From the NCBI RefSeq assembly GCF_006345805.1, contig NC_043012.1, positions 53,692,001-53,756,000 on the forward strand: a stretch of DNA of 64,000 nucleotides. The letters run 5' to 3'. This document shows positions 1-64,000 of the stretch, in pieces. The notes under the pieces were generated by a model. The model made no database searches. It saw only the letters and a program-made list of their open reading frames with translations, and was not told where the DNA came from. Numbering within the stretch: position 1 is the stretch's first letter; the number at the start of each line of letters is the position of its first letter. The position numbers and the translations under genes were made by a program. The stretch is from Octopus sinensis (lineage: Eukaryota).

Positions 1-101
1 TCACCTTGGTACGTGTAACTTATATTGTTTCCAATAAATGAAAATCATAGACTATTTACTAATAACTAATTCACATTACTACAAAACACACACACACACA
101 T

Positions 102-197
<96 letters not shown>

Positions 198-232
198 GGT
201 GACAAAGTTGGTGTGTGAAAGCAGGTGGTTGG

Positions 233-462
233 ATATATAGAAAATAGAAAAGAGTGAAAAAACTACAGAAGGCTTGTTTTATAAGGTTAAAGAATATATT
301 TAAGTCGTTATGTAGAAGAATGTTATAAAAGTTTTTATATAGTAACATAGTTTAAACTATGTTACTATATGAAAAATTTTATATTCTTTTAACATAACGA
401 CTTAAATATATTCTTTAAACTTATAAAACAAGCCTTCTGTAGTTTTTTCACTCTTTTCTATT

Positions 463-472
<10 letters not shown>
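233..472. repeat. ~240-bp near-perfect palindrome (fold-back/MITE-like), centre GTTTAAAC at 350-357, next to (TA)n
   Basis: Left arm ATAGAAAATAGAAAAGAGTGAAAAAACTACAGAAGGCTTGTTTTATAAG is reverse-complemented by the right arm CTTATAAAACAAGCCTTCTGTAGTTTTTTCACTCTTTTCTATTTTCTAT. Confidence 0.9.
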
Positions 473-517
<45 letters not shown>

Positions 518-557
518 GCTAACAGTAATATTTCGATGTTTTATTCTCTGTTAACAG

Positions 558-581
558 TAACCAAGCACGCTCCTAGTGGAG
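558..581 (+). CDS. 24-nt micro-exon of ITIH-like gene A (phase 1-1, xTKHAPSG)
   Basis: Pyrimidine tract + ttaacAG acceptor; GAG|gtatgt donor; open frame; paralogous copy at 52511. Confidence 0.6.
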
Positions 582-698
582 GTATGTACCACAATATGTT
601 CATTCTAAATACGTTTTAAATATTCTTCCTTAAGAACTAGTTTTTCCTTTCCATCCGATTTAGTCCTTGGCTTTAAATATATTTTAAGAATTTTTCAG

Positions 699-858
699 AT
701 GCTCATCATCATCATTGTTCGACCGTGGTCGAGACAATGGAATTTACCATGCTACGCCAGACTTCATGGTCCATCATGGCATTACGGAGGTCCTGTTGCT
801 GGATGCCTGTATCCCTGGAGATTACATCAGGGTAGGAGAGTGTGCGCCCTCTGGCATT
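699..858 (+). CDS. Candidate internal exon of ITIH-like gene A (frame unresolved)
   Basis: tttttcAG acceptor and a GC-richer, coding-like block. Both candidate donors (GT after 831, GC after 858) give 3n+1 lengths that do not join the phase-1 neighbours. Confidence 0.3.
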
Positions 859-1205
859 GCGAGTTAAATTACAGCGTTAAACAAAACGTAATGAATCTGT
901 TAGTAAAAGTGAAATTACTTCTATACTGCAATTTAAAGTAAAAAAAAAATTGATCTTTCCGTAAGAAAATTCATATTCGACAACTCATTGTTATAATCAT
1001 TTCTTCTATACGCACCAGGCCTGAAATTTACGCGTAGGGTGATAGTTAATCACGCCAGTAAACAGTTTTTCTCTATAAAATATGGACGTGACGGAATCCC
1101 CAACTTATAGCTTCATATTTCTCCATATATTCACATATCCATCTTTCTATGTTAATGCGATTTAATTTCACAATTTTCTATCTTTGTGTTTTTTCATGTT
1201 TCCAG

Positions 1206-1322
1206 GTTCTTTTGGCGATCCCCATTTCTTTGTGACACTGAAAAACGTGACTTACCCTATATGTTACAAAATGCCTACAAAACCAGGAGAACTAATGACG
1301 TTAATGTATGATCCAGTATTAC
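1206..1322 (+). CDS. ITIH-like gene A exon with GDPHF motif (SFGDPHFFVTLKNVTYPICYKMPTKPGELMTLMYDPVL)
   Basis: tttccAG acceptor, C|gtaagt donor; matches the ITIH C-terminal pattern DPHF..C...PG..L.L..DP. Confidence 0.85.
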
Positions 1323-2022
1323 GTAAGTTAAATTCTCAGCTTTGTTCATACATAATATTTAGGAGTCAACGGTCATCCAACAAAATGTCTGTTAATATGT
1401 ATATATTCTTTTAAAATATATATATATAACTATATATAAAACATGTATAAGCGTTATATATGTTCCATTGTTGGGATTATGGTTTGTCTATCACTTTTCT
1501 ATTCAGTTTAACCCCGTATTTGCTATGAAGGGGCTTTTCTTGAACATCGCTGTATCATGATCCGTCGCTGTTCCTGATTTAGTTTCGTTTTCAGTTGATT
1601 TACAGCTTTTATTGTTTCTTCTTTTACTTCTTACTTATGATGTACTTTGACATCATTTTTGTGTTTGTCAGCTTCGCTAAAAACTGAAAGCAGTTTTTTG
1701 TGTTGTTCGTGCTTTGTGGCTATTTGTATTAGTTTTCTTTGCTCGAGAAGTAGTAAATTCTGTAGTCCTATGGTTGTTATTTTGTAATAGTTTTCTTTTT
1801 GTATAAGAGATCTACCACATTCCATACATTGTATATCTTATCTTTCTATGTCATTATTTTTTCATATTTTCTGACTATTTTGATTATTTCATATACAGTC
1901 CAATTGAGAATATTGTAGCTGTAACTTATAACTGGGACGGCTAGAGTGTTGATACCTATTATCTTGTTTTCTCGCAAGGGGCTCTCTTGTCAGTATTAAT
2001 CTGATCGTCTATAGTTTTATTT

Positions 2023-2447
2023 GTGCGCGATGTGGTAATTTCATATCAAGATAAACTGTGCATGGCCTTGCAGATGGAACCCAGTTAGAATTTTCTTAAG
2101 CTAGAGTAGCCCATCCCAGTCAAAAGGTCCCCGAATAAGGTTTCTTTAAGGAACATGAACAAAACACCCTCGCCTCCAGAGGCGAATTATTCAAACACCA
2201 AATGACTCCTATCAACATATGCCTATGATGCTTTCCCAATACTTCTGCTCGTAATCAGAGATGCACTTATTGTCAGCCACTAAGGGACATGCCCAACTGG
2301 TTAAGGTCAAACAACTGACAAGTAATTTGTGGTATTGATCAGAATATTGGCTGTAGCCCATCTTTATACCAAGACAAAACAATGTACATAATAACACTTC
2401 GGATCAGTTAATATGAAAAGCCATGAAAGCCAGTGACTGGTACTGGA
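2023..2447 (-). mobile_element. Partial copy of the ~560-bp (AAT)n-associated element
   Basis: Aligns by eye to 50164-50719 and to the reverse complement of 16431-16992. Confidence 0.85.
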
Positions 2448-2450
2448 ACA

Positions 2451-2531
2451 GGTCCCTAAATATGAATATTTATAATTTTTCCTCATGAAACGAAGGTTTC
2501 TCTCCAAAAGTATCTGGAGATATTGGTGAAT
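2451..2531 (+). pseudogene. Degenerate duplicate of the 3' end of exon 3020-3379, including its donor site
   Basis: GGTCCCTAAATATG...TCTCTCCAAAAGTATCTGGAGATATTGGTGA versus GGGCCCTAAATATG...TCTCTCCAAAAGTATCTGGAGTTATCGGTGA at 3303-3383. Confidence 0.85.
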
Positions 2532-2550
2532 TTCTATATATTTTTCACTA

Positions 2551-2958
2551 TTACTCTTTTACTCTTTTACTTGTTTCAATCATTTGACTGCGGCCATACT
2601 GGAGCACCGCCTTTAGTCGAGCAAATCGACCCCGGGACTTATTCTTTGTAAATCCAGTACTTATTCTATCGGTCTCTTTTGCCGAATCGCTAAGTGACGG
2701 GGACGTAAACACACATCAGCATCGGTTGTCAAGCAATGCTAGGGGGACAAATACAGACACACAAACACACACACACACATATATATACATATATACGACA
2801 GGCTTTTTTCCGTTTCCGTTTACCAAATCCACTCACAAGGCTTTGGTCGGCCCGAGGCTATAGCAGAAGACACTTGCCCAAGATGCCACGCAATGGGATT
2901 GAACCCAGAACCATGTGGTTGGTTAGCAAGCTACTTACCACACAGCCACTCTTGCGCC
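2551..2958 (-). mobile_element. tRNA-derived SINE family 1, full length
   Basis: Head GGCGCAAGAGTGGCTGTGTGG (A box), GGTTCAATCCC (B box), internal (TG)n, tail GGCGGTGCTCCAGTATGGCCGCAGTCAAATGATTGAAACAAGTAAAAGAG. Confidence 0.9.
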
Positions 2959-3019
2959 TATTGTTAATATTATTATTATTATTGTTGATATAAATATTTT
3001 ATCTTTTTTCTCTCAACAG

Positions 3020-3379
3020 AAATCAATGTGACGGCGAAAATTATAGAAGGTACAGGAAGTTATAAGCCCGGTCGTCCAAACAGAACATACATCGGTAAAG
3101 TTTATATTAAAACTGCCAATATAGAAATAATGATAGCAACACACCAAATAGTATTCAACGGTAAACGCCTGATTTGGAAACATGAAACAGATATCGCCTT
3201 TGCTGGAGCATCCTGCGAAGTGAATGGAAAAGGGAGGTTTGTGGAAATAACAATTAATCCTGGTTTAACGTTTCTTATCAGACGGGACTTATACGCACCT
3301 ATGGGCCCTAAATATGGTTATTTAGATTTCTTCCTCATGAACGACGATGGATTCTCTCCAAAAGTATCTGGAGTTATCG
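3020..3379 (+). CDS. ITIH-like gene A exon, C-terminal domain (QINVTAKIIEG...YLDFFLMNDDGFSPKVSGVIG)
   Basis: ctcaacAG acceptor, G|gtgagt donor, 360 nt, phase 1-1; resembles the ITIH 'LGFY..D...FS..VHGLLGQF' segment. Confidence 0.88.
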
Positions 3380-3453
3380 GTGAGTTGCTTCGTATTCTTC
3401 TTCATGATTATTATTATTGTTGTTGTTGTTGTTGTTGTTATCATCATTATTAT

Positions 3454-3811
3454 TGAGTGAGTGAGAGAACAGTGCATGCCATCACAGTGCCTCTGGGGTA
3501 AAACATACGAAGACCAGTATACCCATCATGACTACCCGTCTGATAAGGGTACACTAGGCACATGCATCACAACCATATGTGAGCGACATGGTGATCTCAT
3601 ATCAAGATAAACAGCGCATGACCTTGCAGGTGGGGCCCAGTTAGAATTTTCTTCTGGTCGAGTAATCCATCCCGCTCAAAAGGTCCCTGAACAAGGGTTG
3701 TTTAAGGATGTTGAACGAAAGACCCATGTTTCCAAAGATGAATTATTCAAACCCCCAAAGAATTCCTCTCAACATATGGCTATCATGCTACCCCAACTAC
3801 TTCTGCTAGTG

Positions 3812-3868
<57 letters not shown>

Positions 3869-3872
3869 GTTG

Positions 3873-3912
<40 letters not shown>

Positions 3913-3920
3913 GCTGTTGG

Positions 3921-3957
<37 letters not shown>

Positions 3958-4550
3958 ATTATTATTATTATCATTATTATTATTATCATTATTATTATCA
4001 TTATTATCATTATTGAGGCGGAGAGCTGTGGATGCCATCAAAGAGACATTGGGGTACAAATATAGAAAGCCTAGTATACCCATCATGACTACACGTCTAA
4101 TAAGGTTACACCAGGTACATACATCACAACCATATGTGGCCGACATAGTGTTCTCATATCAAGAGAAACAACGCATGAGCTTGCAGGTAGGGTCGAGTTA
4201 GTGTTTTCTTCATGAGGAGTATCACATCCCACTCAAAAGGTCCCTGAACAAGGGTAGTTTAAGGATATGGAACGAACCACCGCTCTTTACAAAAGGGAAT
4301 TATTCAAACCCCAAAGAATCCCTCTCAACATATGGCTATGATGCTCCCCAACTACTTCCGTTCGTGATCAGGGACGCACATATCTTCAGCCACTAAGGAA
4401 CATACGCAACTGGTTAAGGGCAAACAACTGACAAGCAAACATGTGATATTCAGCAGAACATTTGTCGTAGCCCAACTATTATACCAGGACAAATCATGTA
4501 CATGATAACAATTTACATCAGCTAAGAGCAGAAGCCCTGACAGCCAGTGC
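3454..4550 (-). mobile_element. Two tandem copies (3454-3812 partial; 4014-4550) of the (AAT)n-associated element, separated by ATT/GTT microsatellite
   Basis: Both begin TGAG(T/G)..GAGAG..GTG.ATGCCATCA and align with the other copies. Confidence 0.85.
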
Positions 4551-4598
4551 ATAGTTTGCGTTATCCTTATCATTATTACATGTCTGTGTGTCTGTGTG

Positions 4599-4634
<36 letters not shown>

Positions 4635-4682
4635 GTTCTCTCTCTCTCCTCTCTCTCATATATATCATATATATCTATTATC

Positions 4683-4733
<51 letters not shown>

Positions 4734-4735
4734 CA

Positions 4736-4873
4736 GGCGCAGGAGTGGTTGTGTGGTAAGTAGCTTGCTAACCAACAACATGGTTTCGGGTTCAGTCCCA
4801 CTGCGTGGCATCTGGGGCAAATGTTTTCTGCTATAGCCTCGGGCCGACCAAAGCCTTGTGAGTGGACTTGGAA

Positions 4874-4926
<53 letters not shown>

Positions 4927-5141
4927 ATATGTTTGTGTGTCTGTGTTTGTCTCTCTAGCATTGCTTGACAACCGATGCTGGTGTGTTTACGTCCCCGTAA
5001 CTTAGCGGTTCGGCAAAATTGACCGATACAAAAAGTACTGGGCTTACAAAGAATAAGTTCCGAGGTCGATTTGCTAGACTAAAGGCGGTGCTCCAGCATG
5101 GCCGAAGTCAAATGACTGAAACAAGTAAAAGAGTAAGAGTA
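4736..5141 (+). mobile_element. tRNA-derived SINE family 1, uninterrupted at the Tx1 target site (TAGCTTGCTAAC at 4761)
   Basis: A/B boxes, internal microsatellite, conserved tail. Confidence 0.9.
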
Positions 5142-5155
5142 AATGAGTATATAAG

Positions 5156-5199
<44 letters not shown>

Positions 5200-5201
<2 letters not shown>

Positions 5202-5605
5202 TGAGCAAACCGCCCCCCGTCCAATGAACGGTGCTGAGTTGTCAAATATTTCAACCAAATTTTTTCTAAACAACTTGTCCGACCGTCCCATAGGCCTCTC
5301 CTTTGAGAAACACCGATTTAACCAAAATTTGAGACACCAGCAAAGAAGAAATAAAGATAGTCTTTTCTTTTTCTATTTCAAAGAATGCTTTTTTTCTATT
5401 CCAAGAAAAGCGATTTTACAAATGCACGTTCCCACGGCTTTATCGATCGCATTCTCACCTGCAATCGATTTTTGTAATTTTTTCAAGACTTGTACACGCC
5501 CTGATACTATCAGTATCTACATATCAAATTTGAGCGCAATCGGATGGAGGATGCCCGATTTCCTAGAAGACACACAGACAGACAGACCGCACGGATTTTA
5601 TATAT
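5200..5605 (+). mobile_element. Non-autonomous repeat, Helitron/HINE-like; related copy at ~56140-56245
   Basis: Shared block AAGAATGCTTT..ATCGATCGCATTCTCACCTG.AATCGAT...CAAGACTT.TAC.CGCCCTGATA...ATCAAATTTGA; ends in CAGACAGACAGAC + TTTTATATA. Confidence 0.5.
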
Positions 5606-5689
5606 ATGTATATATATATATTATATATATATATATATATATGTGTGTGGTGTGTGTGTGTTGTGGGTGTGTGTATGTGTGTGTGTGTG

Positions 5690-5724
<35 letters not shown>

Positions 5725-5736
5725 AGTGTGTATATT

Positions 5737-6432
5737 GAAAGGGCTAAAAAACCACTAAGTGGTCAGCCGTATGCTAGAAGTAGATCACCAACGATCAAAT
5801 TACAAAGAAAAGAATGTCCTCTAGAGAAAAATTCAGCGGACACCAGAACAATATGCGGGCAAGACAGATGAAAATTATATATAAAAAAACATGAATTACT
5901 CGCAGACCGGCGATTTCCCCTGTTAACTAATGAATCACTTACGTAATCCCTCGTCCGTAGGCTCGTCAGTGCGATCGTTCCACAGGTAATATAATTTGCA
6001 AAACCAACCACCAGCTTTCCGTATAAAAACACACACGTACTTAGTTTCAGCGATTATATTGGGGTTAATTTCAAATATCTGAGTTCTGCCGCGCTAAAAT
6101 TCCGGAAACAAAATCTGCAGTAAATAATTTACTGCAGTTAATGCTGGCTATTAGAGAACATATTTATTTTAATTTTTAAATAATGAGGGAGATAAATTGA
6201 ATATTAATTTAATTAATATCAATTTAAAACCGGTAACCTAGCATACAAAATCTGAAAAATCAGAGAGAATGTTAATACATGTGTATATTTAAAGAGCTAA
6301 AAAAAACACTAAGTGGTCAGCTATATGCTAGAAGTAGAACACCAACGATCAAACTACAAAGAAAAGAATGTTCTCTAGAGAAAAATTCAGCGGACACCAG
6401 AACAATATGCGAGCAAGACAGATGAAAATTAT
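5737..6432. repeat. Two ~145-bp direct repeats (5737-5882, 6290-6432) bracketing ~400 bp
   Basis: CACTAAGTGGTCAGC.TATGCTAGAAGTAGA.CACCAACGATCAAA.TACAAAGAAAAGAATG...GCAAGACAGATGAAAATTATATA present twice. Confidence 0.85.
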
Positions 6433-6553
6433 ATAAAAATTATATATATTATATATATATATATAATATACATACATATATAATTTAATAAATAAAATAT
6501 ATGCATACATACACACATATATGTACGTACCTACATATACATGTATATATACA

Positions 6554-6643
<90 letters not shown>

Positions 6644-6646
<3 letters not shown>

Positions 6647-6751
6647 TACAGGACACCACAAATAGACGTAGAACACAACGAGAAACGAAAACATAAAAAC
6701 AAACATGGAAACGGACTTGAGTTCTACGTCTATTCGGGGTGTCCTGTACTC
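6644..6751. mobile_element. ~108-bp MITE-like element with ~30-bp TIRs in a (TA)n tract
   Basis: GAGTACAGGACACCACAAATAGACGTAGAAC ... GTTCTACGTCTATTCGGGGTGTCCTGTACTC. Confidence 0.8.
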
Positions 6752-6784
<33 letters not shown>

Positions 6785-6925
6785 GTGTGTGTGCATGTAT
6801 ATATACATGTAGATGTAGGTACGTACATATATGTATGTATGTATGTATGCATATATTTTATTTATTAAATTATTGTATGACTGAGCGCCCTCGCGTCGTT
6901 TCGTTTCTTTTCTTTTCTCCAAGTA

Positions 6926-6967
<42 letters not shown>

Positions 6968-7031
6968 AGATATAATATATATATATATATAACATATATA
7001 ATTATACATATATACGCCTGTATATATGAAC

Positions 7032-7082
<51 letters not shown>

Positions 7083-8057
7083 ATATTATATACATATACA
7101 TATATATACATGTGTGTGTTGTGAGAGTGCATGTGTGTGCGTGTGCGTATATGTTTACACATATGTACAAATATGTGTATATACACCTTCTAAAGTGAGA
7201 GTAAGATGTACATTATGCGCAAGTGGTAACAAGAAGCCTCTTCGCGGATATCTAGTCCGAGTTCGATAGCACTTTCAATCCTTATGTGCAAATGTGTTTT
7301 AATATAACCCTCAGATAATACTAATCTTTGTAGGCATCCCTCGAAAGATACTGCCTTGGCACATGCTGTATCATTCTGATTGAGCTTTGTCTGCGGATTA
7401 CAGGAAACCTCAATCACTTTTGCGATGAATCTATAAACACATCAGTCAGTTGATAGAATATCTGAACAGTTTTCTTCGCAACCGACACTAATGTGTTTAT
7501 ATATTATATATTTGCTCATTATTAATATAAACTTTTGTGAGCGATTTTGTGTGTGTATGCGTGTGTGTTTATTTTAAATGGTTAACAGATTCGTTAGACG
7601 CACATCAATAAATAGATGGTGACCTCTGACTGTTGCATTCATTTGAGGGTGGTAAGCAATAAGATTAGAAATTAGAATTGAAAATTAAGGAATATGAGAG
7701 ATAGACGATTCTGCACAGAATTCCCACATTTTATTTCTCTTAAATCTTTTAGGAAGTTTCTACGATTCTGACTTGGTGATAATCATGAATGGCACAACTT
7801 TTCTATCTTTTAAGAAGTCTTCTGCATGGTTTAGCCTCTAACTTTTTAATTCGATATATTACAAAGAGAAATATTTAATTAAATTTAAAGAAGAGAATGA
7901 GTGTTGTACATGATACAATTATCACACTCTTTAAGTTTTCTAGTCGAAGATTCAGGTACACGTGGCTGACTATATTCATCTCCATATTATATCTCTGTCT
8001 GTCTACTTGTCGATCATTTAAAGAGGTATCAGTCTGGTCTTACTGAGTTTTCTCCCT

Positions 8058-8099
<42 letters not shown>

Positions 8100-8103
<4 letters not shown>

Positions 8104-8391
8104 TGACCCCCCCCACTACCATCAGGTCACGAATGACCTTGGGATTGCACCTAGAAAGTTACCTTCCGAGGCATAAGTCCGGGCAATGAAGTTTGTGGAA
8201 GACCAGCACTTGCCGATGCATATTTGCCTCCCCTTTCCACGCCTCCGATTTTATCCAAGGGAAAGGCAAAAGCCGATACAGTTTGGCAAATAAAGTCACT
8301 TGCTCAAGAACACAACTCACAGCCGCTCCGGGAATCGAACTCACAACCTCACAAGCGTAAGCTCGACGCTCTAAACATTGATCCATGCGCC
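8100..8391 (-). mobile_element. tRNA-derived SINE family 2 (related copies ~30445-30708 -, ~32660-32885 -, ~38880-39060 -)
   Basis: On minus: GGCGCATGGATCAATGTTTAGAGCG...GAGTTCGATTCCCGG (A/B boxes), then GTGTTCTTGAGCAAG. Confidence 0.75.
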
Positions 8392-9099
8392 TTCACACAC
8401 ACACACACACCACATATATATGTTTTCCTAGTTTGTGGGTAGGCTGTCATCAATGTGCCTGGTCTTCACCTGGAAGTCATAGTCGAGAGAGATAACTTGT
8501 ACCAGGTCCCATTCGGAGCGAGATACATTGTTGTTTCTTCATTATTGTAACATGTCATTACTGCGTACCCGAAAGAGGCCCGACGCAAGCTAAAACATTG
8601 TGCATGACTCTATGTATAATGGTATGAGAACAATCTGGTGTTATTTTCCAGCGTTTCATAACCCTGAAAAAGTTCAGATATGGTTATATTTTGACACACT
8701 TTCGGTCACTGTGCGTTTATTTATTTATTTATTGATATTTTTTTTTTTTTTAATTTTCTGAAGATGCAACATTTCAAAGAATAAAGACTGCACAAGAATA
8801 ATACTAAATACATTTTATTCACCTCTTTCTCACTCTCTCTCTCTTTATCTCTATCTCTATCTCCCTCTTTTTCTCTCTATATATCTATCGCTCTCTCACT
8901 GCCTCTCTCCCTCTTTCAATCTCTCTCTCACTGCCTCTCTCCCTCTTTCAATCTCTCTCTCACTCTCTTCTTTCTACCTTTGTATCTCTATTTCTGTCAG
9001 TAACCATCTTATCTTGTCTTTCGATTCTTTTTCATTTCATTCCTTTCTTTTTGATAAACTACCTGAATATATTAAAATATATTTCTTTTATTATTTCAG

Positions 9100-9296
9100 G
9101 TCGGTTCATTCCAATGAAGGGTCACCTCATGAAGGAACACAAAACTTCAAAAAATAAAACCGAAGCGAAGTTGAAACTTACGGAACCGAGAAAACATTAC
9201 AAGCGATCTGTTCACACAGTCTTGCAACTTAAACCAGGTTTAAAGAATACTCTGATTCCATGCTGGAAGATTGACATTGATAAGCTTGGTTTTTAA
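9100..9296 (+). CDS. Terminal coding exon of ITIH-like gene A (GRFIPMKG...LIPCWKIDIDKLGF*)
   Basis: ttatttcAG acceptor in phase 1 continues VIG|RF; CW motif as in ITIH C-termini; TAA at 9294-9296. Confidence 0.85.
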
Positions 9297-9390
9297 ATGA
9301 ATCACATAAATTTACATATATTTTCCTAAGTATTTCATATTTCTAGGGACCAGCAATTGTATACCGATATGTGACTGAAACATTCACCCA

Positions 9391-9494
9391 AATAAATATT
9401 TTTTGCTTAAAGAGTTATATTTTTTGTTTACATATATTATGATCATTGTGCATTTTGGAGATCCATGTTTACATTTTGTATAGTTTATAAATAA
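9391..9494 (+). terminator. Candidate polyadenylation signals (AATAAA at 9391 and 9489) of gene A
   Basis: Hexamers 95-195 nt downstream of the stop codon. Confidence 0.45.
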
Positions 9495-11689
9495 AATAAC
9501 TCATTCCCAGGTTTTGAATATATTCTTGCCTACTCTAGGCACAAGGCCCGAAATTTTTGGGAAGAGACCAGTTGATTATATCGACCCCAGTATGCAATTG
9601 GTACTTAAATTATCGACCCCAAAAGAATGAAAGACAAAGTCGACCTCGGCGGAGTTTGAACTCAGAAAATAAAGACAGACGAAATGGTTCTGAATATAAT
9701 TCAACATTTCACTGAAACCTGTTGTTTCAATTGTTCATTATATGTAAAAGGTGACGGATTAACAAAACTAGTGGGGCTTTGGATAGACTCTACGCTCCAT
9801 TCTTCTAGCAAAGTTATTTTCGGCTGTCGTCTTTCCTCCGTCAATAAAATACGAAAGAATCAAGTACTGATCGCTTAAATTGAATTCTCTGTCCTCTAAA
9901 GTTGTATTAATAACTGCTACTAAACACTATTTTATATTAACAAGCGGTTATCTCGTTTCCTTTCAATGCCTGCGTGTATTTAGTAGTTTTCTTCATGTGT
10001 AGTACTCATGACTCGGAAACAGGAATATATTAATATATTAATATATTAATATAATAATGTTGAAAATGTCTGTCAATATATAACCAGAATATCCAACATT
10101 AAGCAGTCCTCTTGTTATTACAGGGATGTTTCTGTAACAAAGACACATAGGTACCAAGTTCCATATCTACTTAAATGGGAATAAGTTTCATTAAGAGGCA
10201 CAACTCTGTTCCGAAGCAGAAGAAATAATGGAAAATTGACGACTGAAAAACAGAAAAATAGAGTAATTCTTGTTATATCGACATTAGTAACCTGATAGTA
10301 ACTTATTTTATCGGCCTCGAAAGGATGAAAGATAAATTTAACTACGTTGGGATTTAATTATCTATACTTCTTATGAATTCTTGCATGAGGGTACGAAAGA
10401 AACTAGCCCGAACAAGCTCATCTTTGAGATCGATAACTTTTGACTTCTAATATACTGACACTTATAGGCGCAGCAGAAATAGCCTCGTAGAGGTATGCAG
10501 GTAAAGTTTGTAGAAGAATACGCGCTTCTTAAATATTCTCTTAGAATAGAGTTCATGAAAGGAAATCAAAGAATTCATCTGTAAGATAGACCTTTAATCG
10601 AGTAACTATGGATATTATTACTTAGTCATGGATAGAGAAACTGCGTCTATGACCCTTCTTTTACTGTCTTCAAGACTTATTGGAGAAAGAGAGGAATTTA
10701 TCTCGTATCAGGGAACTGACCCAGAGCGAATCCTGCTGAATGTAACATTGAACCAAGTAACTGGTGTTGAAGCGACCAACGGCGTTCAAAGATAGACACA
10801 GTAATAAGTATCACAGAAATAGTTTCATACATGGAATGCGGGAAATACTACGGATGAATAGGCATATCATAAACGCTCTTCCAAGAGTGGCCTGAAACAA
10901 ACAAGATTAAGGAACGCAGCTACGAAACTGATATGTTAGTCAATATTGAATTATTGATTTTATAAGATAGGCAAGAAACCTAGCGGTGCTGCAACCTAGG
11001 GGATGAAACATAAAAGAATTTTAAAATACATGAGGAAAAGAATGTAGTCCATAATATCTGTCAACCCTACTACTTCTGTAGTATTTATTTCATCGACGCC
11101 TAGGAACTGAAAAAAGCAAAGCGGACCTTGATTCTATACGAAACCCGAAAGGAAAAGGCAGTGTCGGAATGCGATAGCAAAAATTGAATTTGCTACCTCA
11201 CTAATTCTGCCAATTCCTTACCATTCATGGTGTAATTACAGAGAAAAAGTTTTATCGAGCACTAATTTAGGATACTAGACTGGCAAAATCTTCAATGCAT
11301 CGGACAACATATCTTGCAGTATTTGTTGCTCCTCTTTCCGTTTTAAGTTCCAAACCCACCCAAGTCAAGTTTGCCTTAATTTTTTCTGCAATCTATACAA
11401 TACAGAACGAGTCAGGTACTCGTGTCAATTTGATCCACTGTTTCCTCCCACTATACTGCTTGTCTTTGCCCTATGAAAACAATTGTTATTAAATATAGAT
11501 ATTTTAACTATGTACTCATAACGAATAATACAAAGTAGATGAGGGTCATAGACGAATTGGCAACAATCAATAGTATTTACAATAAAAGATATGATATTTA
11601 AATGAAACCAAAAGAAAGGGGAAAGGAAAGGAGAAAAAGAAAAAGAGAGAATTAATCTACGAAATTCTTACATCCTTTTGATCTCCTCT

Positions 11690-12045
11690 AATTCAGACCG
11701 CCTCATGGCCTTAGCAGACAAAATGAAGAGAACGAGGGAGATACACTGAGACGGATACTTGAACTCATGAGTCTCGCAATTGCGGATAACCATCTCTGCC
11801 CCGATAGCAGTGAGCAAGGATACGGTCCGGGGGCCGAGAACGCCGGAGGTCTCCACTATCAGAGGCTCGACTATAAGCTTCTCAGAGAGTGACCGATACT
11901 TTGAGAGTTTACCTTTCTCAGCCTGACGAGCCAAGGAGCCTGGGTTGGTAGCCGAACACACCAAATTGCCGGTGGAGAAGATATCACACCGTCTGGCATC
12001 CCAGATGTAGGGTCTACCATAACAGAGCAGGAAATTTGTCATACC
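11690..12045 (-). mobile_element. Fragment of a restriction-like-endonuclease (RLE) non-LTR retrotransposon, CRE/R2-group type
   Basis: Translation GRPYIWD...ARQAEKGKLSKY..L...VEPLIVETSGVLGP...SQCISL fits the WD / AE..K..KY / P..VET.G..G / QR.S RLE signature. Confidence 0.8.
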
Positions 12046-14699
12046 AAGCAGGTTGACTCGTCTATATTTCTATCATTTCGATAGAACCTCCTAACCTGTT
12101 ACATATAGCAAGCAAATCAACTTACATCTATACTCTACCGAGTTAAATGAAACCAGATATATTGTATAATGAATGCCTTTTAACATAGTTCTTCTCGATC
12201 AAAGCTAACATGTGACTAAACAGCTACAACTCTCATTTATGTCCAAGTAATTAGGTTGACCGCCGGCAGGATTTGAGCTTAAACCTAAGAAGTATTAAAG
12301 ATAATTTAGTAATCCATTAAATTAGCTTGACCAAAACCTGATACGAAAATTTCATTTATTGACAACAGAAGACACTAGACCAGTAATTTGAGGAAAGCAA
12401 TTAATCAAATGAATTGATTACCCCATCTCCGAAGAATGAAAGGCAAAAGCTACTGGGACTTGAACATTTCGTACATCGCTCCAACGCGTCTGGCAAAGTT
12501 CTTCCCAACTGGTGGAAGCAATGACATTGCTCATTTACAGTACATCGACGCAGAAGAGACGATAAATTGTTTCAGCAAAAGGCTTGTTACAATCTGGGCT
12601 CAAATGGTGCCAAAGTTCATTTTATCGACTTATTCAAATAAACCCAATGCTAGCATTGTTAGAAATCAATATTAATGGTCACTTAACTATTTCTGAATAG
12701 TTATTTAATGAATATTTATATTGTCGTGTTGGTAGGTTTGCTACAGCGTTGGATAGAACAATTTGCAGTATTTGTTTTGCTCTCGGCTTTGTGAATTCTA
12801 ATCGTACCTGGTTTAACTTTGCCTTTCATCCTTTCTGGGTCGATACATATTCATCAAGCGCGACGGCTGGGCAGAGTGTTAGAACGTATGTCGTTATGCC
12901 TTGAGGCATTTTTATGCATGTATGTGTTTGTAACGCTTGACAACCACTTTAGGTATGTTTACCTCCTCCTAACTTAGCTATTCGACAAATGACGCTGATT
13001 GAATAAGTGCCAAGCTTTAATCAAAAATGAATATTGGGGCCGATTCATTCGACTAAATATTCTTGAAGGCCGTGCCGCAGTATGGCTGCATTCTCTTGAA
13101 TGAAATATGTAAAAGATATTTATCAATGTCTGAATGAATTTGTACTGATCGAGTATATACAAATCATAGATCAATAGTTTCAAATAACTGATCTTTTGCA
13201 GATGGAGACCTCTCTACTTTTCTTTGATAGAAGGTCTACTAATCATAAATCGATGGTTCCAGCTCTGTTATTTAGTTAAAATATTCTGGGAATAATTGAT
13301 GAAATTCATTTTTTCTTCCGGCGTATATACTCTAGCTTTTCATACTTTGTTTTCTCTGAGAAAGAAACGTTTAGTATTAGTTATTGCCTCAAAATCAAAC
13401 CACTTTTCTTTCCTTTCAGATGAAGGATGAGACTCGGAACATTAAACTGTTCATTTCTCTCTGAAATGGATTTTTCCAATCTTAAACGTTTCCTATTGAT
13501 CGATCTTTGCCAATGGAGATCATCTCTACTTTCTTTTGATTCCTCATTTTAATCTACATACTTCAATCAACTTAGAGGTTGCTAGATTTTGTTACAAGAC
13601 CTGGTAAATCTTATTAGCGGTGGATGTTCGTATCCAGGGAAGATGTATTTATTTGTTAACTTCTTTCCTTACACAAGTACCTGAAGCACAGATAAAAGTA
13701 GAATCGTGGATGGTCTGGGTAGACTTAAGCGATTTTTCAATCATTACAAATAAAAATTCTGACGGAGAATCTCTTTTTCTATATTCTGATACTTTAATTT
13801 AATTTAATTACGTTTCAATGAGAAACTGCACAATAAAAAACCGAGCACACTGTTCAACTCAGTAACCGCACCGCACACCATTATGCACACTCCCATACGC
13901 ATTCACATGCACGTGCATTCACACAGATCTTCTCACTCCACACACAGTAGCACCCAATACCTCAAACCCCTAACACTCGCTACCCGTATCCCATCACGCA
14001 CCTCCATCGATTCCCCAACCACACACAGTGTTCACTCCTAAAATCATATACAATACGCATGCACACAACACGCCTGAACATACACAATATACACCCGCAC
14101 ACAACACGCATAAATACATACAACTTATGCATATAAACATACACAACACACACATACACAATAGGGACACACAGACACACTTGAAGGAACTGGTACTTCC
14201 TTCATGCACTAACACATATGAACACGCATACACATACACACATAGATAAGCTACTCAACAAGCACACATTAACTGTTACACACAATCGTTTGCACACACA
14301 CACACGATAACCTCACACACATATACATACGTCCATACGAATACATACACACACAGATACACGAAACGCACGTCACTCCACACAATGCACTCAATACACA
14401 TACACACATAATGCACAATATATACACACACGCTCCCGTACGCACAATCAGACCCACATAACTTTAAGCTCGCCCTCACATTCACACGTGCTTGCCCCTA
14501 TTCATACATATACACTCACACACACCATTCTTTCATACACACTCTCACTTGCGCACCATAGTTCAATCGGGTCAGCGTTATTATCTCCCTTCACGTCAGT
14601 CTTTTACTTCCGGTCATTCCATTATGTTGAATCGTTAATCCCTACAGATTTTTTTCTCACTTCGTTTTTTTCGTTTACTCTATTTTTTCTTTCTCTTAG

Positions 14700-14899
14700 C
14701 TTTCTGTTGAAGAACGTAGGCTCGAAACGTCAAATACTTTTTAATTCTTCTTGTTGTTCTATCACCTGCCTTTCTCTGTTGTTTTCTGTAAATTTCAACT
14801 CACGCCAGGATAGATCGTTAGCCACTACACACATTTTTTTCTCTCCTTGTTTTTTGTGTGTCCCTTTCTGTAGAAGAGCGTAGGCTCGAAACGTAAAAG
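14700..14899 (+). ncRNA. Tandem pair of variant minimal type-I hammerhead motifs (14700-14733, 14864-14899) in a Penelope-like repeat
   Basis: CTTT-CTGT(T/A)GA-A-GA(A/G)C GTAG GCTC-GAAACGT(C/A)-AAA(T/G): helix I CTTT/AAAG, helix II GAGC/GCTC, palindromic ACGT helix III. Confidence 0.55.
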
Positions 14900-15167
14900 A
14901 CTTTTTCTATTCCTGAGCGTTATACTAATACATCTGTTTGTTTTGTACACCACCTGTCTTCGTCTTTTGTTTTTTTAGTAAATTATCCCTGTATATATAT
15001 GTGTGTGTGTGTGAGTGTGTGATGCGCGCGTGTGTGTGTGTATGTAGGTATGTATATACATACACACACACATATTTATATATTTATTTATACGTGCGCA
15101 AGGAAACTTATATGCGTATGCAAACACGCAATCAAGCACTCATACACATGCACACACACTCACACAC

Positions 15168-15702
15168 GGAGAAGGAGAAAGAGAGAGAGAAGAAGAAGCA
15201 GCAGTGAGAGAGAGAGAAGAAGAAGAAGAAGAGAGAGAAGAGAGAGAGAGAGAGAAGAAGAAGAGAAGAAGAGGAGGGCAGGAGAGGGAGAAGAGAGAAG
15301 AAGAAGAAGAGAGAGAGAAGAAAGAAGGAGAAAGAAAGAAGAAGAAGAGAGAGAGGAGAGAAGGACGAAGAAAAGGAGAGAGAGAGAAGAAGAAGAAGAA
15401 GATAGAAGAAGAAGAGAGAGAGAGAGAGAAAGAAAGACGAGGAGAGAGAGAGAAAGACGAAAGAAGAAGAAGAGAGGAGGAGAGAGAGGAAGAAGAAGAA
15501 GAGGAGAGAGAGAGAGAGGAGAGATGAGAAGAATGAAGAAGAGAGAGGAGAGAAGAAGAAGAGAAGATGAGAGAGGAAGAAGAGAGAGAGAGAAGAAGAA
15601 GAAGAGAGAGAGAGAAGAAGAAGAAGAGAGAGAGAGAAGAAGAAGAAGAGAGAGAGAGAAGAAGAAGAAGAGAGAGAGAGAAGAAGAAGAAGAGAGAGAG
15701 AG
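15168..15702. repeat. GA-rich polypurine low-complexity tract
   Basis: Mixed (GA)n/(GAA)n. Confidence 0.95.
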
Positions 15703-16366
15703 ATACAGAGTATATACACAGACACATCTAAACGCTCACGCAGTTATGCAGGCAAATTATCTCTGCGCACCACACGACATCTGAGACACTGCGACGCACA
15801 CATATTCTCCACGCAGGCACATATTCCATGACACACACTCACGCACACACATGCACACACCACACACACACGTACACATACACAAGAGGGCCTAATGATG
15901 CCGTTATAAAACAAAGACGCCCAGATCCTGATGTAGTTTAGAATTACTAACCCTTTTAGAATCAGGCCACTTTTCGGGTTTCCTTCCTTTATTTTTTAAT
16001 ATTTATACAGATATCTTTTAAAGTTTTTCGCGGTGTGTTTTCTCACTTCAACATAGCATTATGTCACGCCATTTCAAACAGGAATCACTTCATGCATCTT
16101 CAAAAACTAATGATGGTAATGAATATAATTTTGTTTTTCCTTTTTATCATAGGCTCAAGTCCTGAAATCGGGGAAAGAGAACAGGTCAATCACATCGCCC
16201 CCAGTGTTCAAATGGGATCTATTTCATTCACACGATTGATTAGAAGGCAAAGACGACTTCGGCAGAATATGAGCACAAAACTTGAAAATGGAAACATGAT
16301 AATAATGTTGATGTTTAGACGGAGGACAGGGATGAAGATACTACTACTACTACTACTACTACTTAC

Positions 16367-16430
<64 letters not shown>

Positions 16431-16431
<1 letters not shown>

Positions 16432-16991
16432 GCCCTGATGCAGTACCAGGCAGTGGCTCTCATGGCTTCTGATCTTAACTGATTGGAAGTGTTATCATGT
16501 ACATTGTTTTGTCTTGGTATAAAAGATGGGCTACAGCAAATATTCTGCTCAATACCACAGATTTGCTTGTCAGTTGTTTGACCTTAACCAGTCGAGCATG
16601 TCCCTTAGTGGCTGACGATATGTGCATCTCTGATCACGAGCAGAAGTAGTGGGGGAGCATCATAGCCATGTGTTGAGAGGGATTCTTTGGGGTTTGAATA
16701 GTTCACCTCTGGAAACATGGGTGTGGTTCTTTCAACATCCTTAACAACAACCTTATTCAGGGACCGTTTGAGCGGGATGGGCTACTCAACCTGAAGAAGA
16801 AAATTCTAACTGGGCCCCACCTGCAAGGTCATGTGCTGTTTATCTTGATATGAGATCACCATGTCGCGCACATATGGTTGTGATGCATGTGCCTGGTGTA
16901 CCTTTATCAGACGGGTAGTCATGATGGGTATATTGGGCTTCGTATATTTTACCCCAGTGTCACTTTTATGGCATGAACTGCTCTCTCACTC

Positions 16992-17052
<61 letters not shown>

Positions 17053-17607
17053 GCCCTGATGCAGTACCAGGCAGTGGCTCTCCTTGCTTCTGATCTTAAC
17101 TGATTGGAAGTGTTATCATGTACATTGTTTTGTCTTGGTATAAAAGATGGGCTACAGTAAATATTCTGCTCAGTACCACAGATTTGCTTGTCAGTTGTTT
17201 GACTTTAACCAGTTGAGCATGTCCCTTAGTGGCTGACGATTTGTGCATCTCTGATCAGGAGCAGAAGTAGTGGGGGAGCGTCATAGCCATGTGTTGATAG
17301 GGATTCTTTGGGGTTTGAATAATTCACCTCTGGAAACATGGGTGTTTCGCTCAACATCCTTAAACAACCCTTATTCAAGGACCTTTCGAGTGGGATGGGT
17401 TACTCGACCTGAAGAAAATTCTAACTGAGCCCCACCTGCAAGGTCATGTGCTGTTTATTTTGATATGAGATCACCATGTCGCGCACATATGTTTGTGATG
17501 CATGTGCCTAGTGTACCCTTATCAGACGGGTAGTCATGATGGGTATACTGGGCTTCGTATATTTTACCCCAGTGTCACTTTGATGGCATGCACTGCTCTC
17601 TCACTCA
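16431..17607 (+). mobile_element. Head-to-tail dimer (16431-16992, 17052-17607) of the ~560-bp (AAT)n-associated element
   Basis: Both run TGCCCTGATGCAGTACCAGGCAGTGGCTCTC ... CTGCTCTCTCACTCA, each flanked by (AAT)n; strand inferred from the (AAT)n tail. Confidence 0.92.
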
Positions 17608-18894
17608 ATAATAATAATAATAATAATAATAATAATTATAATAATAATGCGTGATTTAATGCCTATTTTGCTGCTCTATTTTGCACGTATGACAACCATC
17701 TCAATGACTGAAACACGTGCTTTCTCGTCAACACGTGCTTTCACACAGACAAAAAAAGTCCTCATGTTTAGCTTGTTACCATGGAAATAGGCATGAATGT
17801 ACCTGTGGCTTACGATTGGCTAAATTCACCCAAAATATTCAAACGTTATTTATTGATTTATCGCGAAAATGATTTTCATGGCATTCATTAGCACGTAAAC
17901 GTATATCTTTACACTGAATATGAAATCAATTCGAACAGAAATTGAAGTGGTTGAAAATTGGCAGCCAATCAGAAAAGATCCGTCATCTATGGTGGTGACT
18001 CTGATTCGGACTGGAAACTATTTTTACGTGGTTGAGCAATGTCTTTGAAATTGAAACGTCTTAGCATAGTGAGTGTGATTGATTGTGTGGTCTGTATGCT
18101 TTTTTGGCTATGTCAGAATCGAAGGCAGGAAGCTGAAATCAATAGCAAAAACTAAAATCAATGTCTACACAAGAGACATATGAGCTATGAGTGAACTTTG
18201 GCATCTCAATAATATATTGTCGGTTTATTATTTCTCACACACATGCAGGCACAAACGCATACACCTATACACAAACAAACAGAATACACTCACTCAAACG
18301 CTTATACATATACACACACGTGTGTGTGCATGTGTGTACATACATACATACATACATACATACATACATACATACATACATACATACATACATACGTACG
18401 TACATACGTACATTCGTATGCGCACATCTCATAAGGTGGCGAAGTCAAAGAATGCCCAGTCAATTAGAATAAAGAGATCAAAGATAAGTTTGAGAGAGAA
18501 TAATCGTTTAATCCATAACTGATAGACGGACAGAGTATAATTTGGTTCACCAATTGCTCTTTGGAACATCTGAAGTGTAAAAGATATGAAACAGTGGATC
18601 TCCATGATATGCGATGGTAATGCTATGACACACCTCCTCGTTTTAACCTAACAAGAAAATTTATGTAAAAAGTTAAAATAAATGCAAGTAACTGCATTTA
18701 CTATATATATATATATATATAATATATATATATAATATATATATATATAACAAAGTTAAAGTTTTTATTTTTCATCCCCTTCGAAAATTGCGCTTAAATG
18801 TGGTTTTGGTCGTTTTGACTGCTTCTTCTAGCGAGTAAAATTCCTGCTAAATGGTAGTTTCTTTTGTTTTTAAATGTACACTATTTTATATTGA

Positions 18895-18950
<56 letters not shown>

Positions 18951-19787
18951 CAAAATAGAAAATGGAGAAATACATCCAAATCAATTATCAACTACCGGAT
19001 AATACCTAATCACATAATTTATTAAACCACTACATATGAACATTAATGCCAAACATAAAAATAGTATGAAACAACGGCTAAACTATCATAGATATACTTT
19101 TAAAAATAAAAATAGGATGAATTCTATGGAGTTAAGTACGTATATTTGGAAACTCAAGAGTAAGAACATAGATTTTAAATTAAATTGGGAAATACTAACT
19201 TCTGCACCTGTATACAATGGTAGAAATAAAAAATGCTCTTTGTGTATCAATGAAATTTTCTTCATCATCAAAGCTGGCCTACCCATTATTAATAATATTA
19301 ACGAGCGGAATAATTTTGCCTTCAAAAATTAGCGTATACTTTCTCTAGATTTAAATAGCACCTAGTTTTTCTACCAGTAATTTGTTAACATTCCTCTATG
19401 TAGGATAGTGCTATTGGTCATTGTAATTTATAATTTATTATTTTGTATCTCCATATATATGTTCTATATTGATTATTATTATTTTTGTTCCGGCTTGAAA
19501 CATATATTGAAATATGCATGTATTTTGATATATACGTGATATTCTGATCTTCATGGAGTTTTCCACGGGTGTCGGGCGTATATGCGTATCATATCTTAGG
19601 GCGCTGGTTTGGGATTTTGTTATACTACAAATATGTAACAAGTGTGGGTCTATATTTAGTATACGTTGTTTATTTTGGATGAGCATATAAGCGTTTCCAT
19701 GTATTTTTTCCATGTATTTGTTTGGCAGTCTCTTATATATTAAGTTACCTTTGTACTCATCTTAATTTGTATTTTATTTTATTTATG

Positions 19788-19834
<47 letters not shown>

Positions 19835-20274
19835 TATTTATTTTTTTTAATTTATTTATTTATTTATTATTCATTTATTCTTATTTATTCTTATTTATTT
19901 TATTTATTTTATTTTTTGAGTAATAGCACTTATTAATTTATAATTAATTTATAATTAATTTACTTATATCTTAATTAATAGTAATTTCTGTAAACTTATT
20001 GTTTATATATTTATACGTCCTTTGGTGGACAAACATGTATTTTTGTAATTTCGTAAATATATGTGGATATGTCGAAATGTGTTCATATGTATATATATGT
20101 GTATGTATATTTTTATATGTATATATATATATATATTCATGGGTGGATATATGTGTATATGTTTTTCTTATACGTATGAGTACGTAAATACATATTCAAA
20201 TATGTATATATGTATATGTGAATGTTTGCAGATGCAGTGAATGCGAGTGTATATATGTTTATGGCTGTATGTGG

Positions 20275-20330
<56 letters not shown>

Positions 20331-21860
20331 TGATATAGTTTTCCCATGCCTGTGCTGGTTATTAGTGAAAGTTTGAATGGGAACACAGTCGAAATTGTGA
20401 CTATATGGCAGTTTCAGTAGCACGTTAAATTGTTTACCTAATATACGGTGTTACTTTAATTATGTATCTTATGATAATAACGTACATCGACTGGGTATAG
20501 ATGTCTGTGTGCTTGCATGTATGCATTTTTATGGATATATGTGAGTAGATTTGTATGTAAGCATGTGTGTGTGTGGGGGGGGCTGGTATCTCTTATGTTG
20601 TGGTTTGTCTGTGTATGTGTGTGTGGGCGCACGTTTGCAAGTGTGCGTGTGTGGGTGTTTCTTAACAAACCAACCGTAACGAAGACAATTGAAATTTAAA
20701 TTTATATGTACAAGCCAATCATATCTTAGCGTTCTATTCTTAACTATTTCTGAACGTAATACTGTATTTGTGTCACAGTTGAAATTATAGACTGCAATTG
20801 CATGTACATTTATACACCTGTGGAACTTAATATCATGTAAACCAAAATGCTTTTACTTTTCATTTTATATATATATGCAGATATTTAATGCTTTGCATGG
20901 TACTGTAGTACTATTGTTGTTCTTGTTTTTGCTATTATGTTGCTAACAGTGTGATCCATATATTGTTTTGCTAGTATTAGTGTTATTAATAATAATAATA
21001 ATGATATTAGTAGCAATAGTGGTAATGATATTAATATTAATATTAATATTAATATTAATGACATTTTGTAAATTAATATAATTTAATGTACTCTTGACTT
21101 TGTATATCTGCATTTGAGTATTAATATGTGTATGTTTGCTACATTGTAATATCATAATATTAAGTTGAAAAATTGTAACATTGAATATGGAACATATGTA
21201 TGTATATTGATTTATATTATTATGTATATGTATATATATATGTATAAGAGTATGAGTATATGCACTTATATGTATGTGTATATGATATATTATGGGTATG
21301 TACCCACACTTGTGTGGGTGTATATTTTTAATTTAGTTTGTATTTCATAATCTCCAAAGAGGCCTTGGGATATTTTGTAAGTGGCTCATTTATAACTTCA
21401 TATTAACCTATCACACATGGCTAATATGAGCAAAATGAGACACCCATATCTGCATGGCCGAAACAGCTGTAAGATGTAGGTTACATTTATATTTATTTTT
21501 ATTTATATTCTCTAATACATATTGTACTTATTGTATCATATTACTCCTTCATGTACACTGTTTTGTTCTATATTATTATGTTTGACCTTAATGTTCATAT
21601 GTAGTGGTTTAATAAATTACGTGATTAGGTATTATCCGGTAGTTGATAATTGATTTGGATGTATTTCTCCATTTTCTTATTTTGTATTATTAATTTGTGG
21701 TAAAACATTTTACCTTTGCCCATATAATACAGTAAATGAATTAATTGCATCGCAATTCTTAACATTTATGTATTAACTTTGTTGGGTACTTCACTAGCAG
21801 TATATTGGATATATGTTATCCCATAGAGGGTTGCATTTACAACCCCTATCTCAATTTGTA
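18951..21860 (+). mobile_element. 5'-truncated Penelope-like element: inverted segment + GIY-YIG C-terminus + long microsatellite-rich 3' region with hammerhead
   Basis: ORF 19036-19332 (KQRLNYHRYTFKN..SMELSTYIWKLK..WEIL..KKCSLCINE) is typical of the PLE GIY-YIG C-terminus; 18951-19046 is the reverse complement of 21588-21684. Confidence 0.8.
21350..21475 (+). ncRNA. Degenerate type-I hammerhead with a long helix II insert
   Basis: ATCT-CCAAAGA-GGCC..(~90 nt, GATAT/ATATC)..GGCC-GAAACAGCTGTA-AGAT; core deviates from CUGANGA. Confidence 0.55.
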
Positions 21861-21949
21861 TATATATTATTTATTGGAAATATGTAGTTTATTATAAATA
21901 TGTAAATTATATAAATCTTCTACAATGATTTGTTTTCATGCTGTCTTTA

Positions 21950-22422
<473 letters not shown>

Positions 22423-22563
22423 ATATATATATTTTTTCTCCTTCTTGAAACACATTGTGGCAGAAAATAATTTTTTGTTCTTTATACTCAGCTCAGTTTC
22501 CGAAAGAATCAACGTGAAAATTTGAACGTTTATTCCACTGACATAAACATGAGTTGCAGGCTG

Positions 22564-23006
22564 GGATCTTTTCGGTTTGAACGGCAGTTTTTTAAATAAT
22601 TTCCACGTAACTAAACACTTTTAAACTTCGTATACTGGTAGAATGTGTTTATAAAACATCTTTTTCTCTTGGCTTTATTGAGAAAATTCTATAGTGTGCA
22701 AGATATTTATTGTTTTTTTTCTTCAATTTCTGCAATTTCAACCAATCGATGATGTCTATTGAAGTGAAAACATTCTGTACCGTATGAAAATATCCCTCGT
22801 TTAAGAAACAGATTGGGTTTATTTACATTTGTGAAGAAAAAAAGATACCCTTCCCCCACCTCTAACCCTAACCCTAACTAACCCTAACTCTAACCCTAAC
22901 CCTGAAATAGATTGAAATGCAATAGATCGATCCTAGGGACATAATTATGAGTGACATTTTCATATGATACCGCTAGAAAAAACTGCCGTTCAAACCGAAA
23001 AGATCC
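22564..23006 (+). mobile_element. MITE with ~29-bp TIRs, 8-bp TSD (GCAGGCTG/GTAGGCTG) and internal (CCCTAA)n; Merlin-like
   Basis: GGATCTTTTCGGTTTGAACGGCAGTTTTT ... AAAAACTGCCGTTCAAACCGAAAAGATCC. Confidence 0.9.
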
Positions 23007-23741
23007 GTAGGCTGAGTTTTAAGGTTACTAAAGGGGGATTACTTTTTTTTTTTTCAATTATTTTTCTGACCCTCAATTTTTAACCCATACTCCGGGTGTA
23101 ATTAAGGGAAATAACAGTGTAATATATTCATAATAGAGTTACGTCCCTGTGAAACCGTAACTAGACTTCAGCCCGTGTTAAGTTTATCAAAATTAGGCCA
23201 CAGAAACTGAAGTCAACGTTGCCTGACACAACACAGATGCCAAGTACGCAAGGGGAATAAGGAAGCTGAGTTGACAACTAAACAACACAAAGTTGGATAC
23301 ATAACTACAGACCCGAACTTCTGCACATAGAAGAAGAGATATAAGTACTTTGAGATATTTTAGAAAATAAGAACACATAAGAAATAAGAACTAGTGAAAT
23401 GTCAGAGTAAACAACCAAAACTTGCTCAATAGATACGAGTTGATATTTTTGTTTTTCATCCAGAAAAGTAAATAACTAAGTTCTAGGAATATAGAACTGG
23501 ATGCTATTCGTTACACCACTTACACCAGAATTTAAAATTCCACAGCTGGGAATTAGTAATAAGCAACGTTTAATAATAGTAATGTGTAATAATCGTTAAG
23601 CATATGTAGAAATGTAGACAAACCGGCCTGGATTTTTTTTGTTACGATGTGCCACGTTCCGAGTTCAAATGATGTTAGGATCAACTTGTTTTCGTTTTTC
23701 TTTTTCTTATGTTGTTATAGTATGTATTCCTTCAGTTTTAT

Positions 23742-24157
23742 GTATCTTTTCGGTTTGAACGGCAGTTTTTTCTAGCGGTGTCATATGAAATTTTCACCCA
23801 TAATTATGACCCTAGTATCGATCTATTGCATTTCAATCTCTTTTAGGGTTACGGTTAGGGGTGGGGGGAAGGGTATCTTTTTTTCTTCACAAATGTAAAT
23901 AAACCCAATCTGTTTCTTAAACGAGGGACATATTCATACGGCACATAATGTTTTTACCTCAATAGACGTCATTGATTGTTGAAATTGCAGAAATTGAAGA
24001 AAAACAACAACAAATATCTTACAAACTATAGAATTTTCTCAATAAAGCCAAGAGAAAAAGATGTTTTATAAACACATTCTACCAGTATACGAAGTTTAAA
24101 AGTGTTTAGTTGCGTGGAAATTATTTTAAAAAACTGCCGTTCAAACCGAAAAGATCC
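23742..24157 (-). mobile_element. Same MITE, inverted, flanked by a 19-bp duplication
   Basis: TIRs present; TGTATTCCTTCAGTTTTAT at 23723-23741 and 24158-24176. Confidence 0.9.
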
Positions 24158-24369
24158 TGTATTCCTTCAGTTTTATATATATATTTATTAGAATTCTTCC
24201 TAGAAGAAGGGAGCTGGTTTTCAAAAGAGAAACTGAAGCTCCCTTATCACATGTTTGATAACAACACTGATAATTATAATTTGTCCGAACTTCTAAAGTC
24301 TTTCATAATTTTACCTTTCTACTCAATGACCCTATCTGTGTATGAATCAGTAAAATGCCTGTATGTATA

Positions 24370-24568
24370 GGCACAGGTGTGAGTGTGTGGTAAGAAGCAT
24401 GCTTCCTAGTCACATGGTCGACGGTTCAGTCCCACTGCATGGCACCTTGGGCGAGTGTCTTCTACTATAGCCTCGGGCCGACCAAATCCTCGTCAGAGGA
24501 TTTGGTAGAAAGAAACTGAAAGAAGCCCGTCGTTTATATGTGTGAGTGTGTTTGTGTGTGTGTTTATG

Positions 24569-24632
<64 letters not shown>

Positions 24633-24860
24633 AGTGTGTGTGTTTACGTGTGTGTGTCTGTGCTTGTTCTCCACTACCGCTTGACAACCAGCGTTGGTGT
24701 GTTTGCATCCCTGTGACCTAGCGGTTCGGCATAAGAGACCGAAAAGCCATGCTCTAAACATAAGTACCGGGGTCGATTCACTCGACTAAAAATTCTTAGC
24801 GATGCTCCCGCATGGCCGCAGTCTAGTGATTGAAACCAATAAAAGATTAAAAGATAAAAG
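24370..24860 (+). mobile_element. SINE family 1
   Basis: A/B boxes, (TG)n, tail. Confidence 0.85.
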
Positions 24861-25287
24861 ATGTATGTATGTATATATGTGTGTGTGTATGTATGTATAT
24901 GTATGTGTGTATGTGTTTATATGTATGTGTGTGTATGTGTGTGTGGTATATGTATACACACGCACACACACATGTAATGAAACACTCCAACGTTGTTGCT
25001 TACTTAGGAAATTTATGCGTAGGTGTGGCTGTGTGGTAAGTAGCTTGCTTACCTCTGTCGTGGATAGACGTTTTTTTTTTTTTTTTTTTGGCAGTGAGTC
25101 AAACGTTTTGTTGAAGGTTGGATAATTTTTCTGTTGGAATTGTTGTTTATTGTTGAATATTTTCGAACTGCTGATCATTGTCGAACTTTTAAACTTTGAA
25201 AACTGTTGTGCTTTTCCCCGGTGACGGGAGAAAGTAATTGTTGAAATATTGAACTTATTAATATTATTAATATTGAACTTATTAAAG

Positions 25288-25655
25288 CCGTTGTAGGCTT
25301 TATTGTCGTGCCCCACCTATGCAGCGGGGGATTTGAATTGTTATCCTCATTAAGAGGGAAAAAATAATATAGGTTTCCCGTTTTGAGGGATAATCAATTT
25401 ATTATTGCATGACAAATTAAAGTTTAGCCGTTGTAGGCTCTATTGTGACACCCGCCCCTAGCGTGGGTGAGATTTGAACTGTTGTCCTCGTTGTGAGGAA
25501 AAAAATATTATAGGTTTCCCGTTTTGGGGGAATCTGTATTTTTATTATTGTGTGGAAAAAAATTAATTTCGAACGTTGTAGGGGTGGGATTTGAAGTGTT
25601 GTCCTCGTTGAGAGAAAAAAAAAGTGAAAAATTATAGGTTTCCCTTTTTCTGGGA
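25288..25655 (+). repeat. Three ~140-bp tandem monomers in the LINE 5'UTR
   Basis: Repeated CGTTGTAGG...GATTTGAA.TGTT.TCCTC...TATAGGTTTCCC. Confidence 0.85.
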
Positions 25656-25724
25656 TTAAATTGTGTATAAATTTATTCCGAATGAATATGTCGGTCGAAG
25701 TAATTCAAGAAACAAACCAGCTGC

Positions 25725-26392
25725 ATGAGCCAGCAAAAAGTTCGCGGCAGTAGTCGCTGTATCGTGTAGAAATGTAGTAATACAAACGGAGAAGCTCTCC
25801 GAGCTTTTTGAGAAAATGAAAGAGGAGGGTGGGGTTATAAAGATCTCACCCTCCTCTAGTGCTGAAAATATGAAGAGAAGGATGAACGTACTGTCCTTCA
25901 TCGAAAAAATTCAAGCACTTCGAAAAGGCCATGCACACACCGGTTTCAACAGAAACAAATGCACCCATCCCCTCTGAAGTAACAACTCCTCTGGAAGACA
26001 TCATGGAGGTGACCGAGGGGGAGTTCAAGACACCCAGGAAAAAGAGAACGCTTGCACCTTCCCCATCCATATCCCCCACAAAAAAGAAGAAAAATAAAAC
26101 ACCGCAGAAAAAAAAATTTCCCGCTCCACTGTCTCAGAAGAGAAAATAAAAAAGAAAAATAGACGGAACAAAAACCCTGGTAAAATTTGATACTGGGGAT
26201 AAATATATCATGGACACGTTAAAGAACCATCACATTGTGGAACTGTTGCAGCGGCCAGAAGGCACGGAAGAGAGATGTGCCTGGATACCTGAAAAACTGT
26301 ATAATGAAATGAAGGGTAGGCATCCGAGAACCATCACGAACATCTCGGACCTTCCGCGGTATTTGAAGGAGTTTTTGGAGAAGCAGGAGTAA
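25725..26392 (+). pseudogene. LINE ORF1 remnant (frameshifted, basic/Pro-rich)
   Basis: Broken ORFs 25931-26149 and 26210-26392 between the 5'UTR and ORF2. Confidence 0.5.
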
Positions 26393-26486
26393 AGGACTGC
26401 CTCACGTGTGGTGAGGTCAGCCTAGCATCACCAATAAAAGAAAAAGTCAAAGAGTAAGTAGAACCCTTGCTTTTCTTTTGTTTAAA

Positions 26487-29400
26487 ATGACTGCACTTAA
26501 CCTTGGGTGTTTGAATGTGCGTGGTCTGAGCTCGAAGTGGAAGCAAGCTTGTTTCCTCGACGACCTCAGATCACACGATATGCATGTGATAGTTGCTACA
26601 GAGACCTTCTACAAGCCTTCTCACCTCTCCTGAATGACTATGCGACAATCCTGTCACCAAGCCGGACCGGAGGGCGAGTGGGTGTAGTAGTAATGGTTCG
26701 AAAATGCTTGGCTCTGCAGACAAGTACAGTCTATATAGACCCAGAAGGTGGGCTGGTCGTCCTTGATGTGACATACAGCATTAAGGCCTTCAGGTTGATC
26801 GGGATCTATGCACCTCGTGCTAGAGGATTTCAAACTGATTTTTATCGACGCCCAGAGAACTCTCTCGTGCCGTCGAAGTCATTAGTGGTGTTAGGTGACT
26901 ATTACGCTACCGTTGACGCACGCATCGATAGCGTTGGCTCGATCTATAGGAAAGTAAACTCACGTCTCGTAGATCTGCTCAAGCGTTTTAACCTGGCAGA
27001 TCGTTACAGACTTGACACTCCGAACGTCTCAGAGTGGACTTGGATGAGTGGCGACGGCAGGGTCAAGTCCTATTTAGATAGGATAGTGATAAGAACTGGA
27101 GATAAGTCTAGTTTTAGCTGTCCACAGCTTGTCCAAGTAGCTTACACTGACCATAGAATGGCTAAGTGTAGACTGGACATAGATAGTACAGTTAAAATAG
27201 GATCCAGCAACTTGAAGCTGAACAAGTCTATTTTGACTTGCGAGGCATACAGTAGCCGGATTGAGGAATTAGTACAGAGGGCGTTAACCAGGGCGGTGGT
27301 TAATAACCGATGGTGGTTCGCCCTCAAGAGAGCTATTCGTTTTGAGTCTATTAGGTTTAGATGTCAGCTAAGACTAGATAAGACCAGAATTGAAGGGCAA
27401 CTAGTTAAGGACCTACAGGAGGCGTCGAAGTTGGGCTCTGCATCTCACATTTTGGCAGCGAGAATGGCCTTGGACCGTCACCTCAAAGCTAAACATGAGA
27501 GGTGCAGAGTTCGAGCTGAAGTGCGAGCATAGGACCGTGAGGGAATTAATGTTGCCGGATGGGCCCGTACGGTAGAAACCCAGCGTGGCAATGATGCCAC
27601 AATTAGGTCTCTCGTGGATGAAATGAGTGTTCGGTCGATGGACGGGACGAGATGTGTGAGACGATTCACAAGCACTTTACCGAGTTGTTTATGAATGGCG
27701 GGGCACTGGATCATGGCGAGGCTCTTAGGGACTTCCTGTCTGGCGGCCGCGTCTCTCGGCACGAGAGGCTAAGTGCTGTGAAGCGCCAATCACGGCCGAG
27801 CAGGTGAATAAAGTACTGGGCGAATGCCCCGGGGAGAAGTCGCCGGGTCTCGATGGTCTGCCTTACGAATATTACAAAAGTATTCCAGACTTGTTCGGGG
27901 ACCTGCTGGACAGCATCTACGCCAATTGGCAGCAGAATGGGAGAATTCCCAAGTCTGCGAGCGGAGGGGTGGTGACGTCGCTCAGGAAGAACCTGAGGGA
28001 CGAAATAGGGAACTTCAGGCCCATAACTCTGCTGAACACAGAGTTAAAGATTTTGGCCAAGGTGCTAGCGAAAAGGTTGGCGCGGGTCATCGACAAACTT
28101 GTCGGGGAAGCGCAAACGTGCGCTATCCCGGGCAGGACGATCCACGACAATCTCTACCTTATACGCTACTCCATAGAGAGGGTGGGGAAGCTTTCTGGCG
28201 CAGGGGGGGGGCACCGGTACATTTAGACCAATCTAAGGCATTCGATAGGGTCGACCATCGGTACTTGGCGGCGGTCTTCGAGAAGGCTGGCCTGGGGCCG
28301 ACCTTCCGCGGTTGGATTGCTGCGTTGTACAGCGACATCGAATCCGTCGTAAAAGTGAATGGTTTCATTTCGAAGCCATTCAGGATCGAGCGCTCAATGC
28401 GTCAGGGGTATCCTCTGTCCCCGCCGTAGGACGGAAGGTACTGTTAAGCTGCTTCGGGCCAGGCCTCCAGATAGAGACAAACTGGAATCAGGTGGCCAGC
28501 AAGGTGACTGCTCTAACCCAGACCTGGTCTGGGCGGGAGTTATACTTGCTAGGAAAGGCGGAGGTGGTGCAGCTGTTCATAGCATCGGTTATACCTACCG
28601 TGTGACCGTGGTGCCTTGCCCCGACTTGTGACTGAACAAGTTGGAGAGAATCCTTTTCCGCTTTTTGTGGAAGGAAGGAAAGCCACTCGTGAAGCGCTAT
28701 GTCTGCTGCCAGAAACCGCTAAAGGGTGGGCTTGGGATGCCTTGACTGAGGATACGAAAGTTCGCGTTAAGGTTGAGACACCTCTGGCTTTACCTGGATG
28801 GAGAGCAGGTGTGGTCATCGCATGTTCGGTTCTACCTTCCGCAATTAACTTCCTTAACGGACATTGGTAATTGGATCAAGCAAGACCTCGGCATGGGAAT
28901 GGCAATTGGAATGCCGCCAGGCACTTCAGCTACTCTACTGGGCGGGCCACGCCAGCAATAGGAGTTCCACCGCGGATTTCTATAGTGGGTTAGTGGAGGT
29001 AAAGTCTGAAGACGCCTCGGGGGAGACCCTGGGCTACGATGAAAATCAGTTAATCGGCCTTTTCCGGAGAACTATCGGCCCGATGTATCTGGACAATTAC
29101 CGGAAATCCCTGACTTGGCAGTACTTCCGTGCGGCATTACCTGTTCGTGATAAATTGTCAAGGCACGGAAGTGCCGTCTCGCCGACATGTCCGAGGTGCG
29201 GGCAGGACAGGGAAACTGTCTTGCACGCATTTGTGGAATATCTGGAATTAACGAGACTGATAGTTTTCGCAGAGCAACAGTTGCCATCGATGGAAAGAGT
29301 ACAGCTATCAGCTGAATCTATCATCGAGATTGTGCCACCTCCTTCCCTTAACAGGGATTGAAGGCTTGCTTTTTCTGCGTAGTAGCCATACTGAAAGAAA

Positions 29401-29555
29401 CAGTATGGAAGACGCGTGTGGGAGGCATAGTGTCGGGTACCTTTCTATCCGGCCAGGGGTTGGTTAGCTTTTTTAGTTACCACATCAGTAGTAAGATCAG
29501 GCTGGAGAAGATGGAGCCTGTGGCGATGAAGCTGGGAGTGTTCGGCACCGGGTAA
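26487..29555 (+). pseudogene. LINE ORF2 (APE endonuclease + reverse transcriptase + CxxC-H knuckle), disrupted; the YADD region is deleted
   Basis: MTALNLGCLNVRGL, IYAP, VLGDY, SYLDRI, TDH, KSPGLDGLP, NFRPITLLNTELKILAKVLA.RL, LDQSKAFDRVDH, RQGYPLSP then a jump to post-RT sequence near 28425; CPRCGQDRETVLH. Confidence 0.9.
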
Positions 29556-29973
29556 GTGGAAGCCAAAAACAGGGAAGAAAATGCAAGGGGTCTACCCTGG
29601 TGGTCGGATGCCTATCCTTCACAGAAGCCATTACAAATTTTATTTCTAATGAGCGACGCTTAAGTCGAAAATTATAAATATATTCATTAAATTATAGTTT
29701 TTTTTTTAATTGTAAATATTTAATCGCTACAGCTACTTCACCCTTTTATGTTTGTCTGTTCTTGTTCGTCCGCTCTTTGTATTGCCTTCATGGCAAATAC
29801 TTATGAAATAAATTAGCTTGCTTACGAACCACATGGTTCTGGGTTCAGTCCCACTGCGTGACACCTTGGGAAAGTGTCTTCTACTATAGCCTCCGGCCGA
29901 CCAAAATTTTGTGAGTGGATTTGGTAGAAGGAAACTGAAAGAAGCCCGTCGAATACATGTATGTATGTATGTA

Positions 29974-30004
<31 letters not shown>

Positions 30005-31419
30005 GTGTATACGTTTGTGTGTCTGTGTTTGTTCCCCAACATCGCTTGACAACCGATGCTGGTGTGTTTACGTCCCCGTACCTTAGCGGTTCGGCAAAAT
30101 GAGACCGATAGACTAAGTCCTAGGCTTACAAAGAATAAGTCCTGGGGTCTATTTGCTCGACTAAAGGCGGTGTTTCAGCATGGCCACAGTCAAATGACTG
30201 AAACGAGTAAAAGAGCAAAACTTTGAAAATATTCCTGCTACACTTCTACAATTGTTTTCTATGCTCTCTCCGTGCGTTATTATAACTTCTGACTGATAAT
30301 AAACGAAAGCGAGAAAATCGAATGAGCGTCGGAGTAAAACTCCATCTGGAATAAATAAATTAATAAATTCTACTAACTACATGTATACTCTCCCATGTAT
30401 AGACAAATCCACACATTCAACAGATTGATATATCTATAATTATATCTGGGGATTGCAGTTAGAAAGGTACAAGTCTGGGTAAGGTTGTTTATGGAAAACC
30501 AGCAGTCGCCCATGCATGCTAGCTCTTCTCCACGTCACCGATGTTATCCGAGGGAAAGGCAAAGACTGATACAGCTTGCCACCTGTGGCGTCACAACCCA
30601 TTTCCACAGCTCAGTGAACTGGAGCAACGTGAAATAAAGTATCTTACTCGAGAACACAACTCACAGCCCGGTCTGGGATACGAACTCACTACCTCAAGAT
30701 TATGAGCCTATATATATACACACACACACACACACAGAAAGAGAGAGCAAGAGGCGAGCTACTATTAGTTTCTTGCCATGAAGACATAAGGTACGTTATC
30801 AAGACCTCTCTAGCTACGTGTTTCCCTGACAAGAAACCATTGATAGCTCTTATGTTCATACAGTGTACATCAAATGATATTTATCTCTCATTGGAAATGA
30901 GTACCTTTTTGTTGGTCTTACCTTAATAAAACTGTAACCCCCTCTCCCCCCCTCTCTCTCTGTAATCTGACTTTCTTCATAACACAAGCACAAAGTAGTT
31001 TGTTTTCTATACACAACTCCATTTACGAAATAAACATTCGTCCTCTAACGTAGATATGGTTTATAGGGGTAAATTTAAGACACTTAAATGAAGAAATACC
31101 GTTTTTAAACATTCAAATCCATCACTACCCACCTCATACGTGGGTGGCAATTATGGGGAATAACTATTTAACATATTCATTATAGAGTTATACCCCTTGT
31201 GAAGTATATCCGGCCTTACAGCTTAGCTGTTCCTTTTTTTGTTTTTTAATGTAATAAAATTAGGCTAAACAATTCCAAACGCTGCCAACCGACAGCGCAA
31301 TTGTCAAGCATGCTCGGGAAGCAAAAACGTTGAGAGAACTACTAAAGAAAACTAAGTTATATTCGTAGCTTTGAAACAGAACTGCTGTGCACAAAAGAAG
31401 AGACACACGCACTGACATG

Positions 31420-31510
31420 CAGACATACATACATACATACATACACATACACACACACATACATACATATATACATGCATACATACATACATACATACAC
31501 ATACATACAA

Positions 31511-31541
<31 letters not shown>

Positions 31542-31696
31542 TACACATACATACATACGTACGCACGTGCATACATACATACATACATACATACATACAT
31601 ACATACATCCATACAAACATACAAACATACATACATACATACATACGTACGTGCATGCATACATACATACATACATACATACATATACATATACAT

Positions 31697-31729
<33 letters not shown>

Positions 31730-32091
31730 TACATACACACATACATACATACACACATACATACACACATACATTCATACACATACATACACACATATAC
31801 ATACATACATGCATACATACATACATACATACATGCATACATACATACATACATACAAACATACATACATACATACATACATACATACGTACGTACGTGC
31901 ATACATACGTACGTACGTGCATACATACGTACGTACATGCATACATACGTACGTACATGCATACATACGTTCGTACGTGCATACATACACACACATACAT
32001 ACATACATACATACATACATACATACATACATACATACAAACATACATGCATACATACATACATACATACATACATACATACATACATGCA
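31420..32091. repeat. Long degenerate (CATA)n satellite (similar tract 57615-57788)
   Basis: Direct reading. Confidence 0.95.
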
Positions 32092-32896
32092 TATTTTGTT
32101 TCAGTCATTAGACTGCGACCATGCTGGGGTAGCATCTTGAAGAACTTTTAGGAATCAACCTCAGTCCGTTTTTCTTTTCTTTTCTTTTCTTTCCTTTTAT
32201 GAGCCTGGTACTTATTCTATCGGCCCTCTTGCCGACCCGCTAACTTAAGGGGACATAAACATACCAACACCGTTCCTCGAGTGGTCACTGGGTACAAACA
32301 CAGATAGAAACACGCAACGGCCCCTCTCACTCTCTCTCCCTACACACACATATACACACAAACACACACAGACACACACACACGAATACGAAATACGCTT
32401 ATTGTCTGTTCACGTAAAGTTCCGTATTAAGCCGCAGGAAATATGAATGCGGTCATCTGGTTTCCATGGTGTTCAGGTTACAGAGATTACAATAAGACTC
32501 CTGAAAGAGATCCAGGTCCGTAGGTGAGTAACCTGGAGCAACGAGAAATGAAGTGTTTTACTTAAGAATAAAGATTGTGTGTGTGTATGTGTGTGTGTCA
32601 CGATATATATATATTCTGCTCTTAGAGTTAATGTGAAAGTGGCTGAGCACTCCACAAACACATTTACCCCTAACGTAGTTCTCGGGGAGATTCGGCGTAA
32701 CACAGAGTGTGACAAGGCTGGCCCTTTGAAATAGAGGTGCAACAGAAACAGGAGGAAAGAGTGAGAGAAAGTTGTGGCGAAAGAGTACAGCACAGTTGGC
32801 CACCACCGCACCCCCTGCCGGAGCCTAGTGGAGAATTTAGATGTTTTTGCTCAAAAAACATTCACAATGCCCGGTCTGGGAATTGAAATACACACA

Positions 32897-32952
<56 letters not shown>

Positions 32953-32954
<2 letters not shown>

Positions 32955-33265
32955 AATTGAATTAGAGATAAAACCACTATTAGGCAAATAAAACAGTGAA
33001 AAACATAAACGAAAACATAAAAATAAATATAATTAATATAATATACAAAAAATATATAAGTTAAATTATTAAATTTTAATTTTTTTATATTAATTTATAT
33101 AAAAATTTATAAATATAAAAAATTTTTAATTTAATAATTTAAATTTTAAATTTTATATTTTTCGTATATTATACTAATTATATTTATTTTTATGTTTTGG
33201 TTTATGTTTTTCACTGTTAGATTTGCCAAATAGTGGTTTTATCTCCAATTTAATTTATATATATA
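32953..33265. repeat. ~310-bp AT-rich fold-back palindrome in (TA)n; related half at ~35950-36072
   Basis: GAGATAAAACCACTATTAGGCAAAT..AACAGTGAAAAACATAAAC versus GTTTATGTTTTTCACTGTT..ATTTGCCAAATAGTGGTTTTATCTC. Confidence 0.85.
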
Positions 33266-33360
33266 CTGTGAAATTTGATTTATTCTTAAATCTAATTTTT
33301 CCCTGTAAGTTTGGATTGAATCCCTAATATTATAATATATATATATATTATATATATATA

Positions 33361-33391
<31 letters not shown>

Positions 33392-33444
33392 ATATGTATG
33401 TGTATATGTATATATATATATATGTATGTAGTGTATATGTATAT

Positions 33445-33498
<54 letters not shown>

Positions 33499-33594
33499 GG
33501 AGTAAACACATAAATGTGAAATAAGGTGGAAAAAAGAGTACTCAAATACCAGTGTAGAGTAATATGCTTTATTTAAAGTAGCAGAAAATTCTAC

Positions 33595-33641
33595 AAAACC
33601 TGTTACTCTGAGTTTCGCGTTGCCGTTCATCGGACAGTTTT
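33595..33641 (-). ncRNA. Minimal type-I hammerhead ribozyme candidate (U4C core)
   Basis: Minus strand reads AAAACTGT-CCGATGA-ACG GCAA CGC-GAA-ACTC A GAGT-A-ACAGGTTTT; GUA cleavage triplet, helix I CTGT/ACAG. Confidence 0.65.
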
Positions 33642-33643
33642 TG

Positions 33644-33703
<60 letters not shown>

Positions 33704-34158
33704 GCACGTGTGTGTGTATGCGCTTAAGCGCGTGAATGCGTGTCCTTGCATCTGCAAAATAGACCATTAAAATAAGTACGAGGTTTAAACAGATAAATCG
33801 GTGGGGTAGGCTTGTGCGACTAGAACACTCAAAGCCGTGCTCCAGAATGGCCGCTAGCATATGACTGAAACAAGTAAAAGAAAAGAACGTATATATATAC
33901 ACACACGCGCATCGCGCACACACAGACACACACACAGAAGCATACACGCACACGCACACACACAAACAAACAAGTAAACAAGGTCACGAAAGCATGCGCA
34001 CATAAGGATACACATATTAGAAGAACAGAATGGAGTAAGTGGAGCAAGAACACACACGAAAATGAAAGTGTCACTGAAGAGGTCACAGATGTGTGACGAA
34101 AGAGTTTTTGGACAATGGACATGAGTTAAAATAATAAAATAAGAACAGTAATAATGAG

Positions 34159-34219
<61 letters not shown>

Positions 34220-34279
34220 GATAGACAGACAGACAGACAGACAACAGACAGACAGATAGATAGATATAGATAGATAGAT

Positions 34280-34345
<66 letters not shown>

Positions 34346-35013
34346 CGCACGTGTGTTTATTTAGCAGTAAAAAATGGCCGTCCCGAAATACAACAATATA
34401 TCGTATATCCGGATAAGAACACACTCTAAAGTATAAAGCAACTGAGTATTAAATGTCTCGTCATGGAGTAACCAATGTTTCGGCATTCACGAAAGCGGCA
34501 TCTGACTCTATACAAAGACAAATTTAACTTTCCAACTCTCGGAGATGGAAATTTGTTACGGTCAACTCGTCAAAGAGTCATCGGAGGATAACATTTCCGG
34601 CGTTGGTGACAGCAGATTATTTCTCCTACACCACCCCACCAGCCAATTTGGAGAATAGGAATCTATTTCCTGGCCTGCTGACAGATGGTAAGGAATCTTA
34701 TGAGCTTAATCTGCGAACAAGGAATACCAAATTTTGCAGCAGGTAGCGCTTGAAATGGATACATTGTGAGAATATTTCTTTGGCGAGTGTTAAGCGAGCC
34801 AGGTCTGAGTTTTGAAGTATTCTGGCTCGTTCAGCTATGCAGAACTAGAAGCGCCAGCTCTTGTTAATGTAAGGGGCCCAGCCATTCTAATATCTTCCAC
34901 TTGATCTTTGAGGCGTCATACATGAGCTGTCCACGACACTGCGGCTTTGGTGGGTGCGAAACCATTGGTCAGTCTATGACCAGATTTAAATTTTCGTGCT
35001 TTAACAATATATA

Positions 35014-35083
<70 letters not shown>

Positions 35084-35222
35084 TGAGATCATCGTGACCG
35101 GCTATCAGATGTTGCTACACATCGCTGGTCACAATGCGCTGCGCATTGTTTTAGCCTTCAAATGACGCCACCCCACTGGCTAAGCGAGCAGGCCTATATA
35201 TATATATATAGTATATTATATA

Positions 35223-35372
<150 letters not shown>

Positions 35373-35908
35373 GGAGAGAGATGCATGCATATATACATAC
35401 ACATATCTATATACATAATTAAGTATGTATATATATGTATTTGTGTATGTGTGTATGGATGAATGTCTGTATGTATGTGTGTGTATGTATGTATGTATGG
35501 ATGGATGGATGGATGGATGGATGTATGAATTTTTTCACAAATTTCACTTATTTCAAATATGTTTTTTTTAATTGTCCACGATCTTAACAAATCGAAAACA
35601 GCTGTCGCTACCCTGAATAGCATAACGATCAAAATAAAGAAATCGGAAGAAAGATTTCTGACAACACATGTCAATATTTTATGAATGACATTCATTTGTA
35701 ATATAGAATATTAGCGTTTCTGAACAGAAGCTAAATTTAGTATAGAGGAACAGACGTCGTGACGAGACAGACTGTGGTCTTGTTCTCTGTCTGAAACTTA
35801 TGCTTATGATGTTCAGCTAACACTATATGCAAGATTATAATACTATCACTATATATATATGTATGTGTGTGTGTGTTCGCGTGTGTTTGTGTATGTGTGT
35901 TTGTGTGC

Positions 35909-35956
<48 letters not shown>

Positions 35957-36068
35957 TAATAAAATAAATAATAAAAATGGCGATTTATTTACTTTATATT
36001 AACATTTTTTTAATGTTTTGATTAAGTCTTTCCTTGTTTGATTTACAAAATAGTGGTTTTGTCTCTAA

Positions 36069-36137
<69 letters not shown>

Positions 36138-36213
36138 TCGCCATGTTTATTCGCTAGCCTCTGCACGCATTTTTTTTCTCTCCTTGTTTCTCTCCGTGTT
36201 TCTTTTCTGTGTA

Positions 36214-36251
36214 TCTTTCTGTTGAAGAGCGTAGGCTCGAAACGTAAAAGA
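36214..36251 (+). ncRNA. Variant minimal hammerhead in a Penelope-like repeat (36135-36350; inverse copy 54830-55065)
   Basis: TCTTT-CTGTTGA-A-GAGC GTAG GCTC-GAAACGTA-AAAGA. Confidence 0.55.
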
Positions 36252-38406
36252 CTTGTTTTATTTATATTCCTGAGCGCCATACTAATACGATTGTTTGTTT
36301 GTATTCCACCTGCCTTCGTCTTTTGTTTATTTTCCATAAAGCTTCCCGTTATATATATATGTATAATATATACATATGTGTATATATATATGTGTGTGTG
36401 TGCGTGTGTGTGCATATAATCATACGTATACATATACCTACATATCTGTATAATTATATATATATTATACGTATATATACCTATCTATAATACATTAAAA
36501 GGCTGTTTGAATCTTGCTTACTTGCTTGCAATTTTACCCAACCAAACTGGAACATAATGGGAAAATACTATGAATTACGTTACCCTGAAATGTTAATACG
36601 AATGGAATGAAACAATTTTCTCGTAAATCAGAGCGGTAGTTATTGAGATATTCGGGGTTTTGGGAGTATAAATACCAAAAACGGTGCATAATGTGAAAAT
36701 GTTCTGAAACATTCAAACAAGAGACGCTTCTAAAGAAAAAACAAGAAGGAAAAACACAACGTTACAATAATTCGATGTGAAACAGGCATAGATCAGATGT
36801 TAATAGTTTACTAAGTTTCCGATGGTGTACTTTTAAATTCCTACGGATTTATTTTTTGAAATATGGACATAAAGAAAAAAATCTCATTCCTCGAATTTAT
36901 GTATTCGTTGGAAGTTCTCATGTGTTTTAATAGATAAAGTTTTTGAAGCAAACACATTGAATATATTTAGACCCGTTAAAAATCCAAACCTTATATTAAC
37001 GTATCTAATAAATGTTCAGCGTATTCACTTTTAAAGCTGTATCTGTTAAAATACTTGAGAATCTCCAATGAATACTCAAATTCGAGGAACGAGATTTATT
37101 GTCTCTATACATACTTCAAAACAATTACCTTGTCTAAATTTAGAAGTGTTTGCTGATCATGATCCTAGAATTGAACGTAATGTAAAAAATACAGAAACAC
37201 TTTCCAATGAACGCAGTTCCTACACTGTATGGTACAAAGAGATGAGGCGTCATAAACAAGAATCTAATCCCGTTTATTTCAGACGACTGGGAGCGTTGTG
37301 GATGCTGGAGCTTTTAAACATTAACAGAATAAATATAATAGATTTCTCAGTCCGAAATTCTGACTGAACTCTACACTCTGCATCTATAATATGGAACTCA
37401 TTATACCAGTAAAATACTGAGGTTAAAGCAATCTATTGCGTACCATCTAATAAAACAAGTTCCTCCTCAAAATATATCCTCATACATCCCCAAATGTATA
37501 AAGAAATACTTCTAAATATTTTGGGATTTTGGAAAGGAGTTAACACGGAAAGCAGGAAGAGTTGTTAGGAAGTTCGACAAAATGGTAAACGATATTTCTT
37601 ATAGCTTTTTATGTCCTGTATTCAAATACTGATGAGGATAATTTTGCCTTTAATTCTTTCGGGGTCGATAAAATGAGTAAATATAAAATGTTGTGGTTTA
37701 TGTGATCACCTAGCCCCCTCCCATCACAATTGCTGCCTTTGAGTTAAAAATTACAAAGAATTATTTTGAAAAGAATTAAGACGGTTGGCATGACCAAAAA
37801 CAGAAGACTGAAATGTATTATTCGTTACTTTATTATTATGATAGCAAAAGGTGGTGAGCTGGTAGAATCATTAGCACGCTGGACAAAATGCATAGCGACA
37901 TTTTGTCCGTCTTTACCTTGTGGGTTCAAATTCAACCGAGGTCGACTTTGCTTCGGGGTCGATAAAATAAGTATAGATGGAATCGTTGGCCCTCTCCCAC
38001 AAAATTTCAGGCTTTTTGTCTGTAATAGAAAGGAATATTGTGAGATCAAGTCGGCCTTGGGTATACTTTGATTTTGCTCTGCACTGTGTGTAAAATAATT
38101 CCTGCAATGGCTTTGCGAAACGATTCAACTAATTACAATTCATTCCCCGTTATTATAGATCTTGCATCTTGTTTCCTACCAAATTTCGGTCTCATATCCA
38201 ATCAAAATGAAAAGCCAATAACTCAAGATTTTAAGGCACGCATCAGAAATCAATATCTATTGTGTACAACATACATTAGAACATGTCAAACATTGCTACA
38301 TAGAAAGATATCAAACTCTACTTGCATAATTACGGTTGGAAGATATCGAGTACTGCTTCTATGACTGACTTGCAAATGCATTGATATGATTTATTATTTA
38401 TTATAG

Positions 38407-38544
38407 GGTGTAAACTCAGAGCCACCGGGTATTCTTCGCTACCACGCAAGTTACAAATTTGGTTGCCAATAATAACAATTATTCTCTAGAAGTCACCTAT
38501 AATGTCAACTTACCTGAAGCGGCGTTTATATCCAGTTTCAAAAT
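38407..38544 (+). pseudogene. ITIH-like paralog B, first VIT-domain exon (frame break near 38428)
   Basis: GVNSEPP in one frame, then FATTQVTNLVAN..EVTYNVNLPEAAFISSFKM in another (VIT RFA.T...LP..AFI..F.M); AT|gtatgt donor. Confidence 0.75.
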
Positions 38545-38635
38545 GTATGTATTTTATACTGACGTTAAAACTAACTATAATCTTCGATTACATTATCGAA
38601 TAATAATATCATATTTCTGCTTTCTTTATAAACAG

Positions 38636-38747
38636 GGTGATCGATGGTGTTGAATATCCGGGTGAAGTTAAAGAAAAGGAACAAGCTAGAAAGATTCACG
38701 GAAAAGCCAAACAGAAAGGTCAAATCGCAGGTCATGTTGCCAAAAAA
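38636..38747 (+). pseudogene. ITIH-like paralog B, VIT exon (VIDGVEYPGEVKEKEQARKIHGKAKQKGQIAGHV)
   Basis: aacAG acceptor in phase 2; classic VIT IDG..Y.G.VKEKE.A motif. Confidence 0.85.
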
Positions 38748-40070
38748 GTATCTTTTGTACGAAATTATGTTTTATCGGTCGAAATCAAAACATCCCCACC
38801 TTTAAGTTTAAAACAAAACACTAAACCCAGCCCGAGCAATTAGTTCATTACGTCTGCTTTCCCAAATTTTGCGTGGTCTACAATTCACCATCGGGAAGCT
38901 AGTTTGTCGCAGGATTGCTGATTATCGCCAGCTGCGTGGACTGGAGCAACATTAAACAAAGTGTTTTGCTCGGGAATCACTACAACCAGCTTGGTCCAGG
39001 AATCGAAGCCATAATCTTACGTCATGAGAACAATATAAATAATCACTAAACCACGCACCTCTACAATTCAGGTTTAAGAAATAATGAATGTAGCTCCTTT
39101 TGTTCATGACATGACTTTTAAAGGCGGCGATCTGGTATGATCGCTGGCGAGTCGGACAAAACCCTTCGTATTTCTCTCGCCTCTTTATAGTCTAGATTCA
39201 AATTCTGCCAAGACTGATTTTGCAGTTCATCCTTAAGGATTCAATCATGTAAGTACCAGTTGAACACTTAGCCCACCCTTATTTTTGCTGGTCTTGTGCT
39301 AAATTTTCCAATATTTGTTGACTTCAGTTTGCATGGATTTGTTCCGTCACTTTACATTGTGTGTCTAAATCCATTCGAAGTCAGCTTTACCTTCGGGTTC
39401 GACAAAATAAAGTACCAGTGAAATACTGTGATTGATGTTATCGACTGTACCCTTCTAAAAATTGCTATCTTTGTGCCTAAATTATAAGCAATTGTTAAAT
39501 TATTATTTCTCGGTGTTTGTATGGATAGAATAGTTGCAGCGTCTGGCACAATAACCTGCAGTATTAGTTCCGGCACTTTGCGTTTTGAGTCCAAATCGTG
39601 GTGAGGTTAACTTAAACTTTCGAACTTCCAGCTCGAAAATATAGGGTACCGGTGAAGTACTGAGTTCCATTTAATTAACAAACTACCCCCTTTCCCTAAA
39701 TTTTCTGGTATTGTGACTGCATAAGAAATGCTCGAGTTAGCAGTCGTTTTTTTCGTCTATTACATTTACTTTCACATAATTCTTACATAAATCGAATATA
39801 AATATACCGCAGTAGTAGATTTATTGTATCGGTCCCTTTTGACAAACCACTAAGTTACAGTGACAAAAAAATTCCATTATCGGTGGTCAAGTGGTGAGAG
39901 ACTACTCCAGACACAAAGATGCAGAAGCACACACATTAAAATAAGTACGAGGTTTAAACAGATAAATCGGTGGGTTAGGCTTGTGCGACTAGAACTCTCA
40001 AAGCCGTGCTCCAGAATGGCCGCTAGCACATGACTGAAACAAGTAAAAGAAAAGAATATATATATATATC

Positions 40071-40129
<59 letters not shown>

Positions 40130-40539
40130 GCACACATACACACATACACACACACACATGCACGTACACACACGACTAGATTCCACACGGTTTCCATTAA
40201 CCAATTTCACAAGGCATAAGTCATCTTGGAGAAAACTGGAGAAAACACTTGACAAAAGCAGTGAGGCCAGCTTGAATGTGAAACCACGTAGCAGCGAAAT
40301 GATCTTCTGTAACTACTGCTGATCAGTAAATTGATCAGTACATTGATCAGTAAATCTATCTATCTATCCGCTCCGTCGAAGTCGACTCTCGGTCACTCGT
40401 TGGATCAGTGTCCTCCAGTCAGTTCTATCCTGGGCCGCTTCTTTAAGATTGGCTATGTCCATTCCGGTATACTCTAAATAATGCCTCGTTTTAATATTCA
40501 ATTCAAAATACTATATTTTATGCAGTATTTAATATTCAG

Positions 40540-40796
40540 ACCACGAGCTACAAACAAATTCAAAGTTAATATCAACGTTGCGGCAATGAAAAATGTAAAG
40601 TTTGAACTTCGGTACCAGGAGTTATTAAGAAGAAAATTTGGTTTGTATCAACATTCTCTCTACGTGATCCCCCATCAACCTGTTCAAGATCTAAAAATAC
40701 AAGTCTATATAGAAGAATCTAAAGAAATTCGTACTCGGCGAGTATCACCTTTCTGCTTCATTGACACAACATCTTTTGAAGAAATACCAGCCTCAT
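40540..40796 (+). pseudogene. ITIH-like paralog B, VIT C-terminal exon (FKVNINVAA..VKFELRYQELLRRKFGLYQH...PHQPVQDLKIQVYIEE)
   Basis: Strong ITIH motif F.L.Y.ELL.R..G.Y; acceptor at 40539 (alternative at 40525), donor T|gtgaat. Confidence 0.85.
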
Positions 40797-41261
40797 GTGA
40801 ATATTATGTCACGAATGTTCTGTGTGGAAAAGGGGATTCATTTTTGATAAATATTTTCAGTAAATGCATACTTAAGTTTATCAAAGTATTCTATATTCGA
40901 TGGAAAATTTTTAATATAAATATTATCACAAGCATTCTATATATAAAATATATCTCTAAGAATCCTTTTCAAACTAGAAAGATCTACAAAGTTACTATAG
41001 GCCCACTGGCTTTTCGTTGTGTATATATGTATATATGTCTCAGAATTGACCGGATCAAAACGTACCTGACCTGATCTTCTGTGAGCCATATAAAGCAGTC
41101 TAATCTTTTCAGAGTTAATCTGTCGGTGATTAAACTGGTTATGTGAGAAATAGACGGATATTTAAGCTGTCCAAAGAGACTATACGTTTGCATCATAGAG
41201 AGCATATACCAGCCATTCAAAAAGAAAAATGTTAATTTCCCTTAAACATTTATCATTTTTA

Positions 41262-41378
41262 AGCCTAGTAATTATTCCATCAGTCTCTTTTGCCGAATAG
41301 CTAGGTTACGGGGATCTTGATGCACCAGCATCGGTTGTCAAGCGATGGTGGGGGGACAAACACAAACACATACACACA

Positions 41379-41445
<67 letters not shown>

Positions 41446-41603
41446 CGGGTTTCATTCAGTTTCCGTCTACCAAATCCACTCACAAGACTGGTCGGCCCAA
41501 GGCGATAGTAGAAGATATTTGTCTCAGGTGCCACGCAGTGGGACTGAATCTGGAACCATGTGGTTGGGAAGCAAGCTCCTTACCACATAGCCACGCCTGC
41601 GCC
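41262..41603 (-). mobile_element. SINE family 1 (3'-truncated)
   Basis: Head GGCGCAGGCGTGGCTATGTGG on minus. Confidence 0.85.
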
Positions 41604-41901
41604 TATATATATAGGATTATGAATTGTTACAATTGAATAACTGCTTTAGTGTGTTTCGTGTGTTTTGGGGCGGGTAGTATGAGTCTTCCACGCTGCAATC
41701 GTTTTACTTCCAGCATACACTCTCAGATCAAACAACTTGCCTGGCGATTGCACCTCCGAAAATTATTACACCCGTCTACAATGTCGAATTTACTCAACAA
41801 AACGTCAATACTCTCCAATAAACCTACAAATGGAGCTGGGCCTCATTAAGACTTTTGAATCGAACATTCCTGATTCTCTTGGCATCCCTGCAACTGATTG
41901 T

Positions 41902-42341
41902 GGATCTTTTCGGTTTGAACGGCAGTTTTTTAAAATAATTTCCACGTAACTAAACACTTTTAAACTTCGTATACTAGTAGAATGCGTTTATAAAACATCT
42001 TTTTCTCTTAGCTCTATTGAGAACATTCTATCGTTTGTAAGATATTTGTTGTTGTTTTTTCTTCAATTTTTGCAGTGACGTCTATTGAGTTAAAAAGCAT
42101 TCTGTGCCGTATGAATATGTCCCTCGTTTAAGAAACAGATTGGGTTTATTTACATTTCTGAAGAAAAAAGATGCCCTTCCCCCTACCCCTAACCCTAACC
42201 CCAACTAGCCCTAACTAACCCTAACTAACCTTAACCCTAAAACAGATTGAAATGCAATAGATCGATACTAGGGTCATAATTATGGGGGACAATTTCATAT
42301 GACACTGCTAGAAAAAAGTGCCGTTCAAACCGAAAAGATCC
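41902..42341 (+). mobile_element. Telomere-repeat MITE, perfect 8-bp TSD CTGATTGT
   Basis: TIRs; TSD at 41894-41901 and 42342-42349. Confidence 0.92.
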
Positions 42342-42865
42342 CTGATTGTCTCTCTCGGACGCACTAAACTTGCTTCTTGCTAACCCAGAGATACATAAGC
42401 GGTAGTAACCCCTTGATAATTGTGAGGATGTCCTAAGGTGGCATAAAATACTACTGGCAAAGATTATCATTGTCTCCTGTTTAGCATCGTTAGAAACAAC
42501 ACATCCGTGTCGTCTTTCTTAGTCCAACCCAGTTACCGGAAATTGGAAAAAAAATCAACTATGATATTCTAATTCGTATGGGTTATCAACTATGATAGTA
42601 TGATAGGGGACATCAGCTGTGAGGGAAATTGAACCATTATCTGAATAGCGTCACAAAACCATAACGAAATTACGATGCTCGAGAATCCAGTGTGGGGGAC
42701 ACAAACGTGTGCTTAAATAACGTTATAAATATTTAGAGTGACATAAGGAAGCAGCGTCAAGCATATTAGGAACACACGTAAAAATGTCTACAGGTCAAAA
42801 GAGGCATTTCTAAATTCATGACCGCAAACCTGAAAGACTTGTGTGTGTATGTTTGTGTGTGTGTA

Positions 42866-42903
<38 letters not shown>

Positions 42904-45900
42904 TGTGTGTGCCTGCTTGTGTGCGTGTGTGAATGTTTGTGTATGCCTGATGGTGCTTGTGCGTGTGCTTGCACGTCGTAGCTGTCCAGGTCACAGAAAA
43001 ATATTGGTTTTTCTACAAATCGGTGTGAAGTTAGCAGATAATTCGAATCTGACCGAGACACCGAAAAATCTGCTGCCGATCAATATTATAGTATAATATA
43101 GAAGTCATTTCTTGACATGTTATTGTAATTAGTGAAGTTTTAATTAATTTTTCTGTAAATCTTACAATGAATAGATCTAAAGTAAAAACTCTAGAGAAGT
43201 GATAGTTCAGACAATACTGAACAGCTTTAGAAAAATTAGATGGAGGAGAATTATTGATGTGGAACCAACTAATAATGGGTTGAGTAATTCCAGGATTCAT
43301 TAATTCCAACCAACCGCAGATATAAACAATATGTTTGTAGAACCAGTGATTAGGCAATGGAAGAATCCCGCTGTTGTTGCCTAACAAGTTAGTCTTGATC
43401 GAGCGGAGATATTATCAAAGGGATTTCAGATTTTATTGTCCAGATATCCTGACAGTCAGATGTAACTTTGACCTTATCTGCAGATAACCTGGGAGTGTAT
43501 TACCTTAAGGATACTTTAGATACTATAGCACTTGGTGTGAGTTGGTGGGATTTTGTAGCTATTTCTAGCATCTCTTGTGACCACGTAGAGGTTTCTTTGA
43601 TGTAGAAGTTACCACATTAATCGTAGTTGTAGGCGCTTTGGTCACAAACGATATTGATATATTTCTGGAGTCGTGGCATTACACTTCACAACTCTCCGTC
43701 GCTCTCTCGCAATATGCTGATATAGCTTGTAAACCATGTACAACGCACTCCTCAGCACCCGTTTGTTACAATACTAGGGAACATAAAAGAGTGATGTCCA
43801 TATATCAAACAGAAATATAAATTAAGTGATATTATTTCCCGATTCGATATTATTTCCTGATTAATAGTATGTCAATTTATTTTATTAAAAATTACTAGAA
43901 TTCAAATTATTTTCAAATCAGCCTAGAAAAAGACGAGAAGGGCAGAGTGGAAACCAAGCATCAAAATGATATACAATTAACTCCACTAAAGTTAAACAAC
44001 ATTTGTCTTATTAGTCTGTTAGTCTTATCGTTGTTGACGATGTTGCAGTTGTTGTTTCGCTAGGGTTAATCATTGATCAAGCAAACCTATGATAAGCACA
44101 TCCCAGCCATGCCACTCCCCTCTTTACTTTTGTCACAAAGTTTATCTGGGACTATATTATATCCAATGTGACCATCCTCTCTTAAGATGGCAGGGTGTTA
44201 TTACGAGAGGTAACCATCCTCTCTTAAGAGGACAGGGTGTTATTACGAGAGGTTCCACTACTATTATAATATTGACCATATATTATCAATGCAGATACCC
44301 AGAAAATAAACACCAAACAAAGATTAGAGATCAAAGCGTTCACAATGTATTGAATATAATACAATATAATAAAATTATTCATTTCTGAAGGAGAATTTGT
44401 TCGAGCAAAATGTCTGTGTTTTACACCTGCATCTATGAACATTCATAATCTTCTTACACATTTACATATTTAATTGTTTATAGAATGTAACGTATGTATC
44501 TTAGTAAATGAGATTTTCAATTTTGTCAGAATTTGGTTTACAACAAATTTAATGTTTCAGCTATTCCATGAGTTGCAACAACGTGACTATGAAAGTTTCG
44601 AAATCTAATAATCTTGCAGCTAATTCTGTGTATACTTGTTATATGGGCTTTATTGGAAGCTGAAGTTTTTCGGATTTCATTTGTTCTATATTTGTTTGGT
44701 GGATATTTTGAAGAGAGATATAACTCCAATGGATGAAGGTGGTTGTAGCAACAAGCTATATTCCTTGCACCTTCAAGTGACCTTTTGTTTGCAATATTTT
44801 TGTTCAAAAGTGTAATTGATCTGTGAATATGGTTTATGTACACACTGTTATGATTCAAGGTGCAATGTTTTGCGTCTGTTGTAGTGTAGTCGGCGAACTG
44901 TTGTGGGGAGGATGTTGGCTCCTGATAGGGGTACCATAATCAATGATAGATTTAATGTACTACTTGTACATTTTTGCCGCCTTCATCTGAAGGTTCAAGA
45001 CATTAACTGACAGCTCCGTGAATGTTTTTCCATCGTTTATTTTTCCTTTACCATTTTCTGTATTGTGAGTGTTATGGTAAGATGTTACACAACTCCCAAT
45101 ATTTGTTTCCTCTGTTTATGTTATATGCGTATATTGTGGAGTGTTATGACTGCTTATATTTATTGTTTTCTGGTGTCGTGTAAGCAGCGAGACCGTAGAT
45201 TTGGCAGATGCTACTTTTAAGTTTATTGTGGTGGTTACACATTTCTATATGATTTAAATGGAGCCGGAGTTCTTGCACAACAGTGTTTAGAGAGTAATGT
45301 GAGGATGTGTGCGTGTAATGTCATCACGGTATCAGACAACTTATATGATTTGGAAAATGTGCAAAAGTAGTGTTGTATAGGACGGTTCTCTATGAAATTC
45401 CATTCCGGAAATTACAAGTTTTGGAAATGCCTGTTCTTATATACAGTCTTGGCAGCCTGACAAATAATTTTCTAGCCGGTGCTTTGCGTTGATACAAAAA
45501 GTAAGGTTTAGTATTTTTACATGTGTGGATAACAAGTAATGGAATGAAAAACTTTGTTGATGTTCATGTTAGTTAAACTGATACGTGTGAAGATGGATTT
45601 CTGTTTGCACTGTAGAAAACATCTTGTATCTTCAATTAAGTTTCTAACGGAATGGCCTAAATCATTTCTATATTTGAAGCAAGAAATGCTTGAGATGCGA
45701 GTGATTTACCTTACTAAAAATTTTGAGTTTATGCGTGCATAAGAGGGAGATTGTTGAAGGTGATAGCTTTGTATTGCAAATGTATTTTATGTAGACCTGT
45801 GACGTTAGGAAGGGAGATAAACGTGATTCCAGATTACATATGTAAATGTTACATGGAATTTTTGAGGGGATACAGTAAACTTAATAAGATCCCATATAGA

Positions 45901-46388
45901 TTTTAGGATTTGTTTTGTACATATTTGTAAATTCTGCCATTCACCAATGACGTTAAGATGTACGCAGAAAAGTAAAGTTTTGTCCGATTCTTTCTTTCTT
46001 TCCTTTTGAAGACTATGGCCTAAAATTTGAAGATGATTTGGATGAAATTTCTAGCGACTTCATAGAGGGTATTTTTCCCTTAAACTAGTATTCACCATAG
46101 AAATTCCTTTCGGTTCATTATCTGTTTGGGTTTATCACCCTACCTCACTATTTTATATCGTTACTTAAAACATTGAGACTCAAAACACTACTGACAATTC
46201 TAATAGAATAAAGAAATTTTAATGAATTAACAATAAAGCCAACATTCTCCTCAGAAATATCATAATTCATAGGGTCTCCTTAATCAATATAAATTGTCCT
46301 TCGGTATCTATCTCTTTGGGAACCATTGTTTTCGTCCTCACAACATTACCAAATTATGATTTTGACTCACGCATTTCTGTCTTAATTA

Positions 46389-46735
46389 CATGTTGATAAC
46401 GATACGCTAACCAATAATCAGTTCCACAGATATTTCAACGGTATAGAAACGGTAACAGCTGGAAAACTGACGGATAAGACGCTTCGAGAATTACATGGAA
46501 TATTGTTGGCAGCACAAGTTCTGGCGATGTTGATATTGAAGAAACAACTGAAGCGCTCCAATTGTCCGATGAAGGCATAAGAGAAAGCTTGTTATCTGAT
46601 GAAGACGTAAAAAGCATTCCAGAGAAACTGTGGGCATATCTGACAATCAAACAGATTCTAAATCAAATAACTGCCAGTGACAACCAAACGGAGAAAGATG
46701 AGTTGAAGAATCGTGCGATTGAACTGTCCTTAAAG
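46389..46735 (+). pseudogene. ITIH-like paralog B, post-vWA exon, 5'-truncated and frameshifted
   Basis: HVDNDTLTNNQFHRYFNGIETVTAGKL, frameshift near 46498, then EKLWAYLTIKQIL...AIELSLK|gtaaga; no acceptor before the homologous start. Confidence 0.85.
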
Positions 46736-47520
46736 GTAAGACTGGAAACTTTACTTACGATCTCTTTGTTCAAGAAAGGAATATATTTCAAGAGGTTTAT
46801 GTCTCTCCCAAGCTTGCCAATTGAGCAATGGATATTAATTGTCATCAAAGTATAATCGAAATAGTGCCCAACGTTCAATTTTACTTCATATGCAATATTG
46901 ATTAAATTTCAATTTAAATTAATGATACTTTTGTCAAATTGGGTGAACGTTTATACAAGATAAGCGGGATGCTGTAACATTAATGCCTACTCTAAAGGCA
47001 TTAGTGACATAAAAGAATGACAGTAGCATCCTCCGAAAAATGGAGATGGCATCACAGCCTGGTGGTAGCTTACAATTTATTCTATATATTTGCATGCACA
47101 CACGTGCGCCTAAGTGAATATGAATGTTCATCATCACTGCGCATTCTCAGTTCCCCCATTTTCGTTGTGAATGGACGGAGGTGATATGCTTATTGATTTT
47201 TGACGTTTGGTATGGAGGACGAAACAATATTTTCTCATTAACCACGAAACTGCAACCGTCAATGCGACTAGTGTCCTTCCACAAATGGCACATCCTGTGA
47301 ATCACTTTTGAGCTCGGTGCATATGTTGTTGCTCATTCTTCAAGATTTTTCTCTGCATTTCTGGATGGAAATACCTTTCGACATTTTATAAATGGAAGGC
47401 ACTCTACAAGTGTAATTGCAATAGAAGGAATTACATGGCTACCAATTATCATTATCGTAACAAACCCCAAGGAAATAACAATGTTCTATGTTCTAGCACA
47501 AAATCCGCTTTTAAGTGGGG

Positions 47521-47525
47521 ATGAA

Positions 47526-47559
<34 letters not shown>

Positions 47560-47584
47560 TATTATTATTATTACTACTACTACT

Positions 47585-47628
<44 letters not shown>

Positions 47629-47933
47629 TATTATTATTATCATCATCATCATCATCATCATCATTACTATTAGTATTCGTTTTCCTTCATTCAGTTTTGC
47701 TTCCATTTCTTGCCAAGTGTCATCTCGACTCCTAGGGCAAAGAAACTCGTTGTATACACTGATTGATCATTAAATTAAGCACATCAGATTGTTCATTTTC
47801 AAAATGAAATGAAGTTATGTTGGGGGAAAATTAGAATGTATGAGTGGTAATCGCTCTCATACCAACTATGCTCATATTATTATTATTATTATTATTATTT
47901 ATTATTATTATTATTATTACTACTACTACTACT

Positions 47934-47967
<34 letters not shown>

Positions 47968-48222
47968 TATTATTATTATTATTATTATCATCATCATCAT
48001 CATCATCATCATTACTATTAGTATTCGTTTTCCTTCATTCAGTTTTGCTTCCATTTCTTGCCAAGTGTCATCTCGACTCCTAGGGCAAAGAAACTCGTTG
48101 TATACACTGATTGATCATTAAATTAAGCACATCAGATTGTTCATTTTCAAAATGAAATGAAGTTATGTTGGGGGAAAATTAGAATGTATGAGTGGTAATC
48201 GCTCTCATACCAACTATGCTCA

Positions 48223-48270
<48 letters not shown>
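47521..48270. repeat. Tandem duplication, ~350-bp unit bounded by (ATT)n
   Basis: Unique part 47661-47874 reads identical to 48009-48222. Confidence 0.9.
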
Positions 48271-48274
<4 letters not shown>

Positions 48275-48813
48275 GAGTGAGAGCGCAGTGCATGCCGTCA
48301 AAAGGACAGTGGGCTAAAGCTTACGAAGCCCAGTATACCCATCATGAGTACCGGTGTGATGAAGGTACGCCAGGCACATGTATCACAACCATATGTGCCC
48401 GATATGGCGCTCTCATATCAAGATATAGAGCGCATTACGTTTCAGGTTAGACCCATTTAGAATTTTCTTCAGGTTGAGTGGCCCATCCCGCTCAAAAGGG
48501 TCCCTGAATTAGGGTTAAAGGATGATATACGAAACAACCATGCTTCCAGAGGTGAATTATTCCAACCCCAAAGAATTCCTCTGGACACATAGCTATAATG
48601 TTCCCAACTACTTCTGCTCGTGATCAAAGACGCACATATCTTCAGCCACTAAGGGACATGCTCAACTACTTAAGGTCAAGCAAATAACAAGCAAATCTGT
48701 AGTACTGAACAGAGTATTTGCTGTAGCCCATTTTTACACCAAGACAAAGCATGTACATATATTTCCAATCAATGAAGATTAGAAGCCATTGGAACCAATG
48801 CCTGGTATTGCAT
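48275..48813 (-). mobile_element. (AAT)n-associated ~560-bp element
   Basis: Aligns with the other copies; (ATT)n on both flanks. Confidence 0.88.
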
Positions 48814-48827
48814 TATTATTATTATTA

Positions 48828-48917
<90 letters not shown>

Positions 48918-50163
48918 TAATAATAATAATTTATGAATTTATTTCTTTTCATAAATACGTATATGTTATTGTTTTAGTTCAAAGCTTAATTCTCGGTTGT
49001 TGGCAATCTCTAAATGCAATATTGAAATATTAAGTGCAAGAATTAATAGAAAATATGTACGACGAGATATATCATTATCATTATGAAAAAAAATCATAAA
49101 TATATTATCTCAACCAAACATTTCTGCGTAGAAAATTGTATGTTTTAACACAACACTCCTTTCCTCGTTTAGATCAGTTTATAATGCATTAGTTATAATT
49201 GACGGTATTAACTATATTGCCTAACGCTTTTCTCTTCATTAAATGCCAAAAATTATATGGTGTCAGTAAAGAATACATTTTCTTCATATTTTAAGGCACG
49301 GATTGAAATAACTTTACATTTTTATACATTATATAATTATCGGTTGCGCTGGTTAAAGATTTTCTAAAATAAAATCGCGTTTTTTTTTTTGTTATTTTAT
49401 TTTTTTGTAATTCCTCATGCCCAGTAAGGGTTACGATTCTATAAAACTATTCGAAAATCGATTAAACAAACTTCAAGTCGGCTGACATTTTTTTGCATTA
49501 AAAAAAAGCAACGCAATTCTAAGCTAATAATTAATGATTATAGAGGAAAAGAGTGATGATTCGGCATCACTCCAAATGCCATAGAGTATTTAGCTATTAA
49601 ATTCATGTTTTGTTTTCATGGATACAAATGGCGTTCAATCATTATATTTTCCCTCTACTAATGTTTTTGATTGTATCAGTATAAAGAAAGAACAGTACCT
49701 TTATTCTTGTTTAATACTGTGGTATCTAGATTGAAATTTCAGCAGATAGACCTTAAAAGATAATGACAAAAGATGAAATATACTGTTTGAAACAAATAAA
49801 TTCGGCCTGTCCTCCTTTCTTATTCTGGTTTGCTTGTATATAATAACTGCACCTTTACACGAAAAGCTATTCTCTTATGAAGCCTCCTTGACTTTAGAGA
49901 CAGACATTATAATTTTGAGCGCAGACAACTAAATACTACAGCAACGGGGCTTTGGAATAAACAGTACTCCGTAGAACCCAATTAGTAATCAAGTTTCATG
50001 GAACCTACCTATCTTACAGAGGATGGTTACTATTGCAGTAAGCAGAACTTTCAGAATGAAGGTGAATTTTGACACTAATTGCTCATTTTGCTAATTCTTT
50101 GTAATGATTGCTCTAAAGCTCTCTGTTCTAATTCCTAAGGTATTTTCGATGTTATTATTATTA

Positions 50164-50719
50164 TGTGAGAGAGCAGTGCATGCCATCAAAGTGACACTGG
50201 GGTAAAATATACGACGCCCAGTATACCCATCATGACTACCCGTCTGATAAGGGTACACTAGGCACATGCATCATAACCATATGTGCGCGATATGGTGATC
50301 TCATATCAAGATAAACAGCGCATGACCTTGCAGGTGGGGCCCAGTTAGAATTTTCTTCTGACCGAGTAACCCATCCCACTCAAAAGGTCCTTGAATAATG
50401 GTTGTTTAAAGGTGTTGAACGAAACACCCATGTTTCCAGAGGTAACTTATTCAAACTCCAAAGAATCCCTCTCAACCCATGGCTATGATGCTCCCCCACT
50501 ACATCTGCTCGTGCTCAGAGATGCACATATCGTCAGCCACTAATAAGGGACATGGTCAACCGGTTAAGATCAAATAACTAACAAGCAAACTGTGGTATTG
50601 AGCAGAATATTTGCTGTAGCCCATCTTTTATACCAAGACAAAATAATGTACATGATAACACTTCCAATCAATTAAGATCAGAAGCGATGAAAGCCACTGC
50701 CTGGTACTACATTAGGGCA
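50164..50719 (-). mobile_element. (AAT)n-associated ~560-bp element, full length
   Basis: TTATTAT|GTGAGAGAGCAGTGCATGCC...CATTAGGGCA|TTTATTATT. Confidence 0.9.
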
Positions 50720-51625
50720 TTTATTATTATTATTGTTCAGGTCACTGCTTGGAATCGAAGTCGGAATCTTGGGGTTAGTAGGCCGAGCTCTTAACCACTA
50801 CGCGATATGCCCGTGGAATGAGAACCCAGGTTCGAAATTTCCCCAAGACATTCGAAGAAGGCTGAAGGGTATATCCACCGAAATGTTGTGTTAACAACAA
50901 ACAATATGAGGACAGATATCTGTTGAATGTAAATAATGTAAATAATGCAGAAATATTTTTAACGATAGAAACAGTTATAATTTTAGGATGATTTGAGCTT
51001 TTACTTACGTATTTAAGGTTATCATTGGGTTTGTGGAACAGTTGATATTCTTTCGTTAGATAAGCACGAGTTTCTCGTTGCGCATATTAATGCTTTATCA
51101 GATAAAATTGGGTCAATCGATGTATATTAAGTAGATATGTCTAATTTTATGAATTTAGTGTGTTTTTTATCTCTAATATAAGTAAACCGATCTATAACTT
51201 CATACAAATTGGGCCATAATTTAACTCTCAATTTCTAAGTTTAGGTACGTGTTTTTCAATAATAAACTTACTAATTCTGCCTACATCCGATTTTGAAGGC
51301 CATATAAACCTAGCCAAAAGATTGGTAGTCACGTTAGAATTATGGTCCTTCAGATGAATTCTAGGAGTTCTATGAAAGTAAGGTTCTGTTCGTCTTCTAA
51401 ATGCAATCTCTATATGTTTTTTTTTTTGCTTTTTTTTACCTGTAAATTTCCATTTTGTAGGATATTTTTAGAAGTAACCTTATAATTTTTCAGAATTTCT
51501 TTCCTCATTAAAGAGGAATATAGATTATTGTCAATAAAAACCGGAAATGTATTCCAAGAGTTTTTAAACATACACTCACACACACTTACACACATACATA
51601 CACTCACACACACATACAAACACGC

Positions 51626-51658
<33 letters not shown>

Positions 51659-51679
51659 TATATATATTCTTTTTTTATT

Positions 51680-51990
51680 CTTTTATTCTTTTCCTTGTTC
51701 AGTCATTTGAACACCGCCTTGAAGGGTTTTAGCCGATCAAACTGACACCAGGACTTATTTCCTTAAGCCTAGTACTTATTCTATCGGTTCTTTTGCCAAA
51801 CCCCAAGATTAAGGGGACGTAAACACACCAGCAACGGTTGTCAAACGTTGATGGCGTGACAAGAACAGACACAAACACAAAGACACATAGATATATACAT
51901 ACATATACATACGATGGGCTTCTTTCAGTTTCTGTCTACCGAATCTAGTCACAAGATTTTGGGTCGATCAGAGGCAATAGTAGAAGGCAC
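51680..51990 (-). mobile_element. SINE family 1, partial
   Basis: Tail and body motifs on minus. Confidence 0.75.
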
Positions 51991-52510
51991 TTTATTGAAC
52001 GTGACAGTTTGTACGTATTTTGCTTTCAATGCACACAGCCAGTCTACTTATGACATACACCGCTTTAAAACTTCTCTTTTCCTGTTTCATTTATCTTAAA
52101 AGAAAATAATCAGCTTGAATCATTTAACATATTGTTATTTCGTTTTTGTATTTGGTTTGCAAGATTCTTTATATGATTTCGTGTGTTGAAGCTTATTCTG
52201 TTGTGTCTGGGGAGAGTCATTTTCTGTTTGTGCCTTATAATTTAACACATTCACCGGTAAAATTTCCACTTATTTTTTATTTTTAGTTTCCTAAAATTTT
52301 CTTTGCGTCTTGCAACCTTTTCAATAGTCTTGTTGTTTCTAATAAAAAATAAATTATTTGCTTCTAACTGATGTGCATTATAACAATCATATATGTGTGT
52401 ATGCATGCATGTATGTATGGATATATGTATGTATGCATGTATGTGTGAATGTATGTGTGTATGTATACACGACAAATACTAATTATAATTTTTCAAATTT
52501 TTCTTTTCAG

Positions 52511-52534
52511 TGAAACAGAAACCTCCGCTTAGAG
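52511..52534 (+). pseudogene. 24-nt micro-exon paralogous to 558-581 (xKQKPPLR), GC donor
   Basis: cttttcAG acceptor, AGAG|gcatgt; the downstream intron aligns without gaps to 582-628. Confidence 0.55.
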
Positions 52535-52958
52535 GCATGTATGACAACATATATATCCTAAATAGTTTTTAAATATTTTTCTCTAGTGACATTCTCTTCC
52601 GTATTTTTTCTTTTGTTTCTACAAAAGTAGTCCATACAATTTATCATTAGTTTTAAATACGTTTTTAAAAGAGCTTTTCTGCCTGAAATTCTCATTACAG
52701 CATTAAGCAAAACATATTAAATGTTATTTCATTCCGCAAGACACAATCAAATGAATCTGCTGGTTAAAGGGGAATTATTTCTGTATTGGAATGAAGAAAA
52801 AAGAAAACGACTATTTCCGTAAGGAAATTCTTATTTTGCATATAACTGGGAAAATAACAAGACTGCACCATGTTAATTGCATTAACATTTGTTTTTCTTA
52901 TATGCATATATAACTATAAACATTTATATATATATATATATATTATATATATATATAT

Positions 52959-53033
<75 letters not shown>

Positions 53034-53488
53034 ACATATCTATATGTGTGTATATATAATATATATATATATATGCATGTGTCTGTGATTGTACAAACAC
53101 ACAGACGTAAACCTATACATACCTTTATATAGACATGCAGTTTTGTAAATATGCATGCACACACACATGCATACATATATATATAGACATGCGCATATAT
53201 GTGCCTGTGTGTGTGTGCTACGTTTGCATATTATATTTATGTATATACGTGTGTGTATATGTATATATATGTATATATATATTTGTATGTATGTATATTT
53301 GTATGTATGTATTTATGTATATATATGTATATATATATATATATATTTGTATTATGTATTTATGCATATATATATATATATGTATATATATATACATAAA
53401 TACATACATACAAATATACATACATACAAATATATATATATATATATATACATAAATACATACATACATACAAATATACATACATACA

Positions 53489-53560
<72 letters not shown>

Positions 53561-54953
53561 ACATATCCGTTTCCTTAAAGCCAGTAAGAAACACCGATCA
53601 GTTATATGTAAATGAAACCAAGGAAATTTAGTTAGTGTAAGATGTTAATTAGGTATGAATTGCACCATCTTAAGTAGATATTCCAATGTACTAAGAACGA
53701 AAATGATGACATCAAACAGATGAAAGTATTCACAAGTTAAAAGTTGCCAAGAATCAGTGTCAGATGATACTTTAGAAATATTAATATTACATGTTTTCCA
53801 AGTAATAACTTAAACTTTATCCTGAAAAAAATTCTTACAATTTTTTGTATTTTCTATTTTAACCGATTTGTATCAGTATCGCAAATCCGAATGAGTTGGC
53901 AAGAGATAATCTTTGAATTCTCGACGATATTCGTAAAAAAATTATTACGTTTTTAATATGTTGTTTGTCTGTTTAAATGGGGTACATCATTCTGAGTTAA
54001 AAAAACATATTCACGTCATTTTGATAAATGTTTAAGAAAAACATCCCAACAGGTTTATGCCATTTCAAAAACCCTTTGTACTTGCTTGAAAGGAATAATG
54101 AGAATTCACTTGTTGCCTGTCGAAAACCTGTGGTTATAAATCATTCAGCCACTTGGTAAACACCATTATATGGTTAAGTGATTAACTACAGCATGAAACA
54201 AACTAATGATTGTATTTCTGGAATATTCTGGTATATTTCAAATTATCTGAAGTTGAGCTACGTCCCGAGAGAGTCATTATGACAATAATAATCACACACA
54301 TTGTTTCAATTTCCCTTCTTTAATGTTATATGTCAATTGGTTAGCTATCAAATCAATTAACTAATTGGATGTTTGATTAATTATTCGGTAAACCAATGGA
54401 TCAGTTGTATTTACCAAAGTCCTTTTGTCACCATTCGTGACCTCTTCAATGGCTTACTGTCCCTACTCTAGGTCAGCATAAACCGAATGATTAACCAAAC
54501 AATTAATTGGAATACAATTCTCTAATTGGTTCAGCTCATTCACGGCGTTCATGCTGGGGCACTTCGTTCAAGAGATTTATCGACCATATTCACTCCATTT
54601 TTTCTAGAGCATTATTTATAATTCATCAACCACTATTTGTCGAACAGCTAATCTGCAAGTCGTAACCTTAAGTATTGGCTTAGACACGCGCGCACACGGA
54701 GGCATATATACATATATATGAGTGTGTGTGTGTGTTTATGTGTGTGCGTATGCGTAAGTGCGTATGATACACGTACACACAGATATATACATAATACATA
54801 CATACATGCAGACAGCTGTATATATATATAACGGGAAGCTTTATGAAAATAGACAAAAGACGAAGGCAGGTTTACGGAAATAAACAAAAGGCAGGTGGAA
54901 TACAAACAAACAATTGTATTAGTATGGCGCTCAGGAAATATAAATAAAACAAG

Positions 54954-54991
54954 TCTTTAACGTTTCGAGCCTACGCTCTTCAACAGAAAGA
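54954..54991 (-). ncRNA. Variant minimal hammerhead (same family as 36214)
   Basis: Minus: TCTTT-CTGTTGA-A-GAGCGTAGGCTC-GAAACGTT-AAAGA. Confidence 0.5.
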
Positions 54992-55269
54992 TACACAGAG
55001 AAGAAACACAGAAAGAAGGAGAGAAAAAAATGCGTGCAGAGGCTAGCGAATCAACATGGCGATCTGATTTCGGTCAGAAGTCAAAGATCAAACGTGAGAC
55101 ACAAGAGCGAAATTAGGGGAGATAATAGGGTTAAATGACCTCGCTCCAACATAAGAGTGTGTGTGTGTGTATGAGAAGAGTGTGTGTGTGTGTGTATGAG
55201 AGAGTATTAATGCGTATGAAAGGTCTGGACGTGTGTATGTATATATGATGTGATGTGTAAAGTCGTATG

Positions 55270-55640
55270 GTGTAGTGTAGAGAGAGAAGATGAAGGAAGA
55301 GGGGGAGAGAGGGGAGGGGAAAGGGGAGAAGAAAGGAGAGAAGAGGAGGGGAGAGAAGGGGGAGAAGGAAGGAGAGGAGAAGAGGAGGGGAGAGGAGGAG
55401 GGAGGAGAGAGGGAGAGGGGGAGAGAGAGAAGGGGAGTGAGGGAGCAGAGAGAAAGAGGGAAGGGGAAGAGGGAAGAAGGAGGGAGGGAGAAAGAAGGAA
55501 GAAGGGAAGAGGAGTAGGGGTGAAAGGATGAAGGACTGAAGAGAAGTAGGGGTCGGGGGGGAGGTTAGATGAGAAGGGGGGAGAGGGGGGTTAGATGAGG
55601 AGGGGGAGAGAGGTGTTAGATGAGGAGGGGGAGAGAGTTG
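55270..55640. repeat. G/A-rich polypurine tract with short GGTTAGATGAG repeats
   Basis: Direct reading. Confidence 0.9.
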
Positions 55641-55750
55641 AGACCAAATGGCGTATAAGAGCGAAGAGAGAAGATTAATTCCTGTTCACGGCGCAAAAGA
55701 ATATATATATATATTTATATATATATATATATATATATATACATACATAC

Positions 55751-55782
<32 letters not shown>

Positions 55783-55809
55783 CTGTGTGTCTGTGTGTCT
55801 GTGCCTGAA

Positions 55810-56117
55810 GGCGCGTGGCTTAGTGGTTAGGGCATTCGGCTCGCGATTGTAAGGTCGTGAGTTTAATACCCGGCGAAGTGTTTTGTCCTTGAACAAGACA
55901 GTTTATTTCACCTTGCTGCAGTCCACTCAGCTGACAAAAAGGAGTTGTACCTGTATTTCAAAGAGCCAGCCTTGTCACACTCTGTGTCACACTGAATCTC
56001 CCTGAGAACTACGTTAGGGGTACACAAGTCTGTGGATTGCTCACGTTAATTTCAAGAGCAATCTGTCCCGTTGATCGTATCAGCTGGGACTCTCGTCGTC
56101 GCACCCGACGGAGTGCT
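55810..56117 (+). mobile_element. tRNA-derived SINE family 2 (partial relative at 60120-60290)
   Basis: GGCGCGTGGCTTAGTGGTTAGGGCATTCGGCTCGCGATTGTAAGGTCGTGAGTTTAATACCCGG head; GTCCTTGAACAAGACA..CAGTCCACTCAGCTG body. Confidence 0.85.
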
Positions 56118-56514
56118 AGTGATATATATATATAAAGATAGTGGTTTTTTTCAATTTCAAAGAATGCTTTATCGATCGCATTCTCACCTGGAATCGATAT
56201 TTGTAATGTTTTCAAGACTTATACGCGCCCTGATATCGTCGGTATCTACACATCAAATTTGACCTGTTCACTGACAGCACAGAATTTTGACAGTGAACAG
56301 GTCACGGACTCAAAGCGACGAAAATATTTTGACAAATCAAATTTAAAGGAAGTGAATCTAACGGATTTTAAGTGTTTCTTAAATGGCTTATAAGCATCTT
56401 CCGCGCTGCAATTGTTTATATATATATATATATAATTTGGAAGAAATTGGCTTGTAGAAACTCGTGCATTTGTATCCATATATATGCAGGTATGTATTTA
56501 TATACATATATATT

Positions 56515-56611
<97 letters not shown>

Positions 56612-56632
56612 TATACATATATATATATATAT

Positions 56633-56671
<39 letters not shown>

Positions 56672-56672
56672 C

Positions 56673-56726
<54 letters not shown>

Positions 56727-58220
56727 ATATATATATATATATATAATATATATATATATCTATATATATATATATATACATAATATATACAATATATACA
56801 ATATATATAATATATATATATATAATTTATAGGCATATATGCATCCATACCTACATACATACGGAAACATGCATTTGCTCAAGTCATGGTTCTGAATTAC
56901 AAAACAGTCATGCTTCGGGTCTGTCTTCGAAATTATCATTTTATCATCTTTTAGAGAAATCGTTATTGTTTTAACTTAGTTTCCATTTTACAAAACGGTA
57001 GCCATATTTTTGTTTAAAATTTGAATATTTCAACTTGAATAATTCTAATGTTTAAATTTTCACCTCATGACTGCTATAACTGTTTAATTATTATTTTTGT
57101 TTCCTTGTGAAATTTATATGAGAGAGACAAATGTACTTTTCCATTTTGTGTATCAAGAATAACAATTTGGCCAATGTTTTATTCATTAGATCTAATTTAT
57201 CAAGTTTTTACTAAATTATATTTATTTTACAAGAAGCATCCAAAAAATTTTTTATTCAGTCTATCATAATCAGTAGTACTCGAGCATTAGATTATGGTAT
57301 CATAGCGTAAATAAAACCGAAATCAACTTCCGTTTATTCCTATCTTGGTATGCTTCGTTACTCCAGCTCATATTCAAGCTTATGTCTAAAAGACCTATTT
57401 ATCAAAGACCTATTTATCAGAGATTAACAATTTAATCATAGGAAATATGTTTTTTTTTTAATTTTCATATGAGTACATACAGATACATACAATCACAAAT
57501 ACATACTGAAATTCATAATATAACAAGGTTATGAAACGGCTGTAGTCATATGGAAGTAATGGCAAAATCTAACACCACGCCTTCGCCTTTCACACCTCCT
57601 GGCTTAATACGTTAATACATACATACATACATGCATACATACGTACGTACATACATACATACATACATACAAACATACGTACGTACATACATACATACAT
57701 ACATACGTGCATACAAACATACATACATACATATACATACATACATACATACATACATACATACATACATACATACATACATACATACTACTAAGAGCTT
57801 CACCAGATGAGTTGCATGGTAATATTGGTTCTTGTCAGATAAAGAGCTATATCATTATGTTTATAAATGAGAGATAGAATATGATGATTTAGGAAAGTAG
57901 ATTGGATATAGGACACAGGAAGTAACAAGACTTGCTCATAATAAATAAAAAATAATAGTTAATTCAAATTCAATATCAGAAAGACTAAGGTCTCTGCCTG
58001 ATGGAGTTTAGATAACCAAGTTTGGATAGTTATAGTCTACTTACTAGGTATCAGCCTGGATTTGTAAATCCTAATTACTTCATACTACACACATACACAC
58101 ACGCACACACGCTCTAAGATACACACGCATACATCTATATATATATACATGTATACATACAAATATACATCTATATATATATATGTATACATATATACAT
58201 ATATACATACAAACACACAT

Positions 58221-58252
<32 letters not shown>

Positions 58253-58261
58253 GTATCTTTC

Positions 58262-58483
58262 TTTTTCTTTTTACTTGTTTCAGTAATTTGACTGTGGCCA
58301 TGCTGGAGCACCGCATTTAGTCGAACAAATCGATCCCAGGACTTATTCTTTGTAAGACTAGTACTTATTTTATCAGAGTCTTTTTGCCGAACCGCTAAGT
58401 GACGGGAGCGTAAACACACCAGCATCGGTTGTCAGGCGATGTTGGGAGGGGGAACAAACACAGACACAAACATATACACACAC

Positions 58484-58538
<55 letters not shown>

Positions 58539-58703
58539 TACGAAGGGTTTCTTTCAGTTCCCGTCTACCAAATCCACTCACAAGGCTTTGGTCAGCGCGT
58601 GGCTATAGTAGTAGACACTTGCCTAAGGTACCATGCAGTGGAACTAAACCCGAAACCATGTGGCTTGTAAGCAAGCTACTTACCACACAAATACTCCTGC
58701 GCC
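58262..58703 (-). mobile_element. SINE family 1, full length
   Basis: Head, B box, (TA)n, tail. Confidence 0.9.
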
Positions 58704-58736
58704 TATATATATTATCTAGAGAGAGAGAGAAAGCGT

Positions 58737-58775
<39 letters not shown>

Positions 58776-59117
58776 CAAAAGGCTTAAGATAGTTGGGTGG
58801 GAAGATGGGGCTTTTCCCGAGAAGCACTCAACCCGAATATTGGTCTATAAACATTATCAGGATCCAAGCCAAGGCCGGAATACTTTTGGTGTAGAAAATA
58901 CAAGTTACATGACGAGATTATAACGTCATTTGCTTTGGCAAAGAGTAAATAATCCAATGAAAAGAAGACAAAGAAAATGCTTTTACTAATCTTAAATTAC
59001 ATGTTACACGTTTCTGTACCATCGCCATTTGCATCGCTAATTATACATACACGCACATGCAAACAGCTATATATATATATATATATATACAGTACACATA
59101 CAGATAAATCCATACAT

Positions 59118-59148
<31 letters not shown>

Positions 59149-59612
59149 TACCCACACGATCATATAGGTCTATCAGTACATACATAAATACATACATACA
59201 TACATACATACATACATACATACATACATACATACAACATACATACATACATACATACATACATATGTGTATATCCCGTATTCACACTTCTAATTTTCTT
59301 CCTTTTCATTTCCTCCGGATAATTTTATAACAAAAAGGTCTGATAGGCTGAGGAAGTGCCGCTCCAATGCCTAAAACCGCATATATTACGTAATTTTTCT
59401 TTTAGAATTTTCGCGTAACCTGGCGTTGCAAATGGGGATGGTACGGAGAATATCAGATACGGCTGGTTCGTAGGGTTACCCAGGGCTTCGCGTCCACCAG
59501 CCATTAGGGTCTGAGGAAACATGTATAAAACTAAGCGATCTAGGGACACGAAAGCATGGGTAACTCTATGAACTAACCATAATTAACACACACAGACACA
59601 CACATACACACA

Positions 59613-59653
<41 letters not shown>

Positions 59654-60015
59654 TTACAGATATAGGGTGAAAGATAATTAATTTAATAAAATCAACAAAT
59701 TTCACCTAGCAGTATTTCGGTATGGAAGAGGACCAGTACTCTTTGTGACTCACGTGGTAAAAAAATTTTGGAGGGAAATACGAATTCACTTGTCTATATA
59801 AATGTGGATATGCTGATTAGCTTTTATATATTCCGGTGACGCTTGGTCGGAAATATAAGAGGTAAATTTTCCTAGCTTTTCTAGATTTATTTACTGGAAT
59901 ATTATGTTGATAAAGGAAATTAATCTTATGATTTTAATCCAGAAACGTACGTCCATAATTAACCGAGGACTGTTTGATTTCATTTTTTTCTTTCGGTATG
60001 TGGTCATGTATTATA

Positions 60016-60117
<102 letters not shown>

Positions 60118-60521
60118 TCCAGACGACGCGTTGTGCCGTAGAGCAAAACACTTTATTTCACGTTCGTCCAGTCCACTCAGCTGGCTAAAAGCTGTCTGCG
60201 GAGTGCTCAGCCACTTGCACGTTAATCTCACGTTGTTCCGTTGATCGCATCAGCTGGGACTCTTGTCATCGTAAGCAACGGAGTGTTCCATATATATATA
60301 TACAGGTTATGAGAGGTAGTGGTGTCAAGAAGACCCAAAGGTGTCAGGTAATGCTGAGTAAGTGCTATGGACAGATTATAGTTAAGCTCCAGGTTCGGTG
60401 ATTATGCGAATGAGTAGTCCAATGTAGGTCATATATCAGCATGAGTATATACAAAAAAATTAACAGAATGAGAAAAAATATCCAAGAGTGTAAAAGATTT
60501 CAGAACATTAATAAAGAGATG

Positions 60522-60570
60522 GTCTTACAGCTGTTTCCGGAATGATTTTATATATGCCTTCATCGGAGAC
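60522..60570 (-). ncRNA. Type-I hammerhead candidate (U4C core, palindromic helix III)
   Basis: Minus: GTCT-CCGATGA-AGG..CCG-GAAACAGCTGTA-AGAC. Confidence 0.6.
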
Positions 60571-60896
60571 GGTGTGAGAAAATGGTTACGCAATAGTTAT
60601 TCTAGATACGATATGAGATAGAGAGTGAAGAGGATGAGTGAAAATAGACGTGAGATATGCAGGAATATTGTATATGCAGTTCTCTTATTTAGGCAGAATG
60701 GTATGCATATATGATTCATGTGCCTTGTGTGTAAGTTCCAATAGTATTTAAAATTGGTCATTCCAAGCATAGAGTTTGTAAGCGGTGTTATTGAATCTCT
60801 TTGTAAATGTTCTGAAACCTTTCACAGCCTTGGATTTTTATCTCATTCTGTTAATTTATATATGTATATATATATATATATATAAATATATATATA

Positions 60897-61250
60897 GGTG
60901 CAGGAGTAGCGGTGTGGTAAGAAGCTAGCTTCCCTGCCACCTGCTTCCTGCTTCTATTATAGCCTCGGGACGACCAAAGTTAGATGGGACTTGTTAGACG
61001 GAAACTGAAAGAAGCCCGTCGTATATAGATATATGCGTGTATGTGTGTATTTGTACGTCTCTGTTTGTCCCCCACAATCGATTGACAACTGATGTTGGTG
61101 TGTTTACGTCCCTGTAACATAGCGGTTCTGCATAGAGACCGATAGAAAAAGTACTAGGCTTACAAAGAATAAGTTCTGGGGTTGATTTGTTCGACTAAAG
61201 GCAGTGCTCCACCATGGCCGCAGTGAAATGACTGAAGTAAGTAAAAGAAT
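60897..61250 (+). mobile_element. SINE family 1 with internal deletion
   Basis: Head GGTGCAGGAGTAGCGGTGTGG, conserved tail. Confidence 0.85.
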
Positions 61251-61939
61251 TAAAAAATTATAGAATATATATATACGTATGTATGTATGTATGTATGTAT
61301 GTATTATGTATGTATGTATGCATGTATGTGTCTATGTGTATAAGTTTAAGTATATATGTATGATTCTACATGGCTTGATATCCGTCAGTTTCAACAATGA
61401 ATATTCAATTGTTCTCTCTGTTGAATTACCTGTTCTTTGTTTTAGTATGTAAGTGATTGAGCATTACACACACTCAGGCGCGCGTGCACAGATATACACG
61501 CACGCACACATTCATGCACACACATTCACTCATACACACATGCGAACACTTCTAAGCCATTAAATTGTTCATCTTTTCTCTTAAGCTTCTCTTTCTCGCT
61601 AATTACTCTTCTTAATTCTCAGCAACTGTCTTGTCGAAAATATAAAATTGATGAGAAAGAAACTATAAAATGAAGAAATTTTAAGGTATACCGAAAATTG
61701 ATTCAAGGTGTGAAGTGATGCAAAGAAAGTTTCTTTTGCCTGAATGATTTAAATTATATAACAATGCATCTTTTTAAAAATTAGCTGAAGGAAGGTAACA
61801 CAATATTAACAAAACAACGATGCTGCAGTTTCTTTTTGACCGTTTCCATACCAACAGATACTATTGAGCTAAATAGGACATCCCCGACACATATATCGAC
61901 ACCCAGATATTATTAAGGAATTTGCAGTCAAGAATAATT

Positions 61940-62357
61940 GGATCTTTTCGGTTTGAACGGCAGTTTTTTAATATAATTTCCACATAACTAAACACTTTTA
62001 AACTTCGTATACTGGTAAAATGTGTTTGTAAAACATCTTTTTCTCTTGGCTTTATTGAGAAAATTCTATAGTTTGTAAGATATTTGTTTTTTTTTCCTTC
62101 AATTTCTGCAATTTCAACCAATCAATGGCGTCTATTGAGGTGAAAACATTCTGTGCCGTATGAATATGTCCCTCGTTTAAGAAACAGATTGGGTTTATTT
62201 ACATTTCAGAAGAAAAAAAAAGATACCCTTTCCCCCACCCCTAACCCTAACCCTAAAACAGATTGAAATGCAATAGATCGATACTAGGGTCATAATTATG
62301 GGTAACAATTTCATATGACATCGCTAGAAAGAACCGCCGTTCAAACCGAAAAGACCC
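61940..62357 (+). mobile_element. Telomere-repeat MITE, perfect 8-bp TSD GAATAATT
   Basis: TIRs; TSD at 61932-61939 and 62358-62365. Confidence 0.92.
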
Positions 62358-62469
62358 GAATAATTATTTCAATAGGAAGCACTCAGATTATGTCCAGTTT
62401 CTCAAGATACTGCACAGTAAATATACAGCAGATAACTACTTCACATTGATGTTAATTTTTTTGTTTCGG

Positions 62470-62542
62470 TCCTCGGTAGTATAGTGGTAAGTATCCCCCG
62501 CCTGTCACGCGGGAGACCGGGGTTCGATTCCCCACCGGGGTG
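62470..62542 (+). tRNA. tRNA-Asp(GTC), variant or pseudogene
   Basis: TCCTCGGTAGTATAGTGGTAAGTATCCCCCGCCTGTCACGCGGGAGACCGGGGTTCGATTCCCCACCGGGGTG, close to the eukaryotic tRNA-Asp consensus; extra C before the anticodon stem, C-A mismatch in the T stem, U1-U72 mismatch; TTTT at 62561. Confidence 0.85.
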
Positions 62543-62567
62543 ACGTTAACGCTGTCTTTATTTTATA

Positions 62568-63662
62568 GGCGCAGGAGTGGCTGTGTGGCAAACTACTTCA
62601 CCCCATATGTTTGTCTGTCCTTGTATGTCCCCCTCTATGTAACGCCTTAATGGTGAATTTTCATGAAATAAATTAGCTTGCTAACCTCTGCCGTAGAAGG
62701 ACGTTTTTTTTTTGGCGGTGAGTCAAACGTTTTGTTGCACGTTGATAATGTTTCTATTGTTGAATGTTTATTGTTGAATATTTTCGAAATGTTGAACATT
62801 GTTGAACTTTGAAAGCTTTTGTGCTTTTTCCCGGTGACGGGAGAAAGTAATTATTGAAATATTGAAATTATTAATATTGAACTTATTAAAGCCGTTCTAG
62901 GCTTTATTGTCGTGAAGCGGGGATGGCATTTGAACTGTCATCCCCATTAAAAGGAAAAAAATATTATAGGCTTCCCGTTTTTTGGGATAAGCAATTTATT
63001 ATTGCGAGAAAAATTACATTTTAGCCGTTGTAGGCTCTATTGTGGCATCCGCCACTAGTGTGGGCGAGATTTGAACTGTTGTCCTCGTTGTGAGGGACAA
63101 AAATATTATAGGCTTCCCGTTTTGTGGGATTCTATATTTTATTATTGTGTGAAAAAAAAATTGATTTCGAACGTTGTGGGCTTTGTTGCTACGTCTCGCC
63201 CACCAGTGGAGGTGAGATTTGAACTGTTGTCCTTATGGTGAGGAAAAAATATTATAGGTGGCCCGTTTTGGGGATTCTGTATTTTTATTATTGCGTGGAA
63301 AAAAAAATTAATTTCGAACGTTGTCGGCTCTGTTGCTACGTCTCACACCCCAGCAAGGGTGGGATTTGAACTGTTGTCCTCGTTAAGAGGAGAAAAAAAG
63401 GAAAAAATTATAGGTTTCCCTTTTTCTGTATATATATATATATATATATATGTGGATGTGTGTGTTTGTCCCCCTCAACATCGCCTGACAACCGATGCTG
63501 GTGTGTTTATGTTCCTGTAACCTAGCGGTTCGGCAAAAAGAGACCGATAGAATAAGTACTAGACTTACAAAGAATTAGTCCTGGGGTCGATTTGCTCGAC
63601 TAAAGGCGGTGCTCCAGCATGGCCGCAGTCAAATGACTGATACAAGTAAAAAAGTAAAAAGA
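62568..63662 (+). mobile_element. Composite: SINE1 head (62568-62588) + LINE 3' stub (~62593-62673) + target TAGCTTGCTAAC + LINE 5'UTR with 4 monomers (62686-63428) + SINE1 3' half (~63455-63662)
   Basis: Stub aligns to 29732-29813; 5'UTR aligns to 25053-25655. Confidence 0.9.
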
Positions 63663-64000
63663 ATATAATATATGCAAAACAACTGTGCTTTAACGTTATC
63701 AATTCGTAGGACTGTCGTGCTGCAGAAGACTTGTTCTTTCTCATTGATTCTTCTAGAAAGGGCAGTCAAACTTTCATCATATCGCACGTATTCTACTGAC
63801 TTCGTTAAGGATAGATTAATTAATATAGTGCTACACCCTCTTCCACTGTTATTAGGATTCCTTTCATTCAAGCTCTGATAGATGTGGGTTGATATGAAAT
63901 TAACGATTAAACAATAATAGCTGTAATCCTCATGATTTGTTCATGTTGAAACAATATACTTCCGTGATATACCTTTTAAAAACATCAGACATTTTCTTTC

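What the first reader, a model, noticed from the sequence alone, without database searches (positions are those of the whole stretch)
25017..30215. Tx1-type LINE that appears to target one site inside a tRNA-derived SINE
Seen: the 4.76-kb LINE splits a SINE head between its A and B boxes and duplicates exactly 12 bp (TAGCTTGCTTAC at 25041-25052 and 29814-29825). Uninterrupted SINE copies (e.g. 4761) carry this motif once. The same site is used again at an independent locus 37 kb away (see next finding). Known: Tx1-clade APE elements are often target-specific (Xenopus Tx1L/Tx2L in DNA transposons, Keno in U2, Dewa in tRNA-array spacers, Kibi/Koshi in microsatellites). Inference: this family uses an abundant SINE as a dispersed safe-harbour target, a parasite of a parasite that also breaks the SINE's Pol III promoter. 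I do not recall this being described for cephalopods.
Basis: partly seen in the sequence, partly recalled or inferred. Interest (0 to 1): 0.85.

Follow-up and report, generated by a model that had tools for sequence, protein, structure and literature searches.

The report
Jumping gene that targets a SINE
In this octopus-like genome, hundreds of copies of a LINE jumping gene and a shorter partner sit at the same base inside an abundant short repeat (a SINE), likely because the LINE's enzyme cuts there and its RNA likely carries a few SINE bases that seal the joint, which adds a SINE to the known landing sites of such elements.

Summary
Confirmed and extended. The decayed 4.76-kb LINE (25053-29812) splits a tRNA-like SINE head between its A and B boxes. 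Across the genome, 91 of 94 other 3' ends of ORF2-bearing relatives, chosen without regard to flanks, sit at the same base. Copies truncated at many different points still abut the SINE's 5' part, so these are separate insertions, not one duplicated unit. The family duplication is 13 bp (15 with a shared AA); this copy shows 12.

New here: (1) part of the 5' 'duplication' comes from the donor element, not the target (32 of 32 A upstream against 23 of 32 downstream; one non-SINE site carries 7 SINE-like bases); (2) successive families occupy old, middle and young SINE subfamilies; (3) an ORF1-only partner shares the 3' hairpin tail and the site; (4) a related family ends in (TC)n instead.

L1 group is shown; Tx1 clade is likely but untested. 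Tx1 elements targeting other transposons are known; ten literature searches found no SINE target (Repbase not searchable). This scan noted similar cases in three other genomes (unchecked). 'Safe harbour' is untested, and only about 1% of SINE sites are hit.

The parts
25017..25039 (+). 5' part of the host SINE head, with A-box-like TGGCTGTGTGG at 25026-25036
   Evidence: SINE heads align to genomic tRNAs at z 4.8-5.9
25040..25052 (+). upstream copy of the 13-bp target (the distal part is probably donor-derived in this lineage)
25053..25690 (+). LINE 5' UTR: T run at 25071-25089 and imperfect ~145-nt repeats (68% alike)
   Evidence: Tandem Repeats Finder found none
25750..26422 (+). ORF1 remnants, centre deleted (intact relative L131: 467 aa with zf-CCHC)
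26487..29549 (+). ORF2 remnants: APE endonuclease, RT (YADD region deleted), zf-RVT
29783..29812 (+). conserved 3' tail: 4-bp stem with 5-nt loop (29783-29795), then AATAAA; no poly(A)
29813..29825 (+). downstream copy of the target; first base T where the family has G
29826..30215 (+). 3' part of the host SINE: B-box-like 29842-29852, body, (TA/TG)n middle, tail
62568..63654 (+). second locus: SINE 5' part (62568-62591), 81-nt LINE 3' fragment, target copy (62673-62685), LINE 5' 740 nt, then SINE middle and tail

Best explanation
This is a dead copy of an L1-group (likely Tx1-clade) LINE lineage whose copies sit at one base of a tRNA-like SINE head throughout the genome, likely because its APE endonuclease recognises and nicks that site. 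Inferred cycle: (1) a Pol II transcript starts a few bases upstream of the element, inside the upstream target copy, and runs past the terminal AATAAA into the SINE. (2) ORF2p binds the 3' hairpin tail and nicks the bottom strand at GGTAA^GTAGC; the position is uncertain by 2 nt because AA is shared. (3) Reverse transcription starts at a fixed base, probably helped by pairing of the tail and read-through bases with the primer, so no poly(A) is copied. (4) The top strand is cut up to 13 nt downstream. Full-length cDNA carrying the SINE-derived leader anneals there and overwrites part of the upstream target copy; truncated cDNA gives duplications of 0-13 bp or small target losses. An ORF1-only partner with the same tail likely borrows ORF2p. 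Shown: site, orientation, independence of insertions, donor origin of part of the 5' repeat, the partner, the hairpin. Inferred: nicking chemistry, transcript ends, annealing.
For: 91 of 94 non-redundant 3' ends at the site (three rows corrected by hand), including all 38 RT-selected copies that keep a 3' end, of 40 fetched. 83 of 83 young-family 5' ends follow target-like sequence. About 20 of 35 truncated or broken copies, 89-919 nt long, abut the SINE 5' part, three with a 13-bp repeat. Paired ends: position 11 is A in 32 of 32 upstream copies but 23 of 32 downstream (sign test p=0.004); an extra T in 11 of 32 upstream, 0 of 32 downstream, and in 18 against 51,408 intact SINEs. Non-SINE insertion L017 carries 7 SINE-like bases between its own target repeat and the element. 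113 of 121 junctions have exactly three terminal A. Hairpin pairs hold in 110-118 of 119 ends, with one compensatory change. Precedent for annealing at both ends in R1 and R2 (PMC2718515 passages; PMC3774820 abstract).
Against: No biochemistry and no transcript ends: the runs found are contigs whose RNA status is a guess. The leader at a non-SINE site rests on one locus; L032 and L060 were ambiguous. 10 of 83 young-family 5' ends carry T at position 11, so overwriting is not universal. The extra T is not clustered on the copy tree (8 changes against 9.4 shuffled), so it may arise by slippage at the joint, not be inherited. No donor SINE bases were shown at any off-target 3' junction, so 3' read-through pairing is unproven. 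Tx1 membership was not tested against a reference.
Confidence: 0.8

Rival explanations
1. Targeting comes from tethering to Pol III machinery or open chromatin on SINE heads, plus a short TAA^G preference, as for Ty3 or TRE5-A near tRNA genes (recalled), not from long sequence recognition.
For: Off-target sites share little more than TAA^G (L190, L193, L194) or TAA^NTAG (L017, L065, L084). L193 lies in what looks like a second SINE family's head. Two loci lie beside true tRNA genes.
Against: No element end joins tRNA-Asp although it shares GTGGTAAGTA with the target (1 match, not tRNA). ARAGORN found no tRNA in the 25 loci. Two of 100 junctions are inverted at the mirror motif of the imperfect palindrome GTAAG...CTTAC. 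The related family ends in (TC)n, as expected if the endonuclease sets the target.
Confidence: 0.12
2. LINE plus SINE halves are one composite unit copied together by retrotransposition, duplication or gene conversion.
For: Both SINE halves flank most full-length copies; L080/L081 and L045/L050 are true duplicates.
Against: Different truncation points with fresh target repeats; unrelated outer flanks and varying SINE 5' ends; host SINE bodies differ 5.8% from the majority while young LINE copies mostly differ 0.6-1.5%; head-to-tail tandems separated by one target copy.
Confidence: 0.02
3. Targeting is partly RNA-guided: SINE-derived leader and trailer on the RNA select the site, and are refreshed from each new host SINE, which explains why families follow SINE subfamilies.
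For: Each family's 5' leader matches its main host subfamily (TTCC, TTAC, TAAC). The extra T is commoner when donor and target differ (6 of 8 against 5 of 23, p=0.012).
Against: Availability over time explains the succession without guidance: the young family also uses TTAC hosts (9 of 33). Off-target insertions with clean repeats need no homology beyond TAAG.
Confidence: 0.15

Closest known systems
Tx1-Mar, Tx1-9_AMi, Tx1-8_Crp (crocodilians) and Xenopus Tx1 in Tx1D (Kojima 2015, PMC4494074; abstract, passages, sections 15-17 read)
   Same: APE-type L1-group LINEs inserting into another dispersed mobile element; a non-autonomous partner (SINEU) shares the target and forms tandems around one target copy.
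   Different: Those targets are DNA transposons or LTR elements, with two preferred regions in Mariner-N4. Here the target is one base in a tRNA-like SINE head, about 97% of ORF2-bearing copies, and the partner is ORF1-only.
Kibi and Koshi, Keno (Tx1 clade; as described in PMC4494074)
   Same: The related family in this genome ends in (TC)n like Kibi; Keno shows single-site targeting of a small-RNA sequence.
   Different: Target here is a SINE, not a microsatellite or U2 gene; relationship to Kibi or Keno not tested.
R1 and R2 elements in 28S rDNA (PMC2718515 passages; PMC3774820 abstract)
   Same: About 14-bp duplication, precise 3' joints, and target-derived sequence on the transcript proposed to anneal at the 5' joint.
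   Different: Different clades, tandem rDNA target; no Rfam ribozyme matched the 5' ends here.
HAL1 half-L1 elements (PMC5753468 passage)
   Same: Non-autonomous, ORF1 only.
   Different: This partner's ORF1 is only 27% identical to the LINE's, shares just the last ~30 nt, and is target-biased.
tRNA-gene-targeting elements: Dada DNA transposons (PMC8869645 passages); NeSL-1_TV, LIN15 and LIN25 (PMC4640811 passage)
   Same: Insert inside tRNA-type sequence.
   Different: Other enzymes; they hit true tRNA genes, which was not seen here.

Membership tests
L1 group of non-LTR retrotransposons | ORF2 with N-terminal APE endonuclease, RT and C-terminal zinc motif, closest to L1 | tested here: met
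   PF03372, PF00078, PF13966; human L1 ORF2p E 3e-65 against R2 1e-20
L1 group of non-LTR retrotransposons | TPRT marks: fixed 3' end, 5' truncation, target duplication | tested here: met
Tx1 clade | RT groups with reference Tx1 elements | not testable with these tools
   No named Tx1 sequence came; the tree has no Tx1 reference
Tx1 clade | ORF1 of RRM/CCHC type rather than Transposase_22 | tested here: met
   zf-CCHC; Atlas look-alikes with ZCCHC3-type RNA-binding domains at 0.90; such ORF1s in non-mammalian animals are called consistent with Tx1 in PMC5203782. RRM not hit by Pfam directly
Tx1 clade | Target preference (over 20% of flanks, Kojima 2015 criterion) | tested here: met
   91 of 94
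tRNA-derived SINE (host) | tRNA-like head with A and B boxes at tRNA spacing | tested here: met
   Best z 4.8-5.9 against 34 genomic tRNAs of 7 amino acids; Rfam tRNA model did not hit it; parent tRNA not fixed
tRNA-derived SINE (host) | High copy number, dispersed | tested here: met
   51,408 exact and 59,159 near-exact 31-mers
Octopus OK/OR1/OR2 SINEs (Ohshima and Okada 1994) | Sequence identity to a published consensus | not testable with these tools
   Paper not held; resemblance to OK is recalled only
SINE-LINE partner pair | Host SINE shares this LINE's 3' tail | tested here: not met
   No BLAST hit between LINE and SINE tails; the SINE is a target, not cargo
HAL1-like element (partner) | ORF1 present, ORF2 absent, in several copies | tested here: met
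   L208 57-2313: ORF1 hit E 2e-18, no ORF2 hit; 11 of 25 further loci show ORF1-like hits within 2.2 kb of the tail and no ORF2 hit

The most novel reading that the evidence does not exclude
A LINE lineage that left microsatellite targets and became bound to a SINE: its RNA starts and ends in SINE sequence, uses those bases to help choose and seal the site, and renews them from each new host, so its targeting has followed three successive SINE subfamilies and now supports its own ORF1-only hitchhiker.
Probability: 0.2. Interest if true: 0.85.

Novelty: new variant of a known kind. Interest (0 to 1): 0.62.

Why it matters
It adds a SINE head to the targets of site-specific APE retrotransposons, with hundreds of copies to read mechanism from. 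Natural polymorphism in the target shows which bases of a 'target-site duplication' come from the donor, a question studied mostly in rDNA elements. Close relatives with different targets (about 75% identical RT; SINE against (TC)n) give a tractable pair for finding what sets APE specificity. SINE subfamilies also date the LINE families. The effect on the host or on the SINE population is probably small.

Tried and rejected
Donor origin of the second base of the downstream repeat: rejected; the GA variant belongs to an older SINE subfamily (8 of 8 hosts continue TTCC or TTCCT). True tRNA genes as targets: none found; only tRNA-Asp was tested genome-wide. 5' ribozyme: no Rfam match; four of five 5' ends fold no better than shuffles, the partner's at z -2.4. 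Extra T as a lineage marker: not clustered. SINE head against the window's tRNA-Asp: not significant (38 against shuffled maximum 44). Expression: no RNA holder on record; contigs only. Named Tx1 references: none obtained. L032 and L060 as further off-target leaders: undecided, no matching 3' end found in L206 or L207. Twenty more distant relatives (67-70% RT identity) were not examined, so their targets are unknown. Ohshima and Okada 1994 and Christensen 2000 were not held. Earlier-findings look-ups by place, sequence and a second word set found nothing.

Full report
Observation. The window is G000:C16:53692001-53756000 in a 2.72-Gb genome. The best named RT relative is from Argonauta hians at 64%, so the host is probably an octopod (inference). 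The 12-mer is at 25041-25052 and 29814-29825 as stated. Removing 25053-29825 restores a SINE 80-83% like four intact copies in the window. The insert has a 5' UTR, ORF1 remnants, and ORF2 remnants with APE, RT and zf-RVT domains. It is dead and 86-90% like its nearest copies.

Genome-wide 3' ends. Three searches that ignored flanks were used: this copy's tail (251 candidates, 40 scored, 30 loci), the second locus's tail (110, 40, 30) and an RT fragment (150 matches, of which 40 top and 20 more distant were fetched). After dropping the two window loci, two duplicates (L081, L147) and two copies with no 3' end (L159, L160), 94 remain. The script scored 84 SINE body, 6 tandem, 4 off. By hand L074 is a decayed SINE at the same base and L015 and L131 swap classes, giving 85 SINE, 6 target plus another element, 3 off (L017, L065, L084). 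A looser tail pattern counts 632 ends, control 1. Of the first 100 listed, 83 match the next 10 target bases with at most 2 mismatches (hand count). I fetched the other 17: 6 are decayed SINEs at the same base, 2 are inverted at the same site, 1 lies in what looks like another SINE family, 8 are unrelated. Seven of these last 9 belong to the partner described below.

5' ends and independence. All 83 young-family (B) 5' ends follow target-like sequence; 24 of 27 do in the window's family A (hand count). Of 58 tail-anchored loci, 21 run beyond the fetched DNA and 35 are truncated or broken; 22 of the 35 show SINE-head sequence at the break, 20 after removing one tandem and one look-alike, at lengths of 89-919 nt. 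The SINE part ends anywhere from 9 bases before the site to 13 after; L009, L015 and L026 have 13-bp repeats. Several of the other 13 are broken by later insertions. This excludes a co-copied composite. One contig from a run of another organism label (X13) spans SINE head plus LINE 5' end, a hint that the arrangement is shared.

The site. The junction is AAATAAA then GTAGCTTGCT(T/A)AC; 113 of 121 have exactly three terminal A. Off-target repeats are 11-16 bp after TAA. The target is an imperfect palindrome, which fits the two inverted insertions. The last ~30 nt hold a 4-bp stem kept in 110-118 of 119 ends per pair, a variable 5-nt loop, and one T-A to C-G change in family A2 (one event, 3 ends unanchored).

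Part of the 5' repeat is not copied from the target. In 32 family-B copies with both ends, position 11 is A upstream in all, but downstream A in 23, T in 8, C in 1 (L152 corrected for one extra A). An extra T stands upstream in 11, downstream in 0 (p=0.0003), in 26 of 83 5' ends (hand count), and in 18 intact SINEs against 51,408. At non-SINE site L017 the target's own 13-14-bp repeat ends in TAGCT and is followed by 7 SINE-like bases before the element. The simplest reading is a transcript that starts inside the upstream repeat. R1 and R2 give precedent. Against a simple inherited leader: the extra T is scattered on the copy tree and 10 of 83 ends carry T. T runs near the 5' ends argue against Pol III read-in (inference).

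Succession. Among 41 intact heads in my loci, the GA/TCC type differs 18% from the majority, TTAC 7.8%, TAAC 2.9%. Hosts: old partner copies 5 of 5 scorable GA/TCC (of 11); family A 23 of 25 TTAC and no TAAC; A2 20 of 22 TTAC; B 23 TAAC, 9 TTAC, 1 other of 33. Availability over time is enough to explain this; preference is not shown.

Relatives. The six SINE-targeting RT rows form a clade (97/97). Next come L172 and L166 (94/95, not starred), then family C, with P0001 and the Argonauta protein outside. Most family C copies end in AATAAAGAAATA followed by (CT)n. A switch from a microsatellite target is possible, not shown. Downstream of L131 sits a 2.26-kb element with an ORF1-like frame (27%), no ORF2, the same tail and the same site; 11 more loci look the same. 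It is HAL1-like and its targeting is looser.

Known and new. Kojima 2015 lists Tx1 targets in piggyBac, Mariner, Harbinger and LTR elements, U2, U5, 5S, satellites and microsatellites, and no SINE in the parts I read; its figure 3 and supplements were not seen. Ten searches gave no report of a SINE-targeting Tx1 or of this family. Passages of PMC8967140 and PMC10294476 mention L1-Tx1 in cephalopods without targets; passages of PMC4824008, PMC4758252, PMC3747384, PMC4640811, PMC8869645, PMC5753468 and PMC5203782 were also read. Repbase Reports and subscription journals, including Kojima and Fujiwara 2004, were not searchable, so priority is uncertain; Dewa is recalled only. Three unchecked notes of this scan describe L1/Tx1 LINEs at one site of tRNA-SINE heads in other genomes.

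Verdict. Real, well supported, a new variant of a known kind. Interest 0.62.

Noticed in passing
window 29813 and 62673: Both window junctions have T where the family has G; none of the 94 other loci or 100 listed junctions does. The two LINE tails are only 79% alike. Unexplained; a short conversion tract is possible.
   Followed up: partly
window 62470-62542; L156 (two tRNA-Ser): A tRNA-Asp gene lies 25 bp upstream of the second locus and shares GTGGTAAGTA with the target. Three tRNA genes in 931 kb of partly overlapping loci; enrichment not tested.
   Followed up: partly
L190 (G000:C2:24828250-24830350): A 285-bp insert with a tRNA-like head of another SINE type, the LINE's last ~30 nt and a 16-bp repeat: a chimeric retrocopy or a SINE moved by this LINE.
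   Followed up: no
L208:57-2313; L016, L064, L068: ORF1-only partner; its 5' ends carry a GCGCATGCGC-like motif and the L208 5' end folds at z -2.4.
   Followed up: partly
L161-L180: Young related family ending in (TC)n, with matches about 5.5 kb apart on C2, C3 and C5 that suggest tandem arrays.
   Followed up: partly
L123:906-916: Family B's 5' UTR holds an internal copy of the target with the extra T, which might template the extra-T joints.
   Followed up: no
window 3022-3378: Exon-like frame matching the inter-alpha-trypsin inhibitor heavy chain C-terminus (PF06668, E 1e-9).
   Followed up: partly
window 61947-62355 and 24001-24156: MITE-like element with terminal inverted repeats; a 156-bp piece recurs inverted at 95.5%.
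   Followed up: no
window 24375-24846: An older, intact SINE copy (69%) lies 170 bp upstream of the host SINE.
   Followed up: no

Follow-up and report, generated by a model that had tools for sequence, protein, structure and literature searches.

Tx1-Mar of crocodilians belongs to a group of APE-type LINEs whose preferred sites lie within other abundant mobile elements, and tandem copies of SINEU-3, which it mobilises, sandwich a target duplication and were read as sequential insertions (Kojima, 2015; PMC4494074). Both traits seem to recur in the octopod LINE described here, however the targets listed in that study are Mariner, Harbinger, piggyBac (Tx1D), LTR elements, microsatellites, satellites and snRNA or 5S genes, with no SINE head among them (PMC4494074). 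Tx1L of Xenopus laevis likewise aims a sequence-specific APE endonuclease at a non-autonomous element, Tx1D, but this target is a DNA transposon, and the specificity is biochemical for Tx1L whereas that of the octopus LINE is deduced from two loci (PMC4494074, PMC1950540). Double insertion is general in flies, as in the R1 array in Drosophila, and the resulting dimers can become arrays via unequal exchange (McGurk and Barbash; 10.1101/158386). As in the R1 double insertions, the octopus duplication keeps the target and an intact 3′ end is joined to the next copy; unlike in the fly double insertions, the short piece lies upstream and is without its own duplication (10.1101/158386). Pol III units are also targeted, by Dewa in the tRNA-Leu spacer and by Dada at the tRNA A box or anticodon; the sites of these two are tRNA genes or spacers, however, and Dada belongs to the DNA transposons (PMC3706591, PMC8869645). 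The mechanism is already described, from Tx1-type elements and double insertion, whereas the SINE head as a LINE target looks new: neither a SINE-head-targeting LINE nor a cephalopod Tx1 array was found in the literature searched, with Repbase reports, subscription papers and Kojima's supplementary target figures outside its scope.

The octopus SINEs OK and OR1 were reportedly described by Ohshima and Okada in 1994. OR2 comes from the same work (Ohshima and Okada, 1994, cited in PMC4758252), and SINEs cover about 12% of DNA in octopus genomes (PMC13282606). The host SINE treated here resembles OK, OR1 and OR2 in its tRNA-like head and high Octopus copy number, as compared by description only. 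If the LINE is SINE-specific, the targets of Tx1-type LINEs would extend to a SINE promoter, with one retrotransposon disabling another class. For annotation, chimeras of stub, duplication and UTR would then be stacked insertions and not subfamilies.

One insertion point in two SINE copies

The 64-kb stretch of octopus DNA analysed as a whole (the window) holds eight heads and ten tails of the host SINE, a dispersed short repeat with A- and B-box-like motifs (read from sequence), an internal microsatellite and a simple-repeat tail. All LINE sequence found in the window by blastn and tblastn sits at two of the eight heads, at the same base and in the same orientation in both, 4-5 bases behind the A-box-like motif and with the B-box-like motif on the other side (Table 1). 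Both occupied heads are of the TAGCTTGCT[AT]AC type (two of five), and none of the three heads of the [AG]AGC..CTTCC type is occupied. According to Kojima, a LINE is target-specific where more than 20% of a family's flanks are of one repeat type (PMC4494074); counted in the window only, both family loci lie in SINE heads (n = 2). The SINE target pattern had 0 matches in viral contigs, and the LINE 3′ junction pattern 0 matches in metagenome contigs.

Table 1. Parts of the two LINE-bearing SINE copies, in window positions
Feature	Position	Strand	Basis
SINE head, locus 1	25011..25040	+	head alignment
Left target-site duplication TAGCTTGCTTAC	25041..25052	+	sequence match to right copy
Decayed 5′-complete LINE, 4.76 kb	25053..29813	+	Pfam, tblastn, PDB matches
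Right target-site duplication TAGCTTGCTTAC	29814..29825	+	sequence match to left copy
Remaining locus 1 SINE: B-box-like GGTTCAGTCCC, microsatellite, tail	29826..30220	+	sequence, self-comparison
SINE head, locus 2	62568..62592	+	8-head junction alignment; end = start of target 12-mer in empty copies
A-box-like TGGCTGTGTGG within locus 2 SINE head	62578-62588	+	read off sequence
LINE 3′ end stub, 81 bp, terminus ATGAAATAAAT, without poly(A)	62593..62673	+	81% to full copy's 3′ end
Target-site copy TAGCTTGCTAAC, separating both LINE pieces	62674..62685	+	also in empty SINEs and flanking full copy
LINE 5′ UTR, CTCTG start, abrupt end	62686..63428	+	88-93% to 25053-25652
(TA)n run = SINE internal microsatellite; putative right breakpoint of ~4.3-kb deletion	63429..63451	+	sequence
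SINE 3′ half, locus 2	63452..63660 (end approximate)	+	84-87% to five other same-type tails

The 12-mer at these junctions is supported as a target-site duplication, as the preliminary description proposed: it flanks the full LINE copy and is ordinary SINE sequence in empty copies at 2941(-) and 4753(+), directly behind GTGTGGTAAG. Since the next SINE base is usually C, the target-site copy is perhaps 13 bp long and not 12. The duplication alleles of the two loci differ by one base (TTAC vs TAAC), both of them found in empty SINEs. ARAGORN and Rfam made no tRNA or Rfam call on the SINE heads in the window. Between a tRNA-Asp(GTC) gene at 62470-62542 and the locus 2 SINE head lie only 25 bases, and the D-loop of this gene has in common with the SINE the 10-mer GTGGTAAGTA, which spans the insertion boundary and may point either to a tRNA origin of the SINE or to a related target. 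The TAGC behind the presumed nick (25040/25041, 62673/62674) is also the tetramer with which 28S rDNA continues directly after the R2 site (PMC6530143), which is probably a coincidence.

The LINE of locus 1 has a repeat-bearing 5′ UTR, a short and broken ORF1 without significant match, and ORF2 pieces (about 26487-29510) in which an APE endonuclease, a reverse transcriptase (RT) and a zinc-binding domain follow in order with broken frames (PF03372, E 2e-5; PF00078, E 1.6e-6, which misses the curated cut-off as the domain is split; PF13966, E 1.5e-7). The RT segment matching P0008 residues ~651-746 is gone near 28430 (tblastn), and the best PDB matches are to human L1 ORF2p (E 8e-6). These domains, the target-site duplication and the lack of terminal repeats in a self-blast are the features of an APE-type non-LTR element of the L1 group. 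Among named proteins, the one closest to this LINE comes from Octopus bimaculoides (75%). In a FastTree tree of 53 rows, where the window ORF2 was entered in pieces with X at the breaks, the window LINE joins O. bimaculoides, two Argonauta and two further proteins (six rows, support 100), and this octopod group is sister to 15 rows, the joint 21-row group having an SH support of 100. An ESM Atlas search returned no clade name, and a search for 'longer' homologues returned 0. Judged by its architecture, the LINE likely belongs to the Tx1 clade, the tree being one without named Tx1 elements. An ORF1 CCHC zinc knuckle is a Tx1-clade feature, and such a knuckle was found in sister-clade ORF1.

At locus 2, the order of parts given in the preliminary description for 62568..63662, namely a SINE head, a LINE 3′ end, the 12-mer and a 5′ end starting with CTCTG, was found base by base. 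Its term 'the same LINE' holds for the family, not for identical copies (81-93%): over 80 aligned bases the stub agrees with the end of the 25-30 kb copy at 65, and the UTR behind it reaches 88-93% ungapped identity to 25053-25652. Internal UTR repeats of ~140 bp number four in locus 2 (markers at 62928, 63069, 63217 and 63364) and three in locus 1; the repeats, ~120-145 bp long at 25286-25657 and 62890-63428, resemble promoter monomers. Beyond the locus 2 SINE tail blastn found no resumption of LINE sequence up to 64000, and a separate SINE inserted into the locus 2 UTR was rejected on this ground.

The claim that both junction types match those of the 25-30 kb copy stood for the nucleotide, the 12-mer and the CTCTG start, whereas at the head/stub junction the target copy is missing. 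The target-site duplication lies inside the tandem junction, and the 8-head alignment places no 12-mer between the SINE head and the stub. There the head ends in GTGTGGCAAA, where empty SINE copies read GTGTGGTAAG, and the stub begins at the same SINE boundary where the 12-mer begins in empty copies. The tandem is without outer-end duplications, the one being absent at the head/stub junction and the right end deleted, and this weakens the claim of a textbook dimer at locus 2, but not the reading as site reuse.

Two further repeats share the window with these loci. A MITE-like element of ~420-450 bp with 30-bp terminal inverted repeats occurs in four copies that are 81-94% identical (22564-23007, 23745-24157, 41901-42341 and 61940-62357), one copy lying upstream of each LINE locus. 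A second dispersed family, 300-440 bp long with several copies at 82-95%, occupies 1945-4496, 16413-17648, 48223-48499 and 50141-50737.

Tandem arrays in a sister clade

Prokaryotic genomes scanned with the clade alignment gave 47 loci, 41 of them on contigs of one MAG (G001). Contigs C3-C19 of this bacterial MAG (L081-L119, L123, L127-L155) are microsatellite-rich animal-type DNA, a binning contamination. They contain intact young LINEs of the sister clade, arrayed head to tail; most units measure 6.4-6.8 kb, and a contig has up to 13 or more of them. The units end in a hairpin and RGAAATAAA without poly(A), five loci in the window's own ATGAAATAAA, and are separated by host-derived spacers of 11-18 bp. 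We mapped 65 distinct 3′ ends on 16 of the contigs: 61 run into spacer-type sequence and four enter host DNA (C5, C9, C17 and C19), and all four host-facing ends start with 11-18 bases matching the inner spacer of their own array. Among six array starts, the full spacer stands before C6, C17 and C18 and a partial match before C3, C4 and C19. Array C17 has its spacer at both ends, and the spacer of C18 also occurs within an uninterrupted copy of a host repeat. The reuse of a kept target put forward in the preliminary description is thereby seen as a habit of the sister clade.

Units of one array have coding DNA 99.6-100% identical, and the value falls to 93-98% from one subfamily to another (without the divergent C13), whereas the spacers vary far more, with five types among the five inner junctions of C19. 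Such variation inside arrays fits separate insertions; array C9 holds two identically truncated units, therefore duplication by exchange contributes as well. The uniformity of the arrays allows misassembly, so it is uncertain which left flank goes with which right flank. A 3′ stub is found at none of the six array starts, nor at 25053, which answers the possibility that it is a constant part of the 5′ end. Tandems that sandwich a kept target are thus a habit of this LINE lineage, unlike 5′ ends that carry a 3′ tag. The first unit of C18 (L133) carries the spacer motif of the C6/C10 subfamily in its 5′ end, which suggests that parts of former flanks accumulate in 5′ ends.

G001 lacks the octopus SINE head, its matches to the SINE being confined to the microsatellite part, and the sister target sites occupy no fixed position in a dispersed SINE-like repeat. 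ARAGORN found no tRNA near related LINEs in 86 distant loci or in 41 array loci, therefore tRNA-gene targeting is unsupported there. One region of the MAG (L138, C16:1-20000) has four tRNA-Ser(TGA) genes in an ~8-kb repeat unit, without this LINE. Metagenome relatives are distant (80 loci, 24-42% in the best segment), and a protein scan of viral contigs confirmed 0 of 91 candidates. In the limpet Patella caerulea, 11 near-identical ORF2 proteins (P0046 cluster) bear near-consecutive tags, SNE40_003393-003415, on one contig; judged by the tags only, a LINE array in tandem has probably been taken for genes in the annotation.

The sister clade also bears on the stub, which is a true LINE 3′ end because the sister units end in the same hairpin and RGAAATAAA, as the preliminary description had supposed. 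The last 80 bases of sister units align with it only loosely. The hairpin has z values of -2.3 in locus 1, -1.0 in the stub and -4.2 in a young sister unit, so the window hairpins, weak beside the young one, are only suggestive. Measured against locus 1, divergence is greater in the stub than in the UTR that follows it (15/80 vs 57/562 mismatches, Fisher p 0.035), a value weakened by the variation of 3′ hairpins among sister subfamilies. Two changes separate GTGTGGCAAA from the SINE head, but in sister elements the corresponding stretch of the 3′ UTR is TGTGGCTAGCTAG, therefore the head/stub junction could be a TGTGG microhomology join, made by 5′ truncation or by later trimming. Whichever way this junction arose, two LINE copies stood in tandem at locus 2.

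Probable site reuse and competing explanations

Two distinct SINE copies of the window hold an APE LINE (L1/Tx1 type) at one shared base, together with the duplication and, at locus 2, the tandem order. We consider it probable that the LINE recognises this site and duplicates 12-13 bases of it, and that a second copy reused the site at locus 2. The endonuclease would nick the bottom strand between GTGGTAAG and TAGCTTGC, that is between the A and B boxes of the SINE, reverse transcription would begin at the hairpin/AATAAA end of the LINE, and second-strand cleavage 12-13 bases downstream would yield the duplication; these steps are inferred. The second copy at the same nick of locus 2 would be either an 81-bp 5′-truncated piece without duplication or a longer copy trimmed at the TGTGG microhomology, and either insertion may have come first. 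A later deletion of ~4.3 kb (sized against locus 1) would have taken the body of the downstream copy, the right duplication and the SINE middle. Since the promoter boxes are split, the insertion would silence that SINE copy, and the LINE would itself parasitise a parasite and land in harmless DNA.

A random insertion would hit the site with a chance of 6e-5 (8 heads per 128,000 strand-bases), a window-level figure for a window selected for the pattern. That the two hosts are separate SINEs was upheld: their tails are 86% identical with one shared minority site, within the 79-91% range of tail-type copies among themselves, and do not group in a tree, though with low supports. The outer flanks differ as had been described, all four pairs scoring within the range of shuffled sequence (the score was reached in 57-124 of 200 shuffles). 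A segmental duplication of both loci was rejected by the unrelated flanks, the nearby upstream MITE being one of four copies in the window. Because the host SINEs are not sisters and their flanks unrelated, the site was most likely hit independently; against this, the UTR identity of 88-93% is near the tail identity, a figure that by itself is compatible with common descent. Specificity for the SINE site is thus likely, at n = 2 octopus loci, as are three insertion events in the window, a count that only donor transduction or exchange duplication lowers to two. The occupancy of two heads in eight cannot be typical of the genome: scaled to 2.8 Gb, it exceeds the 56 Mb covered by all L1-Tx1 families in O. 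vulgaris (PMC13282606 supplement), therefore local clustering or the selection of the window may lie behind the density.

Four other explanations were weighed. Drosophila HeT-A carries 5′ tags. In a comparable manner, locus 2 could be one insertion of a transcript that started within the 3′ end of a copy lying upstream in a tandem donor locus (5′ transduction), or of two RNAs linked through template jumping; the target would then have been reused elsewhere or never, leaving two events in the window. The head/stub junction without duplication speaks for it, as do the arrays of the clade, which are possible donors, and the sister unit of C18 with another subfamily's spacer inside its 5′ end; however the missing stub at 25053 and at all six sister array starts, and the greater divergence of the stub relative to the UTR, make it unlikely. 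It is also very unlikely that a single locus 2 element was duplicated by unequal exchange between its 12-mers and both copies then shortened by deletions. At least one large deletion did occur at locus 2, and the internally near-identical sister arrays with their identically truncated pair show a fitting pattern, but 12 bases are a short homology, the left breakpoint would be needed at the nick or within few bases of it, and the sister spacers vary far beyond the coding DNA.

Descent from one old SINE-LINE composite, copied as a unit by 3′/5′ transduction, conversion or small duplication and so without any SINE specificity, would suit two loci only 38 kb apart with similar UTR and SINE divergences; we regard it as very improbable in view of the single minority site common to the host tails and their separation in the tree (weak supports), the unrelated flanks and the different duplication alleles. 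Least plausible is an assembly chimera in part of locus 2, joined at the (TA)n run or the shared 12-mer, which the stop of the UTR exactly at the microsatellite would allow, as against 64 kb without any N, parts each 7-19% diverged from their locus 1 counterparts (so not a collapsed copy), and a tail type that, though the commonest, accompanies TAGCTTGCT[AT]AC heads at four other copies.

Target choice among sister subfamilies

The sister arrays are perhaps of larger value than the octopus loci, being young, intact and close relatives with unrelated targets; with them one could test directly whether an APE LINE owes its target to its protein or to flanking RNA, a question relevant to tools for site-specific gene insertion. 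Nine subfamilies have nine unrelated spacers, and the endonucleases of eight of the nine are 90-96% identical. The loop matching the L1 target-probing hairpin (mapped via the L1 ORF2p structural match; the loop itself is described in PMC1950540) is the same in seven of eight subfamilies. Among 240 endonuclease columns, four or more states occur at positions 63-64 alone, which read RA, NF, GT, NF, RT, HV, RT and RI in L084, L085, L086, L091, L094, L098, L100 and L114. A switch of these two residues could retarget the enzyme; NF and RT are each paired with two different spacers.

As an alternative to such a switch, and as a tentative and rather doubtful idea, the target may not be fixed at all: each subfamily would keep the site of its master copy, a read-through RNA that includes the downstream duplication priming only at matching DNA. 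A master in a single-copy site would then give rise to a tandem array, while an Octopus master in a SINE head would meet very many dispersed targets. For R2Ol, annealing of the 3′ flank lifted efficiency from 12% to 96-98% (PMC6530143). C9 and C19, which belong to one subfamily, lie in unrelated host flanks and have 11 of the first 12 bases in common.
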